Virus record (IMG/VR): IMGVR_UViG_3300025078_000002
Location: 1-64,000 of that record
Source of the DNA: a virus
Lineage: Duplodnaviria > Caudoviricetes
Direction: 5' to 3' (one strand)
DNA: 64,000 nucleotides
Shown: piece by piece, positions 1 through 64,000 of the stretch
How the letters are laid out: each line of letters begins with the position of its first letter
Position numbering within the stretch: position 1 is the first letter of the stretch
The notes under the pieces: generated by a model
Seen by the model: the letters and a program-made list of their open reading frames with translations, nothing else
Told to the model about the DNA's origin: nothing
Database searches by the model: none
Position numbers and translations under genes: made by a program

Positions 1-1
1 A

Positions 2-601
2 TCAGAGGTTGTCGACAAATATAGCAAAATGGAGCTTGGAAAGCTTATTATTAAAGAATACCCGACAGGGTCAGCCTCTGTTATGACTTTAAGAAATCAT
101 ATTGAAAAGCTAACGTTAAAAGGTTTTAAACCAAGCCTTGTAACAGTTGATTACGCTGATGTAATGAAATCTTCTAAAGCGTATGATTCTTTAAGACACG
201 AGTTAAAGTTAATATATACAGAATTAAGAAATCTTGCTGTTGAACTACAAATACCAATTTGGACAGCATCACAGGCCAACAAGGATTCTTCGAAAGCTGA
301 CGTTGTTGGACTTGAGAATTTAGGCGAATCATATGCTAAAGCACAAGTTGCTGATGTAGTGTTGTCAATAAGTAGAAAGCCCATGGAAAAGTCAACAGGA
401 AGTGGGAGAATTTTTGTAGCAAAGAATCGAGCTGGTCGTGATGGATTATTATTTCCTATAAACATAGATACAGCAAAATCAAAGTTTGAAATATTAGATG
501 ACACTGAAATGTCACTCAATGAAGTAGTAACGCAAGATAACAATTCAATGAAAGAAAAGCTTAGAGAAAAGTGGAAAGAAGTTAATAAAAAAGATGATTA
601 A
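2..601 (+). CDS. dnaB: Replicative DNA helicase (DnaB/T4 gp41-like), C-terminal part; runs off the window start
   Basis: Frame is open from position 2. Motifs LVTVDYADVM (Walker B region), LRNLAVELQIPIWTASQ, ESYAKAQVADVV and KNRAGRDG (arginine finger). Confidence 0.9.
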   Translation, partial: SEVVDKYSKMELGKLIIKEYPTGSASVMTLRNHIEKLTLKGFKPSLVTVDYADVMKSSKAYDSLRHELKLIYTELRNLAVELQIPIWTASQANKDSSKADVVGLENLGESYAKAQVADVVLSISRKPMEKSTGSGRIFVAKNRAGRDGLLFPINIDTAKSKFEILDDTEMSLNEVVTQDNNSMKEKLREKWKEVNKKDD

Positions 602-1067
602 GATTTACTGTAATGAAAAATTAGATGAAGTGTTAGATGACAACGATGTTGAAGATTATGTTCCTGCTTACGGCGGCGAAAGTGCGGGATTAGACCTTTA
701 CAACGCAGGAGAAAACATTTCGGTGATGCCTTCATCTTCTGATCCTAAAGGTGTAATGATAAGCACTGGTCTACATGTTTTTACGCCAAAAGGATACGTT
801 TCTCTAATAAAAGAGAGAGGATCTATTACAAAGACACCGCTAAAGTATAGAGCAGGAGTAGTTGATGAAGGATATACAGGAGAAATATTTGTTAATCTTG
901 TAAACATTAGTAATGAAGAGTATATTATTAAAAAAGGTCAGAAACTTCCTGTGCAAATTATAGTTGTTAAATGTGATAATGAGTATTCTGAAATTGGAGA
1001 AAAAGAATACTTAACCCTATCCAAATTTTCTAAGAGAAGCACCGGAAAAGTAGGAAGTTCAGATTGA
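594..1067 (+). CDS. dut: Trimeric dUTPase
   Basis: Motifs SAGLDL, LIKERGS, AGVVDEGYTGEI, Q and RSTGKVGSS match dUTPase motifs 1-5. Confidence 0.9.
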   Translation: MIKIYCNEKLDEVLDDNDVEDYVPAYGGESAGLDLYNAGENISVMPSSSDPKGVMISTGLHVFTPKGYVSLIKERGSITKTPLKYRAGVVDEGYTGEIFVNLVNISNEEYIIKKGQKLPVQIIVVKCDNEYSEIGEKEYLTLSKFSKRSTGKVGSSD

Positions 1068-1084
1068 CAGTAATAAGGAGGAAC

Positions 1085-3502
1085 ATGAAAGTTATAGAAA
1101 AAAATACAGTTAAACAGAAAACAATAGAATATTTTGATAATGATGAATTAGCTGTAAACGTATGGATGTCAAAGTATGCGTTAAAAGATAAACGTGGCTG
1201 TTTTTTAGAGGAGACGCCTGATGATATGCATGTAAGGCTTGCAACAGAATTTGCAAGAATAGAGGACAAGTTCAAGACAAATGCAATGTCTAAAAAAGAG
1301 ATTTATGATTACTTAAAAAACTTTAAATATATCGTCCCGCAAGGTTCACCAATGTCGGGAATTGGTAATGATTATATGAATATTTCATTATCAAACTGTG
1401 TTGTTGTAGAATCGCCAAAAGACACAGTATCATCTATAATGAATAGCGGCAAAGATCTTGCAAATCTATTTAAACGAAGATGTGGCGCAGGGCTAGACAT
1501 AAGTGAATTACGGCCTGAAGGTGCATATGTGAACAATTCAGCAATAACAACTTCTGGTGCTTGGAGTTTTGCTGATTATTTTAGTAATGTGTGCAGAATG
1601 ATTGGTCAAAACGGACGTCGTGGTGCACTTATGATATCTATGGATATTAGACATCCTGATATTGAAAAGTTTGTCGTTATGAAAAACGATTTAACAAAAG
1701 TGACTGGCGCAAATGTATCTGTTAAAATAACAGATGAGTTTATGGAAGCTGTTGATAATGATAAAGACTTTAGACTGCATTTCCCAATCGGTTCAGAAAG
1801 CCCTGAATATGAAAAAGTTATTAAAGCTAAAGACTTATGGGATTTAATAGTTAACTCAGCAACAACAACTGCAGAGCCTGGTTTACTTATGTGGGACAAT
1901 ATAACAAAAATGTTGCCTGCTGAGTGTTACAAAGATGTAGGATTTAAAACTGTATGTACAAATCCATGTGCAGAGATACCTTTGTCTTCATATGATAGCT
2001 GTAGATTAATATCTATAAATCTTAAGCATATGGTAGAAAACCCATTTACAGAAAATGCAATATTTGACTTTGAGAAACTTAAAGAAGTTTCTCGTGTAGC
2101 AATGAGATTATCTGACGACTTGGTAGAGTTAGAAATAGAAAAGTTAGAGAGCATTCTCAATGTATCAGATACTGACGATGAGAAAGAAATGTGGGAAAAA
2201 CTTTTAGTTGCTTGTAAGAATGGTAGAAGAACTGGGTTAGGAACACATGGATTAGCTGATGTCTTGTCTAGATTAAACTTACCATATGATGATGAAAATG
2301 CAATAGAAGTAACAGCAAATATTTATAGGATTTTAAAAGAATCAGCATATGGCGAGAGTGTTTTACTTTCAAAAGAAAGAGGATCATTTCCAGTCTATAA
2401 CTTTGAAAAAGAAATAGATCATCCTTATTTAAGTCAACTTCCAGATGAGATGTTAAAAGAAATGTCTGTGTATGGAAGAAGAAACATTTCAATATTAACT
2501 AATGCGCCAACAGGCAGTGTATCAATACTATCACAGACTAGTTCAGGCTTAGAGCCTGTTTTTAGAAACTCTTACATACGAAGAAGAAAGTTTGGTGACG
2601 ATTCTAGTGAAAAAGTCGATTTTGTTGATGATTTAGGCGATAAGTGGCATGAATTTGAAGTCTTTCATCATAATGCTAAAGAGTGGAGACAGTTAAACCC
2701 AGGAAAAGATCTTCCTGCATTCTTTACAGAAAGTGATCAGATAAATTGGGAAAAAAGAGTTGAGATACAATCAAAAATCCAACAACACATTGATCACGCA
2801 ATAAGCTCAACTATCAATCTACCTTCAGATACAACGTCAGAAACAGTAAGTAAAATATATCTTGAGTCTTGGAAAAAAGGACTTAAAGGGGTAACAGTTT
2901 ACGTTGATGGTTCTAGATCTGGTGTATTAGTTACAAGTAGCGAAGATAAAGAGACGTTTCCTCAAACGCAAGCTCCAAAAAGACCTGAAACTTTGATTTG
3001 TGATATACACCATACAAAAGTTAGAGGAGAAAAATGGGTAATATTGATTGGGTTATTAGAGAACAAGCCATATGAAGTTTTTGGTGGTAAAGCTTCTTTT
3101 GTTGAAATCCCTAAGAAGATTAGTAAAGCAACATTAGTTAAGAGGACATTTAAAACAAAAATAAGTAAATATGATCTTTGTTTTGGAGATCAAGATGATC
3201 CTACAATCATTAAAGATGTAGTTAAGGCGTTTAACAATCCAAACAACTTAGCTTTTGCAAGAATGATATCACTTAGTTTAAGACACGGATCAAAAGTCAA
3301 GTTTATGGTTGAGCAGTTACAAAAAGATAAAAATAGCGACATGTTTAGCTTTAGCAAGTCTATTGCTAGAATTCTTAAGAACTATATCAAAGACGGAGAA
3401 GTTCCTACTGATAAGCAATGTGATGATTGTGGCGTAGAAGCTTTAGTATATCAAGACGGCTGTGTAATATGCAGTTCTTGTGGATATTCAAAATGTTCTT
3501 GA
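1085..3502 (+). CDS. nrdJ: Adenosylcobalamin-dependent (class II) ribonucleotide reductase with C-terminal Zn-ribbon, 805 aa
   Basis: SLSNCVV, TNPCAEI (thiyl Cys), GLGTHGL, NAPTGS, KGVTVY and terminal CxxC...CxxC. No NrdB in the window. ATG 1085 follows AAGGAG at 1075-1080. Confidence 0.88.
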   Translation: MKVIEKNTVKQKTIEYFDNDELAVNVWMSKYALKDKRGCFLEETPDDMHVRLATEFARIEDKFKTNAMSKKEIYDYLKNFKYIVPQGSPMSGIGNDYMNISLSNCVVVESPKDTVSSIMNSGKDLANLFKRRCGAGLDISELRPEGAYVNNSAITTSGAWSFADYFSNVCRMIGQNGRRGALMISMDIRHPDIEKFVVMKNDLTKVTGANVSVKITDEFMEAVDNDKDFRLHFPIGSESPEYEKVIKAKDLWDLIVNSATTTAEPGLLMWDNITKMLPAECYKDVGFKTVCTNPCAEIPLSSYDSCRLISINLKHMVENPFTENAIFDFEKLKEVSRVAMRLSDDLVELEIEKLESILNVSDTDDEKEMWEKLLVACKNGRRTGLGTHGLADVLSRLNLPYDDENAIEVTANIYRILKESAYGESVLLSKERGSFPVYNFEKEIDHPYLSQLPDEMLKEMSVYGRRNISILTNAPTGSVSILSQTSSGLEPVFRNSYIRRRKFGDDSSEKVDFVDDLGDKWHEFEVFHHNAKEWRQLNPGKDLPAFFTESDQINWEKRVEIQSKIQQHIDHAISSTINLPSDTTSETVSKIYLESWKKGLKGVTVYVDGSRSGVLVTSSEDKETFPQTQAPKRPETLICDIHHTKVRGEKWVILIGLLENKPYEVFGGKASFVEIPKKISKATLVKRTFKTKISKYDLCFGDQDDPTIIKDVVKAFNNPNNLAFARMISLSLRHGSKVKFMVEQLQKDKNSDMFSFSKSIARILKNYIKDGEVPTDKQCDDCGVEALVYQDGCVICSSCGYSKCS

Positions 3503-3536
3503 CATATTAAAACTAGAAATCAGGGTTTTAAAATCC

Positions 3537-3564
3537 TGTAAAGTTTATAACTATAAGTTATAAT
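3537..3564 (+). promoter_or_regulatory. Putative early/middle promoter TGTAAA-N16-TATAAT
   Basis: TGTAAA 3537-3542, 16 nt spacer, TATAAT 3559-3564. Intergenic, upstream of clpP; same geometry at other operon starts. Confidence 0.7.
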
Positions 3565-3588
3565 AATAAAAAAATAAGGAAGTATTTA

Positions 3589-4194
3589 ATGGTTAACTTT
3601 ATAACAGACGTGTCTCCGCTAATAAAAGAACTAGAGTTGCATCATGACCCTGTCATTATTACTGTAAATGAGTTTAATGAAGAGACAGCAAATGAGTTTA
3701 GTACGTTAATGAGTGCAGCACAAAACACAGGACAAAAAATAGTCCCAGTAGTTATTGATTCTTTTGGAGGTCAAGCTTATTCACTTTTGTCAATGATATC
3801 TTCGATTAAGTCTTCAAAGATTCCTGTAGCAACTATAGTTAAAGGAAAGGCGATGTCCTGCGGCGCGTTATTGGCTTCGTTTGGAGAAGACGGCCTAAGA
3901 TTTATGGATAGAGATGCAACAATGATGATTCATGACGTTTCGTCAATGGCTTTTGGCAAAGTTGAAGAGCTTAAATCAGATGCACGCGAAGCTGAAAGGC
4001 TTAATAAGAAAGTTTATACGATGATGGCAAGAAACTGCGGAAAATCTGATGATTACTTTATAAACTTAATACATGACAAGGGTCATGCTGATTGGTATCT
4101 TGACGCTGAAGATGCTAAAGAGCATAATATTGCGCAACACTTAAGAGTTCCTTCTTTGAAGGCAACTGTTACACTAAATATTGAGTTAGATTAA
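3589..4194 (+). CDS. clpP: ClpP-like serine protease subunit
   Basis: IDSFGG, GKAMSCG (Ser), MMIHDVSS (His) and DWYLDAEDAKE (Asp region). Confidence 0.85.
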   Translation: MVNFITDVSPLIKELELHHDPVIITVNEFNEETANEFSTLMSAAQNTGQKIVPVVIDSFGGQAYSLLSMISSIKSSKIPVATIVKGKAMSCGALLASFGEDGLRFMDRDATMMIHDVSSMAFGKVEELKSDAREAERLNKKVYTMMARNCGKSDDYFINLIHDKGHADWYLDAEDAKEHNIAQHLRVPSLKATVTLNIELD

Positions 4195-4224
4195 TATGTA
4201 CATTATCAAGAGAGGATTAACTTA

Positions 4225-5004
4225 ATGGAACAGTTTTCAACACTAAATAAAAACAAAGAGTATGTAACATTATTACAGCAAGAAGTAGGCGTTAAAGCGG
4301 ATGGTGTATATGGTCCTAACACACATAGGGCAGTTAGACAATACTACGGCATGCCTATTATGATGCATATGGGAAAAGTAGTTCCTATTGATTCTCCTTT
4401 GGAGATTGATTGGTCAGCACCTCTATATGAGCTTGATGATGGAACAAAAAACTGGTATAAAAGAAAATCAGACCCATCAACAATATGCGTTCACTGGGGA
4501 GGATTAAACACTAGACACTGCTATAACGTATTTAATCTTGCTAGAGGCAGACACGTTTCGTCTCACTTCTTAATTGGGCGAAATCATAAGACAGGTGAGT
4601 ATGAAATCTTACAGTGTTTAGATACAGGACTAGCTGCGTATCATGCTGGAAAGTTTAATAAATATTCTATTGGAATTGATATTTGTATGCATCCAGATGA
4701 CAAGTATTGGGAAAAAACTAAAGGTTGGTACCCAGATGCTGAACTTCAAGTATGCAAAATACCTGACTCTAGAGTTAGAGGTCGTAAACTTGTAATGATT
4801 GGCGATGAGTTTGCTGACGTTTGTCGACAATTTTTGCAATCTTTAAGAGAAGCAACTAATTTAGAAGACAAGCCTGTTTGCGAAAGCTTAGATGTTATGT
4901 CTGTAAAAGATGCAGCAGAATATAGTATAGTAGGTCACCACAACATTTCAGCAAAAAAATGGGATGTTATACCTTGGGCAGAAAAACTTTACTACTTCCT
5001 ATAG
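4225..5004 (+). CDS. N-acetylmuramoyl-L-alanine amidase (endolysin-like) with N-terminal peptidoglycan-binding repeat
   Basis: LLQQEVGVKADGVYGPNT (PG-binding), ICVHW, VSSHFLIG, AYHAGKFNKYSIGIDIC and IVGHHNI (Amidase_2-like). Confidence 0.8.
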   Translation: MEQFSTLNKNKEYVTLLQQEVGVKADGVYGPNTHRAVRQYYGMPIMMHMGKVVPIDSPLEIDWSAPLYELDDGTKNWYKRKSDPSTICVHWGGLNTRHCYNVFNLARGRHVSSHFLIGRNHKTGEYEILQCLDTGLAAYHAGKFNKYSIGIDICMHPDDKYWEKTKGWYPDAELQVCKIPDSRVRGRKLVMIGDEFADVCRQFLQSLREATNLEDKPVCESLDVMSVKDAAEYSIVGHHNISAKKWDVIPWAEKLYYFL

Positions 5005-5039
5005 ATAACATATATATAGATATTATCAGGAGAAAAGTT

Positions 5040-5489
5040 TTGAGTTATATATTAAGTTCTGCTTATTTAAAAAAAGAAATTATAACTACTACTAGTACTG
5101 TAAAGCAAGACCTAACAACATCTTTTGATGTAGTTGATGGTTCAACAATTGCTTATACTCCTGATGAAAAACATGGCACAGAAGTTATGTACGAATATAA
5201 TACAATATGGTCTTATAAAGATACTTCTTCAAAAATAATATTTAGACTAGTAGAATATAATACCGGCACTTCAACTTGGGATGAAATATCAGGATCTTAT
5301 GTAACAGTTAAGTCTACTAAAAGTGGAACTTCACAAATCAATTATAAGTATATTTTGCAAAAATGGACAGGTAGCAAGCAATTAAGAGTAGAATGTAAAG
5401 ATTCAACAACGAGTCTGGAAGGATATCTACATACAGATCATACTCAGACATTCTTGTTTGATCCGATTGTCGAATGTGTTACGATATAG
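5040..5489 (+). CDS. Beta-rich hypothetical protein, paralog A1 (possible tail/fibre-associated domain)
   Basis: TTG start after AGGAG at 5028-5032. Aligns with A2 (KQDLxTSFD, YEYNTxWSYKD, QLRxECKDSTTSLEGYLH). Confidence 0.75.
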   Translation: MSYILSSAYLKKEIITTTSTVKQDLTTSFDVVDGSTIAYTPDEKHGTEVMYEYNTIWSYKDTSSKIIFRLVEYNTGTSTWDEISGSYVTVKSTKSGTSQINYKYILQKWTGSKQLRVECKDSTTSLEGYLHTDHTQTFLFDPIVECVTI

Positions 5490-5502
5490 TTAGAGGAGCA
5501 TA

Positions 5503-5994
5503 ATGACTTACGTAATTAATAATAATTCAAATATTTATAATGTACAAGCACAAAAAGCTTCTTCAATAAGCACACAAACTGGAAGTTCTTCATATCAAGA
5601 CTTAGACACATCTGATATAACATATAACTGTGATGGTTCAGCGTCTAAAGTAATATATGAATATACAGCAAATTTTGTAAGAAGTGGTAGTTCAGGTGTT
5701 CTATTAGCAAAGTTAATGCAGTATAACACATCAACGTCAGCTTGGGAAATTGTTTCTGACTCGCATTATATAACATATGGATTTAGCGTAAATAATAGTT
5801 ATCCTAGAAATAATTATACATTTAAATATGTTATGGATGGATGGTCAGGTAGCAAGCAATTAAAAATGCAATGGAAAGTTATTTCTGGAGGTTTTATAGC
5901 TCATTGGTCTGAACAAATATTAAACTTTAGTAATGATGCTTTAGATACTTCATATAATATTAAACCTTTTCTTGTAGCGCATTCTATAAAATAA
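5503..5994 (+). CDS. Beta-rich hypothetical protein, paralog B1
   Basis: GAGGAG RBS. Aligns with B2 (QAQKASSISTQ, YQDLDxSDITYNCD, YEYTANFV, KPFLV). Confidence 0.75.
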   Translation: MTYVINNNSNIYNVQAQKASSISTQTGSSSYQDLDTSDITYNCDGSASKVIYEYTANFVRSGSSGVLLAKLMQYNTSTSAWEIVSDSHYITYGFSVNNSYPRNNYTFKYVMDGWSGSKQLKMQWKVISGGFIAHWSEQILNFSNDALDTSYNIKPFLVAHSIK

Positions 5995-6003
5995 GGAGTT
6001 ATA

Positions 6004-6456
6004 ATGTCATACAAGATTCATATTCAAGAAGGCAACATATCAAAAGTTAAAAATTCAACTGTTTCTAGCGTTACCAAACAAGTACCGAGTTTAACATATG
6101 AAACGCTTACAGGTTCTGAAATAACTTATACGCCAGAAGATAATTCGTCTTGGGTAGTATACGATGTTCAATTTACATGTCACAGTCGAACTTCTCAACA
6201 TGTAGCTATCTATTCTGTATTAACTTATGAAGACTCAGGTACAGAACATGCATTTGAGTACAGATTTACAGCCGACGGCTATAATGATGGTGGTTATCTT
6301 ATTAGATATAAGTTTTTAATACCTTCATATACAGGATCTAGAACTTGGAAACTTAAAACGCAGTATCATTACGGCGTTAATTGGTCTCAAGATTTACATG
6401 AAGATGAAGACGGGAATCAATATTTCCCTATTACGACAATGTACTCAATAACTTAA
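6004..6456 (+). CDS. Beta-rich hypothetical protein, paralog C1
   Basis: AAGGAG RBS. Aligns with C2 (TKQVP, GSEIxYxPE, FEYRFT, WSQDLHEDEDGNQYFPITTMYSI). Confidence 0.75.
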   Translation: MSYKIHIQEGNISKVKNSTVSSVTKQVPSLTYETLTGSEITYTPEDNSSWVVYDVQFTCHSRTSQHVAIYSVLTYEDSGTEHAFEYRFTADGYNDGGYLIRYKFLIPSYTGSRTWKLKTQYHYGVNWSQDLHEDEDGNQYFPITTMYSIT

Positions 6457-6479
6457 GTTGAACTAAATAAAGTTTGTAA

Positions 6480-6551
6480 GGACATCACAACATTTCAGCA
6501 AAGAAATGGGATGTTATACCTTGGGCAGAAAAACTTTATTATAATTTGTAG
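6480..6551 (+). pseudogene. Orphan copy of the last 23 codons plus stop of the amidase gene
   Basis: Encodes GHHNISAKKWDVIPWAEKLYYNL* versus ...LYYFL* at 4933-5004. No start codon or upstream amidase sequence. Confidence 0.85.
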
Positions 6552-6600
6552 ATATAATATATTGTAGATATATAAGTATATACGTTTGCAAGGAGTATCA

Positions 6601-7047
6601 ATGAGTTATATACTAGATTCAATATATCTTGATAAAAGTTTAACTATAACATCAACTTCTGACAAACAAGACTTATCAACTAGTTTTGATACAGTTATTG
6701 GATCAGAAATCACTTACACTCCTAACAACTTTGGGGTAAATGTTGTTTACGAATATAATACAGTTTGGTCTTATAAAGATAGCACATCAAAATTAATATT
6801 TAGATTAACTGAGTATAATGCAGGAACTTCTTCTTGGGATGTAATTGATGGTTCTTACGTGACGCTAAAATCATTAAAGAATGGCACAGGATTAATAAAC
6901 TACAAATATGCACAGCAAAAATGGGTAGGGAGTAAACAGTTAAGGTTGGAGTGTAAAGACTCTACAACTAGTTTGGAAGGTTATTTGCATTCAAACTGGT
7001 CACAAGATAAATATTATAATCCAAGCGTAGAATGCACAACTATTTAA
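6601..7047 (+). CDS. Beta-rich hypothetical protein, paralog A2
   Basis: ATG 6601 after AAGGAG; paralog of 5040-5489. Confidence 0.75.
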   Translation: MSYILDSIYLDKSLTITSTSDKQDLSTSFDTVIGSEITYTPNNFGVNVVYEYNTVWSYKDSTSKLIFRLTEYNAGTSSWDVIDGSYVTLKSLKNGTGLINYKYAQQKWVGSKQLRLECKDSTTSLEGYLHSNWSQDKYYNPSVECTTI

Positions 7048-7059
7048 AGGTTCACTAGA

Positions 7060-7548
7060 ATGTCTTATCTCATTAAAAACAAATCTAATGTTTCAAATGT
7101 ACAAGCTCAAAAAGCTTCTTCAATATCAACGCAAAGTGGTACTTCTAGTTATCAAGACTTAGATAGTTCTGATATTACTTATAACTGTGATAGTGCTGCT
7201 GTTAAAGTAGTTTATGAATACACAGCAAATTTTGTATATTCTGGATCAAGTGGCGTAGGTCAAGCGAAGCTAGTTCAATATAACACAGGAACATCAGCTT
7301 GGGAAGACGTAAGTAGCTCTCATTATGTTTCTTGGGGATTTTCAACAACTTCTAGTAATCCTAGATGTAATAATACTTTTAAGTTTGTAATTGATTCGTG
7401 GACGGGAAATAAACAGCTAAAATTACAATGGAAAGTAGTTTCTGGCGGATTGACAGCACACTCTTCGAACGGAATATTCGATTTAAGTAATACATTAGAC
7501 GCTTCTTATCTTATAAAACCTTTTCTAGTAATATATTCAATTAATTAA
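7060..7548 (+). CDS. Beta-rich hypothetical protein, paralog B2
   Basis: Paralog of 5503-5994. Confidence 0.75.
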   Translation: MSYLIKNKSNVSNVQAQKASSISTQSGTSSYQDLDSSDITYNCDSAAVKVVYEYTANFVYSGSSGVGQAKLVQYNTGTSAWEDVSSSHYVSWGFSTTSSNPRCNNTFKFVIDSWTGNKQLKLQWKVVSGGLTAHSSNGIFDLSNTLDASYLIKPFLVIYSIN

Positions 7549-7556
7549 GTGATACT

Positions 7557-8003
7557 ATGACAAACATAATACAAACAGATAGCATAACAAAAGTACAGAA
7601 TTCATTGGTTACAAGTGTTACAAAGCAAGTTCCAACACTTACATACACAGCTGTCACAGGTTCGGAAATCAGCTATGAACCAGAAAAAAATTCAACCTGG
7701 GTAGTATATGATATACAATTTACAATTCACAGTAGAGCTTCAGCACACGTAGGAATTTATGGTGCACTTGTATATGAAGATTCTGGTTCTGATGTTGCAT
7801 TTGAGTACAGATTTACAGGCGACGCGTATAATGATGGCGGGTATCTAATAAGGTATAAGTTTTTAATACCTTCATATACTGGAGAAAGAACTTGGAAGTT
7901 TATGTCTAAGTATCATTATGGTACTAATTGGTCTCAAGATTTACATGAAGACGAAGACGGGAATCAATATTTCCCTATTACGACAATGTACTCAATAATG
8001 TAA
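7557..8003 (+). CDS. Beta-rich hypothetical protein, paralog C2
   Basis: Paralog of 6004-6456. Confidence 0.75.
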   Translation: MTNIIQTDSITKVQNSLVTSVTKQVPTLTYTAVTGSEISYEPEKNSTWVVYDIQFTIHSRASAHVGIYGALVYEDSGSDVAFEYRFTGDAYNDGGYLIRYKFLIPSYTGERTWKFMSKYHYGTNWSQDLHEDEDGNQYFPITTMYSIM

Positions 8004-8010
8004 AATTAAG

Positions 8011-8038
8011 TGTAAAATTATTTTTTTTGTCATATAAT
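8011..8038 (+). promoter_or_regulatory. Putative promoter TGTAAA-N16-TATAAT upstream of thyX
   Basis: TGTAAA 8011-8016 and TATAAT 8033-8038. Confidence 0.7.
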
Positions 8039-8062
8039 CTTTATAACAAAGAAAGGATTCAT

Positions 8063-8764
8063 ATGGCAAATACACATTATCTTTATAACGATAATATAGG
8101 AAAAGTAGAACTAGTTCAAAGTATGGGAGCAGATATAACTGTTGTAAACTCAGCAAGAGTGTCTTTTGGCGTACAAAAAGACTTGTTAGATGAAAAAGAT
8201 AAGAAACTAATAAATTATCTTATTAAACATAAACATACTTCAACTTTAGAACACAATGTTGCAACTTTTAGAATTAAGGTGCCTTTGTTTGTTAGATCAC
8301 AACATCATAGACATAGAACTTGGTCTTATAATGAAGTAAGTAGACGATACACAGATGCAGATCTGCAGTTTTATATCCCTTCAAGTTACAGAACACAACA
8401 TAATTCAAATAGACAAGCTTCTAATTCTAATGATTTTATTAACCCACAAATGGATGTATATAATATTGAATTAGAAAGTAGACTGTGCAATGAAGCAGTA
8501 TCACATCATATTGACAACTCACTATTGCTCTTTGAAGATATGATTAAAAAAGGTGTTGCAAGAGAGCAAGCAAGAATGATTCTCCCCCAGAATCTATACA
8601 CAGAGTACTATGCTACAGCTAATCTAAATAACATATTAAAGTTTATTGAGTTAAGAACGCATGAAGGTGCACAATGGGAAATACAGCAGCTAGCTAATTC
8701 AATGTTAAATATAATAGAAGAAGTTTGGCCCGTGACTGTTTCTGCATATCGTTCTAAAAACTAG
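8063..8764 (+). CDS. thyX: Flavin-dependent thymidylate synthase
   Basis: VNSARVS, HTSTLEH, RHRTWSYNEVSRRY (canonical ThyX motif), AREQARMILPQ and HAQWEI-like segment. ATG 8063 after AAAGGA. Confidence 0.92.
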   Translation: MANTHYLYNDNIGKVELVQSMGADITVVNSARVSFGVQKDLLDEKDKKLINYLIKHKHTSTLEHNVATFRIKVPLFVRSQHHRHRTWSYNEVSRRYTDADLQFYIPSSYRTQHNSNRQASNSNDFINPQMDVYNIELESRLCNEAVSHHIDNSLLLFEDMIKKGVAREQARMILPQNLYTEYYATANLNNILKFIELRTHEGAQWEIQQLANSMLNIIEEVWPVTVSAYRSKN

Positions 8765-8806
8765 TTGTATTACCAGATAATTATTACATCTAACAGGAGT
8801 TAATCA

Positions 8807-9172
8807 ATGAAAAAGAATATATTACGAGAACGGCATAAAGATTTAGTCAATATGTTAGTAAGATGTAGAATTACTATAGAAGAAAGAGAAAATCCAACTG
8901 TGCTTGATATAATGACTGATATGAGAGCATTAAACGGTGTAGTAACTGTCAGACAAACAAGGCCACTTTCAGAGGTAATATCTACAGACAAGCATAGAAT
9001 AATTGAGCTAAATGTCTCTTATATACCGAAATTTGTTGAAACTAAAGGAAACATATTTCTTGAAGTTGCAAAATCACTAAAAAAAGTTGAAGGTGTTAAA
9101 ATTGTTAAAATTATGGAACACGACAACGATATAATCAATGGAAAATTACAAAATAAACCGCTTATTTTTTAA
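8807..9172 (+). CDS. Hypothetical protein (ILRE leader; possible small alpha/beta fold)
   Basis: CAGGAG RBS, 121 aa ORF, ATAATTA 23 nt upstream. Confidence 0.65.
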   Translation: MKKNILRERHKDLVNMLVRCRITIEERENPTVLDIMTDMRALNGVVTVRQTRPLSEVISTDKHRIIELNVSYIPKFVETKGNIFLEVAKSLKKVEGVKIVKIMEHDNDIINGKLQNKPLIF

Positions 9173-9181
9173 AGGAAAAAA

Positions 9182-9412
9182 ATGAAATTACACGATAATT
9201 CAATTGCACATATTGCTAAAATAATTCAAATGGCTATTTTATCAGGTACAGATATTGTAGATCACTTAAGAATGGTAAGATTCAGTCCTATCGAAGATGA
9301 CTTTCTTGTTATTGATGAGGAATATGAAGAGATATTTAATTCTTCGATTAATAAAATGATGAATAACATACCAGCGACAGAAGACAATATTGAGAATGAA
9401 AAACAAGACTGA
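9182..9412 (+). CDS. Hypothetical protein
   Basis: AAAGGA RBS; co-linear 76 aa ORF in the operon. Confidence 0.65.
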   Translation: MKLHDNSIAHIAKIIQMAILSGTDIVDHLRMVRFSPIEDDFLVIDEEYEEIFNSSINKMMNNIPATEDNIENEKQD

Positions 9413-9779
9413 TAAGCTTGAAAGTATATTCACTAAACGTGAATCTTTTATGAATCTTATAAAACTAAAATACCCTTCAGCATATAATAATTGGCCTGTT
9501 GACATTTCCGATAAAGCTAGTCAAGTTATATTAAGAGAAACAGCACTTAAAGGTGTTGAGGAGATGTTTGAAGCACTTGGTCATCTTAAAAACTGGAAGC
9601 CGCATAGAGACACAGATCTTCCTGAGATTAATAGGGAAGAGTTTCTAGAAGAGATAGTTGATGCATTTAATTATTTCTTTTCATTAATCATCTTGATGGG
9701 AGTTGATGTTGATGAATTTTATTGTGCGTTTAACAAAAAAGATGAGATAATAAGAGATAGAATTAGTAAAAATTACTAG
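9396..9779 (+). CDS. All-alpha NTP pyrophosphatase (dimeric dUTPase / T4 gp56 dCTPase-like)
   Basis: EEMFEALGHLKNWKPH ... FLEEIVDAFNYF ... RDRISKNY: acidic metal-binding pattern and C-terminal RxxxxY. Confidence 0.75.
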   Translation: MKNKTDKLESIFTKRESFMNLIKLKYPSAYNNWPVDISDKASQVILRETALKGVEEMFEALGHLKNWKPHRDTDLPEINREEFLEEIVDAFNYFFSLIILMGVDVDEFYCAFNKKDEIIRDRISKNY

Positions 9780-9791
9780 ATTTATATTGTG

Positions 9792-9819
9792 TGTAAATAT
9801 ACACAATATATTTTATAAT
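9792..9819 (+). promoter_or_regulatory. Putative promoter TGTAAA-N16-TATAAT
   Basis: TGTAAA 9792-9797 and TATAAT 9814-9819, upstream of the second ThyX-like gene. Confidence 0.7.
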
Positions 9820-9846
9820 AAATGGTAAGTAACAAGGAGAAAAAAT

Positions 9847-10806
9847 TTGCCAATTAATAATAACTTAGAACCTGTATTGTTGCCTATGGATCTTAAATTT
9901 GGACAAGATCCTGTAACTAATTACATTAATAACTTAGAGTCACTCAACATTGAAGTTGTAGATGCGCCTACACAAGAACAAGCACAAAAAATTGCTTGGA
10001 ATATGACTAAGGCAACTTGGGCAGATTCACCTAGCGAAACTAGATTTGAGAATGCTTCTTTCAAAGAAGCTTCAAGTAATTTGCAAGATGTTTTAAACTT
10101 TAGAGCATTACCTACACCTATGGAGTGTTTAGGTTTTACATTTAAGATAAGTGGTATTGATACACAGACTGTTACGCATCTTATTCGTCATAGAGCTGGA
10201 TCATTTGCTGCACAATGCACTGGTGACAGAGACCTTCGAAATGACAACATTTTAGTTCCTGAATCTGTTGAAAATTCAGACTTCCACCATCGTTTTATTG
10301 AAGTAGCTGCAGCAGCAAAACAACTATACGCTGATATGGTTGATTCACGTGTAGTTTCTTTAATGGACGCTAGAGTTATTCTGCCTAAGTCTCTTGAAAC
10401 ATTTTATATTGCTAGGTTTAATCTTAAAGATTTGATTGGATTTATTAAACAGCGTCAAGATATGCAAATCCAGCCTGAAGTGGATAATATTATGGCTACA
10501 CGTATTGCGAGATTAGTTGTTGAAAGAATTCCCGAGGTTGCTTCCTGTTTAGACTTTAACAAGCCTGATATGCATTATGTGAGAACTTTTAGAGTTGAAC
10601 AACCTGATGGTACATTTACGTCCAAAGGAACAAATCTTTATCACCCAGAACCTAAAAATGATTTGTTTGAATTTAATGAAAACGATTCAATTTATCCTTG
10701 CCGTCGTGAAGAGATTAATGGGAATAAATCTGGTGAGGAAAAGATTTTTACAAGAATGTGGAATGAAGACGTTGAATTTATCAACTCAGTAAAAGATCAA
10801 ATTTAA
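9847..10806 (+). CDS. Divergent ThyX-family flavoprotein (second paralog)
   Basis: THLIRHRAGSFAAQCTGDR and DARVILPKSLETFYIARFNLKDLIGFIKQR are ThyX-like; extra C-terminal region. TTG start after AAGGAG. Confidence 0.75.
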   Translation: MPINNNLEPVLLPMDLKFGQDPVTNYINNLESLNIEVVDAPTQEQAQKIAWNMTKATWADSPSETRFENASFKEASSNLQDVLNFRALPTPMECLGFTFKISGIDTQTVTHLIRHRAGSFAAQCTGDRDLRNDNILVPESVENSDFHHRFIEVAAAAKQLYADMVDSRVVSLMDARVILPKSLETFYIARFNLKDLIGFIKQRQDMQIQPEVDNIMATRIARLVVERIPEVASCLDFNKPDMHYVRTFRVEQPDGTFTSKGTNLYHPEPKNDLFEFNENDSIYPCRREEINGNKSGEEKIFTRMWNEDVEFINSVKDQI

Positions 10807-10849
10807 AGTAGAATTTTAGTTTTAAAACAGTTATAGAAGGAATATTATA

Positions 10850-11299
10850 ATGAAAAAGATTTATCTTGCAAGTGGTTGGTTCAACCCAGTCCAAGCAGAA
10901 GAACTTACTAACTTAGAAGACATTTTTGATGAAAGGAATGATTATTTTGATTTAGCGTCGCCAAGAAGGATTTTTGTTTGCCCACCTAGTGCCTCTAAAG
11001 AGGTTCAAGATGCTACTTTCGAGGGGAATTTACATCATATTCAAACAGCAGATTTTTTGCTTGTTAATACACGAGACAAGGATATCGGGACTATTTGGGA
11101 AACTGGTTACGCATACGCATTTGATAAGCCTATTATTTATTTTTGTGCAGGCTTGCCTAAAGGCGCTAAGTTTAATCTAATGTTAGCAAGAAGTGGTATT
11201 AAAGTTTGTACTTCTTTTGTTGAGCTAGAAGATTATCTAGATAGAGTTATTAAAAAGGGCGAACTCATAGAAGAGCCATACACAGATGCCATCGAATGA
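10850..11299 (+). CDS. Nucleoside 2-deoxyribosyltransferase / deoxynucleotide N-glycosidase family protein
   Basis: KIYLASGWF, ADFLLV and DIGTIWETGYAYAFDKPII (catalytic Glu motif). Confidence 0.85.
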   Translation: MKKIYLASGWFNPVQAEELTNLEDIFDERNDYFDLASPRRIFVCPPSASKEVQDATFEGNLHHIQTADFLLVNTRDKDIGTIWETGYAYAFDKPIIYFCAGLPKGAKFNLMLARSGIKVCTSFVELEDYLDRVIKKGELIEEPYTDAIE

Positions 11300-11552
11300 C
11301 ACAGAAAAATTTTGGTCATTTAAAGATACCAAAACACATAAAAGTGTTACATGTATAAGTAATGTTAACGTAGTAAGAACTTTTTTGTTTAACAGAAGTT
11401 TTCTTGTTAGAATAAGACAGGGCAAAGAAACAAAATACGTTATACCATACAAATACACATCAGTAAAATGGCCTAATGGTTTCTATACAGGCATAAGTGA
11501 TAATTTATTAGTAATGTTTACTGATGACGAAATAAAGGACGTAGTGAACTAA
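11286..11552 (+). CDS. Hypothetical protein
   Basis: Co-linear ORF overlapping the upstream stop. Confidence 0.55.
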   Translation: MPSNDTEKFWSFKDTKTHKSVTCISNVNVVRTFLFNRSFLVRIRQGKETKYVIPYKYTSVKWPNGFYTGISDNLLVMFTDDEIKDVVN

Positions 11553-11553
11553 A

Positions 11554-11763
11554 ATGAATTTAAAATATGAAAAAATATTTAAAAACTGGTCTTTTCATAA
11601 TATTATTGCGCATCCTTTAATGCAATTCTTACAATGGGCAGGAAAGAATGATTTGGCAAACAAAGTTCACGATTCTACTTTACCTGAGAGTGTTGAAGAA
11701 GAACCACCTGCAGCTAATACAGAATTAGATGATCCTGAAGCTTATAGAATTTTAAAAGATTGA
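11554..11763 (+). CDS. Hypothetical protein (HNIIAHP motif)
   Basis: Co-linear 69 aa ORF, 1 nt after the previous stop. Confidence 0.6.
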   Translation: MNLKYEKIFKNWSFHNIIAHPLMQFLQWAGKNDLANKVHDSTLPESVEEEPPAANTELDDPEAYRILKD

Positions 11764-11969
11764 GTAATAAGGCTGAAAATGATATTGGTTTAAACATTAA
11801 CGTTGGCCATGTTATAAACTACAATTTTTTATATTCAAATGAAGAAGAAAAAATAGGATTAGTTATAGACATAAAAAAAGATAGAAACTTTTATGCTATG
11901 ATTTACGTTCTATCAAACAATGAAATAGATGTCATACCTTATAATATAATAACGTATAAAGTAATTTAA
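11760..11969 (+). CDS. Small KOW/SH3-like hypothetical protein
   Basis: NVGHVINY...IGLVIDI...ends YKVI; overlap coupling with the upstream stop. Confidence 0.55.
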   Translation: MSNKAENDIGLNINVGHVINYNFLYSNEEEKIGLVIDIKKDRNFYAMIYVLSNNEIDVIPYNIITYKVI

Positions 11970-11971
11970 AA

Positions 11972-12301
11972 GTGTTTTTTAAGATAAATAACAGTTTTTT
12001 CTTGGATGAAGAAGATATTGGTAATCTTGTATGTGTAAAAATTCATCAACATTACTATAATTCAATAGATATATATGATAATTGTTTAGTGATTGACGCC
12101 ATTTATACAGATAGCAATATTAGGCCGAGTCAAATAGTATTTTTAAAAGAATCCGGTTTTATATTGAAACTTAATATGAATTATAATTCAAGTATAGAAG
12201 TTAAAAATTTATCTAGTATAAAAGAATTGAAAAGCAAAAATGATAAAAATAGGTTCTTTGATAAATATGAAAGACATTACAGCAGACAAAGAAATCAATA
12301 A
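11972..12301 (+). CDS. Hypothetical protein
   Basis: Co-linear ORF with IGNLVCVK...LVID pattern. Confidence 0.5.
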   Translation: MFFKINNSFFLDEEDIGNLVCVKIHQHYYNSIDIYDNCLVIDAIYTDSNIRPSQIVFLKESGFILKLNMNYNSSIEVKNLSSIKELKSKNDKNRFFDKYERHYSRQRNQ

Positions 12302-12425
12302 TGTCATTGTCTTGAATAAAAAAAAGACGTATTCTAATGCGATTAGAGACTATTATGTTTATGAATTGCTATATGACAACGTAGTTTATAAAAACGTTGA
12401 TATGACGAAGTATAAGGTGATATAA
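12240..12425 (+). CDS. Small KOW/SH3-like hypothetical protein
   Basis: MIKIGSLI... and ends YKVI like 11760-11969. Confidence 0.55.
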   Translation: MIKIGSLINMKDITADKEINNVIVLNKKKTYSNAIRDYYVYELLYDNVVYKNVDMTKYKVI

Positions 12426-12427
12426 AA

Positions 12428-12670
12428 ATGGAAAAGTATAGTTCATATAAGAGCGGTTTAAAAATAGGAGACTACGTTCATTACGAATACAATTGTATTT
12501 TTGCTTCTTTTGTTGAGAGAAGTTTGATTTTAGATAGAAAGCATCTTTTTACAAAAGAGACTAGATGGGGAGAACGAAGTTTTTTTGAATATTCTGTATA
12601 TAACAATGGGAACGTAAAAAAAATAAGAACACAAGATATGAGAATTATAAATCGTGAAAGGACAAGCTAA
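12428..12670 (+). CDS. Small KOW/SH3-like hypothetical protein
   Basis: LKIGDYVHY...LILDRK pattern. Confidence 0.55.
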   Translation: MEKYSSYKSGLKIGDYVHYEYNCIFASFVERSLILDRKHLFTKETRWGERSFFEYSVYNNGNVKKIRTQDMRIINRERTS

Positions 12671-12671
12671 A

Positions 12672-13661
12672 ATGAGAATTGCAATAACTGGTGAAAAAGG
12701 TTTTATCGCTAGCAACTTATCAAATAAAATTAATAAATTTAGTCATGAATTTGTATCGTTAGATGAAAGCAAATATTCAGAAGGCTATGAAACTACTGAG
12801 AGTGGTGAAGTATGTGTGTATAGTAATAGCATCGAAAAATGGTCACAGCTTCTTTCAGACTTAGATGTTGATGTTGTTATACATAATGCTGCTGTTGTAG
12901 GAACTGATGTTGTTGCGTTAAACCCGGAGCATGCAATATCAACTAATGTGTTAGGAACACACATTATAACTGAGGCAGCTAATAATACGAATACAAAGAT
13001 TGTGTATATAGGGACAACAGTTATATATGATACGTATCTTTATCAAGAAAATGAAATCTATGAGGACAGCACAATATATCCTAGAACAAATTATGCTGTT
13101 CAAAAATATGCTGGCGAAATGACTGTTAAGAATAATGCAAAAAACTGGTTAGTAGTTAGACCGTTATTTGCTTATGGTGGTGTAGGAGATATGAATTCAC
13201 TTATATCAAAGTCATTATTTTGTATACATAATAATATAAATAATATAGATATGTTTTTAAATCCTGAAAAGATAAAGGATTATATGCATGTTGAAGATTT
13301 TTGTAGTAGTGTTATGGATTTAATTGTAAACGATATTAGTTATGAAGATTTCAACATTACAGCAGAGAATCCTTATAACACGTTAGAAATAGTTAGTTTA
13401 ATTGAAGAAGTGACTAGTAGAAGTTTAGAGTCAGTTATTAAGTGGCACCCTGAAACTGATTACTTGGGAAACCATAGATTAAGTAACGATAAATTTCTAG
13501 ACGTTATAGGGAAAAGTAGAACTAGAAGTCTTAAGGAAGGAATAAGACAATCTTGGGAGTCAATAAAAGAAATGGATAAATTTAATAAGTTTAATCCACT
13601 TAAACATTTAACAGAAGCAAAAGATAAAAACATTGATTTGAAGATGTTTTTCCCTAAGTGA
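12672..13661 (+). CDS. NAD-dependent epimerase/dehydratase (extended SDR)
   Basis: IAITGEKGFIA (GxxGxxA), VVIHNAA, YAVQK (YxxxK), VRPLFAYG and KDYMHVEDF. Confidence 0.88.
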   Translation: MRIAITGEKGFIASNLSNKINKFSHEFVSLDESKYSEGYETTESGEVCVYSNSIEKWSQLLSDLDVDVVIHNAAVVGTDVVALNPEHAISTNVLGTHIITEAANNTNTKIVYIGTTVIYDTYLYQENEIYEDSTIYPRTNYAVQKYAGEMTVKNNAKNWLVVRPLFAYGGVGDMNSLISKSLFCIHNNINNIDMFLNPEKIKDYMHVEDFCSSVMDLIVNDISYEDFNITAENPYNTLEIVSLIEEVTSRSLESVIKWHPETDYLGNHRLSNDKFLDVIGKSRTRSLKEGIRQSWESIKEMDKFNKFNPLKHLTEAKDKNIDLKMFFPK

Positions 13662-13698
13662 ATTAGACTCAACCTGTAAACTAATCGCATTGTTAGAT

Positions 13699-13720
13699 AC
13701 TTACTCTTAAAGGAGTAAGT
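13699..13720 (+). promoter_or_regulatory. RBS-sequestering hairpin with overlapping ATACTTA
   Basis: ACTTACTC (13699-13706) pairs with GAGTAAGT (13713-13720) over AAGGAG at 13710-13715, 1 nt before the ATG. ATACTTA at 13697-13703. Confidence 0.7.
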
Positions 13721-13721
13721 T

Positions 13722-14489
13722 ATGGTTAGAAAAAGTACACAAGTAACATTGATATGCACAAATTGTGCTTGCGAATATAAAAAACTTGCATCAAGAGCAG
13801 AAAAATCAAAGTTTTGTTCTAAGTTATGCAAAGATAAAAAGTCAATACAATATAAGATTGAAAAATGTGTTAGCTGTCAAGAGGAGTTTAAATCTAAAAG
13901 AGGAAAGAAATATTGTTCTAGAGACTGTTATATCAAAGAGCACAAGCATGAAAGAATGGATTTGACTTGTGACTACTGCGGCGATGTTTATCAAAAACCT
14001 GTTGGTAAACCTACGAAATATTGTGGTAAGCAATGTCAGTATAAGGCTCAAAGCAGCGGTTTACATGAAATACCTTCAAATGGTAGGTTAGGTTTTAGAT
14101 ATGATTTGCCGAGCAATTACTTTTTTAAGTCATCTTTAGAGGCAGACTATGCGAGATGGTGTGAAGCTACAAAAAAACCTTATGTTTATGAGCATAAAAC
14201 ATTTACAGTTCAATATGATGGAAGAGACAAGCAGTATACACCGGACTTTTATCATCCCGATGAGGATAGATATGTAGAGTTAAAAGCAATAAGAAGAGAT
14301 AGGAAGTTTAATTCTAATCTTCTAGCTGCAGATATTTTAAAGCAGCAAGGGCTTAATATCGATGTGTTGTTAATGCATGAATTTTATAAAATAATAAAAC
14401 AAAGTGGTCATTATTGGACAGTTGACAATATAGAAAACAAAAATTATCATGGAACAAGAAGACTTATATATCTTAAGAAAACACAGTAA
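13722..14489 (+). mobile_element. Free-standing putative homing endonuclease (Cys-rich Zn-ribbon repeats plus PD-(D/E)xK domain)
   Basis: Repeated CxxCxxxF...KYCSxxC units, then FKSSLEADYA, YTPDFY and YVELKA. Confidence 0.75.
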
Positions 14490-15660
14490 AGGATTCGCGG
14501 CGTTAACTATAGTTTTGTTGGCTGCAGTCTTATCTATACTGTCATACATAGTAATACAATACGGAAGGATTTCTCTTAATGTTGTTGAAGAAAAACAAAG
14601 TTTAGATTCGTGTAGCGTGGGAGTAGGAAGAAGTATTATCAGCACAAACGATATTGAGAGTATTTGTTCTAGTGGTTTTTTGAATAGCTGTAGTGGTTTT
14701 TTGAACATGCCTGTGCCGAACATGAGTTGTGTTGACGAAGGATTAGAGTGTGATGGTGTAGGTATATGTGAAAGAGTTTTTACTATATCATCTACGTACA
14801 ATCCTGGTCGTGGAGAAGTTTCCAAGGATGTTGTAGTTAAAGTCAAGGAAGAAGAGCATGATGTGAGTATTGTAGACGCTGCTGTAATAATGTTGCTTGA
14901 TTTTAGTGGTTCTATGAATGGAAATAGAATTACACAGTTAAAAGACACAGTAAGGTCATTTATAGATTCTGATTATAATCTAAGTTACTCTGTTATTCTT
15001 TATAATAGCGACATTATAACAACATCAAATATTGGAAAAGGTCAGCAACACAAGCAATCTATACACACTATAATTAACAGCAATAATCCTGGCGGTGGGA
15101 CAAATTTTGTAAAGCCTTTGAACGAAGCATTAAATCAAATACAAACTAGCAATTACGAAGTATACTACATACTTTTGATAAGTGACGGCTCACCAAACGA
15201 AGGTATAGACTCTTCGCAAAACTTTGTTCAAAATAACGTATTAAGCTTGAACAATGATGCATGTTTATTTACTACATCACAAAATCCTTGTATTACAGTA
15301 TATACTTTGGGTGTTGACAATGCAAACCAGAGTGCTTTGCAAAGTATAAGTGGAAATACTCTTAGTCAAAATCCAGAAGAGTATAGTTATGCAGTCAATG
15401 CTAATCAAGTGCAATTAGCATTTCAAGCTATTATAGAAGAGATAATGTGTAGAATAGGACCGGTTTTAGCTGAGTTACCTATTAACGTATTTAATGGTTT
15501 AGACTTGTTAGATGAAAACATTGATTATGTATATAATGAAGATACAAAAGTGTTTAAGTTTTATGATGTTGATCCATTTTATATCTGTACTGAAATGTTG
15601 AATGATAGTGCACAATTAACTTTAAGATGGGGAGACGTGAATTTAAATGTTAGCGAGTAA
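14449..15660 (+). CDS. TadG/PilX-like N-terminal membrane anchor fused to a von Willebrand A domain
   Basis: RKHSKG|FAALTIVLLAAVLSIL hydrophobic helix; MIDAS LLDFSGSM, GGTNF and ILLISDGSPN. Confidence 0.78.
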   Translation: MEQEDLYILRKHSKGFAALTIVLLAAVLSILSYIVIQYGRISLNVVEEKQSLDSCSVGVGRSIISTNDIESICSSGFLNSCSGFLNMPVPNMSCVDEGLECDGVGICERVFTISSTYNPGRGEVSKDVVVKVKEEEHDVSIVDAAVIMLLDFSGSMNGNRITQLKDTVRSFIDSDYNLSYSVILYNSDIITTSNIGKGQQHKQSIHTIINSNNPGGGTNFVKPLNEALNQIQTSNYEVYYILLISDGSPNEGIDSSQNFVQNNVLSLNNDACLFTTSQNPCITVYTLGVDNANQSALQSISGNTLSQNPEEYSYAVNANQVQLAFQAIIEEIMCRIGPVLAELPINVFNGLDLLDENIDYVYNEDTKVFKFYDVDPFYICTEMLNDSAQLTLRWGDVNLNVSE

Positions 15661-15886
15661 TGAAAACAAACAAGAAGAGATACGATTTGTATCACAGTTA
15701 AACAAAGGTGATATTATCAATGTATTTTATCACGGAATGTGTATTAAAGAAAACTGCTTAATTGTAGAGACTATTCAAGATCACTACTTTGTTAACGGGT
15801 TGATTGTTTACCTGAATGGTTTACAAAAAGAAACTATTGATTTAGAGAATAATGACGGATTGTGGGTTACTAAGGCTGAAGTTTAG
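15647..15886 (+). CDS. Small KOW/SH3-like hypothetical protein
   Basis: LNKGDIINV...CLIVE pattern; overlaps the upstream stop. Confidence 0.5.
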   Translation: MLASNENKQEEIRFVSQLNKGDIINVFYHGMCIKENCLIVETIQDHYFVNGLIVYLNGLQKETIDLENNDGLWVTKAEV

Positions 15887-15988
15887 CCTATTCCATGCTT
15901 TGATGCATTCTTTAAATAATTGTATGCTCTTGGTAATTTTTTCTTAAGATTTTCACCATCAGAATAATATTCTAATCATATCTGGATT

Positions 15989-18754
15989 TTAAGACAGAAT
16001 TAAAGAAATGTATTTTTTAATTAGCGTCTCATTTGATTCTTGCGGATCTTGCGAGTTTTGTTTTTGTAGAAGTAGATGTCTAGTCTCACTAATTAATTTA
16101 AGTATAGATCCTTTACCAAACATTTTTTCTATATAATCTATTACAATTTTAATACCTTCGTCAGGTAAATATAAATTGGCGTCAGGTGCAAGTGTTACAG
16201 CATAATTGACGCTTCGATGTATGCCCTTAGCAATTTTAAGAACTTGCCGCTGACTCATCCCACTAAAAAACAATGATAGCAGACTAGAATTATTTGCAAC
16301 CCGTTCAAATAAATCGTTGTCACCTTCTGTATAATGTATTCTACCTAGTTCTAAACTATTCATGTGAGCTTCTGGTATTGTTTTTAGCAGAGCAATAGTC
16401 TCAAGATATTGTTCTACACCTTTCGAAGATCTTAACAAAAGCATTAAAAGATCATTAAAATGTTTTTTGCTGTTTGGTTTGATATCAATATAACTAAAAC
16501 AAGCTTCACATAAAGAGATGAGTGTCTGAAATGGTAGCTTTATTTCATAACTAATCCATCTTAAATACATTTGGAGATTGCTAATATCTGGAGGAATATC
16601 ACCTGAAATTATTCCTGAAACTAATGCTTCAGCGTATTCTTTGTTCTTTGTTTCAACTTTTCTATTATTTTTAAGTATTAATCGGGTTTCTGCAGGCGTT
16701 TGTGATTGCTTGAGTTCATCAATTAAAGGACTCCAATTGTTTGCAGTGTCAAGCTTTTGATTAATAAATTGGTGGTATTTCTGGTTTGTAATCTGCCTTT
16801 TAATGTTTTCATCTCTAATGTCTAATAAATTTTGTTCAACACCCTGTCTAGCTTTTGTGCCTAATCTATCGATGTCTTCAAAAATTATATCAATTATTTT
16901 ATTTAAAAGATCAATTCTTACACAGCTTATTATTTCATTCTGGAATAAGGTAAAAACACCACGAGTCATATTGTCAATAGATCCTGCAATTTGTGCTGAA
17001 GAAATCGTATCAAGCTCTTCAAACAGAAACTGCTGAATTTCAGGTAATTCTGTAAAGTATTTTCTTTCCCAAGGAAGCTTGCAAATTGCTGTTTTATAGT
17101 CTTTGTTTTTTGTCGGAAAGTAAAAAGTAAGCATTTTTATTAAAACATCAAGTATATCTTGGCCAGTAAGATTATCTAAGCGACTTCGATATCTTGCTAA
17201 TTGAGCAACTTGATACAATTCTACGTTCATCATTAAACGACTATTGTCAAGACTGTTTAACTTATTTAGAGACTTTCTAGAAAATAACATATCATTTACA
17301 GATAAGTGGCCGCCATATTGTATGTTACGAAAAACTAACATACCATAGCTGACTTTGTCTGCATTTTCTATGTAAATATCAATAAACCTTTCGAAATCTT
17401 TTTTTGTAACACTTTGCTTGTTTATTGGAGAAGTTATTACATCTAAAAATCTTGGAAAATAATAATTAACGTCATTGTCTGTGAAATAGTTTATTTTTTT
17501 ACAAAGTTCAGTTATTAAGTTTAAGCATTCTAAGTGAATATTTTCTATGTTGTTTTGGTCAACTTTAAAGGCTTGTAATGGATTACCACCTGTGCCAACA
17601 GCTTTATTTATTTTGTTTTTTGTATTTGAAAATAAAACGTGGTTAATAAACATACTTTCTATTTTTAAGTTATCATTAACAACTAAGTCATAAACCTTTT
17701 GTATTGTTTCGTATGTTAGCTCAGGAGAGTCTGCAACTTTATTGATTTCATTGCACCAATAAAGTGTAGGCAAAAGTCCTTCTACACTTTGTAGTTGATC
17801 TTGTTTAAAGTCTTCTTCGTCAACATCGTTTTCTTGCGCAATATCATTTAGCGTTTCAAAGTCTATGTCTAGTGCTAGCTTTTGGTCTGGAAAAAAACTC
17901 GAAACATTTGAATGCCATTCTACTTCTTTACCTACAACTCTACCTAATTCTACAACTTTTGCTTTTCTTTGAGGATTGTAAACAACGCAAACAGGTCCGT
18001 CATGGTCACCTCTAAATATAATACCGTCTATGACAGAAGTTAAATACTTGGGTGTATAATTACCCATGACGTATTTAGTAAAAGAAAAAGCAGAAGATGA
18101 AGTTAGATTTTTATTGTTAGGATCGTCCACTAAATAACTAGTCCCATTTATTCGTTGTGTTAATGGAGTGCAATATTGTTTTAAGTCTTCTTTTGTTTTC
18201 GCAAATAATTCGTCTTTTGCAAGAGAAGAAAACTTTTCATCAAACAACTTTTCTATCTGGTCTTCTAGCTTCCATTTATCACCGTGAATTTGTTTAGCCA
18301 AATCTTCAAAAAATATAATATAATTGCTAATGTCAACTTCAAATTTAAAACATATATCCCCATACAAATGAACAATAGAAGGGTTAAAATCGTAACATGT
18401 ATATAATCCTGGGCCGTACATATCTCCGTGGCCAGGTGTAAACCCAGTTCCCACTGTATATGGGTCTGATAGCAGTTCTGTAATTCCTTGAAACTCTATA
18501 TCGCTTTTACTTTGCTTGGTTACACCACTCATGGCTTTATCATAAGTAACTCTATTAATAATGTTTCTAGCACGATCTTTGACTTTTCTTGGCTTGCTAG
18601 GCTTAAAAGGTTTTTCTGTATCTTTTACATAAGACGAGTAATCTTTAAACTTTTTTGCACCTGTTAAGTGATAAACTGAAAGCTTGTTTCCTCTTAGCTC
18701 TATTCCTTTATTTTCTTTAATAAGAAAATTTTCTTTTAAACTGTACTTTGTCAT
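15989..18754 (-). CDS. Large protein (921 aa) with [LI]xE leader and N-terminal ADP-ribosyltransferase-like domain
   Basis: Start MTKYSLKENFLIKE after an AAGG RBS. VYHLTG, YGPGLYTCYD and DGIIF resemble PARP/ART-fold strands; helical C-terminal part. Confidence 0.65.
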   Translation of the reverse strand: MTKYSLKENFLIKENKGIELRGNKLSVYHLTGAKKFKDYSSYVKDTEKPFKPSKPRKVKDRARNIINRVTYDKAMSGVTKQSKSDIEFQGITELLSDPYTVGTGFTPGHGDMYGPGLYTCYDFNPSIVHLYGDICFKFEVDISNYIIFFEDLAKQIHGDKWKLEDQIEKLFDEKFSSLAKDELFAKTKEDLKQYCTPLTQRINGTSYLVDDPNNKNLTSSSAFSFTKYVMGNYTPKYLTSVIDGIIFRGDHDGPVCVVYNPQRKAKVVELGRVVGKEVEWHSNVSSFFPDQKLALDIDFETLNDIAQENDVDEEDFKQDQLQSVEGLLPTLYWCNEINKVADSPELTYETIQKVYDLVVNDNLKIESMFINHVLFSNTKNKINKAVGTGGNPLQAFKVDQNNIENIHLECLNLITELCKKINYFTDNDVNYYFPRFLDVITSPINKQSVTKKDFERFIDIYIENADKVSYGMLVFRNIQYGGHLSVNDMLFSRKSLNKLNSLDNSRLMMNVELYQVAQLARYRSRLDNLTGQDILDVLIKMLTFYFPTKNKDYKTAICKLPWERKYFTELPEIQQFLFEELDTISSAQIAGSIDNMTRGVFTLFQNEIISCVRIDLLNKIIDIIFEDIDRLGTKARQGVEQNLLDIRDENIKRQITNQKYHQFINQKLDTANNWSPLIDELKQSQTPAETRLILKNNRKVETKNKEYAEALVSGIISGDIPPDISNLQMYLRWISYEIKLPFQTLISLCEACFSYIDIKPNSKKHFNDLLMLLLRSSKGVEQYLETIALLKTIPEAHMNSLELGRIHYTEGDNDLFERVANNSSLLSLFFSGMSQRQVLKIAKGIHRSVNYAVTLAPDANLYLPDEGIKIVIDYIEKMFGKGSILKLISETRHLLLQKQNSQDPQESNETLIKKYISLILS

Positions 18755-18779
18755 TATAAGCCTTGTTATATCTTTTATG

Positions 18780-18808
18780 TGTAAATATAAATATAATGTT
18801 GTTATAAT
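18780..18808 (+). promoter_or_regulatory. Putative promoter TGTAAA-N17-TATAAT upstream of dnaE fragment 1
   Basis: TGTAAA 18780-18785 and TATAAT 18803-18808 in the divergent intergenic region. Confidence 0.6.
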
Positions 18809-18834
18809 AAATAAAAACAAGAAAGGTATATAAT

Positions 18835-19752
18835 TTGTCTATTGATTTAATAACTCCACCAGACAGGTTTGTTTCTCTTCATTCTCACTCAACTTTTAGC
18901 ACTTTTGATGGATTAGGTTACCCATCAGATCATATAGACTTCGTACTTTCTGAATCACAAGGTATGGATGCCTGGGCGTTAACAGATCACGGTAATGGTA
19001 ACGGTCTTGCTCACGCACACTCGCACGCTGTCAAAATGCAAAAGGCTGGGAAAAAGTTTAGACAAATCTACGGAGTCGAATTCTATTTTGTTCCCTCACT
19101 AGATCAATGGACTAATGACTACGCAGCTCATAAACAAGCAATTAAAGATGCTAAAACAGCAGCAGCTGCTGAAAAGAAAAGTAAAGAAAAAATCATCATT
19201 GATGCTGATGATGAAAGCGGTGGTCTTGTTATAGAGGATGAAGATGAATCCAAAAAGATTGATATCCTTAAAGACGAATGGAAACGTCGCTATCACTTAG
19301 TCGTCACAGCAAGAAATAGAAAAGGCCTTAATAACCTATTCACTCTTGTAAAGAAGTCATATAAAGACGGCTTCTATAGATACCCACGCATTGACTTTAA
19401 AATGCTTAAAGAACACGGCGAAGGCTTACACGTAAATTCTGCATGTTTACACCCAGACACATCTTTACAGACGTCAGCTGGAAGTTTATCTATTAAAGAA
19501 GTTGTAGAAAGATTTAACAAAGGTGAAGAAATTCAAATTCTTTCTTACAATGAATATACTAGCAAAGCTGAGTTTAAAAAAATTATTTGGGGTGATAAAA
19601 CACGAAAGAATGCTAAGCTATTAAGAATTAAAGACAAAGATGGGAATGAAATTAAACTTACTCCTGATCATCGTGTCCTTGTTAAGGTCAAAGGTTGGAT
19701 TGATGCGAAAGATATTATAGCAGGAGACAAAATTATCAATATAAACCTCTAA
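18835..19752 (+). CDS. dnaE: DNA polymerase III alpha, fragment 1 of 4 (PHP N-part, 203 aa extein) plus split intein N-half 1
   Basis: SLHSHS, TDHGN, GVEFY, HLVVTARN and PRID are PHP motifs; extein ends ...VNSA, followed by CLHPDT. Confidence 0.93.
   Translation: MSIDLITPPDRFVSLHSHSTFSTFDGLGYPSDHIDFVLSESQGMDAWALTDHGNGNGLAHAHSHAVKMQKAGKKFRQIYGVEFYFVPSLDQWTNDYAAHKQAIKDAKTAAAAEKKSKEKIIIDADDESGGLVIEDEDESKKIDILKDEWKRRYHLVVTARNRKGLNNLFTLVKKSYKDGFYRYPRIDFKMLKEHGEGLHVNSACLHPDTSLQTSAGSLSIKEVVERFNKGEEIQILSYNEYTSKAEFKKIIWGDKTRKNAKLLRIKDKDGNEIKLTPDHRVLVKVKGWIDAKDIIAGDKIININL
19444..19749 (+). mobile_element. Split intein 1, N-half (102 aa)
   Basis: Block A CLHPDT, block B IKLTPDHRVL, ends GDKIININL followed by TAA. 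Confidence 0.92.
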
Positions 19753-19780
19753 GACAATATACTTAGTATTGTCTAGGAGG
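19746..19780 (+). promoter_or_regulatory. RBS-sequestering hairpin with ATACTTA at the loop
   Basis: AGACAATA (19752-19759) pairs with TATTGTCT (19767-19774). CCTCT (19746-19750) can pair with AGGAGG (19775-19780) with single-nt bulges. Confidence 0.65.
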
Positions 19781-19788
19781 CAGTTATT

Positions 19789-20739
19789 ATGAAAACAAAA
19801 AAGATTAATATATGGAAAATTAGAGAAGAAATACTTTTTTCATACTACGAAAAAGAAGAAATACAAAGTTTTATTGATAAACTTTATTCTTTTTCGATGA
19901 TTTACCAGATGATTTTACGAGACAATAAAAAATGCTTTAATGATTTAAACATATCATTACAGACTTTTTCAACACTTTTAAAAGATAAAATTGGCTTTAT
20001 ACTTCACCCAAATAATCAAAAAACTTCAACAGCGTTTAGGAGCCAATTCAAATTTCCTAAAAATACTACAATGGAAGAAATTGAAAATTATTATTTGAAG
20101 TCTTCTTTAAAAGGTCAAAAAGGTACAGTAAAGTCGAGAAAAAAATCTGGGAAACCTTACAATGAAAAACAGACTTTAGACTTTTGGTTAAGCATTACAA
20201 ACAACAAAGAAGAAGCAATACAAAGTTTAGAAAAGTATAAAAGATCTAATTCTCCTTTTTGTATTGAGTTTTGGACTAAGAAAGGATTAAGTGAAGAGAA
20301 TGCAAATAAAATAATCTCTGAAAGAGCTGTCAAAGGTGCGATTAATGCTCTTAAAAAAACATCACAGCCTAAAACTGAAAAGCGAATTGAATCTTTACTC
20401 AAGAAAAATAACATTGAATATTCTACGCAATATCGAATATCACTAGATAAAGATGAAACTGTGTATAATAAAAAGTGCTATGTATATGACTTTTATTTAC
20501 CTACATTTAATTTAATTATTGAATGTCACGGTCTTTATTGGCATGCTCATCCTTCGTTATACAACGAAAACTCTGTATTAAACTTTCCAAGTGGACAAGT
20601 AAAAGCAATAGACGTTTGGAATTCTGATTTGTATAAAATGAAAGTTGCAGAAAAAAGAAATTACCGCTATATGACTATATGGGAAAATGAAATTGACAAT
20701 ACAATTAGTTTAATTAGAGATCGTGTAAATATTGATTGA
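19789..20739 (+). mobile_element. Free-standing Vsr/DUF559-like endonuclease between the halves of split intein 1
   Basis: KTEKRIESLL, YDFYLPTFNLIIECHGLYWH and MTIWENE. Confidence 0.82.
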
Positions 20740-20769
20740 TTGTTTTAAAATATAAAAAAAGGAATAATT

Positions 20770-20898
20770 TTGAAAGAAATTCAAACAAAATATATTGAAG
20801 TTGATCTAATTGAAGAGATAGATGAAACTTCTGATGTTTATGATATCACTGTCGAAGATAATCATAATTTTTTTGCTAATAACATTTTAGTTCATAAC
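20770..20898 (+). mobile_element. Split intein 1, C-half (43 aa)
   Basis: Block F VYDITV...HNF and block G LVHN; +1 residue is Cys (20899). Confidence 0.92.
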
Positions 20899-22020
20899 TG
20901 TTTAGGCGGGATTTTTAGCAATAGAATACTCCGCGGCGTTGCACATGATAAGTCACGTGACGAAATCCAAAAAGATCTTTTAAACCTTACAGACAGATTT
21001 ACAGACGCAGTTGGCATTGAAAACTTCAAACTAGAACTACAGTTCAATAAGCTAAACAAACAACACGTTGTTAATGACTACCTCATAGAACATCATAAAC
21101 TAACTGGCATTCCTCTCATCTCAACAGCAGATTCTCATTACCCGAGCAACGATAAATGGCAAGCAAGAGAGCTATACAAGAAACTTGGCTGGCTCGGTAA
21201 GAAAGATAACTTAACTCTTCCAGCATTTGAAGATCTTAAATGTGAGCTGTATCCAAAAAATGCACAACAAATGTGGGATGAGTTCCTTGAAGGGTACAAA
21301 GAACACGACTTCTATAAAGGGAACGAGCAGCTCGTTAAAGAGTCAATAGAAAGAACACACGACATTGCCTGGAATGACTTTGAAGATACATGGATAGATG
21401 TAAGCGCAAAACTACCAACAATAACAATACCTAACAAGACGCCCTTTAAACACCTATCAGACTTGGTTAAAAACGCTCTCGTTACTGAAGGGTTACATAC
21501 TAATAAAGAGTACGTAGATAGAGCTAAATATGAATTGTCTGATATTAAGTATCTTGGACACGAAGCTTACTTTATTACAATGTATGAGATCTTTAAAAAA
21601 GCTGAAACAAAGACATTATTTGGAGCTGGAAGAGGCTCAGGTGCGGGGAGTTTAGTTAACTACTTGTTAGGCATTACACAACTCGATCCAATTCCTTATA
21701 ACTTGCTTTGGAGTAGATTCTTAGGCAGACATAGATGTCTAGACGAAGATACTTACGTTATATCTGAATATGGTAAAAAGAAGATTAAAGATGTTAGTGA
21801 AGGCGAAAAAGTACTAACGCATACAGGTCAGTATAGAAAAATTATTGATAAGGCTATAACACAACACGATATGGCTGTTGAAATAAAATTTAATGGTCGT
21901 AAAATTATTTGCTCACCTAATCATCGTTGGATTGTTAATCGTAATGGTAACGAAGTAGAAACAATGGCATGCCATTTACAAAAAGGTGACAAACTAATTC
22001 GATTAGCCAGAGATAAATAA
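20770..22020 (+). CDS. dnaE: DNA polymerase III alpha, fragment 2 of 4: IntC1 (43 aa) - extein (279 aa) - IntN2 (94 aa)
   Basis: N-terminal VYDITVEDNHNFFANNILVHN|CLGG. TADSHY, GRGSGAGSLVNYLLGIT, LLWSRFLGRHR|CLDEDT. TTG after AAAGGAATAA. Confidence 0.93.
   Translation: MKEIQTKYIEVDLIEEIDETSDVYDITVEDNHNFFANNILVHNCLGGIFSNRILRGVAHDKSRDEIQKDLLNLTDRFTDAVGIENFKLELQFNKLNKQHVVNDYLIEHHKLTGIPLISTADSHYPSNDKWQARELYKKLGWLGKKDNLTLPAFEDLKCELYPKNAQQMWDEFLEGYKEHDFYKGNEQLVKESIERTHDIAWNDFEDTWIDVSAKLPTITIPNKTPFKHLSDLVKNALVTEGLHTNKEYVDRAKYELSDIKYLGHEAYFITMYEIFKKAETKTLFGAGRGSGAGSLVNYLLGITQLDPIPYNLLWSRFLGRHRCLDEDTYVISEYGKKKIKDVSEGEKVLTHTGQYRKIIDKAITQHDMAVEIKFNGRKIICSPNHRWIVNRNGNEVETMACHLQKGDKLIRLARDK
21736..22017 (+). 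mobile_element. Split intein 2, N-half (94 aa)
   Basis: CLDEDT, IICSPNHRW and GDKLI, then TAA at 22018-22020. Confidence 0.9.
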
Positions 22021-22029
22021 AGGAATAAA

Positions 22030-22170
22030 ATGAAAGACAATAATCTATACGAGATTGAGGAAATCAACTTTGTACATTACGATCAAGATATGATTGATAT
22101 TGAAGTAGAAGGCGATCACACTTTCTACGTTTCAGAAGACCCCATGAATGAATTTATCTTGACACATAAT
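22030..22170 (+). mobile_element. Split intein 2, C-half (47 aa)
   Basis: IDIEV..HTFY and THN; +1 residue is Thr (22171). Confidence 0.9.
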
Positions 22171-22809
22171 ACAAGCTGGCCGGATATTGACACAGATGCT
22201 GGAGACCGAGATGAGCTGATCAACGCAGCAAAAGAGTTATATGGCGACGATGCTGTTATTCCAGTATCAAACTTTAACACGCTTAAGCTTAAATCACTTG
22301 TAAAAGACATTGCAAAGTTTTATGATATTCCATTTGACGAAGTCAATAAGGTAACTGGTCCTCTTCAAGATCAAGTTATGCAGAAAGCAATGGATAAAAA
22401 TCAAGAAAAGTCTGTATTTGTTCTTAAGCATGAAGACTGCATGAAATATTCACCAGAGTATAACGAATTTATGACAACATATCCAGAAGTTGCTGAACAT
22501 GTAGATACTTTGTTTATGCAAAATAGAAGTTGTTTTACTAAAGATACACATATCTTGACTGATCGTGGTTATATGGACATTGAAGAACTTAATCCTGTGT
22601 CTGATGGAATTGTTTATATTGACAATGAAGGCAATCAAAAAGTTAATCACGACTATGAATTGCATTATATGGGTAAAAAAGAAGTGTTTGAAATTGAAAC
22701 AGAATGTGGAAAAAAGATTAAACTTACTCCAGATCATGAAGTTATGACCCAAGATGGGTATAAAAAAGTATGTGAACTAAGTGAAAGTGATATATTGATT
22801 AAATTTTAA
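22030..22809 (+). CDS. dnaE: DNA polymerase III alpha, fragment 3 of 4: IntC2 (47 aa) - extein (120 aa, catalytic PDIDTD) - IntN3 (92 aa)
   Basis: IDIEVEGDHTFY...ILTHN|TSWPDIDTD and QNRS|CFTKDT. ATG after AAAGGAATAA. Confidence 0.93.
   Translation: MKDNNLYEIEEINFVHYDQDMIDIEVEGDHTFYVSEDPMNEFILTHNTSWPDIDTDAGDRDELINAAKELYGDDAVIPVSNFNTLKLKSLVKDIAKFYDIPFDEVNKVTGPLQDQVMQKAMDKNQEKSVFVLKHEDCMKYSPEYNEFMTTYPEVAEHVDTLFMQNRSCFTKDTHILTDRGYMDIEELNPVSDGIVYIDNEGNQKVNHDYELHYMGKKEVFEIETECGKKIKLTPDHEVMTQDGYKKVCELSESDILIKF
22531..22806 (+). mobile_element. Split intein 3, N-half (92 aa)
   Basis: CFTKDT, IKLTPDHEV and SDILIKF, then TAA. Confidence 0.92.
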
Positions 22810-22810
22810 C

Positions 22811-22851
22811 ATTTGCACCGCTTGCATATAGTTAATAGCAGGAGGTGAAAT
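22811..22851 (+). promoter_or_regulatory. RBS-sequestering hairpin with ATAGTTA in the loop
   Basis: ATTT-G-CACC-G-CTTGC (22811-22825) pairs with GCAGG-A-GGTG-AAAT (22838-22851), covering GGAGGTG. ATAGTTA at 22828-22834. Confidence 0.65.
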
Positions 22852-22855
22852 TAAC

Positions 22856-23842
22856 ATGTTATGTAAAATTTGTAATAAAGAATATAAAAATCTTGGAAGA
22901 CATGTAAGTGTTCATTATAAAAATGTAAAGTCTAAGTCAAAAAAAATGTTATATTTTCATGATATTTATAAAAACAAGTATGATATTGCTCGTGAGTATC
23001 TTGAAAGTAAAAAGTCTGCCAACCAAATAGCAAAAGAAGTCACACAACTATTTAATCTTTTTCCAGTTCAAAAAGGTGATATTTTAAACTTCTTAAAATA
23101 TATGAAAGTTAAAAAAAGAACAACTTCTGAAGCTGGTAAAGAGTATTACAAAGAAAATCCTGTTTGGAATAAAGGTTTGACTAAATATGATCATGCAAGT
23201 ATAGAGAAATATGCAGATAGTAGAACTGGAAAGAATAATCCAATATACTCACTTACTGAAAAAGAAAGAGAAGAAAAGATTTATTATTGGCGATTTAAGT
23301 CTGATGATGAACTCTTTGCAATAAGAGCTAAGATCGGAAAATCATTAAAGGAAGGTTATGCTTCAGGCAGAATAAAACATATATCTAAAACACATCCAGA
23401 AAAATTTAAAGAAATACACGCGAAAATGCTGTCTGGATATTTTGATGCATTAAATAATGGTACCATTAAAAGACAAAGTTACACATCTAGTTATGAAAAA
23501 AGAATAGCAAATATTCTAGAAGAGTTAGACATAAGTTTTATACAGCAGAAGTCTTGTAATAAAAAATATAGGTACGACTTTTTCTTGAAAGACTTTAATC
23601 TTTATATTGAATTTAATGGTGACTACTGGCATGCTAATCCGAATCAGTTTAATGAAAATTATTATCATCCTCATAAAAAGATTTTAGCAAGAGAAATATG
23701 GGAGTATGATAATGCCAAGCGTGTAAATGTAATAAATAGTGGTTATAATTTTTTAACAATATGGGAATGTGACGTCAAAGAATTCAATAGACAGCACTTG
23801 AAGGAGTATATAATTGGAATTATTAAGAATCAAAAGCATTAA
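22856..23842 (+). mobile_element. Free-standing Vsr/DUF559-like endonuclease between the halves of split intein 3
   Basis: PVWNKGLTK (NUMOD-like), SSYEKRIANIL, YDFFLKDFNLYIEFNGDYWH and FLTIWECD. Confidence 0.82.
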
Positions 23843-23951
23843 GAATACAAACACAATTCAACCCGTTTATGATATACATCATAATATTGATAATAAGAAT
23901 TTTTATGATGAGCATCCCAATCTTATTGCAAACAATATTACAATATCAAAC
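23814..23951 (+). mobile_element. Split intein 3, C-half (46 aa)
   Basis: PVYDI...HPNLIANNITISN; terminal Ser-Asn (no penultimate His); +1 residue is Cys (23952). Confidence 0.88.
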
Positions 23952-25721
23952 TGTGGGCGTCACGCTGGGGGTGTTATTATAGCAGACGCAGACCTTCTTG
24001 AGCAATCGATGCCAATTGTTGGTGTTCGTGGAGAACTACAAACACCGTGGACTGAAGGTATGAACTTTAGGAATCTTGAAGACAACGGTTTTCTAAAGTT
24101 TGACTTCTTAGGTTTAACGCTTCTTAAAGATGTAGAGAATTGCATTTATAGAATCCTAAGAAAAAGCGGAATGAAAAATCCTACATTCACAGATGCAAGA
24201 GCATTCTTTGATAAGCATTTAAACTGTAGGTTTGTCAAACAGGATGACCCTAAAGTTTGGGAACATGTGTATAAGGATGGTCACTTCGTTGGCATATTCC
24301 AGTTCACAAATCAGGGTGCTAGACAGTTTTCAATGGATGCATCGCCTGTAAGTATACAGGAGTTAGCAACAATTACTGCGATATATCGCCCTGGACCGCT
24401 TAAAGCAAATGTGCACAAGAAATATGTTAAGGCAAAAAACAATGCTAATGATATTGTGTACGATCATCCTATCATAGAAGAAGTACTTGGATATACTTAC
24501 GGCTACTTTTGCTTTCAAGAGCAATTCATGTTGATGGCACAAAAGCTTGCTGGGTTTTCACCGGGTGAGAGTGATAAGTTACGAAAGACGCTTGTAAAGA
24601 AATCACTAGATACTTTGCATTCTAAAGGATCAGAAAAGGCAATTGCTAGAGAGAAGTTTATTAAAGGTGCCAAAGAGCTCAATGACATTCCTGAGAGTAT
24701 TTCTTCGAAGCTCTGGCAAGACATAGAAGGTTTCGCAGTTTATGGCTTCAATCTTTCCCATGCAGTTGCATATGCTATTGGGTCGTATTATGCGGCATGG
24801 CTACATACACATCACGAGACTGAGTGGATGGCAGCAATATTGCAATCTGAGAATGGTAATCCTAAAGGAATGTCAAAAGCCATTTCAGAGATTAAGTCAT
24901 TTGGATATGAAATTGCTGCAATAGATATAAACCACTCTGAAGCTGAATGGGAATATTCTGATGTGTTGAAAGCTTTTGTGCCGCCGTTGACATCGCTTAA
25001 AGGAGTAGGTGATAAAGCTGTTGAAGAAGTATTTGAAAATAGACCATATAAAAACTTATCAGATCTATTTTACAATGAAGTAGGAGAATGGAGACATTCC
25101 AAGCTGAACAAAACAGCTTTTTCGTCATTAGCAAAGATGGAAGCATTTAAGTCTCTCCAGGAGTTTCAAGATGATGTATTAGATAATCATAAGCAAATGT
25201 ATGATTTAATCTTGGATAACTATAATCTACTCAAGAAAGGTAGATATGGAATGACAAAAACTGCCGTAAAAAGAGCGTTAAAGAATGATGAAGAGATTGT
25301 GCCTATTGTTGATGAGTTGATTGCGAAGTATAAGGTTGTTAGTGATTGGAGTAGGAATGAAAAGATTAAGAACTATTTTGAACTCAGTAATGACGCAAGT
25401 GACGACCTATTGTTTCCACCTAGATTATTGAACAAGTTAAAACAGAAAGAAATCTCCAGTGTGTTTGATATACCTTCTGGAGATCGTGGTATTGGATGGT
25501 TTACAGTGACTGAGGTTATTCGTAAGACGACTAAGAACGGGAAGGCGTTTATGAGGTGGAAGTGTGTAGACTCAGACAATCGTAGCGGATGGTTACGAGT
25601 TTGGGGGTCATTAGATGGCGAGGTTGAGTTTAGTACGTGGCTTGCTGATGTGAAGAATGATGCTGGATGGGGAATGTCTACGAATCTAGGTAAGCTTAAA
25701 AAGATTAACGCTTTTGATTAA
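23814..25721 (+). CDS. dnaE: DNA polymerase III alpha, fragment 4 of 4: IntC3 (46 aa) plus 589 aa extein (palm, fingers, HhH, OB)
   Basis: ISN|CGRHAGGVII, LKFDFLGL, GIFQF, AIYRPGP, FQEQFM, YGFNLSHA, LKGVG (HhH) and terminal OB-like strands. TTG after AAGGAG. Confidence 0.93.
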   Translation: MELLRIKSIKNTNTIQPVYDIHHNIDNKNFYDEHPNLIANNITISNCGRHAGGVIIADADLLEQSMPIVGVRGELQTPWTEGMNFRNLEDNGFLKFDFLGLTLLKDVENCIYRILRKSGMKNPTFTDARAFFDKHLNCRFVKQDDPKVWEHVYKDGHFVGIFQFTNQGARQFSMDASPVSIQELATITAIYRPGPLKANVHKKYVKAKNNANDIVYDHPIIEEVLGYTYGYFCFQEQFMLMAQKLAGFSPGESDKLRKTLVKKSLDTLHSKGSEKAIAREKFIKGAKELNDIPESISSKLWQDIEGFAVYGFNLSHAVAYAIGSYYAAWLHTHHETEWMAAILQSENGNPKGMSKAISEIKSFGYEIAAIDINHSEAEWEYSDVLKAFVPPLTSLKGVGDKAVEEVFENRPYKNLSDLFYNEVGEWRHSKLNKTAFSSLAKMEAFKSLQEFQDDVLDNHKQMYDLILDNYNLLKKGRYGMTKTAVKRALKNDEEIVPIVDELIAKYKVVSDWSRNEKIKNYFELSNDASDDLLFPPRLLNKLKQKEISSVFDIPSGDRGIGWFTVTEVIRKTTKNGKAFMRWKCVDSDNRSGWLRVWGSLDGEVEFSTWLADVKNDAGWGMSTNLGKLKKINAFD

Positions 25722-25733
25722 CAATATTTACAA

Positions 25734-26300
25734 CTAAAATCTGTAAGCATCAATGTCTTGTTGCGACATTAAACCAGACTGCTGCAAAAACATTTTAAAA
25801 GCTTCGCTTTCGTTTGATATACCGACAAAAAGTTTAGAAGGACCACCAGCTACACGACAAGCCTTAAAAAATTCTTCTTCAAGCATATCAATTTGATTCT
25901 TCATGTCAGCACGAAACTTGTCTTGAAGTTGTCTGTTTTCAAACGCCTCGAGAATAATGTCAATCGAACCAGCTACGGTAACACCTACGCTAATTGTAGT
26001 TAAAGCTGAACCTGCAATTAATGCAGGTGTCCCTACAGCTAACATTGCAGCCATACCAATTACAAAAGCAGAAACTCCAGGATAGTATTCTTGTATCTCT
26101 TGTCTTCCACTTGCACTTCTCATTGCGTTAACAGCTTCTTCCCAGCTGTTTACTTTTTGCCTTAAGATATTTGACTTTTCATGACCGCTAACACCTGCTA
26201 GCGCGTCAAAGTGATGCATATCACCCATCATTTCATTTAATCGTGATTCTTTGATTACTTGTCTGATCAGCGATCGTAAACGTCTTTCTGTAATTTTCAT
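25734..26300 (-). CDS. Hypothetical protein with MKITERRLRS...IKE leader and a hydrophobic hairpin
   Basis: AGGAG RBS. VSAFVIGMAAMLAVGTPALIAGSALTTISVGVTVAG is a predicted membrane segment. Confidence 0.75.
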   Translation of the reverse strand: MKITERRLRSLIRQVIKESRLNEMMGDMHHFDALAGVSGHEKSNILRQKVNSWEEAVNAMRSASGRQEIQEYYPGVSAFVIGMAAMLAVGTPALIAGSALTTISVGVTVAGSIDIILEAFENRQLQDKFRADMKNQIDMLEEEFFKACRVAGGPSKLFVGISNESEAFKMFLQQSGLMSQQDIDAYRF

Positions 26301-26357
26301 ATTTGTTTTCTCCTAAAATATGTTCTTAAATATGTTCTTAAATATGATAAAATTATT

Positions 26358-26435
26358 GCTGATGTGAAGAATGATGCAGGATGGGGTATGTCGTCAAGCC
26401 TTGCTAAACTTAAAAAGATTAATGCGTTTGACTAA
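26358..26435 (+). pseudogene. Orphan copy of the last 25 codons plus stop of dnaE
   Basis: ADVKNDAGWGMSSSLAKLKKINAFD* versus ADVKNDAGWGMSTNLGKLKKINAFD* at 25644-25721. Confidence 0.88.
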
Positions 26436-26449
26436 GAGTTAAATTTAAA

Positions 26450-26926
26450 CTACATAATATATTTGTTAGTATCTGGGTCAATTTCCATAGGAGGATTTTG
26501 AACACTAAATACTCCTCTTTCCATAGCTATTTGGTCTATTTTGCTAATAATCGACTTAAGCTGATCTATACTAAATTTATCACCATAATTATATCTCTCA
26601 ATTGCATCACGATCTAAACCATATTGCTCAATTCTTGGATCTTCTGCAGACCGTCTGTCTGAATAAAAATTGTTGTTTACTTCAATCATATCGATGCCTT
26701 CTTTTTGACATACTTCTCTATATTTGAGCATTTTTAACATATATTTTCTATCAGTATTGCCAGAGTATGATGTATCTGCCCATTCTCTATTTAACATTCT
26801 TCCCATATCTTTAATATAAGACTTTACATATTCTTCAACTTCTTCAACTTTAGGATCGTGGTTATCTATACTTTCTTTTATAACACTTCTAATAATTGAG
26901 CGTAAACGTCTTTCTGTAATTTTCAT
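26450..26926 (-). CDS. Hypothetical protein with MKITERRLRS...IKE leader
   Basis: Same 5' end as 25734-26300 but an unrelated body. Confidence 0.75.
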   Translation of the reverse strand: MKITERRLRSIIRSVIKESIDNHDPKVEEVEEYVKSYIKDMGRMLNREWADTSYSGNTDRKYMLKMLKYREVCQKEGIDMIEVNNNFYSDRRSAEDPRIEQYGLDRDAIERYNYGDKFSIDQLKSIISKIDQIAMERGVFSVQNPPMEIDPDTNKYIM

Positions 26927-26951
26927 ATTTGTTTTCTCCTAAAATATGTTT

Positions 26952-27704
26952 TTAAGTATGTTCTTTGAACGTGTTTTTACTTTTGTCTAGTTTATATATA
27001 TTTTTAATATCAAGTATACTTGAACTAACGTACTTAACAGCATCTATATCGTTTGACATAATATAATCTATTGCAGTGGTATATTCTTGCATACTAAAGG
27101 ACTTAAGTTCTTCCAAAGCTTGATAAACAATTTCACCTGATTCTGATGCAAATGATTCATAAGATTTGTATCTTGAAAGAACGTGCATTTTACCTCCTTG
27201 CGGAACCAGAGCTGTGTGTGGAGATCCTGATGAAAGTATTGGGTGAGGTCCACCTTTTACAAAGTGTTTTCGAATTACGCTTGATGTAAAACCGTTGCTT
27301 GTTAGTCTATCTATATTGTTTACATACCAGTCAACAAAAAATCCTGCACATATTTCTAAGTCTGGAAGAAAGTCAAGGTTATTTTTATAATCTTTTTCTA
27401 CAATTAATAAATAATCAGCGTTATTATTGCTAAAAGCTTTTTCTAAAATCTTGGGTTTACAAAAAAAGTAGATACCTGATCCTTGTCCAGATGATGCTTG
27501 CTTTGTGCTTAAAGATGTAGCATTGTCTAATTTAAGACCGCTGTTAAACTTTTCAGGAGGATAATGTGTAATATGATATAATGTTTTGCCTTCTGTATGT
27601 AGCTTGGCAATGTCACTAAGTGTTAGTTCTTCTTTTCTTTGTTCTAAGAGTATTTTCCACTCATACAACATATTTTTAAATTCTTTTTTAGAAAGTTTAT
27701 TCAT
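26952..27704 (-). CDS. Leader-bearing protein with ADP-ribosyltransferase-like motifs
   Basis: LYEWKILLEQ leader; TLYHIT ... GQGSGIYFF. Confidence 0.55.
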   Translation of the reverse strand: MNKLSKKEFKNMLYEWKILLEQRKEELTLSDIAKLHTEGKTLYHITHYPPEKFNSGLKLDNATSLSTKQASSGQGSGIYFFCKPKILEKAFSNNNADYLLIVEKDYKNNLDFLPDLEICAGFFVDWYVNNIDRLTSNGFTSSVIRKHFVKGGPHPILSSGSPHTALVPQGGKMHVLSRYKSYESFASESGEIVYQALEELKSFSMQEYTTAIDYIMSNDIDAVKYVSSSILDIKNIYKLDKSKNTFKEHT

Positions 27705-27718
27705 TTATTACTCTTTTG

Positions 27719-27746
27719 TGTAAATTTATTTTAAATATTATATAAT
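27719..27746 (+). promoter_or_regulatory. Putative promoter TGTAAA-N16-TATAAT
   Basis: TGTAAA 27719-27724 and TATAAT 27741-27746, upstream of the kinase-TS fusion. Confidence 0.7.
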
Positions 27747-27768
27747 AATATAAAAAGAAAGTGCAATT

Positions 27769-28659
27769 ATGAGATTTTTTAATATAAACATTGAAGGTCC
27801 TGACTGTAGTGGTAAAACTACGTTATACAATAGACTCCATAAAGAAACAAGCTTTAAGTATAACATACAAGACAGAAGTTGTATGTCTATGTTTGTTTAC
27901 GCAAAGATGTATGGAAGAGAAGACACTTCACTTTGGTTTGACAAAGTTTTAGATGATCTAAAACGATTGGATACACTTTATATTGTGTTACTCCCGTCTG
28001 AAAGTGTTGTGCTTGATAGATTGCGCGTTAGAGGGGATGATTTTCAAGATGAAATAAGTGTTTTAGATGTAAGAAATCATTTTAGAAATATATCAAAAAT
28101 GGGTTTTGGTTCTTTTCCAAATGTGTTAGTATTAGAAGGAGACGACTTAGAGAAGAACGTTGAAGTTGCATTGTCATTTATTGACGCATTGAATGATATG
28201 CCCGGGCAGGAATTGATAAAGTCTTTAGTATTTAATAGTGGCAGAAATGAGTTGATTGATGTTGAGTGTAAAGAAGTAGTTGATAGAAGTAGTCTAGACT
28301 TGACAGTTTTAGATTTTCCTGAAGAAAAAGAATATTTTGAAAAAATTGAGTTTGAGTTTTTTAATAAAATATTTAGAGAGTTTGTGGGTTTAAACGAGCA
28401 TAATAAATCACAAAAGCATGATAGTAGAAGATTTATATACACTAGTGATAGTTGTATATCGATGATACATTTTTTGTGGCGTCAAAATAAATTAAATGTG
28501 TCGGCGTCTCTAAGGTCTTCAAATGTATCGAAAACTTTGTGGGCTGATTATGAATTTCTTAAGATACTTAGTGTAAGAGCAGCCAAAGAGATGTCTTTAC
28601 CTGAAGACATTGAGATAAATTTAACAGTCAATATTAGGTCTGCACATATTGTCCCTTAG
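27769..28659 (+). CDS. dNMP (thymidylate-kinase-like) kinase fused to a thymidylate-synthase-fold, dCMP-hydroxymethylase-like domain
   Basis: IEGPDCSGKTT and IQDRS (kinase). SRRFIY, SCISMIHFL, LRSSNVSKTLWADY and IRSAHI (ThyA/gp42 fold). Confidence 0.75.
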   Translation: MRFFNINIEGPDCSGKTTLYNRLHKETSFKYNIQDRSCMSMFVYAKMYGREDTSLWFDKVLDDLKRLDTLYIVLLPSESVVLDRLRVRGDDFQDEISVLDVRNHFRNISKMGFGSFPNVLVLEGDDLEKNVEVALSFIDALNDMPGQELIKSLVFNSGRNELIDVECKEVVDRSSLDLTVLDFPEEKEYFEKIEFEFFNKIFREFVGLNEHNKSQKHDSRRFIYTSDSCISMIHFLWRQNKLNVSASLRSSNVSKTLWADYEFLKILSVRAAKEMSLPEDIEINLTVNIRSAHIVP

Positions 28660-28668
28660 GAGAAGAAA

Positions 28669-29232
28669 GTGAATCCCAGTTTTATAGTGTATACAGGTCC
28701 TATGTTTGGTTCGAAGACTACGAGATTGATGGGTGAAATTGATCGTGCTACATATCGAGGTAGAAAAGTTATAGCGTTTAAAGCTAAAAAAGATAAGCGA
28801 TATAGTGTTGACAAGATAAGCACACATAGTGGAGGAAGATTTCCTGCTTTTTGTATTGAGAATGCTGAGGAGATTTTTAATTATTTAGATGAGCAAGATT
28901 GTAATTCTAATACTTTGGTCGCTGTTGATGAAGGGTTTATGATTGAGGGGATTGATAATGTGCTTATAAGTCTTTATAGAAAGGGAGTATCAGTTGTGAT
29001 AGCATCGATACAGTTAGATGCGAATGAGATTCCTTTTGAAAGTATAAAGAACATATTACCGTGGGCTACAAAAATTGAAATATGTCCGGCTGTTTGTACA
29101 GATTGTGATCAAGATGCGTATTTTACAGAGGCAATGTTTGATATTCATAATGCAACAGCAGAAGAAAAAGTTGGTTCTCACGGAATGTATGAGCCAAGAT
29201 GTGCAAAACATTATTCTACTTTTAAAGAATAG
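28669..29232 (+). CDS. tdk: Thymidine kinase
   Basis: YTGPMFGSKTT, VAVDEG, CTDC and YEPRC. Confidence 0.92.
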   Translation: MNPSFIVYTGPMFGSKTTRLMGEIDRATYRGRKVIAFKAKKDKRYSVDKISTHSGGRFPAFCIENAEEIFNYLDEQDCNSNTLVAVDEGFMIEGIDNVLISLYRKGVSVVIASIQLDANEIPFESIKNILPWATKIEICPAVCTDCDQDAYFTEAMFDIHNATAEEKVGSHGMYEPRCAKHYSTFKE

Positions 29233-29265
29233 TTATCTTATAATAAACTACAAACGGGTTATATA

Positions 29266-30351
29266 ATGAATCAATTAATAGAAAATTATGTTAAAGTCTT
29301 TTTAAATGAGTCAACGCGAGACGAAAACTTTCAAGAATTAATTAAAATATTGTCATCTCAGAGAGTCAAAGACGGAGACACATCAGAAAAAATAAGTATT
29401 TTTTCAAAGATATACGATGATATGTTACGAGCATCACATTATCGAAACTTTTTTCACGAAGGAAATTTTGATCAAATAAAAGATATAATAAATAGAACTG
29501 CAACAAAACAAAATGTAAAAGACGCAATTAAGCACTTTAGCGCCCAAATGGAGACTTTGCCTGAAAATGAAAGAATTTTAAAAGGTTCATGGTGTCAAAT
29601 AAACTTAAAAAATATTAATACAAATCGTAGTATAACGAGAGGACAGTTAGACGATACTGAGGTTTCTCAAAACAATGCATCACACGTGCTAAGAACTCAT
29701 CAAATGTATTTTACACTACAGCATAAAGACTTGCAGTTTGATAAGTCACTTTCTCCAAAAAAATTAGAAAAAGCATTTGGTGAACATATTAAAAATTTTG
29801 CTGATGCGATGTTAGAGGTAAAAGACTTTGCAGAAATAAATAATGTAATAGAAAGTATACAAATTACTGAGTTTAAGACGATAAATGTATTAAACCATTC
29901 AGTTGATGATTTATTAAAGAATCACAAGAATAGCTTTGTAAAATATTTTACTGATGCTGATAATTTAAAAATTTATCTGTCAGGTGCTGATAGAGGTCAA
30001 ACTGATTTGCAATCTAAAAAACAAAAAATATATGAAAAGGTCATACAAGTATTTGAAAGCAAAGGATTTGTCAATACAGAAAGAGATCGACAAATTTTTG
30101 GTGTTGATTTTGATATTATTAGAGCTGATAAGACGTCAAAAAGAACTTCGTACGGCGCTGTAACTGCTTACGTTTTAATGAATAATCTATTTAAAAGTGA
30201 AAGCGCAAGAAATAAAATTATTAATGGCAGTCAAAAAGAATTTTGGAGTTTAGTTAACAAATCAGAAGACTGGATAAATGATCCAGATAATTCTACAACT
30301 ATTGCAAAATTGATTGTAAATCCTCTTAATAGCATTTATTTTAGAGACTAA
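29266..30351 (+). CDS. Hypothetical protein with LIE...FLNE leader
   Basis: 361 aa ORF; ATAGTTA 30 nt upstream. Confidence 0.7.
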   Translation: MNQLIENYVKVFLNESTRDENFQELIKILSSQRVKDGDTSEKISIFSKIYDDMLRASHYRNFFHEGNFDQIKDIINRTATKQNVKDAIKHFSAQMETLPENERILKGSWCQINLKNINTNRSITRGQLDDTEVSQNNASHVLRTHQMYFTLQHKDLQFDKSLSPKKLEKAFGEHIKNFADAMLEVKDFAEINNVIESIQITEFKTINVLNHSVDDLLKNHKNSFVKYFTDADNLKIYLSGADRGQTDLQSKKQKIYEKVIQVFESKGFVNTERDRQIFGVDFDIIRADKTSKRTSYGAVTAYVLMNNLFKSESARNKIINGSQKEFWSLVNKSEDWINDPDNSTTIAKLIVNPLNSIYFRD

Positions 30352-30387
30352 TAATTGTTTTTGTTTTAAATTTAAAAGAGAAAAAAA

Positions 30388-31275
30388 TTGAAAAAAATAA
30401 ACGTTCCTTTTGTTCCAAGTAATTTAGGAACACGTTTCAAATCATCAGACGTTTGGTTTGTTTATCAAAGCAAAAAGTTTGTTAAGTCAATAAGACCTAA
30501 AAAGTATGAAGATATTTATAATGGAAAAGCATATCAGAAATATGAAAAGTGTTATAGGGAGCATATAAAGTATCATCCTAAAGAAATTTCGTTTGTAAAA
30601 GCAAGTTTATTTAATGCGACTGATATTGTTACACCTGAGCAGATTTTAATGAATCAAGGTTATACGTATTATTTTAAGTTGTTGCCGTCGCAAATTGAAA
30701 AGTGTCTATTTGCGGTTACGATTGATGGTGAGTGTGTATTGGTAAAAGGAGTGCAGGGTTTTGCAGCTGCGTATAAAGTTTGGAGTGAAAGAGAATTTAA
30801 GGAAGAAGACGAAAGTATATTAACAGATAAAGCTGTTGATAATATAGAAGTTATAATTCCTTTTAAGGTTAAGCCTCAATATTATATACCTGAAGTTAAG
30901 AAAAGAATGTTTTATCACGGTAGTAAAGAAAGGTTTAAATCTTTAAACAAGTTTTCTTATGTGACGCCTTACAAAGAAGATGCAATTAAGTTTGCAATAC
31001 CTTGGTCTACTAGTGAGTTGCTTATGGGAGACAATGAAATGTTTAATTTAGGTAGACCGCCGCAAAGGCTTTTGTTTAAAAGGGGAGTAGACATAAATGA
31101 TAGTAAAGTTTATCTATATTCTATAAAGGGTATTGATACAATAAGTTCTGGATCAAATACAGGAAAGATATTTCCTTGGAATAGAATAACTTTGAAAGAA
31201 GCGTCTGAAGAAGGTAAAAGTCTTAAGCTTGAAAAGAAAATAATGTCTTGGAAAAAAGAATTAAACACTTACTAA
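30388..31275 (+). CDS. Hypothetical protein; C-terminal YHGS motif suggests an ART-like domain
   Basis: FYHGSKE...YVTPYKEDAIKFA. Confidence 0.55.
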   Translation: MKKINVPFVPSNLGTRFKSSDVWFVYQSKKFVKSIRPKKYEDIYNGKAYQKYEKCYREHIKYHPKEISFVKASLFNATDIVTPEQILMNQGYTYYFKLLPSQIEKCLFAVTIDGECVLVKGVQGFAAAYKVWSEREFKEEDESILTDKAVDNIEVIIPFKVKPQYYIPEVKKRMFYHGSKERFKSLNKFSYVTPYKEDAIKFAIPWSTSELLMGDNEMFNLGRPPQRLLFKRGVDINDSKVYLYSIKGIDTISSGSNTGKIFPWNRITLKEASEEGKSLKLEKKIMSWKKELNTY

Positions 31276-31839
31276 GATTGGGTTAAATTGTATTTGTCTA
31301 GTAGGATTATATTTGTTGTTTTGATCAATATAATATTTAGCAGCATTTAAGTTTTGTTCATTGTCTTCCCAGAAATTAACTTCTTTAGCATAACTATATG
31401 AATTAAGTAAGCGTTCAATGATTTCTGTTTTATATTGAGATGTACTTCCTGAGAATCTTAATGGTTTATAGTATAGACAGTTTTGGTCAAACTTCAATCC
31501 TTTTAGACGTAGTAACTTATTAGTAACATAAACAATCTCATCAGTATCACTTCTTGCAGTACATAGTACTGTTAATGAGTTTCTATCAATCATTGATTTT
31601 TTTACAGCGTTAATAGTATTCTCAATCCATAAAGAGTCTAAGTTATCATCGTAATAAGCTTGATTTAAAGATTCTTCAGAATTCCACCAGTAACCTGATT
31701 CTGTTGTATTCCAATGATCAGGTGCAGACATTGATTTAAACAACGTCATATCAAAATCAAATATATTGATAACTTTTATAAATTCTTTATTTTCTTTTAA
31801 GATTGTTTTGATATAATTTTCAAGTAGTAAAATAGACAT
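31261..31839 (-). CDS. HAD-superfamily phosphatase with leader
   Basis: IFDFDMTLF (DxDxT), LCTARS and FWEDNEQNL. Start MSILLLENYIKTILKE after GAGG. Confidence 0.75.
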   Translation of the reverse strand: MSILLLENYIKTILKENKEFIKVINIFDFDMTLFKSMSAPDHWNTTESGYWWNSEESLNQAYYDDNLDSLWIENTINAVKKSMIDRNSLTVLCTARSDTDEIVYVTNKLLRLKGLKFDQNCLYYKPLRFSGSTSQYKTEIIERLLNSYSYAKEVNFWEDNEQNLNAAKYYIDQNNKYNPTRQIQFNPILVSV

Positions 31840-31858
31840 ATAGCCTCGGAGTAATTTA

Positions 31859-32278
31859 ATGTTAGATATAAATAGGCCTTCTTGGGACAAAATCTGGATG
31901 AAGATGGCAGAAACAATTGCGCAGCGTAGTCATCACCCTACATTTAAGGTAGGAGCAATCATAGTAACGTCAGATAATACTCAAGTGCTTTCTTTAGGGT
32001 ATAATGGTAATGCCAAGGGAATGTCAAACGTACCTCAATCTGATGTACCTGGTTGTAGTGGTTTGCTGCACGCTGAGATAAATGCTTTATTAAAGTTAGA
32101 TTTCAATAATCCAAAAGACAAAGTTATGTATCTGACGTTAAGTCCTTGTAAAAATTGTGCTATGGCTGTAATTAATAGTGGTGTAAAAGAAGTTGTATAT
32201 AAAGAAGAGTATAGAGATAAGACAGGTATTAATTTATTGAAAGGTTCTGGGATAAAAATTAGAAAGATTAATATATAG
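31859..32278 (+). CDS. dCMP deaminase (ComEB/cytidine deaminase family)
   Basis: KVGAII, GYNG, HAEINAL and LSPCKNCA. Confidence 0.9.
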   Translation: MLDINRPSWDKIWMKMAETIAQRSHHPTFKVGAIIVTSDNTQVLSLGYNGNAKGMSNVPQSDVPGCSGLLHAEINALLKLDFNNPKDKVMYLTLSPCKNCAMAVINSGVKEVVYKEEYRDKTGINLLKGSGIKIRKINI

Positions 32279-32301
32279 TTTATACGAAGTTAGGTTTTAT
32301 T

Positions 32302-32913
32302 GTGGCAACAAAAAGTTTAAAAGAGCATTACGGATATTTGTTTGAGGAAGAAAATAAGAAAAAGACAATATTGTTTACCAACAATTTCAGCATTGCTTCT
32401 GATGAAGATGCTGTTTCTATTATTTTAGCATTTGATGTTTTGAATTCTTTTTTAAACAATGATAATAAAACAATGTTACAGCACGCCTTCCAAGGTGACA
32501 AGGTAAAAGGAAATACTGGTATTAATATAAATACAGGTAGGGAGATTAAGTTTGATAAACTATCAAGCCCGTCTGGATTGAATTTAGATAATCCTGTTAA
32601 GTTTGCTAATAACGAAAAAGATGAAGTCAACAGCACAAACAATATTAAAAATTTTACTATTTTAGCAAATCAAGCAATAGAGTATTTTGAGTCTAAAGGT
32701 TTTACAAGTATTGTACTAGAACAAAACAATAAAAAAAAGATTAAAAGAGCTCAACTCAATTTAGCAGCAAATAGACTTTTTGATGACAAGCTAAAACCTA
32801 TTATTAATCACAAAAATCAAAAAATAAACTTAAACAATCTTGTTAACTACTTTAGGAAAAATATTGACAATTTTTACAAGCCTACTGTTGAAAAAGAACA
32901 AGGCGAAAAATAA
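32302..32913 (+). CDS. Leader-bearing hypothetical protein, paralog of the N-terminus of the 1966 aa protein
   Basis: SLKEHYGYLFEE versus SLKEGFDFLFE; shared segments across about 190 aa. Confidence 0.7.
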   Translation: MATKSLKEHYGYLFEEENKKKTILFTNNFSIASDEDAVSIILAFDVLNSFLNNDNKTMLQHAFQGDKVKGNTGININTGREIKFDKLSSPSGLNLDNPVKFANNEKDEVNSTNNIKNFTILANQAIEYFESKGFTSIVLEQNNKKKIKRAQLNLAANRLFDDKLKPIINHKNQKINLNNLVNYFRKNIDNFYKPTVEKEQGEK

Positions 32914-33015
32914 ATCAAAATCAAATAAGTACCTTTTCATTTTTATTTAAACAAAATTTATAGTAATGTAATAATATATAGAATAAATAGAAAAAAAATA
33001 TCAAGAGGTGTATTA

Positions 33016-36000
33016 ATGGATAGCAGTAAAATATCGCTCAAAGAAGGCTTTGACTTTTTATTCGAAAATGAAGATAAATCAAAGAAATACGAAATTGTAT
33101 GGAAAAAAGATAGCGTTGAGCCAAAGAACATAAAAGATTGCGTAGCTTATATTTTAACAACAGACATAGTAGTTACAGCAATAAAAAACGAAGATGAGCC
33201 CCTTATTTTAAAACTTCTTAGAGATCCTGGTATTTCAAAAGATATTGATTATGCGCAAGGTAAGACTATAAGCTTTTCTATATTGAAAAACAAAGTAAAG
33301 AGTTTTAACGGTTTTAAAACTTTCTACAATATAAACAATGACAACGTAAAAAATATTAGTGTTTTTAATAGTATTGGTCAAGTTTACGTTCAAAGTGTAA
33401 ATAAGCTAGTTGATTCTGGCGCAACTAGAATGATGCTTGAAGCAAAGCAAAATGTTCTTAAAATAGACAAAGCTAGATATTTACAAATGTTTAGGACATT
33501 TAAATCACAAAACTTAATTCCTAAACAAAAAAATCAAGTTAAAATAAACTTTACAAAAATATTTGAATCTATTTCTTCGAGAATTGAAAATGAAGGTCTT
33601 TTAAAGACTTCAAGTAAAGAAGGAAAATACGAAAAAGATGAAAAGTATACAGAGTTAAGTGATCATGAAAAAGTGTATGAAGCTTCTGTATATTTCTTCA
33701 AGAAACTATCTACGGATCAAAAAAGAGGATTTGGTGGCAAGAAGAAAATAGAAGACTTTTTAAATTTGTTGTCTTCTAGAAAAGAAAGCTCTGTTGCTGA
33801 TCTTGTACGACAATTTAAAGACAGTTGGAATTTAACATCAAAAAGTGTTTCCAAGTATATTGAAAAGCAATTTGATGAAATGATCAATAGCATACTGACA
33901 TCAGAATCAAAAGAAGAAGTTAAAGTTAATATTGAAAAAATAGCTGAAGATCTCCCAGAAGATGACATCACTCTTCTTTCTCCTTCTGAATTTGATGAAT
34001 TGCTTGGACAAGATACAGATACACAGCCAGAAGACAAAGAGTACGATATATCTGTATTACTTGATGGTCTAGCAACTTTGGTAAAATCGTTTGAACAAGA
34101 AACTGTTGGGTGTATTAAACTCGCTAAAGTTTGGTTAAGCGCTGTCAAGAAGGAAGATTGGAAAGATAACTTATTACCTACATTGGAAAAAATGGTTACA
34201 AAATCATTGACGTTAAAACTTAGTTATGACTCTATTAAAAATGTTGATAATAAACTTTTGAGGCTTATAGAAGATGAAGGTGGTGAAGAAGAGAAAGGAA
34301 AGATACAAAAGCTAAGTGATAGATTAGAAAGACGCAATACAGAGTTTAAGAGTGCTACAGATGAAATTTTAAAGTCCCTTGAAAGTCTAAAAGATCAAGA
34401 TATAGAAATAGACATTAAATCAAGTCAAATTGATCAAGGTCTTACTACGATTTATAGTCTTGATAATGATGAAGCTGCTGCTTTGAAAGCTCTTGGTGCT
34501 GATATTGAAGATGGAGCTGATAGTAGTGAAGCTAAGGATGATCTTTACAAAACTTTTGTGCCGCAGGGTCTTGATGTTAGACTAGACGGCGACAAACTTT
34601 CTCCAGACGCTGGTCCTGATACTATTAACAGAGAAATCGGTGATACTGTAAATGATAGAGGCGATTCACCAGAAGAAGACGCTTTTGCCGAGAAGCTTGG
34701 CGCTGCTGACGAAGAAGAAATTGATGCTTCAGAAATCTTTCAAATTCAAACGGAACTTGAAGAACCAAGTGACGAAGATAATTTTATGCAAAGTTTTGGC
34801 GTAATAACATCTTTCCTCTATGAAAGATATCCAGGAATGCAAAGTGAAATAGAATCAAGTCTAGTTGGTGAAAAATCAATTACAGATTTAAAGGTTTTAC
34901 TTGTTACATTTAGCGATAGAGTTAACAAAGAAATTGTTTTACAATCTACAGATAGTTTTGATGAAACAGCAGATACAAATTCTATTAAAATACTTAATAA
35001 ATCAATTAAAAACTTATCAGCATTTGGTGAAAAAAATATAGATGGAATAATCTTTGAAAGTGCTGCAGCACAAAAATATAAGATTAAGCTTTCAAAAGAA
35101 GGATTTTTAAAGTCTGTCAAGGTCTTTATAAAAAATGCTAAAATATTTAGATATCAAAAAGACATTTTTGAATTCCCGACATCTTTTATATTGAATTTTC
35201 AGTATGAAAAAATCAATTCATCTACTGGAAACAGCGTTGCGACTGGTTTGAAACAGTTTCTTACAACTACTGGTGATACAACTATAAAAGCACAATCTAC
35301 TGCTGAGAATAAACTTACTTTAAGTTCAGACACATTTCCAGAAAATTTAGTTGTAGTAGACTATGATGATCTCAATACAATAAATTTGACGCTTAATGAT
35401 TCAAACAAAACTTCTATTGATGATACGCAAATTGATGGCTACACATTAGTAAAGTTTTTGGATCAAGTAAAAATGGAGACACCAACTGTTATTCAAGACA
35501 TAAGTGATAAAATGGATACGTTAAAAGCTGCTAGTGTCGATGAACTTTCAAAAGACATAGCTAATAAAGATCTTGATGAAGACACAGCAAAAGAAGCAGT
35601 CAGTCAGATTGTAGAACCCGAACAAGATTTAGATCAAAAGAAAGTAGAATCTGTAAATAGCATACAAGAACTTTTAGATGACAAAGTCATTAAAAAAATG
35701 TCGGATACTTTGTATCGAGATGGTAGCGAGTTAATTAATGTCATTTCTAGCACGTCTGCACTTGATTTTGCAGCTATGAAATCAGGCGACGAGCAAGCAA
35801 CAATAAACTTCAAATCTTCGCTTGCAGTCCAGCTTAATCCTAATATTAATCTTTTAAAACCAATGATTAACGATATTTTTAAAGGCGAGTTAACACCTGT
35901 TTTTGATTCCTTATTCCTAGGAAGAGAAAAGTTTAATGAAGAAAAGTTTAAAGCTGCTTATAGTCAATTAATATTATCTTCTTTTGATAAGTTAGTAGAC

Positions 36001-38916
36001 ATAAAGCAAGGCAGGATTACTGAAGGTTTGGGCGACTTGATGCGTAAAGCTGGTAGAGCTATTAAGTCAGGTTTGGCAAATGTCACAGCAATGGCACCAA
36101 TATTGGCACCAGTTGCTACTGCTTGTTATTATGCTTTACAGACTACTGTTGGTGCAACAATTTTTCCTTACATTATGGCCGGATTTGGTGCCTGGAACAT
36201 ATTCTCAGCTATTCGTGATGTGAAGAAGTTTGAAGAAGAAAAAGCAAAGTATAGAGATAATCCTCTTAAATACATTGAAGATTCTATCTTTAAAGACAAA
36301 AAAGCAAGAAAAACTATTGCTGATATTGTTAGTCATTTAACTGCAGATGTTGTTGCTTCTCGCATTAATCCTGCATATCAAGTTAAACGACAAAATTCAG
36401 GTGCAGGAATAGTTGCAGGAACTTCTGTTTGGTCAAAGAAACTTGATGAACAGTTAGAAGAATATAGCAAACTTTCAAAAGAAGACAAAGCGAAAGCTAA
36501 AATATTTAATGATAGAATGATTAATCAAGTCAAACAAACAAGATATGCAAAGCTTGGTGTTATTTCTGAAGGCGTTGTTAACGAAATATTCAACGAAGTA
36601 ATGTTTGGTAGTAAAAGAATCAGCCCAGAAGTTAGGCAAAAATTGTTTGCAGACAATATTGCTGAAGATGAAGAAGCATTGCGACAGTTGGCAAAATCTT
36701 TACACACAGCTATCGCTTATTCTTCAGTTAAGAACAACTTTTTAAAATTTTTAGAGAACAGAATTAGAGACGCTTCAGCTAGCTTTAGTAAAGATAGTCA
36801 AAGATTTGCTGTTGAACTTAGAGATGATCAACTAGATAAGAATACAAAAGGAAGGCTTGGAGACGTAGATAAGTTTGAAGAGTATAGAAAGCCTTTTAGA
36901 GCGATACAAAGAAATCAACAATTATTTATTTCTCCAGAACAAATTACTGAAGATTTTATTGGTAAGCTTCTTGTTGAGTTAACTGGGATGGAGCAGAAAG
37001 AATACAACTCTTTGCTCGCTAAAGCGCCTACACAATTTAATGAAAACTATATTGGAGGTTCTCTAGCAAGATTATTATTTGAAGAAACTACTGCTGAAGA
37101 AGAAAACAAAGCAGATCAAGATAAGCTTGAAGACGAAAGAAGAGAAGCTAACAAGCAAAGCAATTTGACTATGCCTGAAGCTGCAGGTCTTGGCGGAATA
37201 AACTGGGCAGGCTCTTTATATCAAACATTTTATGTTGACACATTAATTAATGGATCTAAATCAATATTTAAGAGTGGATTTAAAGTAGGAACTAAAAAAG
37301 TTTCTTCAGTTAATGTTACAGACTCGTTCTGTAATACACCACTTGATGCAAATGCTTTGAACCAAATGGGATTTGATCCAGGTCATGCATTGATTCAAGG
37401 AGTTAATCCATATGGAGGAGATGTAGAAAGAATATTCTTTTACTACTTCGATGGTGCTGAAGGTGCTGATAAGCTTTCTGGAATATTAATAAAAGCAGAT
37501 GGTTCTTGTCTAGAACTAGGTCATGGAAAAAGTCTTTTTGGTTGGTTTACAAAAAATGCAGCCTGGGCAAAGAAATTTGGTGTTGCAGTTGATGCCAAAA
37601 AAGGAACGGCTACAGCTATTGGAAGCGGCAAGTCTTTAGCAGCAAGTAGCGCTCAAATGAAAGCAGACATTGTAAGTATGAAGACTCACCTTATCGGTTC
37701 ATACAAAGCACAAGTAACAGCTGCACAAATGAAAACGACTTCTTACATGTTAGATCAAGAAATAGCTAAAGTAGCTGATTTGCTTGATAATCAAGGACAC
37801 GTTACACCCGATACATTTTCAAATATTTATAAATCTATTTATCGAGTCTGGAAACAACAATATGAAGCAGGTGGGCCTGATGCTATGCCAAATGAATATA
37901 TCCCATCAGATCATATGCAATCTATATTAAATACATTTAATGAAAAAATAGACGCTATTGCAGCGAGTGGAGAAAAAGGATATGACGCTGTTAAAACAGC
38001 AATAGAAAATTTTGTTAATGATCCTAACATTGCAGAAAAGATGAAAGCATTTGAAGCTGCAAAAGAAAATTGGCAATTAAACTTTGACACAGACTTTGAC
38101 GTAGGTATAATCTCAGATCAAACTGAGGCAGCAGAGCAAGCTATGGAAGCAGCTAATAGTGCTTTATCAAAAGCAATAACTGCTAGCGCTGAAAAAAATG
38201 TTGCTAAGTTAAGTGTAAGTGAAATAAAAACTTTAACAAAAATTGTAACCTTGAAAGCGACAGGTTCGACTGCACAAGCTGGATTTAATCCTATTTTGGA
38301 TGTTTCTGTTCAGTCAGTTAATAAGACTGTTAGTTTTCTCCAGAAAATGAGTCCTATTAAAATAGGAGATACCTCAACATTAGAAAAAATTGCTACAATT
38401 GCTCTTAAGTCTGATGCAGCTGTTATTGCGGCGTCTAAAGTTATTGGGCCAGTTGGACTTTTAGGCAAAGTTTGCGCCAAGTTCTTTAAAAGAGGTATTA
38501 AAGGAGGTACTTTTGCAGAACAATTCTACAAGGTATTTAAGCCTCAGCAGTTAGTCTACTCTGACATGTTATATGCAATTTGTGGTTTTGAAAGCCCAGG
38601 CAGATCAAAAGATGATGCTGTTGGTTCAAACGGTGGAATGGAGTCAACAATTATGAATCCTGGAGATCAAAATCTTGAATTACCTACAATTAAGATAACA
38701 GACACGCCAGAAGAATTAAGTCGTGAATCTGTAACAGAATCTAAAGTTAAAGAAAACAGTTTGGTTTGTGCAACTGATTTAAGTAGCTATTTATTTGAGA
38801 ATAAATTAGTTACAAAGTCTAGAAAAAGTTCTAAAATAAGTAACAATAACGTTTCTTACAGCGAAGAGATTAACGAACATAATGAACTTAAAGATTTATT
38901 TAAAAAATTATTTTAA
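33016..38916 (+). CDS. Very large (1966 aa) probable virion internal/ejection protein
   Basis: GAGGTG RBS; leader; many internal [LI]xE sites; acidic linkers; a hydrophobic segment; Ala-rich helical C-terminus. Confidence 0.75.
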   Translation: MDSSKISLKEGFDFLFENEDKSKKYEIVWKKDSVEPKNIKDCVAYILTTDIVVTAIKNEDEPLILKLLRDPGISKDIDYAQGKTISFSILKNKVKSFNGFKTFYNINNDNVKNISVFNSIGQVYVQSVNKLVDSGATRMMLEAKQNVLKIDKARYLQMFRTFKSQNLIPKQKNQVKINFTKIFESISSRIENEGLLKTSSKEGKYEKDEKYTELSDHEKVYEASVYFFKKLSTDQKRGFGGKKKIEDFLNLLSSRKESSVADLVRQFKDSWNLTSKSVSKYIEKQFDEMINSILTSESKEEVKVNIEKIAEDLPEDDITLLSPSEFDELLGQDTDTQPEDKEYDISVLLDGLATLVKSFEQETVGCIKLAKVWLSAVKKEDWKDNLLPTLEKMVTKSLTLKLSYDSIKNVDNKLLRLIEDEGGEEEKGKIQKLSDRLERRNTEFKSATDEILKSLESLKDQDIEIDIKSSQIDQGLTTIYSLDNDEAAALKALGADIEDGADSSEAKDDLYKTFVPQGLDVRLDGDKLSPDAGPDTINREIGDTVNDRGDSPEEDAFAEKLGAADEEEIDASEIFQIQTELEEPSDEDNFMQSFGVITSFLYERYPGMQSEIESSLVGEKSITDLKVLLVTFSDRVNKEIVLQSTDSFDETADTNSIKILNKSIKNLSAFGEKNIDGIIFESAAAQKYKIKLSKEGFLKSVKVFIKNAKIFRYQKDIFEFPTSFILNFQYEKINSSTGNSVATGLKQFLTTTGDTTIKAQSTAENKLTLSSDTFPENLVVVDYDDLNTINLTLNDSNKTSIDDTQIDGYTLVKFLDQVKMETPTVIQDISDKMDTLKAASVDELSKDIANKDLDEDTAKEAVSQIVEPEQDLDQKKVESVNSIQELLDDKVIKKMSDTLYRDGSELINVISSTSALDFAAMKSGDEQATINFKSSLAVQLNPNINLLKPMINDIFKGELTPVFDSLFLGREKFNEEKFKAAYSQLILSSFDKLVDIKQGRITEGLGDLMRKAGRAIKSGLANVTAMAPILAPVATACYYALQTTVGATIFPYIMAGFGAWNIFSAIRDVKKFEEEKAKYRDNPLKYIEDSIFKDKKARKTIADIVSHLTADVVASRINPAYQVKRQNSGAGIVAGTSVWSKKLDEQLEEYSKLSKEDKAKAKIFNDRMINQVKQTRYAKLGVISEGVVNEIFNEVMFGSKRISPEVRQKLFADNIAEDEEALRQLAKSLHTAIAYSSVKNNFLKFLENRIRDASASFSKDSQRFAVELRDDQLDKNTKGRLGDVDKFEEYRKPFRAIQRNQQLFISPEQITEDFIGKLLVELTGMEQKEYNSLLAKAPTQFNENYIGGSLARLLFEETTAEEENKADQDKLEDERREANKQSNLTMPEAAGLGGINWAGSLYQTFYVDTLINGSKSIFKSGFKVGTKKVSSVNVTDSFCNTPLDANALNQMGFDPGHALIQGVNPYGGDVERIFFYYFDGAEGADKLSGILIKADGSCLELGHGKSLFGWFTKNAAWAKKFGVAVDAKKGTATAIGSGKSLAASSAQMKADIVSMKTHLIGSYKAQVTAAQMKTTSYMLDQEIAKVADLLDNQGHVTPDTFSNIYKSIYRVWKQQYEAGGPDAMPNEYIPSDHMQSILNTFNEKIDAIAASGEKGYDAVKTAIENFVNDPNIAEKMKAFEAAKENWQLNFDTDFDVGIISDQTEAAEQAMEAANSALSKAITASAEKNVAKLSVSEIKTLTKIVTLKATGSTAQAGFNPILDVSVQSVNKTVSFLQKMSPIKIGDTSTLEKIATIALKSDAAVIAASKVIGPVGLLGKVCAKFFKRGIKGGTFAEQFYKVFKPQQLVYSDMLYAICGFESPGRSKDDAVGSNGGMESTIMNPGDQNLELPTIKITDTPEELSRESVTESKVKENSLVCATDLSSYLFENKLVTKSRKSSKISNNNVSYSEEINEHNELKDLFKKLF

Positions 38917-38930
38917 TTAAGCGAAAAAAA

Positions 38931-39356
38931 ATGAACAAAAAACAACTTATAAATTTATTAAAAGAAGAATATGACAAGCGTTTAGACGATTTTTCTAATT
39001 TGGAAGAAGTTACTGTTGAGTATGAAGGTCACGTGATTTTGGGTGCAGAATTAAAGCTCAAGTCTGTTAATGGTGATTTATATACAGTAGTTGATGGTGA
39101 AGTTATTCTTAATGATGCAGGCAAAAAATGTTTAAAGCTAAAAAGAGAGCAGGATAATGTTTTAAAAAGTGAAAACGTTAATGAGTCTGAGGAAAATCCT
39201 AGAACCGGCGCTGCTATACATAAGAGGACTAATAAAGACAAAGTTTCTGTTAAGATAGATGTTGATTCATCTATAGATACTTTAGAAGATACTGAGTTAG
39301 GTGATGGAATATTCTTAGTTCCGTTTGAAGACCTTAAGACAATGTTTACACTTTAA
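38931..39356 (+). CDS. Hypothetical protein with LLKEE leader
   Basis: Co-linear ORF. Confidence 0.7.
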   Translation: MNKKQLINLLKEEYDKRLDDFSNLEEVTVEYEGHVILGAELKLKSVNGDLYTVVDGEVILNDAGKKCLKLKREQDNVLKSENVNESEENPRTGAAIHKRTNKDKVSVKIDVDSSIDTLEDTELGDGIFLVPFEDLKTMFTL

Positions 39357-39368
39357 AGGAAGTATAGA

Positions 39369-40061
39369 ATGAGTGATATTAAAAAATTGATAAATGAAGC
39401 TATTGATGAAGCGTTGAATAGTAGTGATAGTAATAAAGAAGTAATTAGCGAAGCTTACGTAACTCAAGCTGTCAAGTTTAATTTAAATACAGAATTGTTA
39501 TCTTCAAAAACGAAAGCAGAGCATCAAAAATTATTAGAGGGTTATTCTAAAAAACTTAATGAGATCTCAGCAAAGTTAGATGGGTGTGATAAGAGTGGAG
39601 CAAATCTAAATCATTCAGAGTTTAGAAGTCTAAAGGTTGATGAGGCGTATAATCATAATGCAGCATTTTTGCACGGTCTTTATTTTGAAAACATAAGTGA
39701 TTTAAACAGTCAAATCAATATGAACTCTTTGTCTTATATGAAGATTACTAGAGACTTCGGCACATTTGATGCTTGGCAAGAAGACTTCGTCGCGTGTTGT
39801 CTCTCAGCTAGGAATGGATGGGCAGTAACGTTTTATAATCCATATTTGAAAAGATATATTAACACAGTTATAGATTTACACAGCAGTAACGTAATGATTG
39901 GTATGATACCTGTGATTGTTATTGATTGTTGGGAGCATAGTTACTATAGAGATTATATGACAAATAGAAAAGCTTACGTCTTCGGTATGATGAAAGAGCT
40001 TGACTGGAATGTTATTGAAGATCGCATTAAAAAGTCAGAAAAACTAAGCAAGATTTTGTAA
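39369..40061 (+). CDS. sod: Fe/Mn superoxide dismutase with N-terminal leader extension
   Basis: EHQKLLEGY, AYNHNAAFLHGLYF, FGTFDAW, NGWAV and IDCWEHSYYRDY (H, H, D, H ligands). Confidence 0.88.
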   Translation: MSDIKKLINEAIDEALNSSDSNKEVISEAYVTQAVKFNLNTELLSSKTKAEHQKLLEGYSKKLNEISAKLDGCDKSGANLNHSEFRSLKVDEAYNHNAAFLHGLYFENISDLNSQINMNSLSYMKITRDFGTFDAWQEDFVACCLSARNGWAVTFYNPYLKRYINTVIDLHSSNVMIGMIPVIVIDCWEHSYYRDYMTNRKAYVFGMMKELDWNVIEDRIKKSEKLSKIL

Positions 40062-40071
40062 AGGAAGTATT

Positions 40072-40890
40072 ATGAGTAGAGCTTACGGCAAAAAAATATA
40101 TGATGTCTTAAAGGAAAACAAGCTAAAGAGTCTTGATATTCTTCTTGAACAAGACGAAGAAGAAGATGAAGTGAAAAGTAGTGATGCGTCTGATGACAGT
40201 GATGCGTCTGATGATAGCGAGAAAATTGATAGTGTTATTGACGATGCGCTAGGCGATGAACCGTCTAAAGATTCTGAATCGTCAAGTGATGAAGAAGATA
40301 ATCAGGATGCCGGTGAAGATGATGTAGCTGAGTTAACTAAGGCAGAACTCGACCAGCGTGTAAAAGAAATTGAAAACCTCACTGACTTTATTCTAAATAA
40401 TACTACTAACCCTGAACAAGATATTGAAAATAAAATGCAGCTTGGGTTTGCTCAAGCTTCGGGAATTGGCGAAATAACAGCAGAAACTACAAATATTGTA
40501 AATTCATTTAAAACTCTGTTTACAGAAGATGCTGAAGGTTTGAGTAAACTTACAAAATCAATGGACAATTTAGACACAGCACTAAAAAATAGTTCAGAAA
40601 CGCTATCTGTTATTGAAAAAGGTGTGAATATAAATATGGATGAGTATGTTGATTTTGCAATTAATCAATATCAAAACTTTGATAGCTTATTTCCGAAATG
40701 GGAAATTGTTAAAAAAGCAGCGTTAAATGTTATTGCATCTAAGAGTGGAAAAAATGCAAAAACAAATATGGCTGAATTTGAAAAACTTTATTCAGAAAAG
40801 CTAAGTAAACTGTATGATATTGAAAGTGAGTCACATCATATTTCGTCTAATAAGTCATATGTTGCAGCAGGTGCTTTAAAACAAGGCTAA
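40072..40890 (+). CDS. Acidic hypothetical protein with VLKE/LLEQ leader (possible scaffold/core protein)
   Basis: D/E-rich N-terminal half; 18 bp tandem repeat at 40180-40215 (SDASDD x2). Confidence 0.7.
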   Translation: MSRAYGKKIYDVLKENKLKSLDILLEQDEEEDEVKSSDASDDSDASDDSEKIDSVIDDALGDEPSKDSESSSDEEDNQDAGEDDVAELTKAELDQRVKEIENLTDFILNNTTNPEQDIENKMQLGFAQASGIGEITAETTNIVNSFKTLFTEDAEGLSKLTKSMDNLDTALKNSSETLSVIEKGVNINMDEYVDFAINQYQNFDSLFPKWEIVKKAALNVIASKSGKNAKTNMAEFEKLYSEKLSKLYDIESESHHISSNKSYVAAGALKQG

Positions 40891-40896
40891 GATACT

Positions 40897-41199
40897 ATGA
40901 GTAATCAATCGTCACAAATTAATAAACAAATCAAGAAAATAATCAATAATAAAACTGTGCATATAGAATTGCCAGGAGAAGTTCATAAGAGATTAAGAGC
41001 GCAGTTATTTGTTAATGAAATTTCGATGCAACAATTTTTTAAACTGGTATCAGAGAAGATTGTTGAAGGTGACAATTATCTTTTAAGTCTAGTTGAAGAT
41101 CGTGTTAATCTAATAAAAGAAAATAAAATTAATAAATTAAAAGAGATTAATCCGAAAGATTTATATGATGTTATTGAAAAAAATTCACCACTTAGTTAA
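40897..41199 (+). CDS. Possible ribbon-helix-helix DNA-binding protein
   Basis: KTVHIELPGEVHKRLRAQLFVNEISMQQFF fits the strand-helix-helix pattern. Confidence 0.55.
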   Translation: MSNQSSQINKQIKKIINNKTVHIELPGEVHKRLRAQLFVNEISMQQFFKLVSEKIVEGDNYLLSLVEDRVNLIKENKINKLKEINPKDLYDVIEKNSPLS

Positions 41200-41485
41200 T
41201 AATAATATTAACGAAACAATTAAATTTATTAAAGATATAAAAGAAATAAAAAATAAAATCAAGTCTCTAGAAGAAGAAATAAAAGAAAAAGACGATCAGA
41301 TATTAGAACTTGAAAAAAACAGTATAAAAAATACTAAAAATATAAATGTTTTATCTAATGATATTATTATATTATCAAATTTTGCTAAAGAATTGTGGGT
41401 TTTATGGGAAGATTTAGATTTAGACGAATTTGATCTTTTTGATTTAAAGGTAAAGAAAGAAAAGAAAAAGAATAATTATCATTAA
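41165..41485 (+). CDS. Coiled-coil hypothetical protein
   Basis: Heptad pattern IKNKIKSLEEEIKEKDDQILELEK. Confidence 0.55.
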   Translation: MMLLKKIHHLVNNNINETIKFIKDIKEIKNKIKSLEEEIKEKDDQILELEKNSIKNTKNINVLSNDIIILSNFAKELWVLWEDLDLDEFDLFDLKVKKEKKKNNYH

Positions 41486-41507
41486 ATAGCATACAGGATT
41501 TTTATTT

Positions 41508-41879
41508 ATGAAAATTAACAAAAAAGTTAAAGACAAAATTCAAGAACTTTTATTTGAGTTTCGTTTAGGCACAGAAGATATGGCTCCGGGTAATCATATA
41601 AAATACGGTATGTACGACAGACCTGGTCCAGATACTCCTGGAAGTGCTGAAATGACTGGTTTTTCTAAAGAGTCTGAAGTGGATATAATTAAACCTAGCG
41701 AAATAAGTCCTGTACAGTTGCATTCAGTCAAACAAAATATTGACAAGATACCTGGTAATGTGATTGAGTTAAAAAATACAATAAACCATATTTTGTCTAA
41801 AATAGGTAATAATGAAATGTCACAGGCAGATATAGTCAAAATATACGATACACTTTTAGACGTAGTTGGTGAGGATTAA
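41508..41879 (+). CDS. Hypothetical protein with LLFE leader
   Basis: CAGGA RBS; co-linear. Confidence 0.65.
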   Translation: MKINKKVKDKIQELLFEFRLGTEDMAPGNHIKYGMYDRPGPDTPGSAEMTGFSKESEVDIIKPSEISPVQLHSVKQNIDKIPGNVIELKNTINHILSKIGNNEMSQADIVKIYDTLLDVVGED

Positions 41880-41884
41880 AAAGA

Positions 41885-44800
41885 ATGAAATTAAAAGAAA
41901 AATCTTATAATGTTAAAAAATTATTAGAATATAAAAGCAATAGTTATAAAAGGAAGTACTTTATACTTTCTAATTTGTTCGATACTGACGTTTCAAACTC
42001 TGAACGTTTGAACGAGGAGCTAGATTGTTATGTAAATTCTTTAAACTATTCAAATGGCACTTATCCTGATGAAACTGATTTGCTTAACTTCTTCAAGGAA
42101 TGTCTACAATTCTCTAACAACAAAGACAGTCTAGTAGAGTCAAAAATTAAATTTATTAAAAAGTACAATGATTTAAGAAATCCTTCTAATAAAAAAGACA
42201 TTGATTCTTTAATAAATGAATCTCTTGATAATATTAATTTTTCTAATAAAAGTATTGATAAAAAACTTTGTAATTTATTAAAAGAAAGTATTAAACATAA
42301 AAAGTCTATTCTTATTGAGTCTGAATATGCGTCGAAGTTTATAGGCGAAAACGAAGAAGAAATGCCGTCAGATGAAGATTTGCAGAGTATTGAGCTTAAA
42401 GACTTAGAAGATGAGACGCAAGATCAAGACGAAGCAACAGATGAAAACAAGGCAGCAGCCTTTAAAGAAAAAATAATCAACATATTTGGACCAATCACAG
42501 GTGGGCTTGATCCTGCAAAAATGAACAAACAAAAAATGGCTAGAATATGGAATTTTGGTAGTCAAGAAATGTATAAGCCGGGGCAAAAAGGTCCTGTAAG
42601 GGATGCATTTACAGAATTCGAATTTTTCGTTGGAAAGAAACTTGATACGTTTACAAGATTCGAAGACAGCGGTTTATCGACTTTAGCGCAACGTAAAGTT
42701 TGGATAGCAACAACTATTGATTTTTGTTTAAAGATGCAGAAACAAGCAGGATATCTTTTAGGGGTTTCTAGTGAAGAAAAAGCGAGGTTGTCAAAGGGAC
42801 TAGATTCGTCAGCCAAAAGCGACATAAAGAAAGCTTTACAAAGCCAAACAGGAAGTCAAGGTTTTGGAAAGTCCCTCTCAGATGAGGAAATACGAAGTGT
42901 ATATAACGACTTACACGAATATCTTGTTAGAGGAAACTATGATCCAGAGAGTTCAACAATAACTGAAAAGGGGTTGTTTAAGATTTTAGCAAGAGCTTCA
43001 GCAGGAAGAAGTGACAGTATTTCTGACTTTAAGCGAACGCTAGAGTTTATGTACCCATTATCAGACACAAGAGCAGAATTTGATAAAGTTGAAAAGATGA
43101 GTGCTGAAGAGCTTCAAAAGTTAAGACAACAAAATATTGAATTTGATAAAAGATTTGAAGATGACGATGACGTTGAGTTAGATATAGAAGAAAAAATAGA
43201 AGTCGATATTATTGATGTTGACAAGGTAACAAGCGTTAACAATTCCCCAGAAACTATGACAGCTAGCGATGCTGTGGAATTTTTCAAAGAAGTCGCTGAA
43301 GATATGAAAAGGTTAAAGTCCTTGATTGAAAAGTCAACAGGAAAAGCTAACCCTGATATATTTAGCGAATTCCAGACAGATTCAAAAGGCAACATACTGC
43401 CTGATATTAAACAAATACCTGACGTTATACCTGCAGAAGATCTCACTGATTCTGAAGTAAAAGAAATAGAAGATATTCTTATTAAACTTGATAAAAAAGA
43501 AAGAATAACTATTCTTAATTACGACAAAAGAGGTGATGTATATAATGATTTAATAGACAAATCAGTATCAGTTGATGAATATCTTTCATATATGAAAAGC
43601 TTCAAGCTGGATTCTGTTGATGAGCCTATGAAGTGGAGAGATATTTCAAGATCTTCTTACGGAAAGTTTAGAGACACAGCAGGTGCTAGACAATATGGAG
43701 TTAAAGCGTGGATGAAAGAACTATTCTATTCTAGCAACTCAGATGAAAAAGCAAATATTTATGCTAATCTTGCAGAGCGATGGTTTGAAAGATTAATAGT
43801 TCTTGATCTTGTAGATGACAAATCTTTTACAAGGATGACTAGCAAAACAGGAAATAATAAGGATGAAAAGATAATTCCTTATAATGTACTGAAAGATTTG
43901 GAAGATAAAGGTAAGTATAAACGTTCTAACAAATTAAAAGACGTGTCAGATATGCTTGAAATTGTAAATGCATATACAACTAATCCTAAGTATGTCAAGA
44001 GGTATTTTGATTATAATAGAGACGATAATCTTGAACTCGCTGTTAACGAAAAGTTGCAGAGTATTAGGAACTATGCTTCTTCAGAAGATGAGTATGATGT
44101 ATTATTAAAGAAGTTAGAACTAGAGGATAAAGACACAGCAGCATATGCTATTTTAGATTCAATGTTTAATGGTAACTCTGGGTTTAGAATATTTGCAACA
44201 GGTTTACTAAAAGAATATTATTCGCAAAACATTTGGCCTGTTATTGAAATTAACTTGGCACAAGCTATCAAAAAGTATTTTGATAAAAACTATGGTAAGG
44301 GAATGATTGCCGCAAGCCTTCCAGCTGGCGAGGGTGCTGATAGTGTTAAGCAAGAAGAAGGGAAAGTTCTATTTAACAAGATAATTTATCTTGTAATGGA
44401 AAGAACTGGTATTAAATCAACTGGAACTGGCGTGCCTATAGTAGGCGGCAGTAGAGAGCAACAAAGACAATTCTTTTTAGGGAAATCTGATCCAAGAGGA
44501 GACTTTGCTTCAGCAGTTAATAAGTACAAAGCCAAGCATAGTTCAAACATTCAAGGTGTAAACAGTCCTATGTTTGGAGTAGACGACGTTAATATGTTGT
44601 TAGATGATATGTTTAGTAACACAGGTATTATTGGCGAAGAGTATTTTAAGCTTAAAAAGTTATCAAGCGTGACTTCAAACGAAATTATCTCTTGGGTATT
44701 AAGTTATCCAGAGGCAAAGCTTGACCAGGCAATTATTTTAGGAATGAGTTTGAGTGATTTCTACAAAAGGTCAGAAACAGATCCTATGATAACTGATGTT

Positions 44801-44974
44801 ATTGAAGAAATAGGTAAAGACACCAAAAAAGCTTTAGCTGATTATAAAAAGAAATTTGGAAGTTTACTAGCAAAAGGAACAGACTTAGCTGATTATTTAG
44901 ATGATTTTGGCTTCGACCCTGTTGATTTGAATTCAAAAGGTGCAAGTAGCCCCGGTGGAAAGAGTTTCCAATAA
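41885..44974 (+). CDS. Large (1029 aa) hypothetical protein with multiple [LI]xE sites
   Basis: KLLE, RLNE, LVE, LINE, LLKE and ILIE within the first 150 aa. Confidence 0.75.
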   Translation: MKLKEKSYNVKKLLEYKSNSYKRKYFILSNLFDTDVSNSERLNEELDCYVNSLNYSNGTYPDETDLLNFFKECLQFSNNKDSLVESKIKFIKKYNDLRNPSNKKDIDSLINESLDNINFSNKSIDKKLCNLLKESIKHKKSILIESEYASKFIGENEEEMPSDEDLQSIELKDLEDETQDQDEATDENKAAAFKEKIINIFGPITGGLDPAKMNKQKMARIWNFGSQEMYKPGQKGPVRDAFTEFEFFVGKKLDTFTRFEDSGLSTLAQRKVWIATTIDFCLKMQKQAGYLLGVSSEEKARLSKGLDSSAKSDIKKALQSQTGSQGFGKSLSDEEIRSVYNDLHEYLVRGNYDPESSTITEKGLFKILARASAGRSDSISDFKRTLEFMYPLSDTRAEFDKVEKMSAEELQKLRQQNIEFDKRFEDDDDVELDIEEKIEVDIIDVDKVTSVNNSPETMTASDAVEFFKEVAEDMKRLKSLIEKSTGKANPDIFSEFQTDSKGNILPDIKQIPDVIPAEDLTDSEVKEIEDILIKLDKKERITILNYDKRGDVYNDLIDKSVSVDEYLSYMKSFKLDSVDEPMKWRDISRSSYGKFRDTAGARQYGVKAWMKELFYSSNSDEKANIYANLAERWFERLIVLDLVDDKSFTRMTSKTGNNKDEKIIPYNVLKDLEDKGKYKRSNKLKDVSDMLEIVNAYTTNPKYVKRYFDYNRDDNLELAVNEKLQSIRNYASSEDEYDVLLKKLELEDKDTAAYAILDSMFNGNSGFRIFATGLLKEYYSQNIWPVIEINLAQAIKKYFDKNYGKGMIAASLPAGEGADSVKQEEGKVLFNKIIYLVMERTGIKSTGTGVPIVGGSREQQRQFFLGKSDPRGDFASAVNKYKAKHSSNIQGVNSPMFGVDDVNMLLDDMFSNTGIIGEEYFKLKKLSSVTSNEIISWVLSYPEAKLDQAIILGMSLSDFYKRSETDPMITDVIEEIGKDTKKALADYKKKFGSLLAKGTDLADYLDDFGFDPVDLNSKGASSPGGKSFQ

Positions 44975-44983
44975 GGATATAAA

Positions 44984-45340
44984 ATGTATTTACAGAATAT
45001 TATGTCAAATTACTTAAATGAGAATACAAATAAGTTTGAGGTAGAAGATGCCTTTAAGCCTATAAAAAATGTCAAAAAAGATACGTGGGAAAGTGTTGAC
45101 AACAATTTAAAGAAAGTTTATAAATTTGAAAAAACAAAACATCTAGAACAATTTGTTGTTCAATTAATAAAATATAACAGGGAGACATCTGCTGAAATTG
45201 AAATCAGATTTAGAAAAAATACTGTTGGAGTTATATTACATTCTTTGTCTGGGCAAGTTTCTGAAATAGAGTTAGAAGCTTCTAAGGATATTGATAAAAT
45301 TAAAAAAGATGTAATGTATTATTATGCAGACAAAGAATAA
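44984..45340 (+). CDS. Pterin-4a-carbinolamine dehydratase (PCD/DCoH)-fold protein lacking the His motif
   Basis: WESVDNNLKKVYKF...LEQFV...VGVILHS...ELEASKDID. Alternative start at 45002 (MSNYLNE). Confidence 0.6.
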   Translation: MYLQNIMSNYLNENTNKFEVEDAFKPIKNVKKDTWESVDNNLKKVYKFEKTKHLEQFVVQLIKYNRETSAEIEIRFRKNTVGVILHSLSGQVSEIELEASKDIDKIKKDVMYYYADKE

Positions 45341-45713
45341 ATTAGATACTGAGCTAGAAAAAAACAAAAACAATATTTTCATGAGTGAAAGTATCAAAGG
45401 TATTGTAAATCTTGATAAAGACATTGTGTCAAAAAATAATTCTCTAACTATTTCATTTTCTGATATTTGTTGTTATCCTGTTTTGTCTTACAAGAAAGCA
45501 GATGACAAGTTTACTATATATACTCAGATAGATGGAAAATGTTTAAACAGCGTTATTCTGGAGACATTTAAAACAATAACACTTAATATAGAAGGAATAG
45601 AAGTAAAATCATTTGCTTTAGAAAACTATTTGTTAACCTACAAAATTATTTATAACGAAAATAATAGTTATTTATTAAAGATAAAAGTACGGAGAAAAGA
45701 TAATGGAATTTGA
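45324..45713 (+). CDS. Hypothetical protein
   Basis: Overlap-coupled co-linear ORF. Confidence 0.55.
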   Translation: MQTKNKLDTELEKNKNNIFMSESIKGIVNLDKDIVSKNNSLTISFSDICCYPVLSYKKADDKFTIYTQIDGKCLNSVILETFKTITLNIEGIEVKSFALENYLLTYKIIYNENNSYLLKIKVRRKDNGI

Positions 45714-63999: not shown

Positions 64000-64000
64000 A

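Follow-up and report, generated by a model that had tools for sequence, protein, structure and literature searches.

In the window (the whole 64,000-nt stretch of DNA that was analyzed, positions 1 to 64,000 of IMG/VR record IMGVR_UViG_3300025078_000002, Caudoviricetes), the dnaE gene is split into four pieces and two endonuclease genes lie among them (Table 1; genes are designated by their first nucleotide). The ends of the dnaE ORFs match Intein_splicing/Hint: the N-half of an intein ends one ORF and the C-half begins the next, which is the arrangement of a fractured gene. A free-standing endonuclease gene lies between the halves of split inteins 1 and 3, and the halves of split intein 2 have no intervening gene. 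The dnaE exteins are contiguous in two relatives, G001 and G003 (the latter a complete genome of 239.5 kb), and gene 19789 is missing from both.

Table 1. Features of the three nuclease leaders, the fractured dnaE locus and a fourth leader of the same layout.
Feature	Positions	Strand	Details
ATACTTA box, gene 13722	13697-13703	+	overlaps start of 5' arm of hairpin 1
Hairpin 1	13699-13720	+	stem 13699-13707 x 13712-13720, 4-nt loop; 1 nt 5' of ATG 13722
Core nuclease gene	13722-14489	+	255 aa; three CxxC...CxxC zinc ribbons and a PD-(D/E)xK domain
Early-type promoter candidate	18779-18808	+	GTGTAAA-N17-TATAAT; 27 nt before dnaE piece 1
dnaE piece 1	18835-19752	+	PHP domain and N-half of split intein 1; TAA 19750-19752 inside 5' arm of hairpin 2
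Hairpin 2	19746-19780	+	5 bp, bulge, 9 bp, 5-nt loop; masks AGGAGG 19775-19780
ATACTTA box, gene 19789	19759-19765	+	end of 5' arm and loop of hairpin 2
Vsr-like free-standing homing endonuclease gene (putative)	19789-20739	+	between halves of split intein 1
Early-type promoter candidate	20723-20751	+	begins inside 3' end of endonuclease gene; 19 nt before dnaE piece 2
dnaE pieces 2 and 3	20770-22809	+	20770-22020 and 22030-22809, joined by split intein 2
Hairpin 3	22816-22847	+	bulged; masks AGGAGGTG at 22840-22847
ATAGTTA box, gene 22856	22828-22834	+	spans inner stem and loop of hairpin 3
Vsr-like free-standing homing endonuclease gene (putative)	22856-23842	+	between halves of split intein 3; 29-nt overlap with start of dnaE piece 4
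Early-type promoter candidate	23721-23749	+	inside endonuclease gene; 65 nt before dnaE piece 4
dnaE piece 4	23814-25721	+	5' end overlapped by gene 22856
Fourth copy of the architecture	56328-56361	+	CCTCCTT 56328-56334, ATAGTTA 56342-56348 in loop, AAGGAGG 56355-56361

Genes 19789 and 22856 are homologous (28% identity; E = 5e-16) and match phrog_559 and phrog_22677. Their matches to the Vsr family are weak but consistent (TIGR00632; E = 8e-4 and 0.035), and in the endonuclease search the PDB entries 1cw0/1vsr (Vsr) aligned over residues 211-308. These matches and the fractured layout suggest that both intervening ORFs encode Vsr-like homing endonucleases. A pattern scan of IMG/VR found no relatives of the 19789 protein.

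The third nuclease gene, 13722, is of a different kind. It follows an epimerase gene in all 46 loci inspected (epimerase at least 55% identical), co-diverges with its flanks, is more conserved than its neighbors and lacks the sporadic presence and absence of homing endonuclease genes. On this synteny and conservation, its product is a conserved core nuclease and not a mobile homing element. Weak matches to PF05367 (T7 endonuclease I) were obtained for 13 of 16 members, the best of which (E = 9e-5) is below the curated gathering cut-off. Foldseek with the predicted structure (pLDDT 77) returned only weak matches to PD-(D/E)xK proteins (I-Bth0305I, Bax1, TnsA and RecU), none below E = 1e-3, and a profile search of the PDB likewise gave no match; neither tblastn with the protein nor megablast with the region matched any cultured phage record. 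The idea, put forward in a preliminary description of this DNA, that three unrelated nucleases converged on one switch must therefore be abandoned: two of them are homologs and the third is a core gene.

All three nuclease genes have very strong SDs, and in each leader the SD and/or the start codon is sequestered in a stable hairpin, as in the T4-type switch. The stem of hairpin 1 has 9 bp (eight Watson-Crick pairs and one G.U) and covers the GGAG of the SD AAGGAG (13710-13715). In hairpin 3, a different fold, in which GTTAAT pairs with ATTAAC and CAT with ATG, could mask the start codon. Reading the sequence confirmed the hairpins and heptamers reported in the preliminary description, and RNAfold recovered all three hairpins as MFE or centroid structures in short windows. 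Relative to shuffled sequences, hairpin 2 is the most stable (−18.9 kcal; z = −5.45; 0/200 shuffles), followed by hairpin 1 (−13.0 kcal; z = −2.3; 2/200) and hairpin 3 (−15.7 kcal; z = −1.7; 12/200; z = −2.1 in a 65-nt window).

We defined the opening cost as the free energy needed to force positions −16 to +3 to be unpaired and computed it for the 88 called genes (mean 4.5, sd 2.8 kcal/mol). Genes 19789, 13722 and 22856 rank second, fourth and seventh (13.8, 11.2 and 9.5 kcal/mol, respectively), and the chance that three random genes all fall within the top seven is 35/109,736 (~3e-4). Folding thus bore out that the SD is occluded in all three leaders. Rank 6 of the 88 belongs to gene 56367-56570, which encodes 67 aa of unassigned function and has the same leader layout (Table 1), indicating that this architecture is not restricted to nucleases. 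Across 23 assorted homologs of the Vsr-like endonucleases, SD occlusion was a trend only (7.2 vs 5.7 kcal/mol; P = 0.10).

We further analyzed about 40 distinct, diverged leaders of 13722 homologs (53-99% protein identity). The occluding hairpin is kept in this set: the opening cost is 10.7 kcal/mol, compared with 3.9 kcal/mol for 115 other genes of the same loci (P = 6e-17; Mann-Whitney test; the leaders are related sequences, so this value overstates their independence). Pairing is found in 81% of cells in the common register and in 31-52% in slid controls, and the hairpin is maintained through compensatory and G.U changes. The frequency of G.U pairs indicates that RNA, rather than a DNA palindrome, is conserved. 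A box lies at −24 to −31 in about 33 of the 40 leaders. Its fourth position is any base and covaries with its pairing partner (CG 7, UA 4, UG 2, AU 1, GC 1, GU 1; unpaired in 6).

The heptamer is not rare in itself: the 74.8-kb record contains 23 copies of ATA[CG]TTA on the plus strand and 28 on the minus strand, and the box, with six specified A/T positions in a genome of 32% G+C, has ~150 copies genome-wide. Upstream of genes in the window's genome the box is enriched, with 23 observed against 4.9 expected. Its peak lies at about −25 to −45 from start codons, with clustering at −25 to −40 in the window's genome. The motif, defined on that genome, was then tested on G003. There, ATAnTTA ranks first of the 64 W3-n-W3 patterns before non-early genes, precedes 60 of 217 non-early genes vs 2 of 64 in the early block (P = 4.7e-6; Fisher test) and is found 60 times in sense vs 29 times in antisense at non-early genes, including those for tail sheath, adaptor and TerL (large terminase). 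No general link between box and hairpin was found in G003, which argues that the box is not a mere by-product of stems.

These results support in silico that the box is well placed as a non-early promoter, and it is probably the late promoter of the phage. The preliminary description had equated ATA[CG]TTA with the late promoter; the box itself stands, but its consensus widens to ATAnTTA. The gp55-type consensus TATAAATA is not matched by the three boxes (Table 1). The phage encodes an RpoS/RpoD-like sigma factor without region 4.2 in the same ORF, and a scan for sigma-70-type consensus sites was uninformative (74 sites vs 70.6 in shuffles). Orthologs of gene 15989 keep ATATTTATATTTACAC exactly, but this region overlaps the divergent dnaE early promoter, and its conservation does not discriminate between the two elements. 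The pattern scan of IMG/VR likewise gave no relatives of genes 26450 and 29266, which bear a box and no hairpin.

A second pattern, GTGTAA-N15-21-TAnAAT, was used to define early-type promoter candidates, with 12 sites on the plus strand vs 0.94 expected. Sites 18779 and 20723 lie upstream of the two endonuclease genes, and the sequence scan detected no terminator-like site between, nor any on the plus strand from 18.8 to 25.7 kb. Because candidates are present in the 3' ends of both endonuclease genes, dnaE pieces 2 and 3 are probably transcribed early on an RNA of their own, and piece 4 on another. The polycistronic dnaE RNA invoked in the preliminary description is thus not needed. The endonuclease genes appear to carry the early promoter of the next dnaE piece, so that polymerase expression would not be cut off by their insertion.

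We consider it fairly probable that T4-type switching in the three leaders controls when the nucleases are translated. Early RNAs would start at site 18779 for piece 1, at 20723 for pieces 2 and 3 and at 23721 for piece 4, and gene 13722 would be reached by early RNA from the upstream epimerase operon. These RNAs would read into the nuclease genes with the SD (and, in some relatives, the start codon too) locked in a hairpin, and little nuclease would be made from them as a result. Later in infection, RNA polymerase would be directed to the ATAnTTA box and would start a few nucleotides downstream, in the loop or the 3' arm. Such a late RNA would lack the 5' arm, and its strong SD, free near the 5' end, would allow the nuclease to be translated. 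Indeed, when the RNAs of 31 leaders are cut 5-9 nt past the box, the 5' arm is lost and the mean opening cost drops from 11.0 to 2.2 kcal/mol. Gene 22856 fits less well: only 5 nt separate its box from the SD, so that transcription starting 6-7 nt downstream would begin at the first bases of the SD. The promoter would leave the fourth box position unconstrained, and this position would serve to adjust the stem, which may account for the C or G found in these genes.

Alternatively, the hairpins could be constitutive attenuators or translational-coupling devices with no internal promoter, which we regard as unlikely. Translation of the nuclease would then require that the 5' arm be melted by a ribosome completing the ORF upstream; nuclease output would be low and tied to dnaE translation, and the box would be irrelevant. 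Terminating ribosomes could indeed open stems on early RNA, because the stop of piece 1 lies within hairpin 2 and that of piece 3 (22807-22809) lies 7 nt before hairpin 3; moreover, seven free-standing endonuclease genes of T4 are promoter-less cassettes (PMC2988022). A Vsr-like endonuclease gene of G003 lacks the box but has a hairpin, as coupling would allow, and a GIY-YIG gene there lacks a hairpin but has the box, which indicates that the pairing of the two elements is not universal within the clade. However, 37 untranslated nucleotides separate the upstream stop from the hairpin of gene 13722, whose box is fixed in most leaders in any register, and the box is independently linked to late genes in G003.

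It is more doubtful still that the heptamer is a coincidence of A/T-rich stems, kept for pairing with the spacer between SD and ATG, and that the late promoter is something else. This reading draws on the shortness and all-A/T composition of the box, on its pairing in many 13722 homologs with the TAAnTAT that directly precedes the ATG, and on the enrichment of other A/T patterns upstream of genes in the window's genome. Against this, the box holds its position where the hairpin has a different register or partner (L105, L114, L119 and L124), among them leaders where it falls outside the stem or is not paired in the shared register (L105, L114 and L124), and we know of no sequence constraint of its own on the SD-ATG spacer. 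Its first rank in G003, its depletion in the early block and its independence of hairpins point the same way.

T7-like phages have inter-cistronic RNase III hairpins, and similar processing or stability elements might be considered here. We find this very improbable, as we do DNA operators for autorepression, for which I-TevI, repressing its own late promoter via an overlapping operator, is a precedent (PMC2988022): the stems are short for RNase III (9-15 bp), frequent G.U pairs are incompatible with a symmetric operator, the stems always lie exactly over the SD or ATG, and intrinsic terminators are ruled out by the lack of U-tracts after any stem and of matches in the terminator scan.

The proposed T4-type switch is already known from T4 and from intein-split genes, and the leaders described here are a new example rather than a new mechanism. 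A late promoter within a hairpin controls I-TevI, I-TevII, I-TevIII and segB of T4 and mobE of Aeh1, as well as the T4 genes e, soc, 39, 25 and 26 (PMC2988022). As in these genes, a hairpin sequesters a strong SD on what would be long early or middle transcripts, a short −10-only box is situated in the 5' arm or adjoins it, such that late RNA would lack the inhibitory arm, and candidate promoters of the downstream host gene are embedded in endonuclease ORFs. The differences are that the candidate late box is ATAnTTA and that the carrier is a marine phage of ~240 kb, which has DnaE and an RpoS/RpoD-like sigma, instead of a T4-like phage with gp43 and gp55. The locus also resembles the fractured genes of Dassa et al. 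(2009), DnaE included, in which a free-standing Vsr-like or GIY-YIG endonuclease gene lies between the halves of a split intein and its 3' end overlaps the downstream gene; of 16 endonuclease 5' UTRs, 15 had hairpins and 10 of these contained the late-promoter box TATAAATA, and early promoters in the 3' ends were only suggested (PMC2677866). Layout, host gene, endonuclease type and 3' overlap are shared. In contrast to that T4/Aeh1 box, the one here is ATAnTTA; a single dnaE is interrupted by three split inteins, and endonuclease genes accompany two of these; and early-type promoters can be identified in the endonuclease 3' ends.

T4 gene 49 (endonuclease VII) and T7 gene 3 (endonuclease I) encode DNA-branch-resolving nucleases that are made late. 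Gene 13722 is comparable in being conserved and non-mobile, in its weak similarity to T7 endonuclease I and in appearing silent on read-through RNA, but it differs by its three N-terminal zinc ribbons and its sub-threshold PF05367 match, and its nuclease activity is a predicted one. A review of T4 names Barth et al. on gene 49 among the hairpin-regulated genes (PMC2988022).

The analysis yields a promoter map to test for an abundant, uncultured clade of marine giant phages, with GTGTAA-N15-21-TAnAAT as candidate early and ATAnTTA as candidate late element. It also offers an account of how selfish endonuclease genes and a core nuclease may stay silent while the interrupted polymerase is made, and would extend the T4 paradigm, with no new principle, to a phage that replicates and transcribes its DNA with different machinery. 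We give about even chances to a broader proposal: that this previously uncharacterized clade of ~240-kb marine phages uses ATAnTTA as a late-promoter core without a −35 partner, maybe read by its own RpoS-like sigma lacking region 4.2, and that invading homing endonuclease genes, which would bring the early promoter for the next gene piece, have adapted a portable hairpin that masks the SD, by changes in its loop or arm, to the late box of the resident phage (TATAAATA in T4-like phages, ATAnTTA here). In four other viral contigs (L061, L079, L032 and L035), the SD-masking hairpins of members of the same endonuclease family have the T4-type late box, ATAAATA, in the loop. In a homolog of gene 22856 (L001; 76% identical), the box reads ATAATTA and has the region of the start codon as its pairing partner.

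The three nuclease genes of the window (genes 13722, 19789 and 22856) had been described as each carrying an SD-masking hairpin with an ATA[CG]TTA heptamer, or box. Every coordinate agrees with the sequence, and folding of each 5' region recovered all three hairpins. We then estimated the cost of opening the ribosome-binding region (unpairing of positions -16 to +3 within a window from -50 to +15) for the 88 genes called in the record. Genes 19789, 13722 and 22856 present costs of 13.8, 11.2 and 9.5 kcal/mol, respectively, relative to a mean of 4.5 kcal/mol (sd 2.8), ranking 2, 4 and 7 among the 88 (chance ~3 × 10−4), and their SDs are among the strongest of the genome.

Features of the window and its record
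Feature	Position	Strand	Remark
Gene 13722	13722-14489	+	Hairpin 1, 13699-13720; ATACTTA, 13697-13703
Gene 19789	19789-20739	+	Hairpin 2, 19746-19780; ATACTTA, 19759-19765
Gene 22856	22856-23842	+	Hairpin 3, 22816-22847; ATAGTTA, 22828-22834
Gene 56367, leader and gene	56328-56570		67 aa; CCTCCTT, a perfect anti-SD mimic, pairs with AAGGAGG; ATAGTTA in loop
thyX	8063-8764		Hairpin region, 8020-8070
dnaE piece 1	18835-19752
dnaE piece 2	20770-22020
dnaE piece 3	22030-22809
dnaE piece 4	23814-25721
Early-type site	8010-8038	+
Early-type site	9791-9819	+
Early-type site	18779-18808	+	Precedes dnaE piece 1
Early-type site	20723-20751	+	In endonuclease gene 3' end, directly before piece 2
Early-type site	23721-23749	+	In endonuclease gene 3' end, directly before piece 4
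Early-type site	27718-27746	+
Early-type sites beyond window	G000 71064-71994	+
Sigma factor gene	53004-53756 (overlapping next ORF, 53746-54006)
Two adjacent genes	25734-26926	-	AGAACATAyTTA repeats upstream

We further analyzed the conservation of hairpin 1 across IMG/VR, where 54 loci with homologs of gene 13722 (53-99% identity) yielded 40 distinct leaders. Their mean opening cost is 10.7 kcal/mol; 115 further genes from these loci average 3.9 kcal/mol (P = 6 × 10−17, for leaders that are phylogenetically non-independent). The register seen most often has GCATAnTTAyyy paired to GGAGTAAnTATGC, so that the box pairs with the spacer between SD and ATG, and CAT pairs with ATG; 81% of cells are paired in this register versus 31-52% with slid partners. 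The pair at box position 4 varies (CG, UA, UG, AU, GC, GU) and two pairs of the stem switch between C-G and U-G. Judged from sequence comparison, these G.U pairs point to a structure at the RNA level. Other sub-lineages (L105, L114, L119 and L124) use different stem partners, and the SD or ATG is still hidden. In the 76%-identical homolog of gene 22856, the SD stem is weakened, and the start codon is covered instead by pairing between CATATAATTA and TAATTATATG. Among 23 assorted members of the Vsr-like endonuclease family SD occlusion is a trend only, and several carry ATAAATA in the loop, which matches the description of Dassa et al. (2009).

The preliminary description took ATA[CG]TTA to be the late promoter. 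The motif is better written ATAnTTA, and its promoter-like distribution is supported by sequence, including that of the related IMG/VR genome G003. Within 60 nt upstream of genes, the window's genome has 23 copies of the box versus 4.9 expected, and these cluster at -25 to -40. The C/G form counts 11 sense and 2 antisense copies. Even with the three nuclease genes excluded, the box ties for first place among the 64 W3-n-W3 patterns. Of the 40 leaders of the 13722 family, 33 keep it between -24 and -31, irrespective of hairpin register. G003 constitutes an independent test, since the motif was defined without it. In that genome the box on the sense strand is most frequent from -45 to -31. It precedes 60 of 217 non-early genes (60 sense versus 29 antisense), including the tail sheath, head-tail adaptor and large terminase genes. 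Before non-early genes it ranks first of the 64 patterns, although it is the least abundant genome-wide among the 12 top-ranked ones. Only 2 of the 64 genes in the small-ORF early block are preceded by it (Fisher test, P = 4.7 × 10−6). No -35-like partner of the box was visible, as is also the case for T4 late promoters, and box presence is generally unrelated to hairpin strength. The sigma factor of the phage resembles RpoS/RpoD (E = 10−56) but ends before region 4.2, at position 242 of 285 in the model; the ORF overlapping the end of its gene gave no family match. On the minus strand, two adjacent genes, probably paralogs, share identical ribosome-binding regions and N-termini, and at 25734 the box is tandemly duplicated.

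With initiation 5-9 nt past the box, the distance used by T4 late promoters, the RNA would lack the 5' arm, and the mean opening cost would drop from 11.0 to 2.2 kcal/mol (31 leaders). For the three genes of the window the corresponding changes are 9.6 to 4.0, 12.5 to 2-6 and 10.2 to 1.5-3.4 kcal/mol; the geometry is tight for gene 22856, with 5 nt from box end to SD. Alternatively, the longer RNA could be coupled rather than silent: the 5' arms of hairpins 2 and 3 contain or closely follow an upstream stop codon, and terminating ribosomes could melt both. Hairpin and box are also found apart in G003, the former alone at a Vsr-like endonuclease gene and the latter alone at a GIY-YIG gene. Silencing by a hairpin with late initiation inside it is established for I-TevI, I-TevII, I-TevIII, segB, mobE and the T4 genes e and soc (PMC2988022). 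Hairpins were also reported in 15 of 16 5' UTRs of fractured-gene endonucleases, DnaE included, with TATAAATA in 10 of these 15 (Dassa et al. 2009; PMC2677866); the dnaE locus has this fractured-gene arrangement. The mechanism is thus already known and the window is a probable further example. It differs from the known switches in its box, which belongs to a phage unlike T4, in identifiable candidate early promoters embedded in the 3' ends of the endonuclease genes, and in a conserved resident nuclease for which covariation strongly supports the same switch.

The view that three unrelated nucleases converged on this switch does not hold: two are related selfish endonucleases and one is a resident nuclease. 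The products of genes 19789 and 22856 are homologous (28% identity, E = 5 × 10−16), with weakly Vsr-like C-terminal domains. The product of gene 13722 combines three zinc ribbons with a nearly invariant C-terminal half of PD-(D/E)xK type. Its family matches T7 endonuclease I below threshold (13 of 16 members), and its fold weakly resembles I-Bth0305I, Bax1, TnsA and RecU. In 46 of 46 loci with an epimerase at least 55% identical, homologs follow the epimerase gene, and the family diverges in step with neighbouring genes, yet is more conserved than they are. Gene 13722 is therefore a core nuclease rather than a homing element. Across L081-L134, its C-terminal 140 residues are almost invariant, while the clade's neighbouring genes are only 55-80% identical, which suggests an essential function.

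A candidate early promoter class, GTGTAA-N15-21-TAnAAT, counts 12 plus-strand sites versus 0.94 expected. Almost all of these stand 19-90 nt upstream of a gene for replication or nucleotide metabolism, among them thyX, dnaE pieces and a kinase-TS fusion gene; small ORFs are preceded by them as well. Several genes carry an SD-masking hairpin whose 5' arm holds the -10 of such a promoter. thyX, with the third-strongest masking hairpin of the genome, contains TATAAT in that arm; similar cases occur in G003 at 62881, 13689 and 7804, so the design is used with the early class too. Since gene 56367 and the thyX-type genes share it, a promoter within a masking hairpin seems to be a habit of the phage, not special to nucleases.

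The dnaE polycistronic RNA proposed earlier probably gives way to a different picture. Early-type sites precede pieces 1, 2 and 4, and G003 repeats the pattern at another dnaE fracture, with GTGTAA including the stop codon of the endonuclease gene. In the window, up to three early transcripts probably supply the polymerase pieces, and two of them would continue into a masked endonuclease gene; a scan found no terminator-like site between the early-type sites and these genes.

The window covers the first 64 kb of the record (74,829 bp, 31.7% G+C). The record represents part of an uncultured marine giant phage, because related contigs extend to 239,550 bp, carry terminal repeats and are classed as complete (G003). 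Intein N- and C-halves are located at the dnaE ORF ends, and the exteins abut directly in G003 and in G001, another relative, which defines three split inteins. Gene 19789 sits between the halves of intein 1 and gene 22856 between those of intein 3; both relatives lack intein 1 together with its endonuclease gene, as expected for mobile elements. The halves of intein 2 are separated by 9 nt in the window (22020-22030). G001 has there a 324-aa ORF on the opposite strand (L001:1113-2087, minus strand), no obvious nuclease, with ATAGTTA ~46 nt upstream. G001 also carries a ~1.1 kb insertion after dnaE residue 21 (reverse complement 15139-16221; loci L215-L216) that the window lacks. G003 (46232-51195 and 67387-70418; loci L205-L206) is devoid of the three inteins; a 328-aa Vsr-like gene fractures its dnaE at a different position, and the gene for ribonucleotide reductase is fractured by a split intein that is accompanied by a GIY-YIG gene.

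Follow-up and report, generated by a model that had tools for sequence, protein, structure and literature searches.

The DnaE DNA polymerase of a marine giant phage is encoded in four separate ORFs on the + strand (18835-25721), and three split inteins at the breaks predict three protein trans-splicing reactions for this one enzyme. We give this reading, as part of the full scenario proposed below, a probability of roughly 0.85, and splicing itself we infer from sequence alone. Within the window, which is the whole 64,000-nucleotide stretch that was analysed, the locus consists of six same-strand ORFs: the four DnaE pieces and two endonuclease genes, 19789-20739 and 22856-23842, which separate the two halves of intein 1 and of intein 3, respectively. 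An earlier note on this DNA had described a four-ORF locus; its four DnaE pieces, each with its own RBS, its junction peptides and its extein lengths all match our results, but it omitted the two homing-endonuclease ORFs. Its proposal of three split inteins is strengthened here by exact empty alleles, conserved splicing residues, the cysteine at site 3, purifying selection, a mini-intein in the related contig L080 and recurrence elsewhere.

The exteins sum to 1191 aa (203+279+120+589), with a computed mass of 136.2 kDa for the spliced DnaE, and none of the four contains a frameshift or an internal stop. They are colinear on the DnaE model PRK05673, at 4-152, 145-398, 399-495 and 508-1014 (Pfam, NCBIfam). 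Extein 1 (18835..19443, 203 aa, TTG start) holds the DnaE N-terminus and most of the PHP domain (Pfam PHP, E 6.9e-22), and extein 2 (20899..21735, 279 aa) the end of PHP and the start of the palm (Pfam DNA_pol3_alpha, E 5e-23). Extein 3 (22171..22530, 120 aa) starts TSWPDIDTD, and extein 4 (23952..25721, 589 aa plus stop) contains CGRHAGG, KFDFLGL, the fingers and HhH (Pfam DNA_pol3_finger, E 1.2e-35; HHH_6, E 1.4e-9). In an alignment to E. coli Pol III alpha (2hnh), residue 2 of extein 3 corresponds to residue 398, its PDIDTD to residues 400-405, with D401 and D403 as two catalytic aspartates, and residue 2 of extein 4 to residue 509; the third catalytic Asp is in KFDFLGL. The PHP domain is indeed shared between pieces 1 and 2, and the catalytic aspartates between pieces 3 and 4, as had been claimed. 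All the hallmarks of a Pol III alpha (PHP, palm with three catalytic Asp, fingers, HhH) are present in colinear order. By alignment, the insertion sites fall in the PHP SA|CLGG motif and at E. coli residues 396|397 and 507|508. Each DnaE ORF has a purine-rich RBS: AAAGG-8 nt-TTG for the ORF at 18835, AAAGGAATAATT-TTG for ORF3 at 20770, AAAGGAATAAA-ATG for ORF4 at 22030 and AAGGAG-7 nt-TTG for ORF6 at 23814. A survey of related phage dnaE loci for contiguous or empty alleles, which the earlier note had suggested, found both: a contiguous allele at site 2 (L080) and 60 full-length uninterrupted genes, in which the four exteins join gaplessly in one frame.

The same note had called for Hint-type profile searches, and intein N- and C-terminal splicing regions were matched at all three breaks (Pfam, NCBIfam/TIGRFAM). 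Cys1, the block B TxxH (TPDH, SPNH and TPDH), block F and the terminal Asn are kept in all three inteins, whose C-termini read VHN|C, THN|T and ISN|C (terminal HN, HN and SN), the penultimate His being present in inteins 1 and 2 and absent in intein 3. The residues of class 1 inteins are found at each break, by sequence, by TIGR01445, TIGR01443 and PF14890, and by matches to inteins in the PDB. The nearest N-half families differ (NrdJ-1 for intein 1, gp41-1 for intein 2, DnaE-type for intein 3), and the three N-halves are only 25-33% identical pairwise; their membership of three different families makes mutual orthogonality plausible. Inteins 1 and 2 have the same charge polarity (IntN +4 in both, IntC -9 and -12), IntC1 and IntN2 are located on one chain, and some mis-pairing, or cyclisation of extein 2, is possible. 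With dS near 1 and close to saturation, dN/dS values are approximate: 0.03-0.10 for the intein halves, 0.08-0.20 for the endonuclease genes and 0.01-0.10 for the exteins, which indicates strong purifying selection on all six intein halves.

The scenario that best accounts for these data is that three unrelated elements, each an intein with its endonuclease, entered the dnaE of a ~240-kb marine phage in separate events, each at its own conserved site. All three inteins would have broken at the position where endonucleases are usually inserted, inteins 1 and 3 still enclosing a Vsr-like homing-endonuclease gene (HEG) and intein 2 having presumably lost its endonuclease and kept just a stop codon, RBS and start codon. 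One transcript probably carries all six ORFs, and the four DnaE chains would pair through cognate IntN/IntC halves. Three class 1 trans-splicing reactions, using Cys1 with +1 Cys, +1 Thr and +1 Cys and terminal Asn cyclisation at each, would then yield one 1191-aa, 136-kDa Pol III alpha. An ordered four-chain assembly had been suggested earlier, and nothing in our analysis points to ordering. When phages co-infect a cell, the endonucleases, if active, would carry the elements into empty alleles. All the components are selfish elements of types already known, and they imply no new mechanism; the accumulation of inteins is best interpreted as selfish elements that are tolerated, and not as an adaptation. 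It seems unlikely that the multi-step covalent assembly is instead a retained feature, in which three to five split inteins that reside together and are mutually orthogonal act in tandem, for example as an assembly checkpoint, and with intein 2 domesticated; were this true, the checkpoint would make maturation of the polymerase depend on balanced expression or on redox conditions in the infected cell.

Intein 1 has the full layout of such an element. IntN1 (19444..19752, 102 aa, CLHPDT...TPDH... plus TAA) matches TIGR01445 intein_Nterm (E 4.9e-13), has NrdJ-1 as its nearest solved intein (8ubs, E 6.5e-11) and shows a dN/dS of 0.07-0.08 against L004 and L091. IntC1 (20770..20898, 43 aa, ...VYDITVEDNHNFFANNILVHN, TTG start, net charge -9) matches TIGR01443 intein_Cterm (E 1.1e-8) and is 88% identical in L004, L084 and L091 (dN/dS 0.06-0.07). 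The +1 residue at site 1 is the native Cys of SA|CLGG, found in all empty alleles. HEG1 (19789..20739, 316 aa), a free-standing Vsr-like (PD-(D/E)XK) homing-endonuclease gene, matches PHROG homing/HNH endonuclease families (E 1e-8 to 2e-13), has a dN/dS of 0.13-0.18 and stops 30 nt short of ORF3, leaving no overlap with the IntC1 ORF. Its RBS (AGGAGG) is paired with the end of ORF1, stop codon included, in a predicted RNA hairpin (19746..19780; -17.4 kcal/mol, z -4.9, matched by 0 of 200 shuffles), and this masking probably throttles HEG1 translation. One contig of run X2 cleanly lacks HEG1 (joint 19752>20695). The second free-standing Vsr-like gene, HEG2 (22856..23842, 328 aa), also matches PHROG endonuclease families; it is 27-28% identical to HEG1 and 82-84% identical in L084, L085, L087 and L090 (dN/dS 0.08-0.20). 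Its 5' leader (22807..22861) folds a weaker hairpin over the GGAGG RBS (-14.2 kcal/mol, z -1.8, matched by 11 of 200 shuffles). We call both genes Vsr-like tentatively, the scores being weak and under curated cut-offs (E 0.03 and 8e-4): HEG2 matches TIGR00632 Vsr at E 8.4e-4, under the cut-off, and a profile of HEG1 and HEG2 relatives weakly matches Vsr (1cw0, E 0.031) and a mobile-intron nuclease (3r3p, E 0.046), its YDF...GxxWH...WE motifs aligning with Vsr-type structures at these weak profile scores.

IntN3 (22531..22809, 92 aa, CFTKDT...TPDH... plus TAA, net charge -9) matches TIGR01445 (E 4.5e-11); its nearest solved relatives are DnaE inteins (7qil, E 5.5e-7; Npu DnaE 2keq, E 3.4e-6), and its dN/dS is 0.03-0.05. 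IntC3 (23814..23951, 46 aa, ...VYDIHHNIDNKNF...NNITISN), recognised from its sequence, has a TTG start behind AAGGAG; its ORF6 overlaps the last 29 nt of HEG2, and it is 89-93% identical in L084, L085, L087 and L090 (dN/dS 0.04-0.06). The penultimate residue of IntC3 is Ser, not His (ITISN), in the window and in L084, L085 and L090. A penultimate His in block G is common, not universal, among active inteins, and its loss slows Asn cyclisation in some of them. Modelled as a complex, IntN3 and IntC3 scored 0.60 against 0.01 for the best control, with at least 96% of contacts agreeing between runs and a partner pLDDT of at least 68, and passed a threshold that 51 of 78 solved complexes and 2 of 108 mismatches attained; the pass hints at pairing and may reflect likeness to solved DnaE inteins alone.

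The Ser of IntC3 also bears on a quite improbable alternative, in which at least one intein pair no longer splices and acts only as a non-covalent clamp. Purifying selection would act on clamps too, and there is precedent in the mobE-split NrdA of phage Aeh1, reportedly a fragmented enzyme assembled via interaction domains without splicing (PMC3045599). As here, a free-standing homing-endonuclease gene fractures a replication-related phage gene whose pieces must reassemble, but in that account assembly is non-covalent with no functional intein, whereas Cys1, TxxH, the terminal Asn and the +1 Cys, Thr and Cys, the full splicing motifs, are kept in the three inteins here and in those of relatives. 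In addition, only alleles that bear the intein have the +1 Cys at site 3, Ile, Val or Leu standing in all 73 empty ones; a Cys that replaces the native residue only together with the intein is sensible only if the +1 nucleophile is used.

Intein 2 is the endonuclease-less split. IntN2 (21736..22020, 94 aa, CLDEDT...SPNH... plus TAA), nearest to the solved gp41-1 (6riz, E 8.5e-4), is 87-88% identical in L084, L073, L088 and L090 (dN/dS 0.06-0.09), and IntC2 (22030..22170, 47 aa, ...MIDIEVEGDHTFYV...ILTHN, ATG start, net charge -12), detected by intein profile search, is 77-87% identical in the same four. No endonuclease gene lies between the halves, which are separated by the TAA and a 9-nt spacer, AGGAATAAA, containing the ORF4 RBS (22018..22029); independent contigs reproduce this element, and RNA folding leaves the region unstructured. 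The +1 residue at site 2 is Thr in every intein-bearing allele and Thr (40) or Val (26) in empty alleles. Among relatives, site 2 holds a homologous contiguous mini-intein in L080, a full endonuclease gene in L018, L073, L032 and L035 and a 77-aa endonuclease remnant in L090; the endonuclease-less form is found in the window, L084 and L028. IntN2 and IntC2 share one frame with only the TAA and three sense codons between them, and together with the contiguous L080 allele this could suggest that read-through of the TAA gives an ORF3-ORF4 fusion, intein 2 then being effectively contiguous and cis-splicing, with just two trans reactions left. We find this very unlikely, as the IntC2 ATG is preceded, within the spacer, by an RBS that differs little from that of IntC1, L084 keeps the stop, 9 nt and ATG at 88% identity, the two halves in L028 lie in different frames and all three stop codons serve as stops within the dnaE locus, with no sign of recoding.

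That the locus is a multi-strain assembly chimera or a decaying pseudogene without a working polymerase is scarcely credible: metagenome populations are mixed, the source run has minor contigs with other joints and the record covers only ~30% of the genome, but independent Logan contigs show 0-2 differences from the stretch, identical ORF3 and ORF4 proteins are encoded on further contigs (ORF4 was called on 13, in JGI, Logan and ENA data), L084, L085 and L090/L091 share piece combinations at 80-90% identity with dN/dS far below 1, and the exteins are intact. The whole stretch, its in-frame TAA at 22018 included, is present in Logan contigs from what is probably the source run, and the concern that sequence errors had disguised contiguous inteins finds no support. 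Joining at the RNA level is unlikely, as the dnaE region has no Rfam intron match and no + strand terminator inside the locus.

The same dnaE pieces recur in other samples. Contigs from other marine samples match the dnaE stretch at at least 90% identity, and at ~99.5% across intein 3 and HEG2; they lack intein 1 precisely (joint 19443>20899), and marine contigs also lack intein 2 precisely (joint 21735>22177), with intein 3 and HEG2 retained in both cases. The inteins are carried independently among nearly identical marine populations. The window is not the most extreme case, nor are three splits the limit: related contigs have four split inteins in L090/L091 and at least five in L084. The dnaE genes of this lineage include empty alleles, a contiguous mini-intein, endonuclease-fractured inteins, an endonuclease remnant and endonuclease-less splits, and, as a further stage, intein halves parted by unrelated genes. 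One lineage and one gene thus display every stage of the proposed gene-breaking pathway. Relatives also encode a cysteine-less split intein with Ser1 and Ser+1.

Among the closest known systems are the fractured genes reported by Dassa, London, Stoddard, Schueler-Furman and Pietrokovski (2009), whose GOS loci DnaE-1, -2 and -3 used three different DnaE insertion points, one locus carrying part of a second intein (PMC2677866). As in that layout, the host ORF at each of the three breaks is broken at the intein, with IntN upstream and IntC downstream, adjacent and on the same strand; inteins 1 and 3 each have a free-standing homing-endonuclease gene between their halves, and intein 2 resembles endonuclease-less derivatives such as gp41-7. 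A hairpin precedes the endonuclease start, clearly in HEG1 (z -4.9) and weakly in HEG2 (z -1.8), and the overlap of the endonuclease 3' end with the IntC start is seen for HEG2 (29 nt), not HEG1. However, those loci were short read assemblies with one complete split each (PMC2677866), whereas here three complete split inteins of three families divide one gene into four chains, and relatives have four and at least five. In the cyanobacterial split DnaE (Ssp, Npu), Pol III alpha is likewise rebuilt by protein trans-splicing, and IntN3 is most similar to this family, sharing its charge polarity with an acidic IntN; but each cyanobacterial dnaE is split once, at another site and with its halves in distant loci, and here the pieces are adjacent. 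Liu and Yang reportedly described, in 2003, a Trichodesmium erythraeum dnaE with multiple inteins. The Trichodesmium DnaE has three inteins, two of them contiguous and cis-splicing, in contrast to the three here, which are all split and adjacent.

Several engineered orthogonal split inteins, used in tandem or in one pot, can link three to six polypeptides as a single chain (Pinto et al., 2020, PMC7090010; Humberg et al., 2025, PMC12707363), and Pinto et al. combined gp41-1 and NrdJ-1 (PMC7090010), the families to which inteins 2 and 1 of this locus are closest. Those systems are man-made, whereas the one predicted here is natural and acts on a polymerase under strong purifying selection. Our literature search found no natural protein described as needing three or more trans-splicing reactions. 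If our reading is right, a polymerase that is conserved and probably essential tolerates dependence on three to at least five trans-splicing reactions at the same time. A small PolA-like ORF is also present in relatives, and the essentiality of DnaE is therefore given here as probable. Protein engineering wants efficient, mutually orthogonal split-intein sets (PMC7090010, PMC12707363), and because inteins co-resident in one protein must discriminate between partners in a shared cytoplasm, the co-resident inteins of this lineage, the cysteine-less one of relatives included, would be ready-made candidates for such sets.

The dnaE locus of the window comprises six plus-strand ORFs: ORF1 (18835-19752, +), encoding extein 1 and IntN1, the N-terminal half of the first split intein; the endonuclease gene HEG1 (19789-20739, +); ORF3 (20770-22020, +), encoding IntC1, extein 2 and IntN2; ORF4 (22030-22809, +), encoding IntC2, extein 3 and IntN3; a second endonuclease gene, HEG2 (22856-23842, +); and ORF6 (23814-25721, +), encoding IntC3 and extein 4. 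The earlier note had counted four same-strand ORFs; its four dnaE pieces stand, each with its own RBS, as stated there, and its own start codon, but the locus also includes HEG1 and HEG2. The exteins are colinear on the DnaE model PRK05673 (4-152, 145-398, 399-495 and 508-1014; Pfam, NCBIfam) and add up, as had been calculated, to a DnaE of normal length (1191 aa, 136.2 kDa). Hint-type profile searches (Pfam, NCBIfam) identified the N- and C-terminal splicing regions of inteins at every proposed break.

Eighty related dnaE loci, with 46-96% identity, were retrieved from IMG/VR, and the empty alleles anticipated in related phages were found: the gene is uninterrupted in 60 of 76 full-length relatives. 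In the alignments to these 60, the window's four exteins adjoin one another in a single frame with zero gap, and the predicted splice junctions are therefore the exact positions of the empty alleles. All three inteins have Cys1, a terminal Asn and block F, with TPDH, SPNH and TPDH as their block B TxxH motifs; in intein 3, Ser replaces the penultimate His. The +1 nucleophiles of inteins 1, 2 and 3 are Cys, Thr and Cys. At site 1 (E1|E2) the Cys is the native residue of the PHP motif SA|CLGG, in all relatives; at site 2 (E2|E3) occupied alleles all have Thr, as do 40 empty alleles, with Val in another 26; at site 3 (E3|E4) Ile, Val or Leu occupies the position in 73 of 73 empty alleles, Cys being limited to the intein-bearing alleles of the window and of the related loci L084, L085, L087 and L090. 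A +1 nucleophile that travels with its intein, as at site 3, is hard to explain without splicing. In comparisons with relatives of 80-93% identity, the six intein halves gave dN/dS values of 0.03-0.10, the endonuclease genes 0.08-0.20 and the exteins 0.01-0.10; with dS near 1, these ratios are approximate. The splicing regions at each break, the exact empty alleles, the +1 pattern and the low dN/dS together bear out the claim of three split inteins in one dnaE. We infer that the pieces are joined by protein trans-splicing, that the ORFs are co-transcribed, that the endonucleases are active and that DnaE is essential; matches to sigma-70-like promoters were no more numerous than expected from shuffled sequence.

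Joining at the RNA level could be read from RNA run X20, which contained the E1|E2 joint. However, the identical joint stands in DNA runs and thus reflects a DNA allele that is empty rather than splicing of RNA; X20 gave only thin contigs, with extein parts besides this joint, and no Rfam intron was detected in the region, the sole match being a chance-level snoRNA (E 0.24). Stop-codon recoding, which would make the inteins contiguous, is rejected because TAA, TAG and TGA all serve as stops in the spacers of the locus, and because the pieces at sites 1 and 3 are separated by several stops. The whole stretch was recovered in Logan contigs of its probable source run with 0-2 differences, the in-frame TAA at 22018 included, and the exact ORF4 protein occurs on 13 contigs (JGI, Logan, ENA).

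The earlier note held that the three split inteins must be mutually orthogonal and assemble in order. Orthogonality is plausible, given their different nearest families and their differences in charge polarity. The closest match of IntN1 is the NrdJ-1 intein (E 6.5e-11), that of IntN2 is gp41-1 (E 8.5e-4), and IntN3 is closest to DnaE inteins, Npu among them (E 5.5e-7 to 3.4e-6); the N-halves share 25-33% pairwise identity. Inteins 1 and 2 combine a basic IntN with an acidic IntC (net charge +4/-9 and +4/-12), whereas the polarity of intein 3 is reversed (IntN3, -9). The gp41-1 and NrdJ-1 inteins have been combined as orthogonal parts (Pinto et al., PMC7090010). A model of the IntN3+IntC3 complex scored 0.60 against 0.01 for the best control (0.60 is attained by 51 of 78 complexes with solved structures and by 2 of 108 mismatches), with at least 96% contact agreement between runs and partner pLDDT of at least 68, which hints that IntN3 pairs with IntC3, though the pass may reflect likeness alone since solved DnaE inteins are similar. 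The ordered assembly gained no support: we saw no sign of an obligatory order among the three reactions.

The window is not extreme in its number of split inteins within this lineage. Six insertion sites are used: the three of the window, E2 residue 247, E4 ~119 and E4 ~279. Among the 76 full-length IMG/VR relatives, dnaE carries no insertion in 60, one in 14 and two in 1. Two JGI contigs, L090 (1-5909) and L091 (1017-5285), share an overlap of 1645 nt with 100% identity, and in combination they give a dnaE broken into five pieces by four split inteins. A 9306-nt ENA contig (L084:1-7619) has at least five (sites 1, E2:247, 2, 3 and E4:279), together with four endonuclease genes that represent at least three families; past the last of these a minus-strand gene (7600-9306, -) lies where the final dnaE piece is expected, an odd 3' end that may stem from rearrangement or from chimeric assembly. 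A further split intein lies at E4 residue ~119 in L088. The extein 4 intein at GFNK|SH begins with Ser, ends in QSN and is followed by a +1 Ser (L090:3570-3851 and 4833-4946; also L073-L077 and L084), which makes it, by sequence, a candidate for a natural cysteine-less split intein of the type sought by protein chemists. In cyanobacterial DnaE the split site is a few residues away from this insertion point.

Every stage of fracture is represented at site 2. A contiguous mini-intein, of the kind that the earlier note suggested looking for, is present in L080; a full endonuclease gene accompanies a close relative of window intein 2 in L073, L079, L032 and L035; and a 77-aa endonuclease remnant persists in L090 (606-839). 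Endonuclease-less splits have overlapping frames in L028 and a stop, 9 nt, ATG spacer in both the window and L084, while on a 251-kb scaffold (L088:3090-13582) the gap between the dnaE pieces bearing IntN2 and IntC2 measures 5.2 kb and contains three genes on the opposite strand. In contigs of two other marine samples, aligned to the stretch with a minimum identity of 90%, inteins 1 and 2 are precisely absent (joints 19443>20899 and 21735>22177, the latter with Val-Ser codons at the junction) and intein 3 with HEG2 is present, matching at ~99.5%. In a run X2 contig from another marine sample, intein 1 has HEG1 cleanly deleted (942 nt; joint 19752/20695, with 7-nt microhomology), a natural form of this split intein that lacks the endonuclease. 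These contigs indicate that the three elements come and go independently. Recent recombination, considered because identity is 96% in E1-E3 and 84% in E4, was dropped as dS is near 1 throughout.

HEG1 and HEG2 are 27-28% identical and match phage homing-endonuclease PHROG families. Their likeness to Vsr is weak (TIGR00632, E 8.4e-4; profile against 1cw0, E 0.031), as is that of the profile to the mobile-intron nuclease 3r3p (E 0.046); they would belong to the "Vsr-like" family, which was defined from fractured genes (Dassa et al., 2009; PMC2677866). A strong hairpin precedes HEG1 (-17.4 kcal/mol, z -4.9), and in it the HEG1 RBS pairs with the last part of ORF1; HEG2 has a weak leader hairpin, and the 3' end of HEG2 shares 29 nt with the start of ORF6. 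The hairpin before the endonuclease gene and the HEG2/ORF6 overlap agree with the fractured-gene layout of the same study.

Each component of the window locus was already present in Dassa et al., 2009, which described, from short assemblies, three DnaE loci with differing insertion points, and one locus with part of a second intein (PMC2677866). The three-split dnaE is thus not a new mechanism. In the literature searched, no natural protein was described as depending on three or more trans-splicing reactions, an absence there and not a proof; natural splits appeared there singly, and tandem trans-splicing only as an engineered method, whereas the window dnaE is natural, its splicing being predicted. 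The locus offers split inteins that co-reside naturally and is of solid interest to intein specialists.

The source record is 74.8 kb (IMG/VR) and ~30% complete (CheckV), and its close relatives are phage genomes of 235-284 kb, of which one, at 239,550 bp, has terminal repeats. The stretch is listed in 20 sequencing runs, all labeled marine or seawater metagenomes, with a sampled-word share of about half in most and 0.06 in the sole RNA run; megablast against the INPHARED phage collection gave no match. The five large relatives (G001-G005) all encode a short family A polymerase-like ORF (PolA-like, 356-403 aa), and no family B polymerase was found in them, so that DnaE is the likely, though not certain, replicative enzyme of this lineage.

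An orphan duplicate of the last 32 dnaE codons (26337-26432; 69% protein identity) lies downstream of the real stop, separated from it by a minus-strand gene (25734-26300, -) that shares the N-terminus MKITERRLRS... with the next one, at 26450-26926 (-). The duplicated end and the minus-strand gene look like a cassette insertion that delivered a replacement gene end. In several relatives the first ~21 dnaE codons are duplicated 0.1-1.1 kb upstream of the real start (L009:15-77, L010:212-274, L013:7065-7127, L085:7210-7272, L086:55-117 and L088:2877-2930), which suggests cassette insertions at the 5' end too. A large minus-strand gene adjoins dnaE in the window (15989-18820, -).

Follow-up and report, generated by a model that had tools for sequence, protein, structure and literature searches.

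Genes and repeats at the locus

The locus lies within a 64,000-nt stretch of a tailed-phage record recovered from metagenomic data (here called the window), and the coordinates of its features are collected in Table 1. The terminal piece of dnaE (Pfam DNA_pol3_finger, 1.2e-35; HHH_6, 1.4e-9), which shows 80–82% amino acid identity to that of relatives L003–L008 and L022, is separated from a dNMP-kinase fusion gene by three antisense genes, designated gene188, gene158 and gene250. The last of these, absent from a first-pass annotation of this DNA, falls inside a block that we regard as foreign. The end of dnaE occurs twice, once in place and once as an orphan copy, with 84% identity across 80 nt. 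Within the reading frame (25644–25721 versus 26358–26435; 25 codons and the stop) there are 13 nucleotide changes affecting 11 codons, 8 of them synonymously and 3 conservatively (T>S, N>S, G>A), and TAA ends both copies, which exactly reproduces the recurrence described in the first-pass annotation. An antisense gene was also said to follow each tail copy, and we found the stop codons of gene188 and gene158 12–14 nt downstream of their respective tails. These two genes share an exact run of 50 nt, made up of 26 coding nucleotides and the RBS region and sitting within a 93-nt repeat at 87% identity. BLASTP of the two bodies against each other gave no match past residue 19, confirming that an identical RBS and leader start precede unrelated proteins. 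The 12-bp tandem repeat upstream of the RBS is present in two copies in the window and in three in relatives L048 and L049; this 12-mer is confined to type-A leaders rather than being a promoter used throughout the genome.

Table 1. Features at and around the slot between dnaE and the kinase gene (window coordinates)
Feature	Coordinates	Strand	Length or basis
Last piece of intein-split dnaE (Pol III alpha finger and HhH domains)	23814–25721	+	Pfam
Resident dnaE tail, repeat copy 1; allele of L048/L004/L060 type	25642–25721	+	
gene188: type-A leader, resident cargo gene, also present in L048	25734–26300	-	188 aa
Leader 1 coding region, ending I-K-E	26247–26300	-	18 codons
Exact repeat (leader start and RBS), copy 1	26275–26324		50 nt
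12-bp tandem repeats upstream of the type-A RBS, with remnant of L048-type intergenic region	26316–26345		
Left joint, illegitimate: L048-type intergenic region abuts foreign dnaE position -80	26346–26358		
Whole acquired block, absent from L048	26347–27768		
Orphan dnaE tail, repeat copy 2, non-coding scar; allele of L008/L022 type	26356–26435	+	
gene158: type-A leader and soluble ORFan body, acquired with the block	26450–26926	-	158 aa
Leader 2 coding region, ending I-K-E	26873–26926	-	18 codons
Exact repeat (leader start and RBS), copy 2	26901–26950		50 nt
gene250: other leader type, ending L-L-E, acquired with the block	26952–27704	-	250 aa
Divergent intergenic region of L008 type	27705–27768		
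dNMP-kinase fusion gene; right, homologous crossover at its conserved 5' end	27769–28659	+	

The product of gene188 has a conserved N-terminus of 40 amino acids and a Gly/Ala-rich hydrophobic stretch at residues 75–117 (from hydropathy and an alignment of the A1 subfamily), such segments being common to gene188 and its subfamily, and its homologs are 65–84% identical. The hydrophobic stretch leaves room for one or two membrane helices, a feature that is unusual in soluble head cargo. Searches of Pfam and PHROGs with the three gene products returned no match, and no full-length relatives were found in IMG/VR with gene188 and gene158 peptides or with a degenerate gene188 pattern; a metagenome scan did recover full-length relatives. 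An exhaustive profile search with gene158 identified its own cluster only, plus one spurious repeat protein, the ESM Atlas gave no lead for it, and the AlphaFold models of gene188 and gene158 were of low confidence (pLDDT 59.7 and 59.4, respectively). The body of gene250 is possibly an ADP-ribosyltransferase, a lead for which a profile search of the PDB gave no confirmation. Megablast of positions 23800–27800 against GenBank phages revealed no match.

Origin of the orphan dnaE tail

No larger open reading frame containing the orphan tail was found in the window. When random decay of the window's own tail was simulated (100,000 simulations with 13 substitutions), an outcome of at most 3 non-synonymous codons and no stop had a probability of ~1e-5; the substitutions are thus non-random, and the unbiased decay that would accompany a duplication in place was not borne out. 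When translated, the orphan tail has exactly the amino acid sequence with which the functional DnaE proteins of L008 and L022 end, the 6–7 nucleotide differences being all synonymous, and it matches the dnaE of six relatives (L022, L008, L006, L003, L020 and L021) at 89–93%, as against 84% for its own. These observations support the earlier proposal that the orphan tail came from the working dnaE of a related phage, as well as its expectation that other phages would provide a better match than the neighbouring gene. An older orphan tail is carried by L050, and it starts at the same dnaE position (-80) as that of the window; with an in-frame stop and 5 non-synonymous codons, it shows what decay of such a copy looks like. 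A tail-core scan of IMG/VR revealed no further orphan tails, two of its matches being due to chance, and the multi-gene slots of L008, L021 and L022 are also without them.

The acquired block and its joints

The metagenome contig L048 is 98.6% identical to the window over 20899–26346, after which the alignment jumps to 27742 and onwards. L048 lacks 26347–27768 and has a single-cassette layout of dnaE, gene188 and kinase, in which the gene188 region is ~98% identical to that of the window overall and its leader-proximal coding portion (26200–26300) is exactly the same. Since this near-identical genome lacks the block, we consider that the window gained it. L049 is only 77% identical to the window, yet it has the same single-cassette layout and intergenic sequence as L048, which shows that this layout is the older one; deletion from the window could not produce it. 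The block contains the orphan tail, gene158, gene250 and an intergenic region with 78–90% identity to L008 and 50–83% to L048. At its left joint the parental sequences have only TTG in common, a microhomology of 3 nt, and on its right L048 and the window align without mismatch between the start codon of the kinase gene (27769) and ~27931. Compared with its L048 counterpart, leader 1 has 2 changed nucleotides in the RBS spacer and a difference of one repeat unit, and at these very sites it agrees with leader 2; the left crossover may therefore have taken place within the leader, the joint having been present in the donor beforehand. Another relative, L015, is 97.5–100% identical over 24400–24900 and then falls to 79–86%; mosaicism is common in this clade.

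The first-pass annotation had attributed the array to out-of-register recombination that stacked two alleles of a variable slot bounded by the dnaE tail and the leader. The stacking stands, with L048 representing the single-cassette parent type, but its details are refined, in that the block brings two genes rather than one and the left joint is illegitimate. As to the borders, the dnaE end is retained and the leader is not; the other border is the kinase gene, at whose start the right crossover is located.

The slot and the leader family among relatives

Between the dnaE stop and the dNMP-kinase gene, ~25 relatives have from 0 to 4 genes, in keeping with the variable slot content that had been anticipated. 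The slot is a hyperplastic accessory-gene site, and the uncultured marine phages of this clade have genomes of ~240 kb and T4-type heads. No recombinase ORF was found in or beside the slot and no inverted repeats at its borders, and the multi-gene slots of L008, L021 and L022 lack orphan tails; an integron-like, site-specific cassette array was rejected on these grounds. A promoter and terminator scan gave results at chance level, k-mer enrichment upstream of the leader-bearing genes revealed no shared promoter motif linking them to late expression, and no RNA structure was found in the spacer (z = +1.3). The slot adjoins a gene thought to modify cytosine.

The leader is an 18-residue basic helix on the antisense slot genes, with the consensus M-[KR]-I-T-E-x-x-L-R-x-[IL]-I-[RK]-x-[VI]-[IL]-x-E. 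Clustering of the bodies of 28 leader-bearing proteins gave 25 clusters with no relation to one another. Of 27 type-A leaders, 26 have Glu18, as the end of [IL]-x-E at residues 16–18, and conservation collapses past position 18. Synonymous changes account for 45% of the codon differences in leader codons 2–18 versus 6.5% in codons 19–24, and the 30 nt upstream of the leader have a mean identity of only 44%; the leader is constrained at the amino acid level. Several leader types coexist, and the body of gene158 is found behind a second type too, likewise ending in hydrophobic-x-E. Given that a single leader precedes 25 unrelated bodies and that one of the bodies occurs with two leaders, the comparison of genes supports the suggestion of swappable cargo behind a fixed leader. 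An [LIF]-x-E ending at residues 5–19 is 2.7-fold enriched among the ORFs of this genome and 1.7-fold in those of G001, a complete relative of 239.5 kb. The amphipathic moment of the leader was not significant (6% of shuffles reach it).

Recombination history

We consider it likely that the whole locus is best explained as an accessory-gene slot with a capsid-tag leader, into which a 1.4-kb block from a co-infecting relative was brought. The comparisons show that the lineage of the window was initially of the L048 type (dnaE, gene188, kinase) and that the donor had the dnaE end and the kinase-proximal intergenic region of the L008/L022 type. The right crossover was homologous, at the conserved 5' end of the kinase gene, and the left joint illegitimate, formed at the 3-nt microhomology 80 nt inside the donor's dnaE, with those 80 nt carried along as a non-coding scar. 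The coding constraint that the scar seems to show is explained entirely by its recent origin from a functional allele. The net effect was that two cargo genes were gained and the resident one was kept.

It is rather unlikely, though worth weighing, that the donor already had the array of leader, joint, orphan tail and gene158, and that the transfer took place by two fully homologous crossovers, with the conserved leader/RBS as the site on the left and the beginning of the kinase gene as that on the right, in which case the illegitimate joint would predate the transfer. Such a course of events fits the finding that the window follows L048 up to the RBS spacer and then resembles leader 2 and L006 at 2 nt and one 12-bp unit, and the independent contig L050 also has its leader-upstream region abutting an orphan tail with the same dnaE start. 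However, the 2-nt patch is equally explicable by a short conversion event that took place afterwards, with leader 2, at a distance of 626 nt, as its source, and the orphan tail, which is without non-synonymous change relative to L008 and L022, cannot have been non-coding for long. Nor is a single shared joint favoured by the L050 orphan, which differs from the functional tail of L008 by 10 nt and from the orphan of the window by 14.

An artefact in which the assembler joined two co-occurring strains with different slot alleles appears very improbable. The metagenomic source, the repeats of 50–93 nt in the region and the natural occurrence of both parent types would allow for it, but if the assembler had gone astray at the shared 50-mer, the genes would have been exchanged rather than stacked. 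Since the 3 nt common to both sides at 26346–26358 are far under any assembler k-mer, the reads must contain the joint, and a comparable leader-to-orphan-tail joint is present in L050, from an independent data set. Tandem duplication of the tail and its gene in situ, followed by divergence, is extremely improbable, even though direct repeats bound a unit of 626–714 nt at both ends. The gene bodies are unrelated, the orphan tail is nearer to six other phages than to its neighbour, and in comparison with L048 the block stands out as a separate piece of foreign DNA whose intergenic region is of the L008 type; together with the non-random substitutions, we regard the tail similarity to relatives and the L048 comparison as refuting it. 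More generally, the dnaE tail and the leader/RBS might act as portable homology arms for an integron-like cassette exchange without integrase between co-infecting relatives, with dnaE -80 as a preferred breakpoint, although we hold this to be doubtful. Once an orphan tail was present, cassettes would be added, removed and swapped by homologous recombination between copies of the tail and leader, and the preferred breakpoint is suggested because the orphan tails of the window and L050, apparently independent, begin at the same base.

A putative capsid-targeting leader

In the explanation that we favour, the leader would be a propeptide for capsid targeting: it would bind to the acidic core of the scaffold and be cleaved off after Glu18 by a gp21-type prohead protease, and the variable bodies would be loaded into the head and probably injected. 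In T4, internal proteins are loaded by means of a 10-residue capsid-targeting sequence, and gp21 cleaves after L/I-x-E (PMC9026906). G001 encodes a Peptidase_S77 protein (PF03420, 99 bits) that matches T4 gp21 (PDB 5JBL) at 1.4e-16, a Gp23 capsid protein (PF07068, 220 bits), an acidic scaffold-like protein and a small head-module protein whose N-terminus resembles the leader; the G002 genome gives 88 bits to PF03420. The capsid protein of the clade is 33–40% identical to those of huge phages and RM378. The window's own contig of 74.8 kb, ~30% complete, is without protease and capsid genes, and we infer their presence in this phage from relatives with ~82% DnaE identity. The leader is predicted to direct packaging into the capsid. 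It is unlikely that it serves instead to dock proteins on some other phage machine, to associate with membranes as a helix or to be recognised by a modifying enzyme. Such roles would suit the hydrophobic segments of gene188 and its subfamily, and the packaging and cleavage of leader proteins are themselves deduced from genes, but the leader is also present on soluble bodies, the conserved boundary falls exactly at I/L-x-E, a gp21-type protease is encoded by relatives, scaffold-like and head-module proteins have the same kind of N-terminus, and none of the genomes G000, G001 and G002 has a radical-SAM gene.

Significance

The locus preserves an unusually clean natural record of accessory-gene gain by a phage. 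A recipient-type genome (L048) is known, as are two genomes with the donor's tail allele and intergenic type (L008 and L022); the acquired genes themselves are carried by neither of the latter. Both joints can be read to the base, and the scar can be dated in relative terms, having no non-synonymous change as compared with the decayed scar in L050. The logic of T-even phages, in which a variable locus encodes leader-tagged and probably injected proteins, would be extended to a marine clade that branches deeply, replicates with DnaE and has no member in culture, and at least 25 candidate cargo proteins are supplied. The equivalent cargo in T4 blocks restriction enzymes that attack modified DNA; for the slot cargo described here, we infer at most a possible link to cytosine modification or anti-restriction.

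Comparison with known systems

The nearest known parallel is the internal-protein (IP) loci of T-even phages. We take the leader to be an analogue and not a homologue of the T4 targeting sequence, to which it is not known to bear any resemblance; it is 18 residues long and basic rather than neutral. As summarised in PMC2839356, PMC12373910, PMC9026906 and PMC3012670, the T-even IP loci with their capsid-targeting sequence (Repoila et al. 1994) are hyperplastic and contain small non-homologous genes whose sole common feature is an N-terminal leader with the gp21 site L/I-x-E at its end, and conserved leader and regulatory sequences adjoin the variable genes; the slot is similar in each of these respects. 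A gp21-type protease and a gp23-type head likewise exist in the clade, among the relatives. T4 cargo includes anti-restriction proteins and an ADP-ribosyltransferase (Alt), with which gene250, as a possible ADP-ribosyltransferase, may be compared. Among the differences, the relationship of the clade to T4 is only distant, its replication uses an intein-split DnaE and several leader types coexist in it; packaging, cleavage and injection are here predictions.

The locus may also be compared with the PeSL-mediated modular shuffling and the moron accretion of T4-type and lambdoid phages (Arbiol, Comeau and Krisch 2010, PMC2839356; Hendrix's moron model, as cited in PMC2839356). As in those systems, exchange between closely related genomes adds ORFans to hyperplastic regions at intergenic positions, by way of short conserved flanks and/or illegitimate joints. 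The cassette borders here differ in having no promoter/stem-loop element and in being formed by the coding sequence of a leader and by the 3'-terminal part of an essential gene, and a datable scar, the orphan gene tail, survives alongside near-parental genomes of both types.

Layout of the dnaE-kinase interval

The source of the window is a 74.8-kb IMG/VR virus contig (completeness ∼30%), of which it covers the first 64 kb. Inteins split the dnaE gene here; the last 80 nt of the final piece (tail 1) recur with 84% identity as an orphan tail that lies within no larger ORF. When the two copies were compared in frame we counted 13 base differences in 11 codons, eight of them synonymous and three conservative, with the stop codon retained, in agreement with the first-pass annotation. 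Each tail is followed by an antisense gene. That annotation had also described these genes as having an exact 50 bp in common but unrelated bodies, and indeed the 50-nt run spans the RBS region of both and 26 bases from the start of each coding sequence, while no similarity between gene188 and gene158 was found past residue 19. No significant fold was found in the spacer RNA. A 12-bp unit is present in two to three copies directly upstream of the RBS of genes carrying the 18-residue type-A leader; its copy number varies among near-identical genomes, and it was not found upstream of other genes.

Features of the interval between dnaE and the dNMP-kinase fusion gene (window positions unless a contig is named)
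Feature	Position	Strand	Remark
Tail 1	25642-25721		end of resident dnaE; final piece stops at 25721
gene188	25734-26300	antisense	stop 12-14 nt past tail 1
50-nt run, gene188	26275-26324		identical to 26901-26950
12-bp units, gene188	26316-26345		
Replacement block	26347-27768		
Orphan tail	26356-26435		copy of tail 1
gene158	26450-26926	antisense	stop 12-14 nt past orphan tail
50-nt run, gene158	26901-26950		identical to 26275-26324
12-bp units, gene158	26942-26965		
gene250	26952-27704	antisense	third ORF, ahead of kinase gene
Kinase gene	starts 27769		divergently transcribed from gene250
12-bp units, single-cassette contig	L048:13927-13962		

Origin and age of the orphan tail

Using the DnaE protein as query, we fetched 20 related loci. 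The orphan tail proved nearer to the true dnaE ends of six relatives (L022, 93%; L008, 92%; L006, L003 and L020, 91%; L021, 89%) than to its own dnaE (84%), as the first-pass annotation had predicted. Its proposal that the tail came from the working dnaE of a related phage also held, since the tail translates to the same residues that end DnaE in L008 and L022, with 6-7 base differences, all synonymous. The three conservative changes relative to the resident tail are thus allelic differences between functional genes. When 13 substitutions were placed at random on the resident tail in simulation, so small a number of non-synonymous codons, together with no stop, arose with P ∼1e-5. A second orphan tail was seen on L050, an independent contig. 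Five of its codons carry non-synonymous changes and a TGA lies in frame, the pattern of a decaying scar, so the scar in the window is young. The L050 tail (reverse complement, ∼560-720) adjoins a leader-upstream region inside a four-gene type-A array. It begins at dnaE position -80, as does that of the window, for which common descent and a hot spot are candidate causes.

Recombination history of the slot

A degenerate-pattern scan of metagenomes identified three further contigs, L048, L049 and L050. L048 is 98.6% identical to the window over 20899-26346 and then runs straight into the kinase gene, 100% identical from the ATG; after dnaE, tail 1 and gene188 it has three 12-bp repeats and a 106-nt intergenic region ahead of that gene. 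In L049, at only 77% identity, layout and intergenic sequence are the same; this single-cassette form is therefore the older state, one that deletion from the window could not yield. In the window, a block has taken the place of ∼40 nt of this L048-type intergenic region. It contains the orphan tail, both gene158 and gene250, and an intergenic region whose type is that of L008 (78-90% to L008 vs 50-83% to L048). The right crossover is homologous and lies where the kinase gene has its conserved 5' end. On the left, intergenic sequence of L048 type meets position -80 of a foreign dnaE with only TTG common to both, so this joint is illegitimate.

Other accounts of this structure were considered. 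An assembly chimera is unlikely: the parental sequences have only 3 nt in common at the joint, and L050 has a similar structure. The left crossover may instead have fallen inside the leader, with a donor already bearing the joint: leader 1, on gene188, differs from L048 in two RBS-spacer bases and one repeat unit, exactly where it is identical to leader 2 on gene158. A short conversion after the event could equally have produced these differences, and we consider the variant with a crossover inside the leader rather improbable. The orphan tail is the kind of product that phage mosaicism ordinarily yields, but rarely one so clean; what is new here is the recombination history of the slot.

Recombination is common in this clade. 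Over 24400-24900 the related locus L015 is 97.5-100% identical to the window, and further on identity falls to 79-86%; the breakpoint lies inside dnaE, with the last endonuclease-like ORF ∼1 kb upstream of it. Another small mosaic tract was noted in the kinase-fusion gene (28232-28411), where a patch is 62-77% identical to L048 between flanks of 95-100%. Window positions 19450-20898 (1449 nt, comprising intein halves and a free-standing 316-aa ORF) are missing from the otherwise 95-100% identical L048 at 8509-8514, and DnaE pieces 1 and 2 form a single 576-aa ORF there; L048 has the empty-site allele of the first split intein among the three in the window. On the opposite side of dnaE, a second variable cargo slot (window 15791-18773 vs L048:4046-7838, flanks 97-100% identical) holds one 943-aa antisense leader-bearing gene in the window and two different ones, of 777 and ∼280 aa, in L048.

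Slot contents and the type-A leader

Across ∼25 relatives the interval contains 0-4 genes, nearly all antisense and nearly all different. The type-A leader (typically MKITERRLRSIIRSVIKE) was found on 28 distinct proteins, the bodies of which form 25 clusters without detectable similarity. Conservation is strong through leader positions 1-18 (Glu18 in 26 of 27) and drops away sharply at residue 19. Constraint acts on the peptide, as indicated by the synonymous share of codon differences (45% in leader codons vs 6.5% in the following six) and by a mean identity of only 44% in the 30 nt upstream. A body like that of gene158 (59% identity) also occurs behind a different leader, likewise ending hydrophobic-x-E. 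In the gene188 subfamily (alignment A1) the first 40 residues are nearly invariant before at least five different, unrelated hydrophobic bodies. This N-terminus has a second L/I-N-E site (residues 21-23) and a His-rich stretch, and all the bodies in the alignment have Gly/Ala-rich hydrophobic segments. At the end of a 153-kb IMG/VR contig (L047:650-6177), seven or more leader-bearing genes, five type-A and two of other types, form an array on one strand. Enrichment of [LIF]-x-E ending at residues 5-19 was 2.7-fold across the window's genome and 1.7-fold across that of G001, a complete relative.

Among the cargo proteins, that of gene188 is hydrophobic and Gly/Ala-rich over residues 75-117. The gene158 product is a soluble ORFan; 5.8 billion clusters contained two relatives, and an exhaustive profile search gave no others. 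ESM Atlas leads for gene250, both by features and by structure, were of ADP-ribosyltransferase type, placing it near DarT, PARP, Arr and ART-PolyVal clusters; a PDB profile search did not confirm this assignment. Motifs of the H-Y-E ADP-ribosyltransferase kind are conserved in gene250 and seven homologs. Such an activity, if true, would parallel T4 Alt. AlphaFold models of gene188 and gene158 were both of low confidence.

Comparison with known systems

In T4, gp21 cleaves after L/I-x-E, and a 10-residue N-terminal capsid-targeting sequence suffices to load internal proteins and foreign fusions (PMC9026906). T-even internal-protein genes occupy hyperplastic loci with only the leader in common (PMC12373910, PMC3012670, PMC2839356). 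The window's own fragment contains no head genes. G001 (239.5 kb, terminal repeats), with the window's gene order around dnaE, encodes a Peptidase_S77 protease (99 bits; 1.4e-16 to T4 gp21, PDB 5JBL), a Gp23-type capsid protein (220 bits), a very acidic scaffold-like protein abundant in L-x-E sites, and a small head-module protein with an N-terminus like the type-A leader. A radical-SAM partner gene was absent from the three genomes examined (G000, G001 and G002). A capsid tag is the best reading of the leader by analogy, and we infer that the proteins bearing it may be packaged, cleaved and injected.

The clade with the slot is deep-branching T4-like, its capsid protein being 33-40% identical to huge-phage and RM378 proteins. 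The type-A leader is longer than the T4 capsid-targeting sequence, and basic; the two are not known to be homologous. Of known systems the T-even internal-protein loci come closest, and the slot is a putative functional analogue of them.

What the first reader, a model, noticed from the sequence alone, without database searches (positions are those of the whole stretch)
27769..28659. dNMP kinase fused to a compact thymidylate-synthase-fold domain with the dCMP-specific Asp
Seen: aligning LRSSNVSKTLWADY to E. coli ThyA QRSCDVFLGLPFNI puts Asp at Asn177, as in T4 gp42 (MRSNDVVFGFRNDY). The catalytic Cys (SCISMIHF) and SAHI are kept, the conserved RSxD Asp is Asn, and the domain is only about 150 aa. 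Known: Asp at this position gives dCMP specificity in hydroxymethylases. Inference: since ThyX and TK already supply dTMP, this enzyme makes and phosphorylates a C5-modified dCMP. Its chemistry may not be hydroxymethylation given the reduced folate-binding part.
Basis: partly seen in the sequence, partly recalled or inferred. Interest (0 to 1): 0.78.

Follow-up and report, generated by a model that had tools for sequence, protein, structure and literature searches.

The report
Kinase fused to mini thymidylate-synthase domain
An uncultured marine giant phage encodes one protein that joins a small nucleotide kinase to a half-size, cytosine-type thymidylate-synthase-like enzyme, so it probably makes an altered cytosine nucleotide for its DNA, though no one has shown which.

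Summary
ORF 27769-28659 (+, 296 aa) has two domains. Residues 1-145 are a YorR/thymidylate-kinase-like P-loop kinase. Residues 146-296 are a 150-residue thymidylate-synthase (TS) fold. The TS-like domain keeps the nucleophilic Cys229, the phosphate-binding Arg220/Arg221 and Arg249/Ser250, and His293. It has Asp260 at E. coli ThyA Asn177 and Asn252 at Asp169. It lacks the folate-binding helices and the C-terminal lid.

Its nearest solved structures are the flavin/O2-dependent dCMP 5-hydroxylases (phage HY126 AfhB), followed closely by ordinary TS, T4 gp42 and MilA. Asp177 plus Asn169 is the published signature of 5-hydroxy-dCMP synthases, and those gene clusters also carry a YorR-like kinase.

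My best reading is a fused enzyme that makes and phosphorylates a C5-modified dCMP without folate, most likely 5-hydroxy-dCMP. This is unproven:
- N and D swap repeatedly at position 252 across the family.
- No DNA glycosyltransferase was found in a complete relative.
- C-containing palindromes are still avoided.

New here: the cultured Geobacillus phage GR1 carries the same parts as separate genes. Its mini-TS gene overlaps the end of a rewired ThyX paralog that also occurs in the window and in all five relatives' records checked.

This scan has already found the same fusion in other genomes. I found no description of it in the papers searched.

The parts
27719..27746 (+). Promoter-like TGTAAA-N16-TATAAT, 22 nt upstream of the ATG
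Evidence: Read directly. The generic sigma-70 scan did not list it because its -35 hexamer differs from TTGACA. Function is inferred.
27769..28659 (+). Whole ORF, 296 aa: kinase fused to a minimal TS-fold domain
   Evidence: There are 332 homologues, mostly 295-297 aa, in marine metagenomes. The C-domain alone finds 123 clusters at 50% identity, 70 of them 285-340 aa with the domain at the C-terminus.
27769..28203 (+). N-terminal domain (res 1-145): YorR/thymidylate-kinase-like P-loop kinase. P-loop GPDCSGKTT (res 10-18), DR motif (D35 R36), lid R84..R88-G-D90
   Evidence: Profile A2 against PDB: YorR 2axp E 2.6e-16, then thymidylate kinases. VIA-align Z 13.4 over 140 residues to 2axp. Conservation of G10, D12, G15, K16, D35, R36, R84, G89 and D90 in at least 70 of 77 members.
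28204..28656 (+). C-terminal domain (res 146-296): minimal thymidylate-synthase fold. Predicted elements: helix 146-156, strand 161-170, helix 187-206, strands 223-225, 230-238 and 241-248, helix 257-274, strand 282-293. The protein ends 3 residues after His293.
   Evidence: No Pfam PF00303 or NCBIfam hit.
28426..28431 (+). R220 R221 in DSRRF: counterpart of the E. coli ThyA R126/R127 pair, which binds the nucleotide phosphate across the dimer
   Evidence: Aligned SRR to SRR with T4 gp42 and RB69 gp48. Conserved in 74/77 and 71/77 members. The dimer role is inferred from TS knowledge.
28453..28455 (+). Cys229 (DSCIS): counterpart of the catalytic nucleophile (E. coli C146, gp42 C148)
   Evidence: Conserved in 73/77 members.
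28513..28524 (+). R249-S250-S251-N252 (RSSN): counterpart of E. coli R166-S167-C168-D169, so Asn stands at the D169 position
   Evidence: Across the family position 252 is N in 47, D in 23, H in 3 and E in 2 of 77 members. It switches at least 9 times on the tree. It is N throughout the window's own clade.
28546..28548 (+). Asp260: counterpart of E. coli N177 and gp42 D179 (cytosine-specifying)
   Evidence: Conserved in 76/77 members.
28645..28647 (+). His293 in SAHI: counterpart of E. coli H207, which contacts the deoxyribose 3'-OH
   Evidence: Conserved in 73/77 members.
28669..29232 (+). Thymidine kinase, next gene; syntenic with the fusion in relatives down to 35% identity
   Evidence: Pfam TK E 1.3e-32. 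Synteny.
31859..32278 (+). dCMP deaminase, syntenic partner
   Evidence: Pfam E 3e-23. Synteny.
9390..9779 (+). All-alpha nucleotide pyrophosphohydrolase (candidate dCTPase/dUTPase)
   Evidence: phrog_12184 E 1.3e-14 and phrog_173 E 9.6e-6. A relative's copy hits Pfam dUTPase_2. Substrate not tested.
9847..10806 (+). Rewired ThyX paralog (RHR kept; the dUMP loop reads SFAAQCTGDR): candidate partner of the mini-TS domain
   Evidence: Pfam Thy1 E 1.9e-19. Alignment to T. maritima ThyX. Present at 57-86% identity in 5 of 5 relatives' records. Geobacillus phage GR1 is the only one of 50,697 phage records with it at E<=1e-20.
10850..11299 (+). Nucleoside 2-deoxyribosyltransferase-family protein: conserved member of the same module
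   Evidence: Pfam E 1.4e-12. 41% identical to the GR1 homologue. Synteny.
12654..13661 (+). NAD-dependent NDP-sugar epimerase/dehydratase (SDR)
   Evidence: Pfam E 2.1e-25. phrog_540 E 8.7e-45. In distant relatives one or two further SDR genes lie directly after the fusion gene.
8027..8764 (+). Canonical ThyX (dTMP supply)
   Evidence: Pfam Thy1 E 6.1e-52.

Best explanation
The gene encodes a bifunctional enzyme of phage deoxypyrimidine metabolism.

The C-terminal 150-residue TS-fold domain binds dCMP: Asp260 reads the cytosine, while Arg249/Ser250 and Arg220/Arg221 from the partner subunit of a TS-like dimer hold the phosphate. Cys229 attacks C6, so that C5 becomes nucleophilic. The folate-binding helices, the C-terminal lid and the folate-activating Asp are all missing. 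The group added at C5 therefore does not come from methylene-tetrahydrofolate bound in the usual way. The most likely chemistry is 5-hydroxylation by a flavin hydroperoxide, as in phage HY126 AfhB and RB69 gp48.

The fused YorR-like kinase handles the phosphorylation step next to it. It either converts the modified dCMP to the diphosphate, or feeds dCMP in from deoxycytidine. Phage DnaE would then incorporate the modified dCTP.

Shown: the fold, the residue register, conservation, the fusion and the synteny. Inferred: substrate, dimer, chemistry, order of steps and incorporation into DNA.
For: - TS fold with a cytosine-type active site.
- The nucleophile and all phosphate ligands are nearly invariant in 77 diverse members, which argues for catalysis.
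- The top structural matches are the dCMP hydroxylase entries 9iqc/9iqu: Z 10.4 over 140 residues, TM by query 0.61-0.66.
- Like RB69 gp48 (237 aa in the alignment, SAHV near its end) and the AfhB chain 9iqu_A (234 aa, alignment running to residue 222), the domain ends right after the SAH motif.
- Lee et al. 2026 (PMC13326640, sections 24 and 28) report N177D plus D169N as the signature of 5-hydroxy-dCMP synthases. Nine diverse D169N homologues made 5hodC in their assay. The window protein has both residues.
- The same paper lists a YorR/thymidylate-kinase-like kinase inside the 5hoC clusters of DLP3 (gp78, top hit 3kb2 YorR), RB69 (gp45) and RL38J1 (gp214). The window's N-domain has the same top structural hit and weak direct similarity to RB69 gp45 (E 8e-5; 88%).
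- The PDB title of 1bjg states that the D169N-equivalent mutant does not open the folate imidazolidine ring (listed).
- No PF00303-type TS occurs in five relatives' records, so this is their only ThyA-fold protein.
- NDP-sugar SDR genes lie next to the fusion in distant relatives.
- GR1 has the separate homologues next to a glycosyltransferase and an NAD(P)H nitroreductase-type flavin reductase.
Against: - By profile comparison the domain is closer to folate-dependent T4 gp42 (94%, E 1e-7) than to the hydroxylase RB69 gp48 (63%, E 6.8e-5).
- The structural lead of 9iqc over ordinary TS is under 1 Z unit, which counts as a tie.
- Position 252 is N in 47 and D in 23 of 77 members and flips at least 9 times on the tree. 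The D169N marker therefore does not define this family.
- About 58 residues that AfhB has between helix B and the SRR motif are absent. A flavin site is not demonstrated.
- The glycosyltransferase models tried (PF00534, PF00535, PF13692) find nothing in the complete 239.5-kb relative G001. No Pfam glycosyltransferase appears among the window ORFs scanned.
- CATG (observed/expected 0.54) and GTAC (0.60) are among the four most avoided 4-mers of this genome. That is not expected if every C were shielded from restriction.
- There are no biochemical data for any member.
Confidence: 0.4

Rival explanations
1. A two-protein enzyme. The mini-TS domain only binds and activates dCMP through its Cys. 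The conserved rewired ThyX paralog (9847-10806) supplies the cofactor half, either reduced flavin or a flavin-carried methylene. The product would be 5-methyl-, 5-hydroxymethyl- or another one-carbon dCMP rather than 5-hydroxy-dCMP. The kinase then phosphorylates it.
For: - The losses are complementary. The mini-TS lacks the cofactor-binding parts. The ThyX paralog keeps RHR, the R147 and R174 equivalents but has a rewritten dUMP loop.
- The paralog occurs in 5 of 5 relatives' records at 57-86% identity, better conserved than the fusion itself.
- Among 50,697 phage records only Geobacillus phage GR1 has the paralog at E<=1e-20. GR1 is also the only record found here with clear kinase-domain and mini-TS homologues.
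- In GR1 the mini-TS gene starts on the last base of the paralog gene, at 29720.
- GR1 and the window share NDT (41% identity), the paralog (43%), the kinase (32%) and the mini-TS (32%), while their DnaE proteins are only 23% identical.
Against: - In the marine phages the two genes lie 6-17 kb apart.
- No fused paralog/mini-TS protein was found.
- Binding could not be tested.
The paralog may therefore work alone.
- Whether the paralog still binds flavin or folate was not tested.
Confidence: 0.2
2. No DNA modification. The TS-like domain is a dCMP-binding or dCMP-processing accessory of a pyrimidine salvage kinase. It might confer dC/dCMP specificity, sense the pool, or promote Cys-assisted deamination. 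The phage DNA would then carry ordinary cytosine.
For: - The gene sits in a general nucleotide-salvage block: TK, dCMP deaminase, HAD phosphatase and, in relatives, a DHH phosphoesterase and a 5'-nucleotidase.
- C-containing palindromes CATG and GTAC are avoided.
- No glycosyltransferase was found in the complete relative.
- The DNA assembles from ordinary shotgun libraries of at least 18 studies.
- A few family members lack the Cys (P0123, P0135, P0212, P0237).
Against: - Near-invariance of the nucleophilic Cys (73/77), which only covalent catalysis needs, together with the full set of nucleotide ligands.
- A separate zinc dCMP deaminase is already present.
- Small C5 groups such as OH or CH2OH neither block sequencing nor stop every restriction enzyme.
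Confidence: 0.2
3. A folate-dependent dCMP hydroxymethylase of the T4 gp42 type. It is merely shortened, and the fused kinase domain replaces the missing lid over the folate.
For: - The best sequence-profile match is T4 gp42.
- The whole-protein model has pTM 0.91, so the two domains are predicted to pack rigidly.
- 23 of 77 members keep Asp at position 252.
Against: - The window protein and its whole clade have Asn at the D169 position.
- The segment that carries E. coli W80/W83/Y94 and the C-terminal 50-odd residues are absent.
Confidence: 0.1

Closest known systems
Flavin/O2-dependent 5-hydroxy-dCMP synthases of the TS superfamily: phage HY126 AfhB (PDB 9iqu, 9iqc), RB69 gp48, DLP3 gp80, RL38J1 gp216 (Lee et al. 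2026, PMC13326640)
   Same: TS fold, Cys nucleophile, Asp at E. coli N177, Asn at D169, a SAH[IV] motif with the chain ending just after it, and a YorR-like kinase in the same pathway cluster. They are the top structural matches.
   Different: They are 217-238 aa stand-alone proteins. This domain is 150 aa, lacks about 58 residues between helix B and the SRR motif, and is fused to the kinase. The sequence relation is weak (hhalign 63%). N/D at position 252 is not fixed in the family. No flavin binding or glycosyltransferase partner is shown here.
T4 gp42 deoxycytidylate hydroxymethylase (PDB 1b49, 1b5d, 6a9a), working with the separate gp1 dNMP kinase
   Same: It is the best profile match (E 1.4e-4; 94%, E 1e-7). 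It has the same Cys, SRR, RS and Asp register, and its pathway follows the same logic of a dCMP-modifying enzyme plus a kinase.
   Different: gp42 has 246 aa, keeps Asp at the D169 position and has the folate site, and its kinase is a separate protein of another family. The window protein has Asn252 and no folate-binding segment.
Bacillus SPbeta prophage YorR (PDB 2axp, 3kb2) and the YorR-like nucleotide kinases of 5hoC clusters (DLP3 gp78, RB69 gp45)
   Same: Closest relatives of the N-domain: E 2.6e-16 and Z 13.4. They share the P-loop, DR motif and RxxxRGD lid.
   Different: They are stand-alone proteins of 173-182 aa with no published substrate that I could find. Here the kinase is trimmed to 145 aa and fused.
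Geobacillus phage GR1 (OK896991.1) genes UDY80706 (P-loop, 145 aa), UDY80709 (annotated FAD-dependent thymidylate synthase) and UDY80710 (hypothetical, 151 aa)
   Same: Unfused homologues of the kinase domain (97.9%, E 3.5e-13), the ThyX paralog (43% identity, E 3e-87) and the mini-TS domain (96.6%, E 5.6e-10). NDT and DnaE lie nearby.
   Different: The genes are separate, and SRR reads ERQ in the GR1 mini-TS. A glycosyltransferase, an HD protein and a nitroreductase-type flavin reductase sit in the GR1 cluster, but they have no tblastn match in this genome or in the complete relative G001. GR1 is a 79-kb temperate siphovirus of a thermophile. Its DNA composition has not been analysed (PMC10237291).
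MilA CMP hydroxymethylase with MilB N-glycosidase (mildiomycin pathway)
   Same: MilA has a TS fold with a cytosine-type Asp (Z 8.6). It is paired with an NDT-family enzyme, as the module is here.
   Different: MilA is a 318-aa folate enzyme that acts on CMP in antibiotic synthesis. It has no kinase fusion.

Membership tests
Thymidylate synthase superfamily (ThyA fold) | Three-dimensional fold | tested here: met
   The top 7 of 48,161 PDB representatives are all TS-fold chains (Z 10.4-8.6, 134-140 of 152 residues). The next hit scores 5.8. Foldseek gives the same picture.
Thymidylate synthase superfamily (ThyA fold) | Match to the curated family model PF00303 | tested here: not met
   No PF00303 hit for the protein at E<=1. 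The model also finds nothing over its cut-off in five relatives' records. Only a weak phrog_160 hit, E 0.027.
Thymidylate synthase superfamily (ThyA fold) | Catalytic Cys and nucleotide-phosphate ligands (R126/R127, R166, S167), and His207 | tested here: met
   C229, R220/R221, R249/S250 and H293 are in register and conserved in at least 71 of 77 members.
Thymidylate synthase superfamily (ThyA fold) | Folate-binding segment (E. coli residues about 66-122 with W80/W83/Y94) and the C-terminal lid | tested here: not met
   Only 75 residues precede the SRR motif and 3 follow His293. The predicted elements are helix, strand, helix, four strands with one helix, with nothing more.
5-hydroxy-dCMP synthase (AfhB / RB69 gp48 type) | Asp at E. 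coli N177 together with Asn at D169 (signature of Lee et al. 2026) | tested here: met
   D260 and N252. Across the family, however, position 252 is N in 47 and D in 23 members and flips at least 9 times.
5-hydroxy-dCMP synthase (AfhB / RB69 gp48 type) | Acidic residue at E. coli L143 | tested here: inconclusive
   By ungapped register L143 corresponds to S226 (D 28, S 23 of 77). The next residue, D227, is Asp in 45 of 77. No structural superposition at residue level was available.
5-hydroxy-dCMP synthase (AfhB / RB69 gp48 type) | Flavin binding and O2-dependent hydroxylation of dCMP | not testable with these tools
   This needs protein chemistry.
5-hydroxy-dCMP synthase (AfhB / RB69 gp48 type) | Closer to known hydroxylases than to folate-dependent relatives | tested here: inconclusive
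   By structure 9iqc is first, but within 1 Z unit of ordinary TS. By profile the domain is nearer T4 gp42 than RB69 gp48.
5-hydroxy-dCMP synthase (AfhB / RB69 gp48 type) | Gene cluster with DNA glycosyltransferase(s) and NDP-sugar synthesis genes | tested here: inconclusive
   SDR NDP-sugar enzymes are present. No glycosyltransferase was found in the window, nor in complete relative G001 with three models. Three partial relatives have GT-B genes far from the fusion. GR1 has one in the cluster.
T4 gp42-type dCMP hydroxymethylase | Asp at the D169 position and a folate site | tested here: not met
   N252 in the window protein and throughout its clade. The folate segment is absent.
YorR / thymidylate-kinase-like P-loop kinases | P-loop, DR motif, Arg-rich lid and fold | tested here: met
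YorR / thymidylate-kinase-like P-loop kinases | Phosphoryl acceptor (dNMP or deoxynucleoside) | not testable with these tools
   Structural neighbours include both deoxyadenosine kinase (Z 13.0) and dTMP kinases (Z 12.4).

The most novel reading that the evidence does not exclude
The mini-TS domain and the rewired ThyX paralog are two halves of one enzyme. One half keeps the ThyA-type Cys and the nucleotide site. The other keeps a ThyX-type flavin site. Together they perform a C5 chemistry on dCMP that neither ThyA nor ThyX enzymes are known to do. The fused kinase commits the product to DNA in an abundant clade of marine giant phages, and the same would hold in the cultured Geobacillus phage GR1.
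Probability: 0.15. Interest if true: 0.85.

Novelty: new variant of a known kind. Interest (0 to 1): 0.62.

Why it matters
If it is active, this is the smallest TS-fold catalyst so far. It would be a TS-superfamily member that has shed its folate site entirely, and a natural fusion linking the YorR-like kinases of 5-hydroxycytosine clusters to the base-modifying step. The family is common: 332 homologues at E<=0.001 and 123 clusters at 50% identity. Parts of this stretch turn up in seawater metagenomes of at least 18 studies. A modified cytosine in these phages would affect how marine viral DNA is restricted, sequenced and counted. The separate-gene version in the cultured phage GR1 makes the question testable with ordinary nucleoside LC-MS.

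Tried and rejected
- Complex prediction (dimer of the C-domain) was not available. Neither dimerisation nor binding to the ThyX paralog was tested.
- No model coordinates are handed out. I could not inspect the cofactor pocket or the domain interface.
- The look-up of sequencing runs listed only Logan contigs: no raw or long reads and no RNA holder. There was no signal-level test of modification and none of expression, and read laying was not used.
- tblastn of the whole protein and of two distant members against 50,697 phage records gave nothing useful. A permissive search with the C-domain did lead to GR1.
- The look-up of encoding contigs for two distant members gave only 1-2 kb contigs.
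- The search for related loci failed with the diverse alignment A2 and with P0207.
- A search for longer fused forms found none, which is weak evidence.
- NCBIfam has no model for the C-domain.
- The unknown gene between TK and dCMP deaminase in distant relatives could have been a glycosyltransferase. It is a DHH/DHHA1 phosphoesterase.
- The PurA-like gene downstream of the window could have been PurZ (2-aminoadenine pathway). It matches canonical PurA at E 1e-63 and PurZ only at 1e-12.
- N or D at position 252 does not track the presence of a neighbouring SDR gene.
- The He et al. paper on AfhB is not in the library, so the flavin-contacting residues could not be compared.
Full report
**What is there.** ORF 27769-28659 (+) starts with ATG and encodes 296 aa. 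A TGTAAA-N16-TATAAT motif lies at 27719-27746. The window is about 31% G+C and comes from a 74.8-kb virus record. Around the gene lie:
- DnaB, dUTPase, ribonucleotide reductase and ClpP;
- canonical ThyX, a ThyX paralog, an NDT-family protein and an NDP-sugar SDR;
- a DnaE in pieces;
- then the fusion, thymidine kinase, a HAD protein and dCMP deaminase.

**N-terminal domain.**
- Pfam gives only sub-threshold P-loop kinase hits.
- A profile of 77 diverse homologues hits the SPbeta prophage protein YorR (2axp) at E 2.6e-16, then thymidylate kinases.
- The model superposes on YorR with Z 13.4 over 140 residues. Deoxyadenosine kinase (Z 13.0) and dTMP kinases (Z 12.4) follow.
- The P-loop, the DR motif and the RxxxRGD lid are nearly invariant.

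This is a real small nucleotide or nucleoside kinase. Which phosphoryl acceptor it uses cannot be told from sequence.

**C-terminal domain.**
- Neither Pfam nor NCBIfam recognises it.
- A family profile (A3) searched against all PDB sequences puts T4 dCMP hydroxymethylase first (E 1.4e-4). The HY126 dCMP hydroxylase entries 9iqu/9iqc (E 4e-3) and ordinary TS come next.
- hhalign gives 94% (E 1e-7) to T4 gp42 and 63% (E 6.8e-5) to RB69 gp48.
- All alignments agree on the register: DSRR on the SRR pair, Cys229 on the nucleophile, RSSN on R166-S167-x-D169, Asp260 on N177, SAHI on the His207 motif.
- The AlphaFold2 models are confident: pLDDT 96.9 for the whole protein and 93.7 for the domain.
- An exhaustive structural search returns only TS-fold chains above Z 8: 9iqc 10.4, three TS at 9.8-9.3, a fourth at 9.2, gp42 8.7 and MilA 8.6. 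Noise starts at 5.8.
- Foldseek ranks 9iqc/9iqu first, with TM by query 0.61-0.66.

The predicted elements correspond to TS helix A, strand i, helix B, strands ii-iv, helix J and strand v. The block that carries W80, W83 and Y94 in E. coli ThyA is absent, as is everything after His207. That mapping rests on the secondary-structure order and on the alignment ranges. I had no residue-level superposition.

**Family.**
- The protein has 332 homologues at E<=0.001, nearly all 295-297 aa and many from Tara and other marine assemblies.
- The C-domain alone finds 123 clusters at 50% identity. Seventy of these are 285-340 aa with the domain at the C-terminus. The shorter ones look mostly like fragments.
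- In 77 diverse members Cys229, Arg220, Arg221, Arg249, Ser250, Asp260 and His293 are each kept in 71-76 sequences.
- Position 252 is Asn in 47 and Asp in 23 members. On a tree it changes at least 9 times. The window's own clade is uniformly Asn.
- Four members lack the Cys.

**Comparison with what is known.** Lee et al. 2026 (PMC13326640) showed that RB69 gp48 and DLP3 gp80, both TS homologues, convert dCMP to 5-hydroxy-dCMP with O2 and a loosely bound flavin.
- They report N177D plus D169N as a predictive signature, validated on nine diverse homologues.
- They cite He et al. for the flavin-bound HY126 structure.
- Their Table 1 lists a YorR/thymidylate-kinase-like 'nucleotide kinase' inside each 5hoC cluster (DLP3 gp78, RB69 gp45, RL38J1 gp214).

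The window protein has both signature residues, ends just after SAH as gp48 does, and is literally fused to a YorR-like kinase. Its N-domain aligns weakly with RB69 gp45 (E 8e-5). These points make 5-hydroxylation the single most likely chemistry.

**Against over-reading.**
- The profile relation favours gp42.
- The structural lead of AfhB is a tie.
- The N/D marker is unstable in this family.
- The domain is about 58 residues shorter than AfhB before the SRR motif.

**Context in relatives.** IMG/VR loci at 35-83% identity keep the order DnaE, fusion, TK, dCMP deaminase. In the more distant ones several further genes join the block:
- a pyrophosphohydrolase, a 5'-nucleotidase fusion, the ThyX paralog, the NDT-like gene and an SDR lie directly before DnaE;
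- one or two more NDP-sugar SDR genes lie directly after the fusion;
- a DHH phosphoesterase lies between TK and the deaminase.

No PF00303-type TS occurs in five relatives' records. Glycosyltransferases of the GT-B type occur in three partial records, far from the fusion. None was found in the complete, terminally repeated 239.5-kb record G001. Glycosylation is therefore not supported as a general feature.

**New lead.** A permissive tblastn with the C-domain touched Geobacillus phage GR1. Its annotated region reads, in order:
1. DHH phosphoesterase
2. a DUF3967 protein on the other strand
3. NDT
4. thioredoxin
5. HD protein
6. glycosyltransferase
7. hypothetical protein
8. P-loop protein (145 aa)
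9. RNase H
10. NAD(P)H nitroreductase
11. 'FAD-dependent thymidylate synthase'
12. hypothetical protein (151 aa)
13. hypothetical protein
14. DnaE-type PHP polymerase
15. dUTPase

The matches to the window are:
- The 145-aa protein matches the kinase half (97.9%, E 3.5e-13).
- The 151-aa protein matches the mini-TS half (96.6%, E 5.6e-10). It keeps Cys, RSSN, Asp and His.
- The 'thymidylate synthase' is 43% identical (E 3e-87) to the window's ThyX paralog and only marginally similar to the canonical ThyX.
- The mini-TS gene starts on the last base of the paralog gene.

The paralog occurs in 5 of 5 relatives' records at 57-86% identity. At E<=1e-20, GR1 is the only one of 50,697 phage records that has it.

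Aligned to T. maritima ThyX, the paralog keeps RHR and the Arg147/Arg174 equivalents. The dUMP loop is rewritten, with Cys in place of Ser88.

Four parts (NDT-like, ThyX paralog, kinase, mini-TS) thus form a module shared by a thermophile siphovirus and the marine giant phages, while their DnaE proteins are only 23% identical. This raises the rival that the mini-TS and the paralog work together. It also gives a cultured system for testing. The GR1 paper does not examine DNA composition (PMC10237291).

**Weak counter-evidence from composition.** With a maximal-order Markov expectation, CATG (observed/expected 0.54, z -6.5) and GTAC (0.60, z -5.0) rank 2nd and 4th among the 136 strand-symmetric 4-mers of this genome. 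The effect is milder in G001. Continued avoidance of C-containing palindromes does not fit a cytosine that is fully shielded from type II restriction. It is compatible with a small C5 group, with partial replacement, or with no modification.

**Verdict.** I file it as a new variant within the TS superfamily of dCMP-modifying enzymes. It does not reach the Pfam TS model, and it is not established as a 5hodCMP synthase.

Earlier follow-ups of this scan reached the same reading on other genomes, so it is not new to the scan. I found no description in the papers searched.

Noticed in passing
window 9847-10806: The ThyX paralog has a rewritten dUMP loop (RHRAGSFAAQCTGDR, with Cys where T. maritima ThyX has Ser88). 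It is more conserved across relatives (57-86% identity) than the kinase/mini-TS fusion. Among cultured phages it occurs only in Geobacillus phage GR1. In three distant relatives' records only this type matched, with no second ThyX at E<=0.001.
   Followed up: partly
L067 (OK896991.1 22000-36000), Geobacillus phage GR1: A cultured phage carries unfused kinase, ThyX-paralog and mini-TS genes beside NDT, HD, a glycosyltransferase and a nitroreductase-type flavin reductase. The phage is 32% G+C. Its DNA has never been analysed for modified bases.
   Followed up: partly
L001 6108-9728 (G000:C1:66108-69728, just past the window): Three purine genes stand in a row: a GMP reductase/IMPDH-family gene, adenylosuccinate synthetase and a PurB-like lyase. 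The synthetase is canonical PurA (E 1e-63), not PurZ. This looks like a GMP-to-AMP conversion route for an AT-rich genome.
   Followed up: partly
whole G000 and G001: The non-palindromic word CTTA/TAAG is the most under-represented 4-mer in both genomes (observed/expected 0.72, z -9.3 and 0.68, z -18). CTTC, CACC and CATC are strongly over-represented. Unexplained.
   Followed up: no
whole G000: Four of the ten most avoided 4-mers are palindromes: CATG 0.54, GTAC 0.60, AATT 0.85 and CGCG 0.41.
   Followed up: partly
BFVD entry A0A3G1L3Q7, Synechococcus phage S-CBWM1: An uncharacterised 151-aa protein of a cultured cyanophage matches the mini-TS model (TM 0.60 both ways, rmsd 4.0). It may be another stand-alone minimal TS fold. 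tblastn shows no detectable sequence relation.
   Followed up: no
L025 322-1326; L044 11891-12868: Relatives encode a volactin-type actin homologue (Pfam E 7.6e-66) and a di-haem cytochrome c peroxidase (E 8.7e-51) near the nucleotide block.
   Followed up: no
window 39369-40061, 51147-52784, 56528-57208: Phage-borne Fe/Mn superoxide dismutase domain, a Cpn60-type chaperonin, and a small HIGH-motif nucleotidyltransferase (NMN adenylyltransferase-like).
   Followed up: no
family members P0123, P0135, P0212, P0237: A few full-length homologues have lost the catalytic Cys, and some also the His. They may be inactive copies or misaligned.
   Followed up: no
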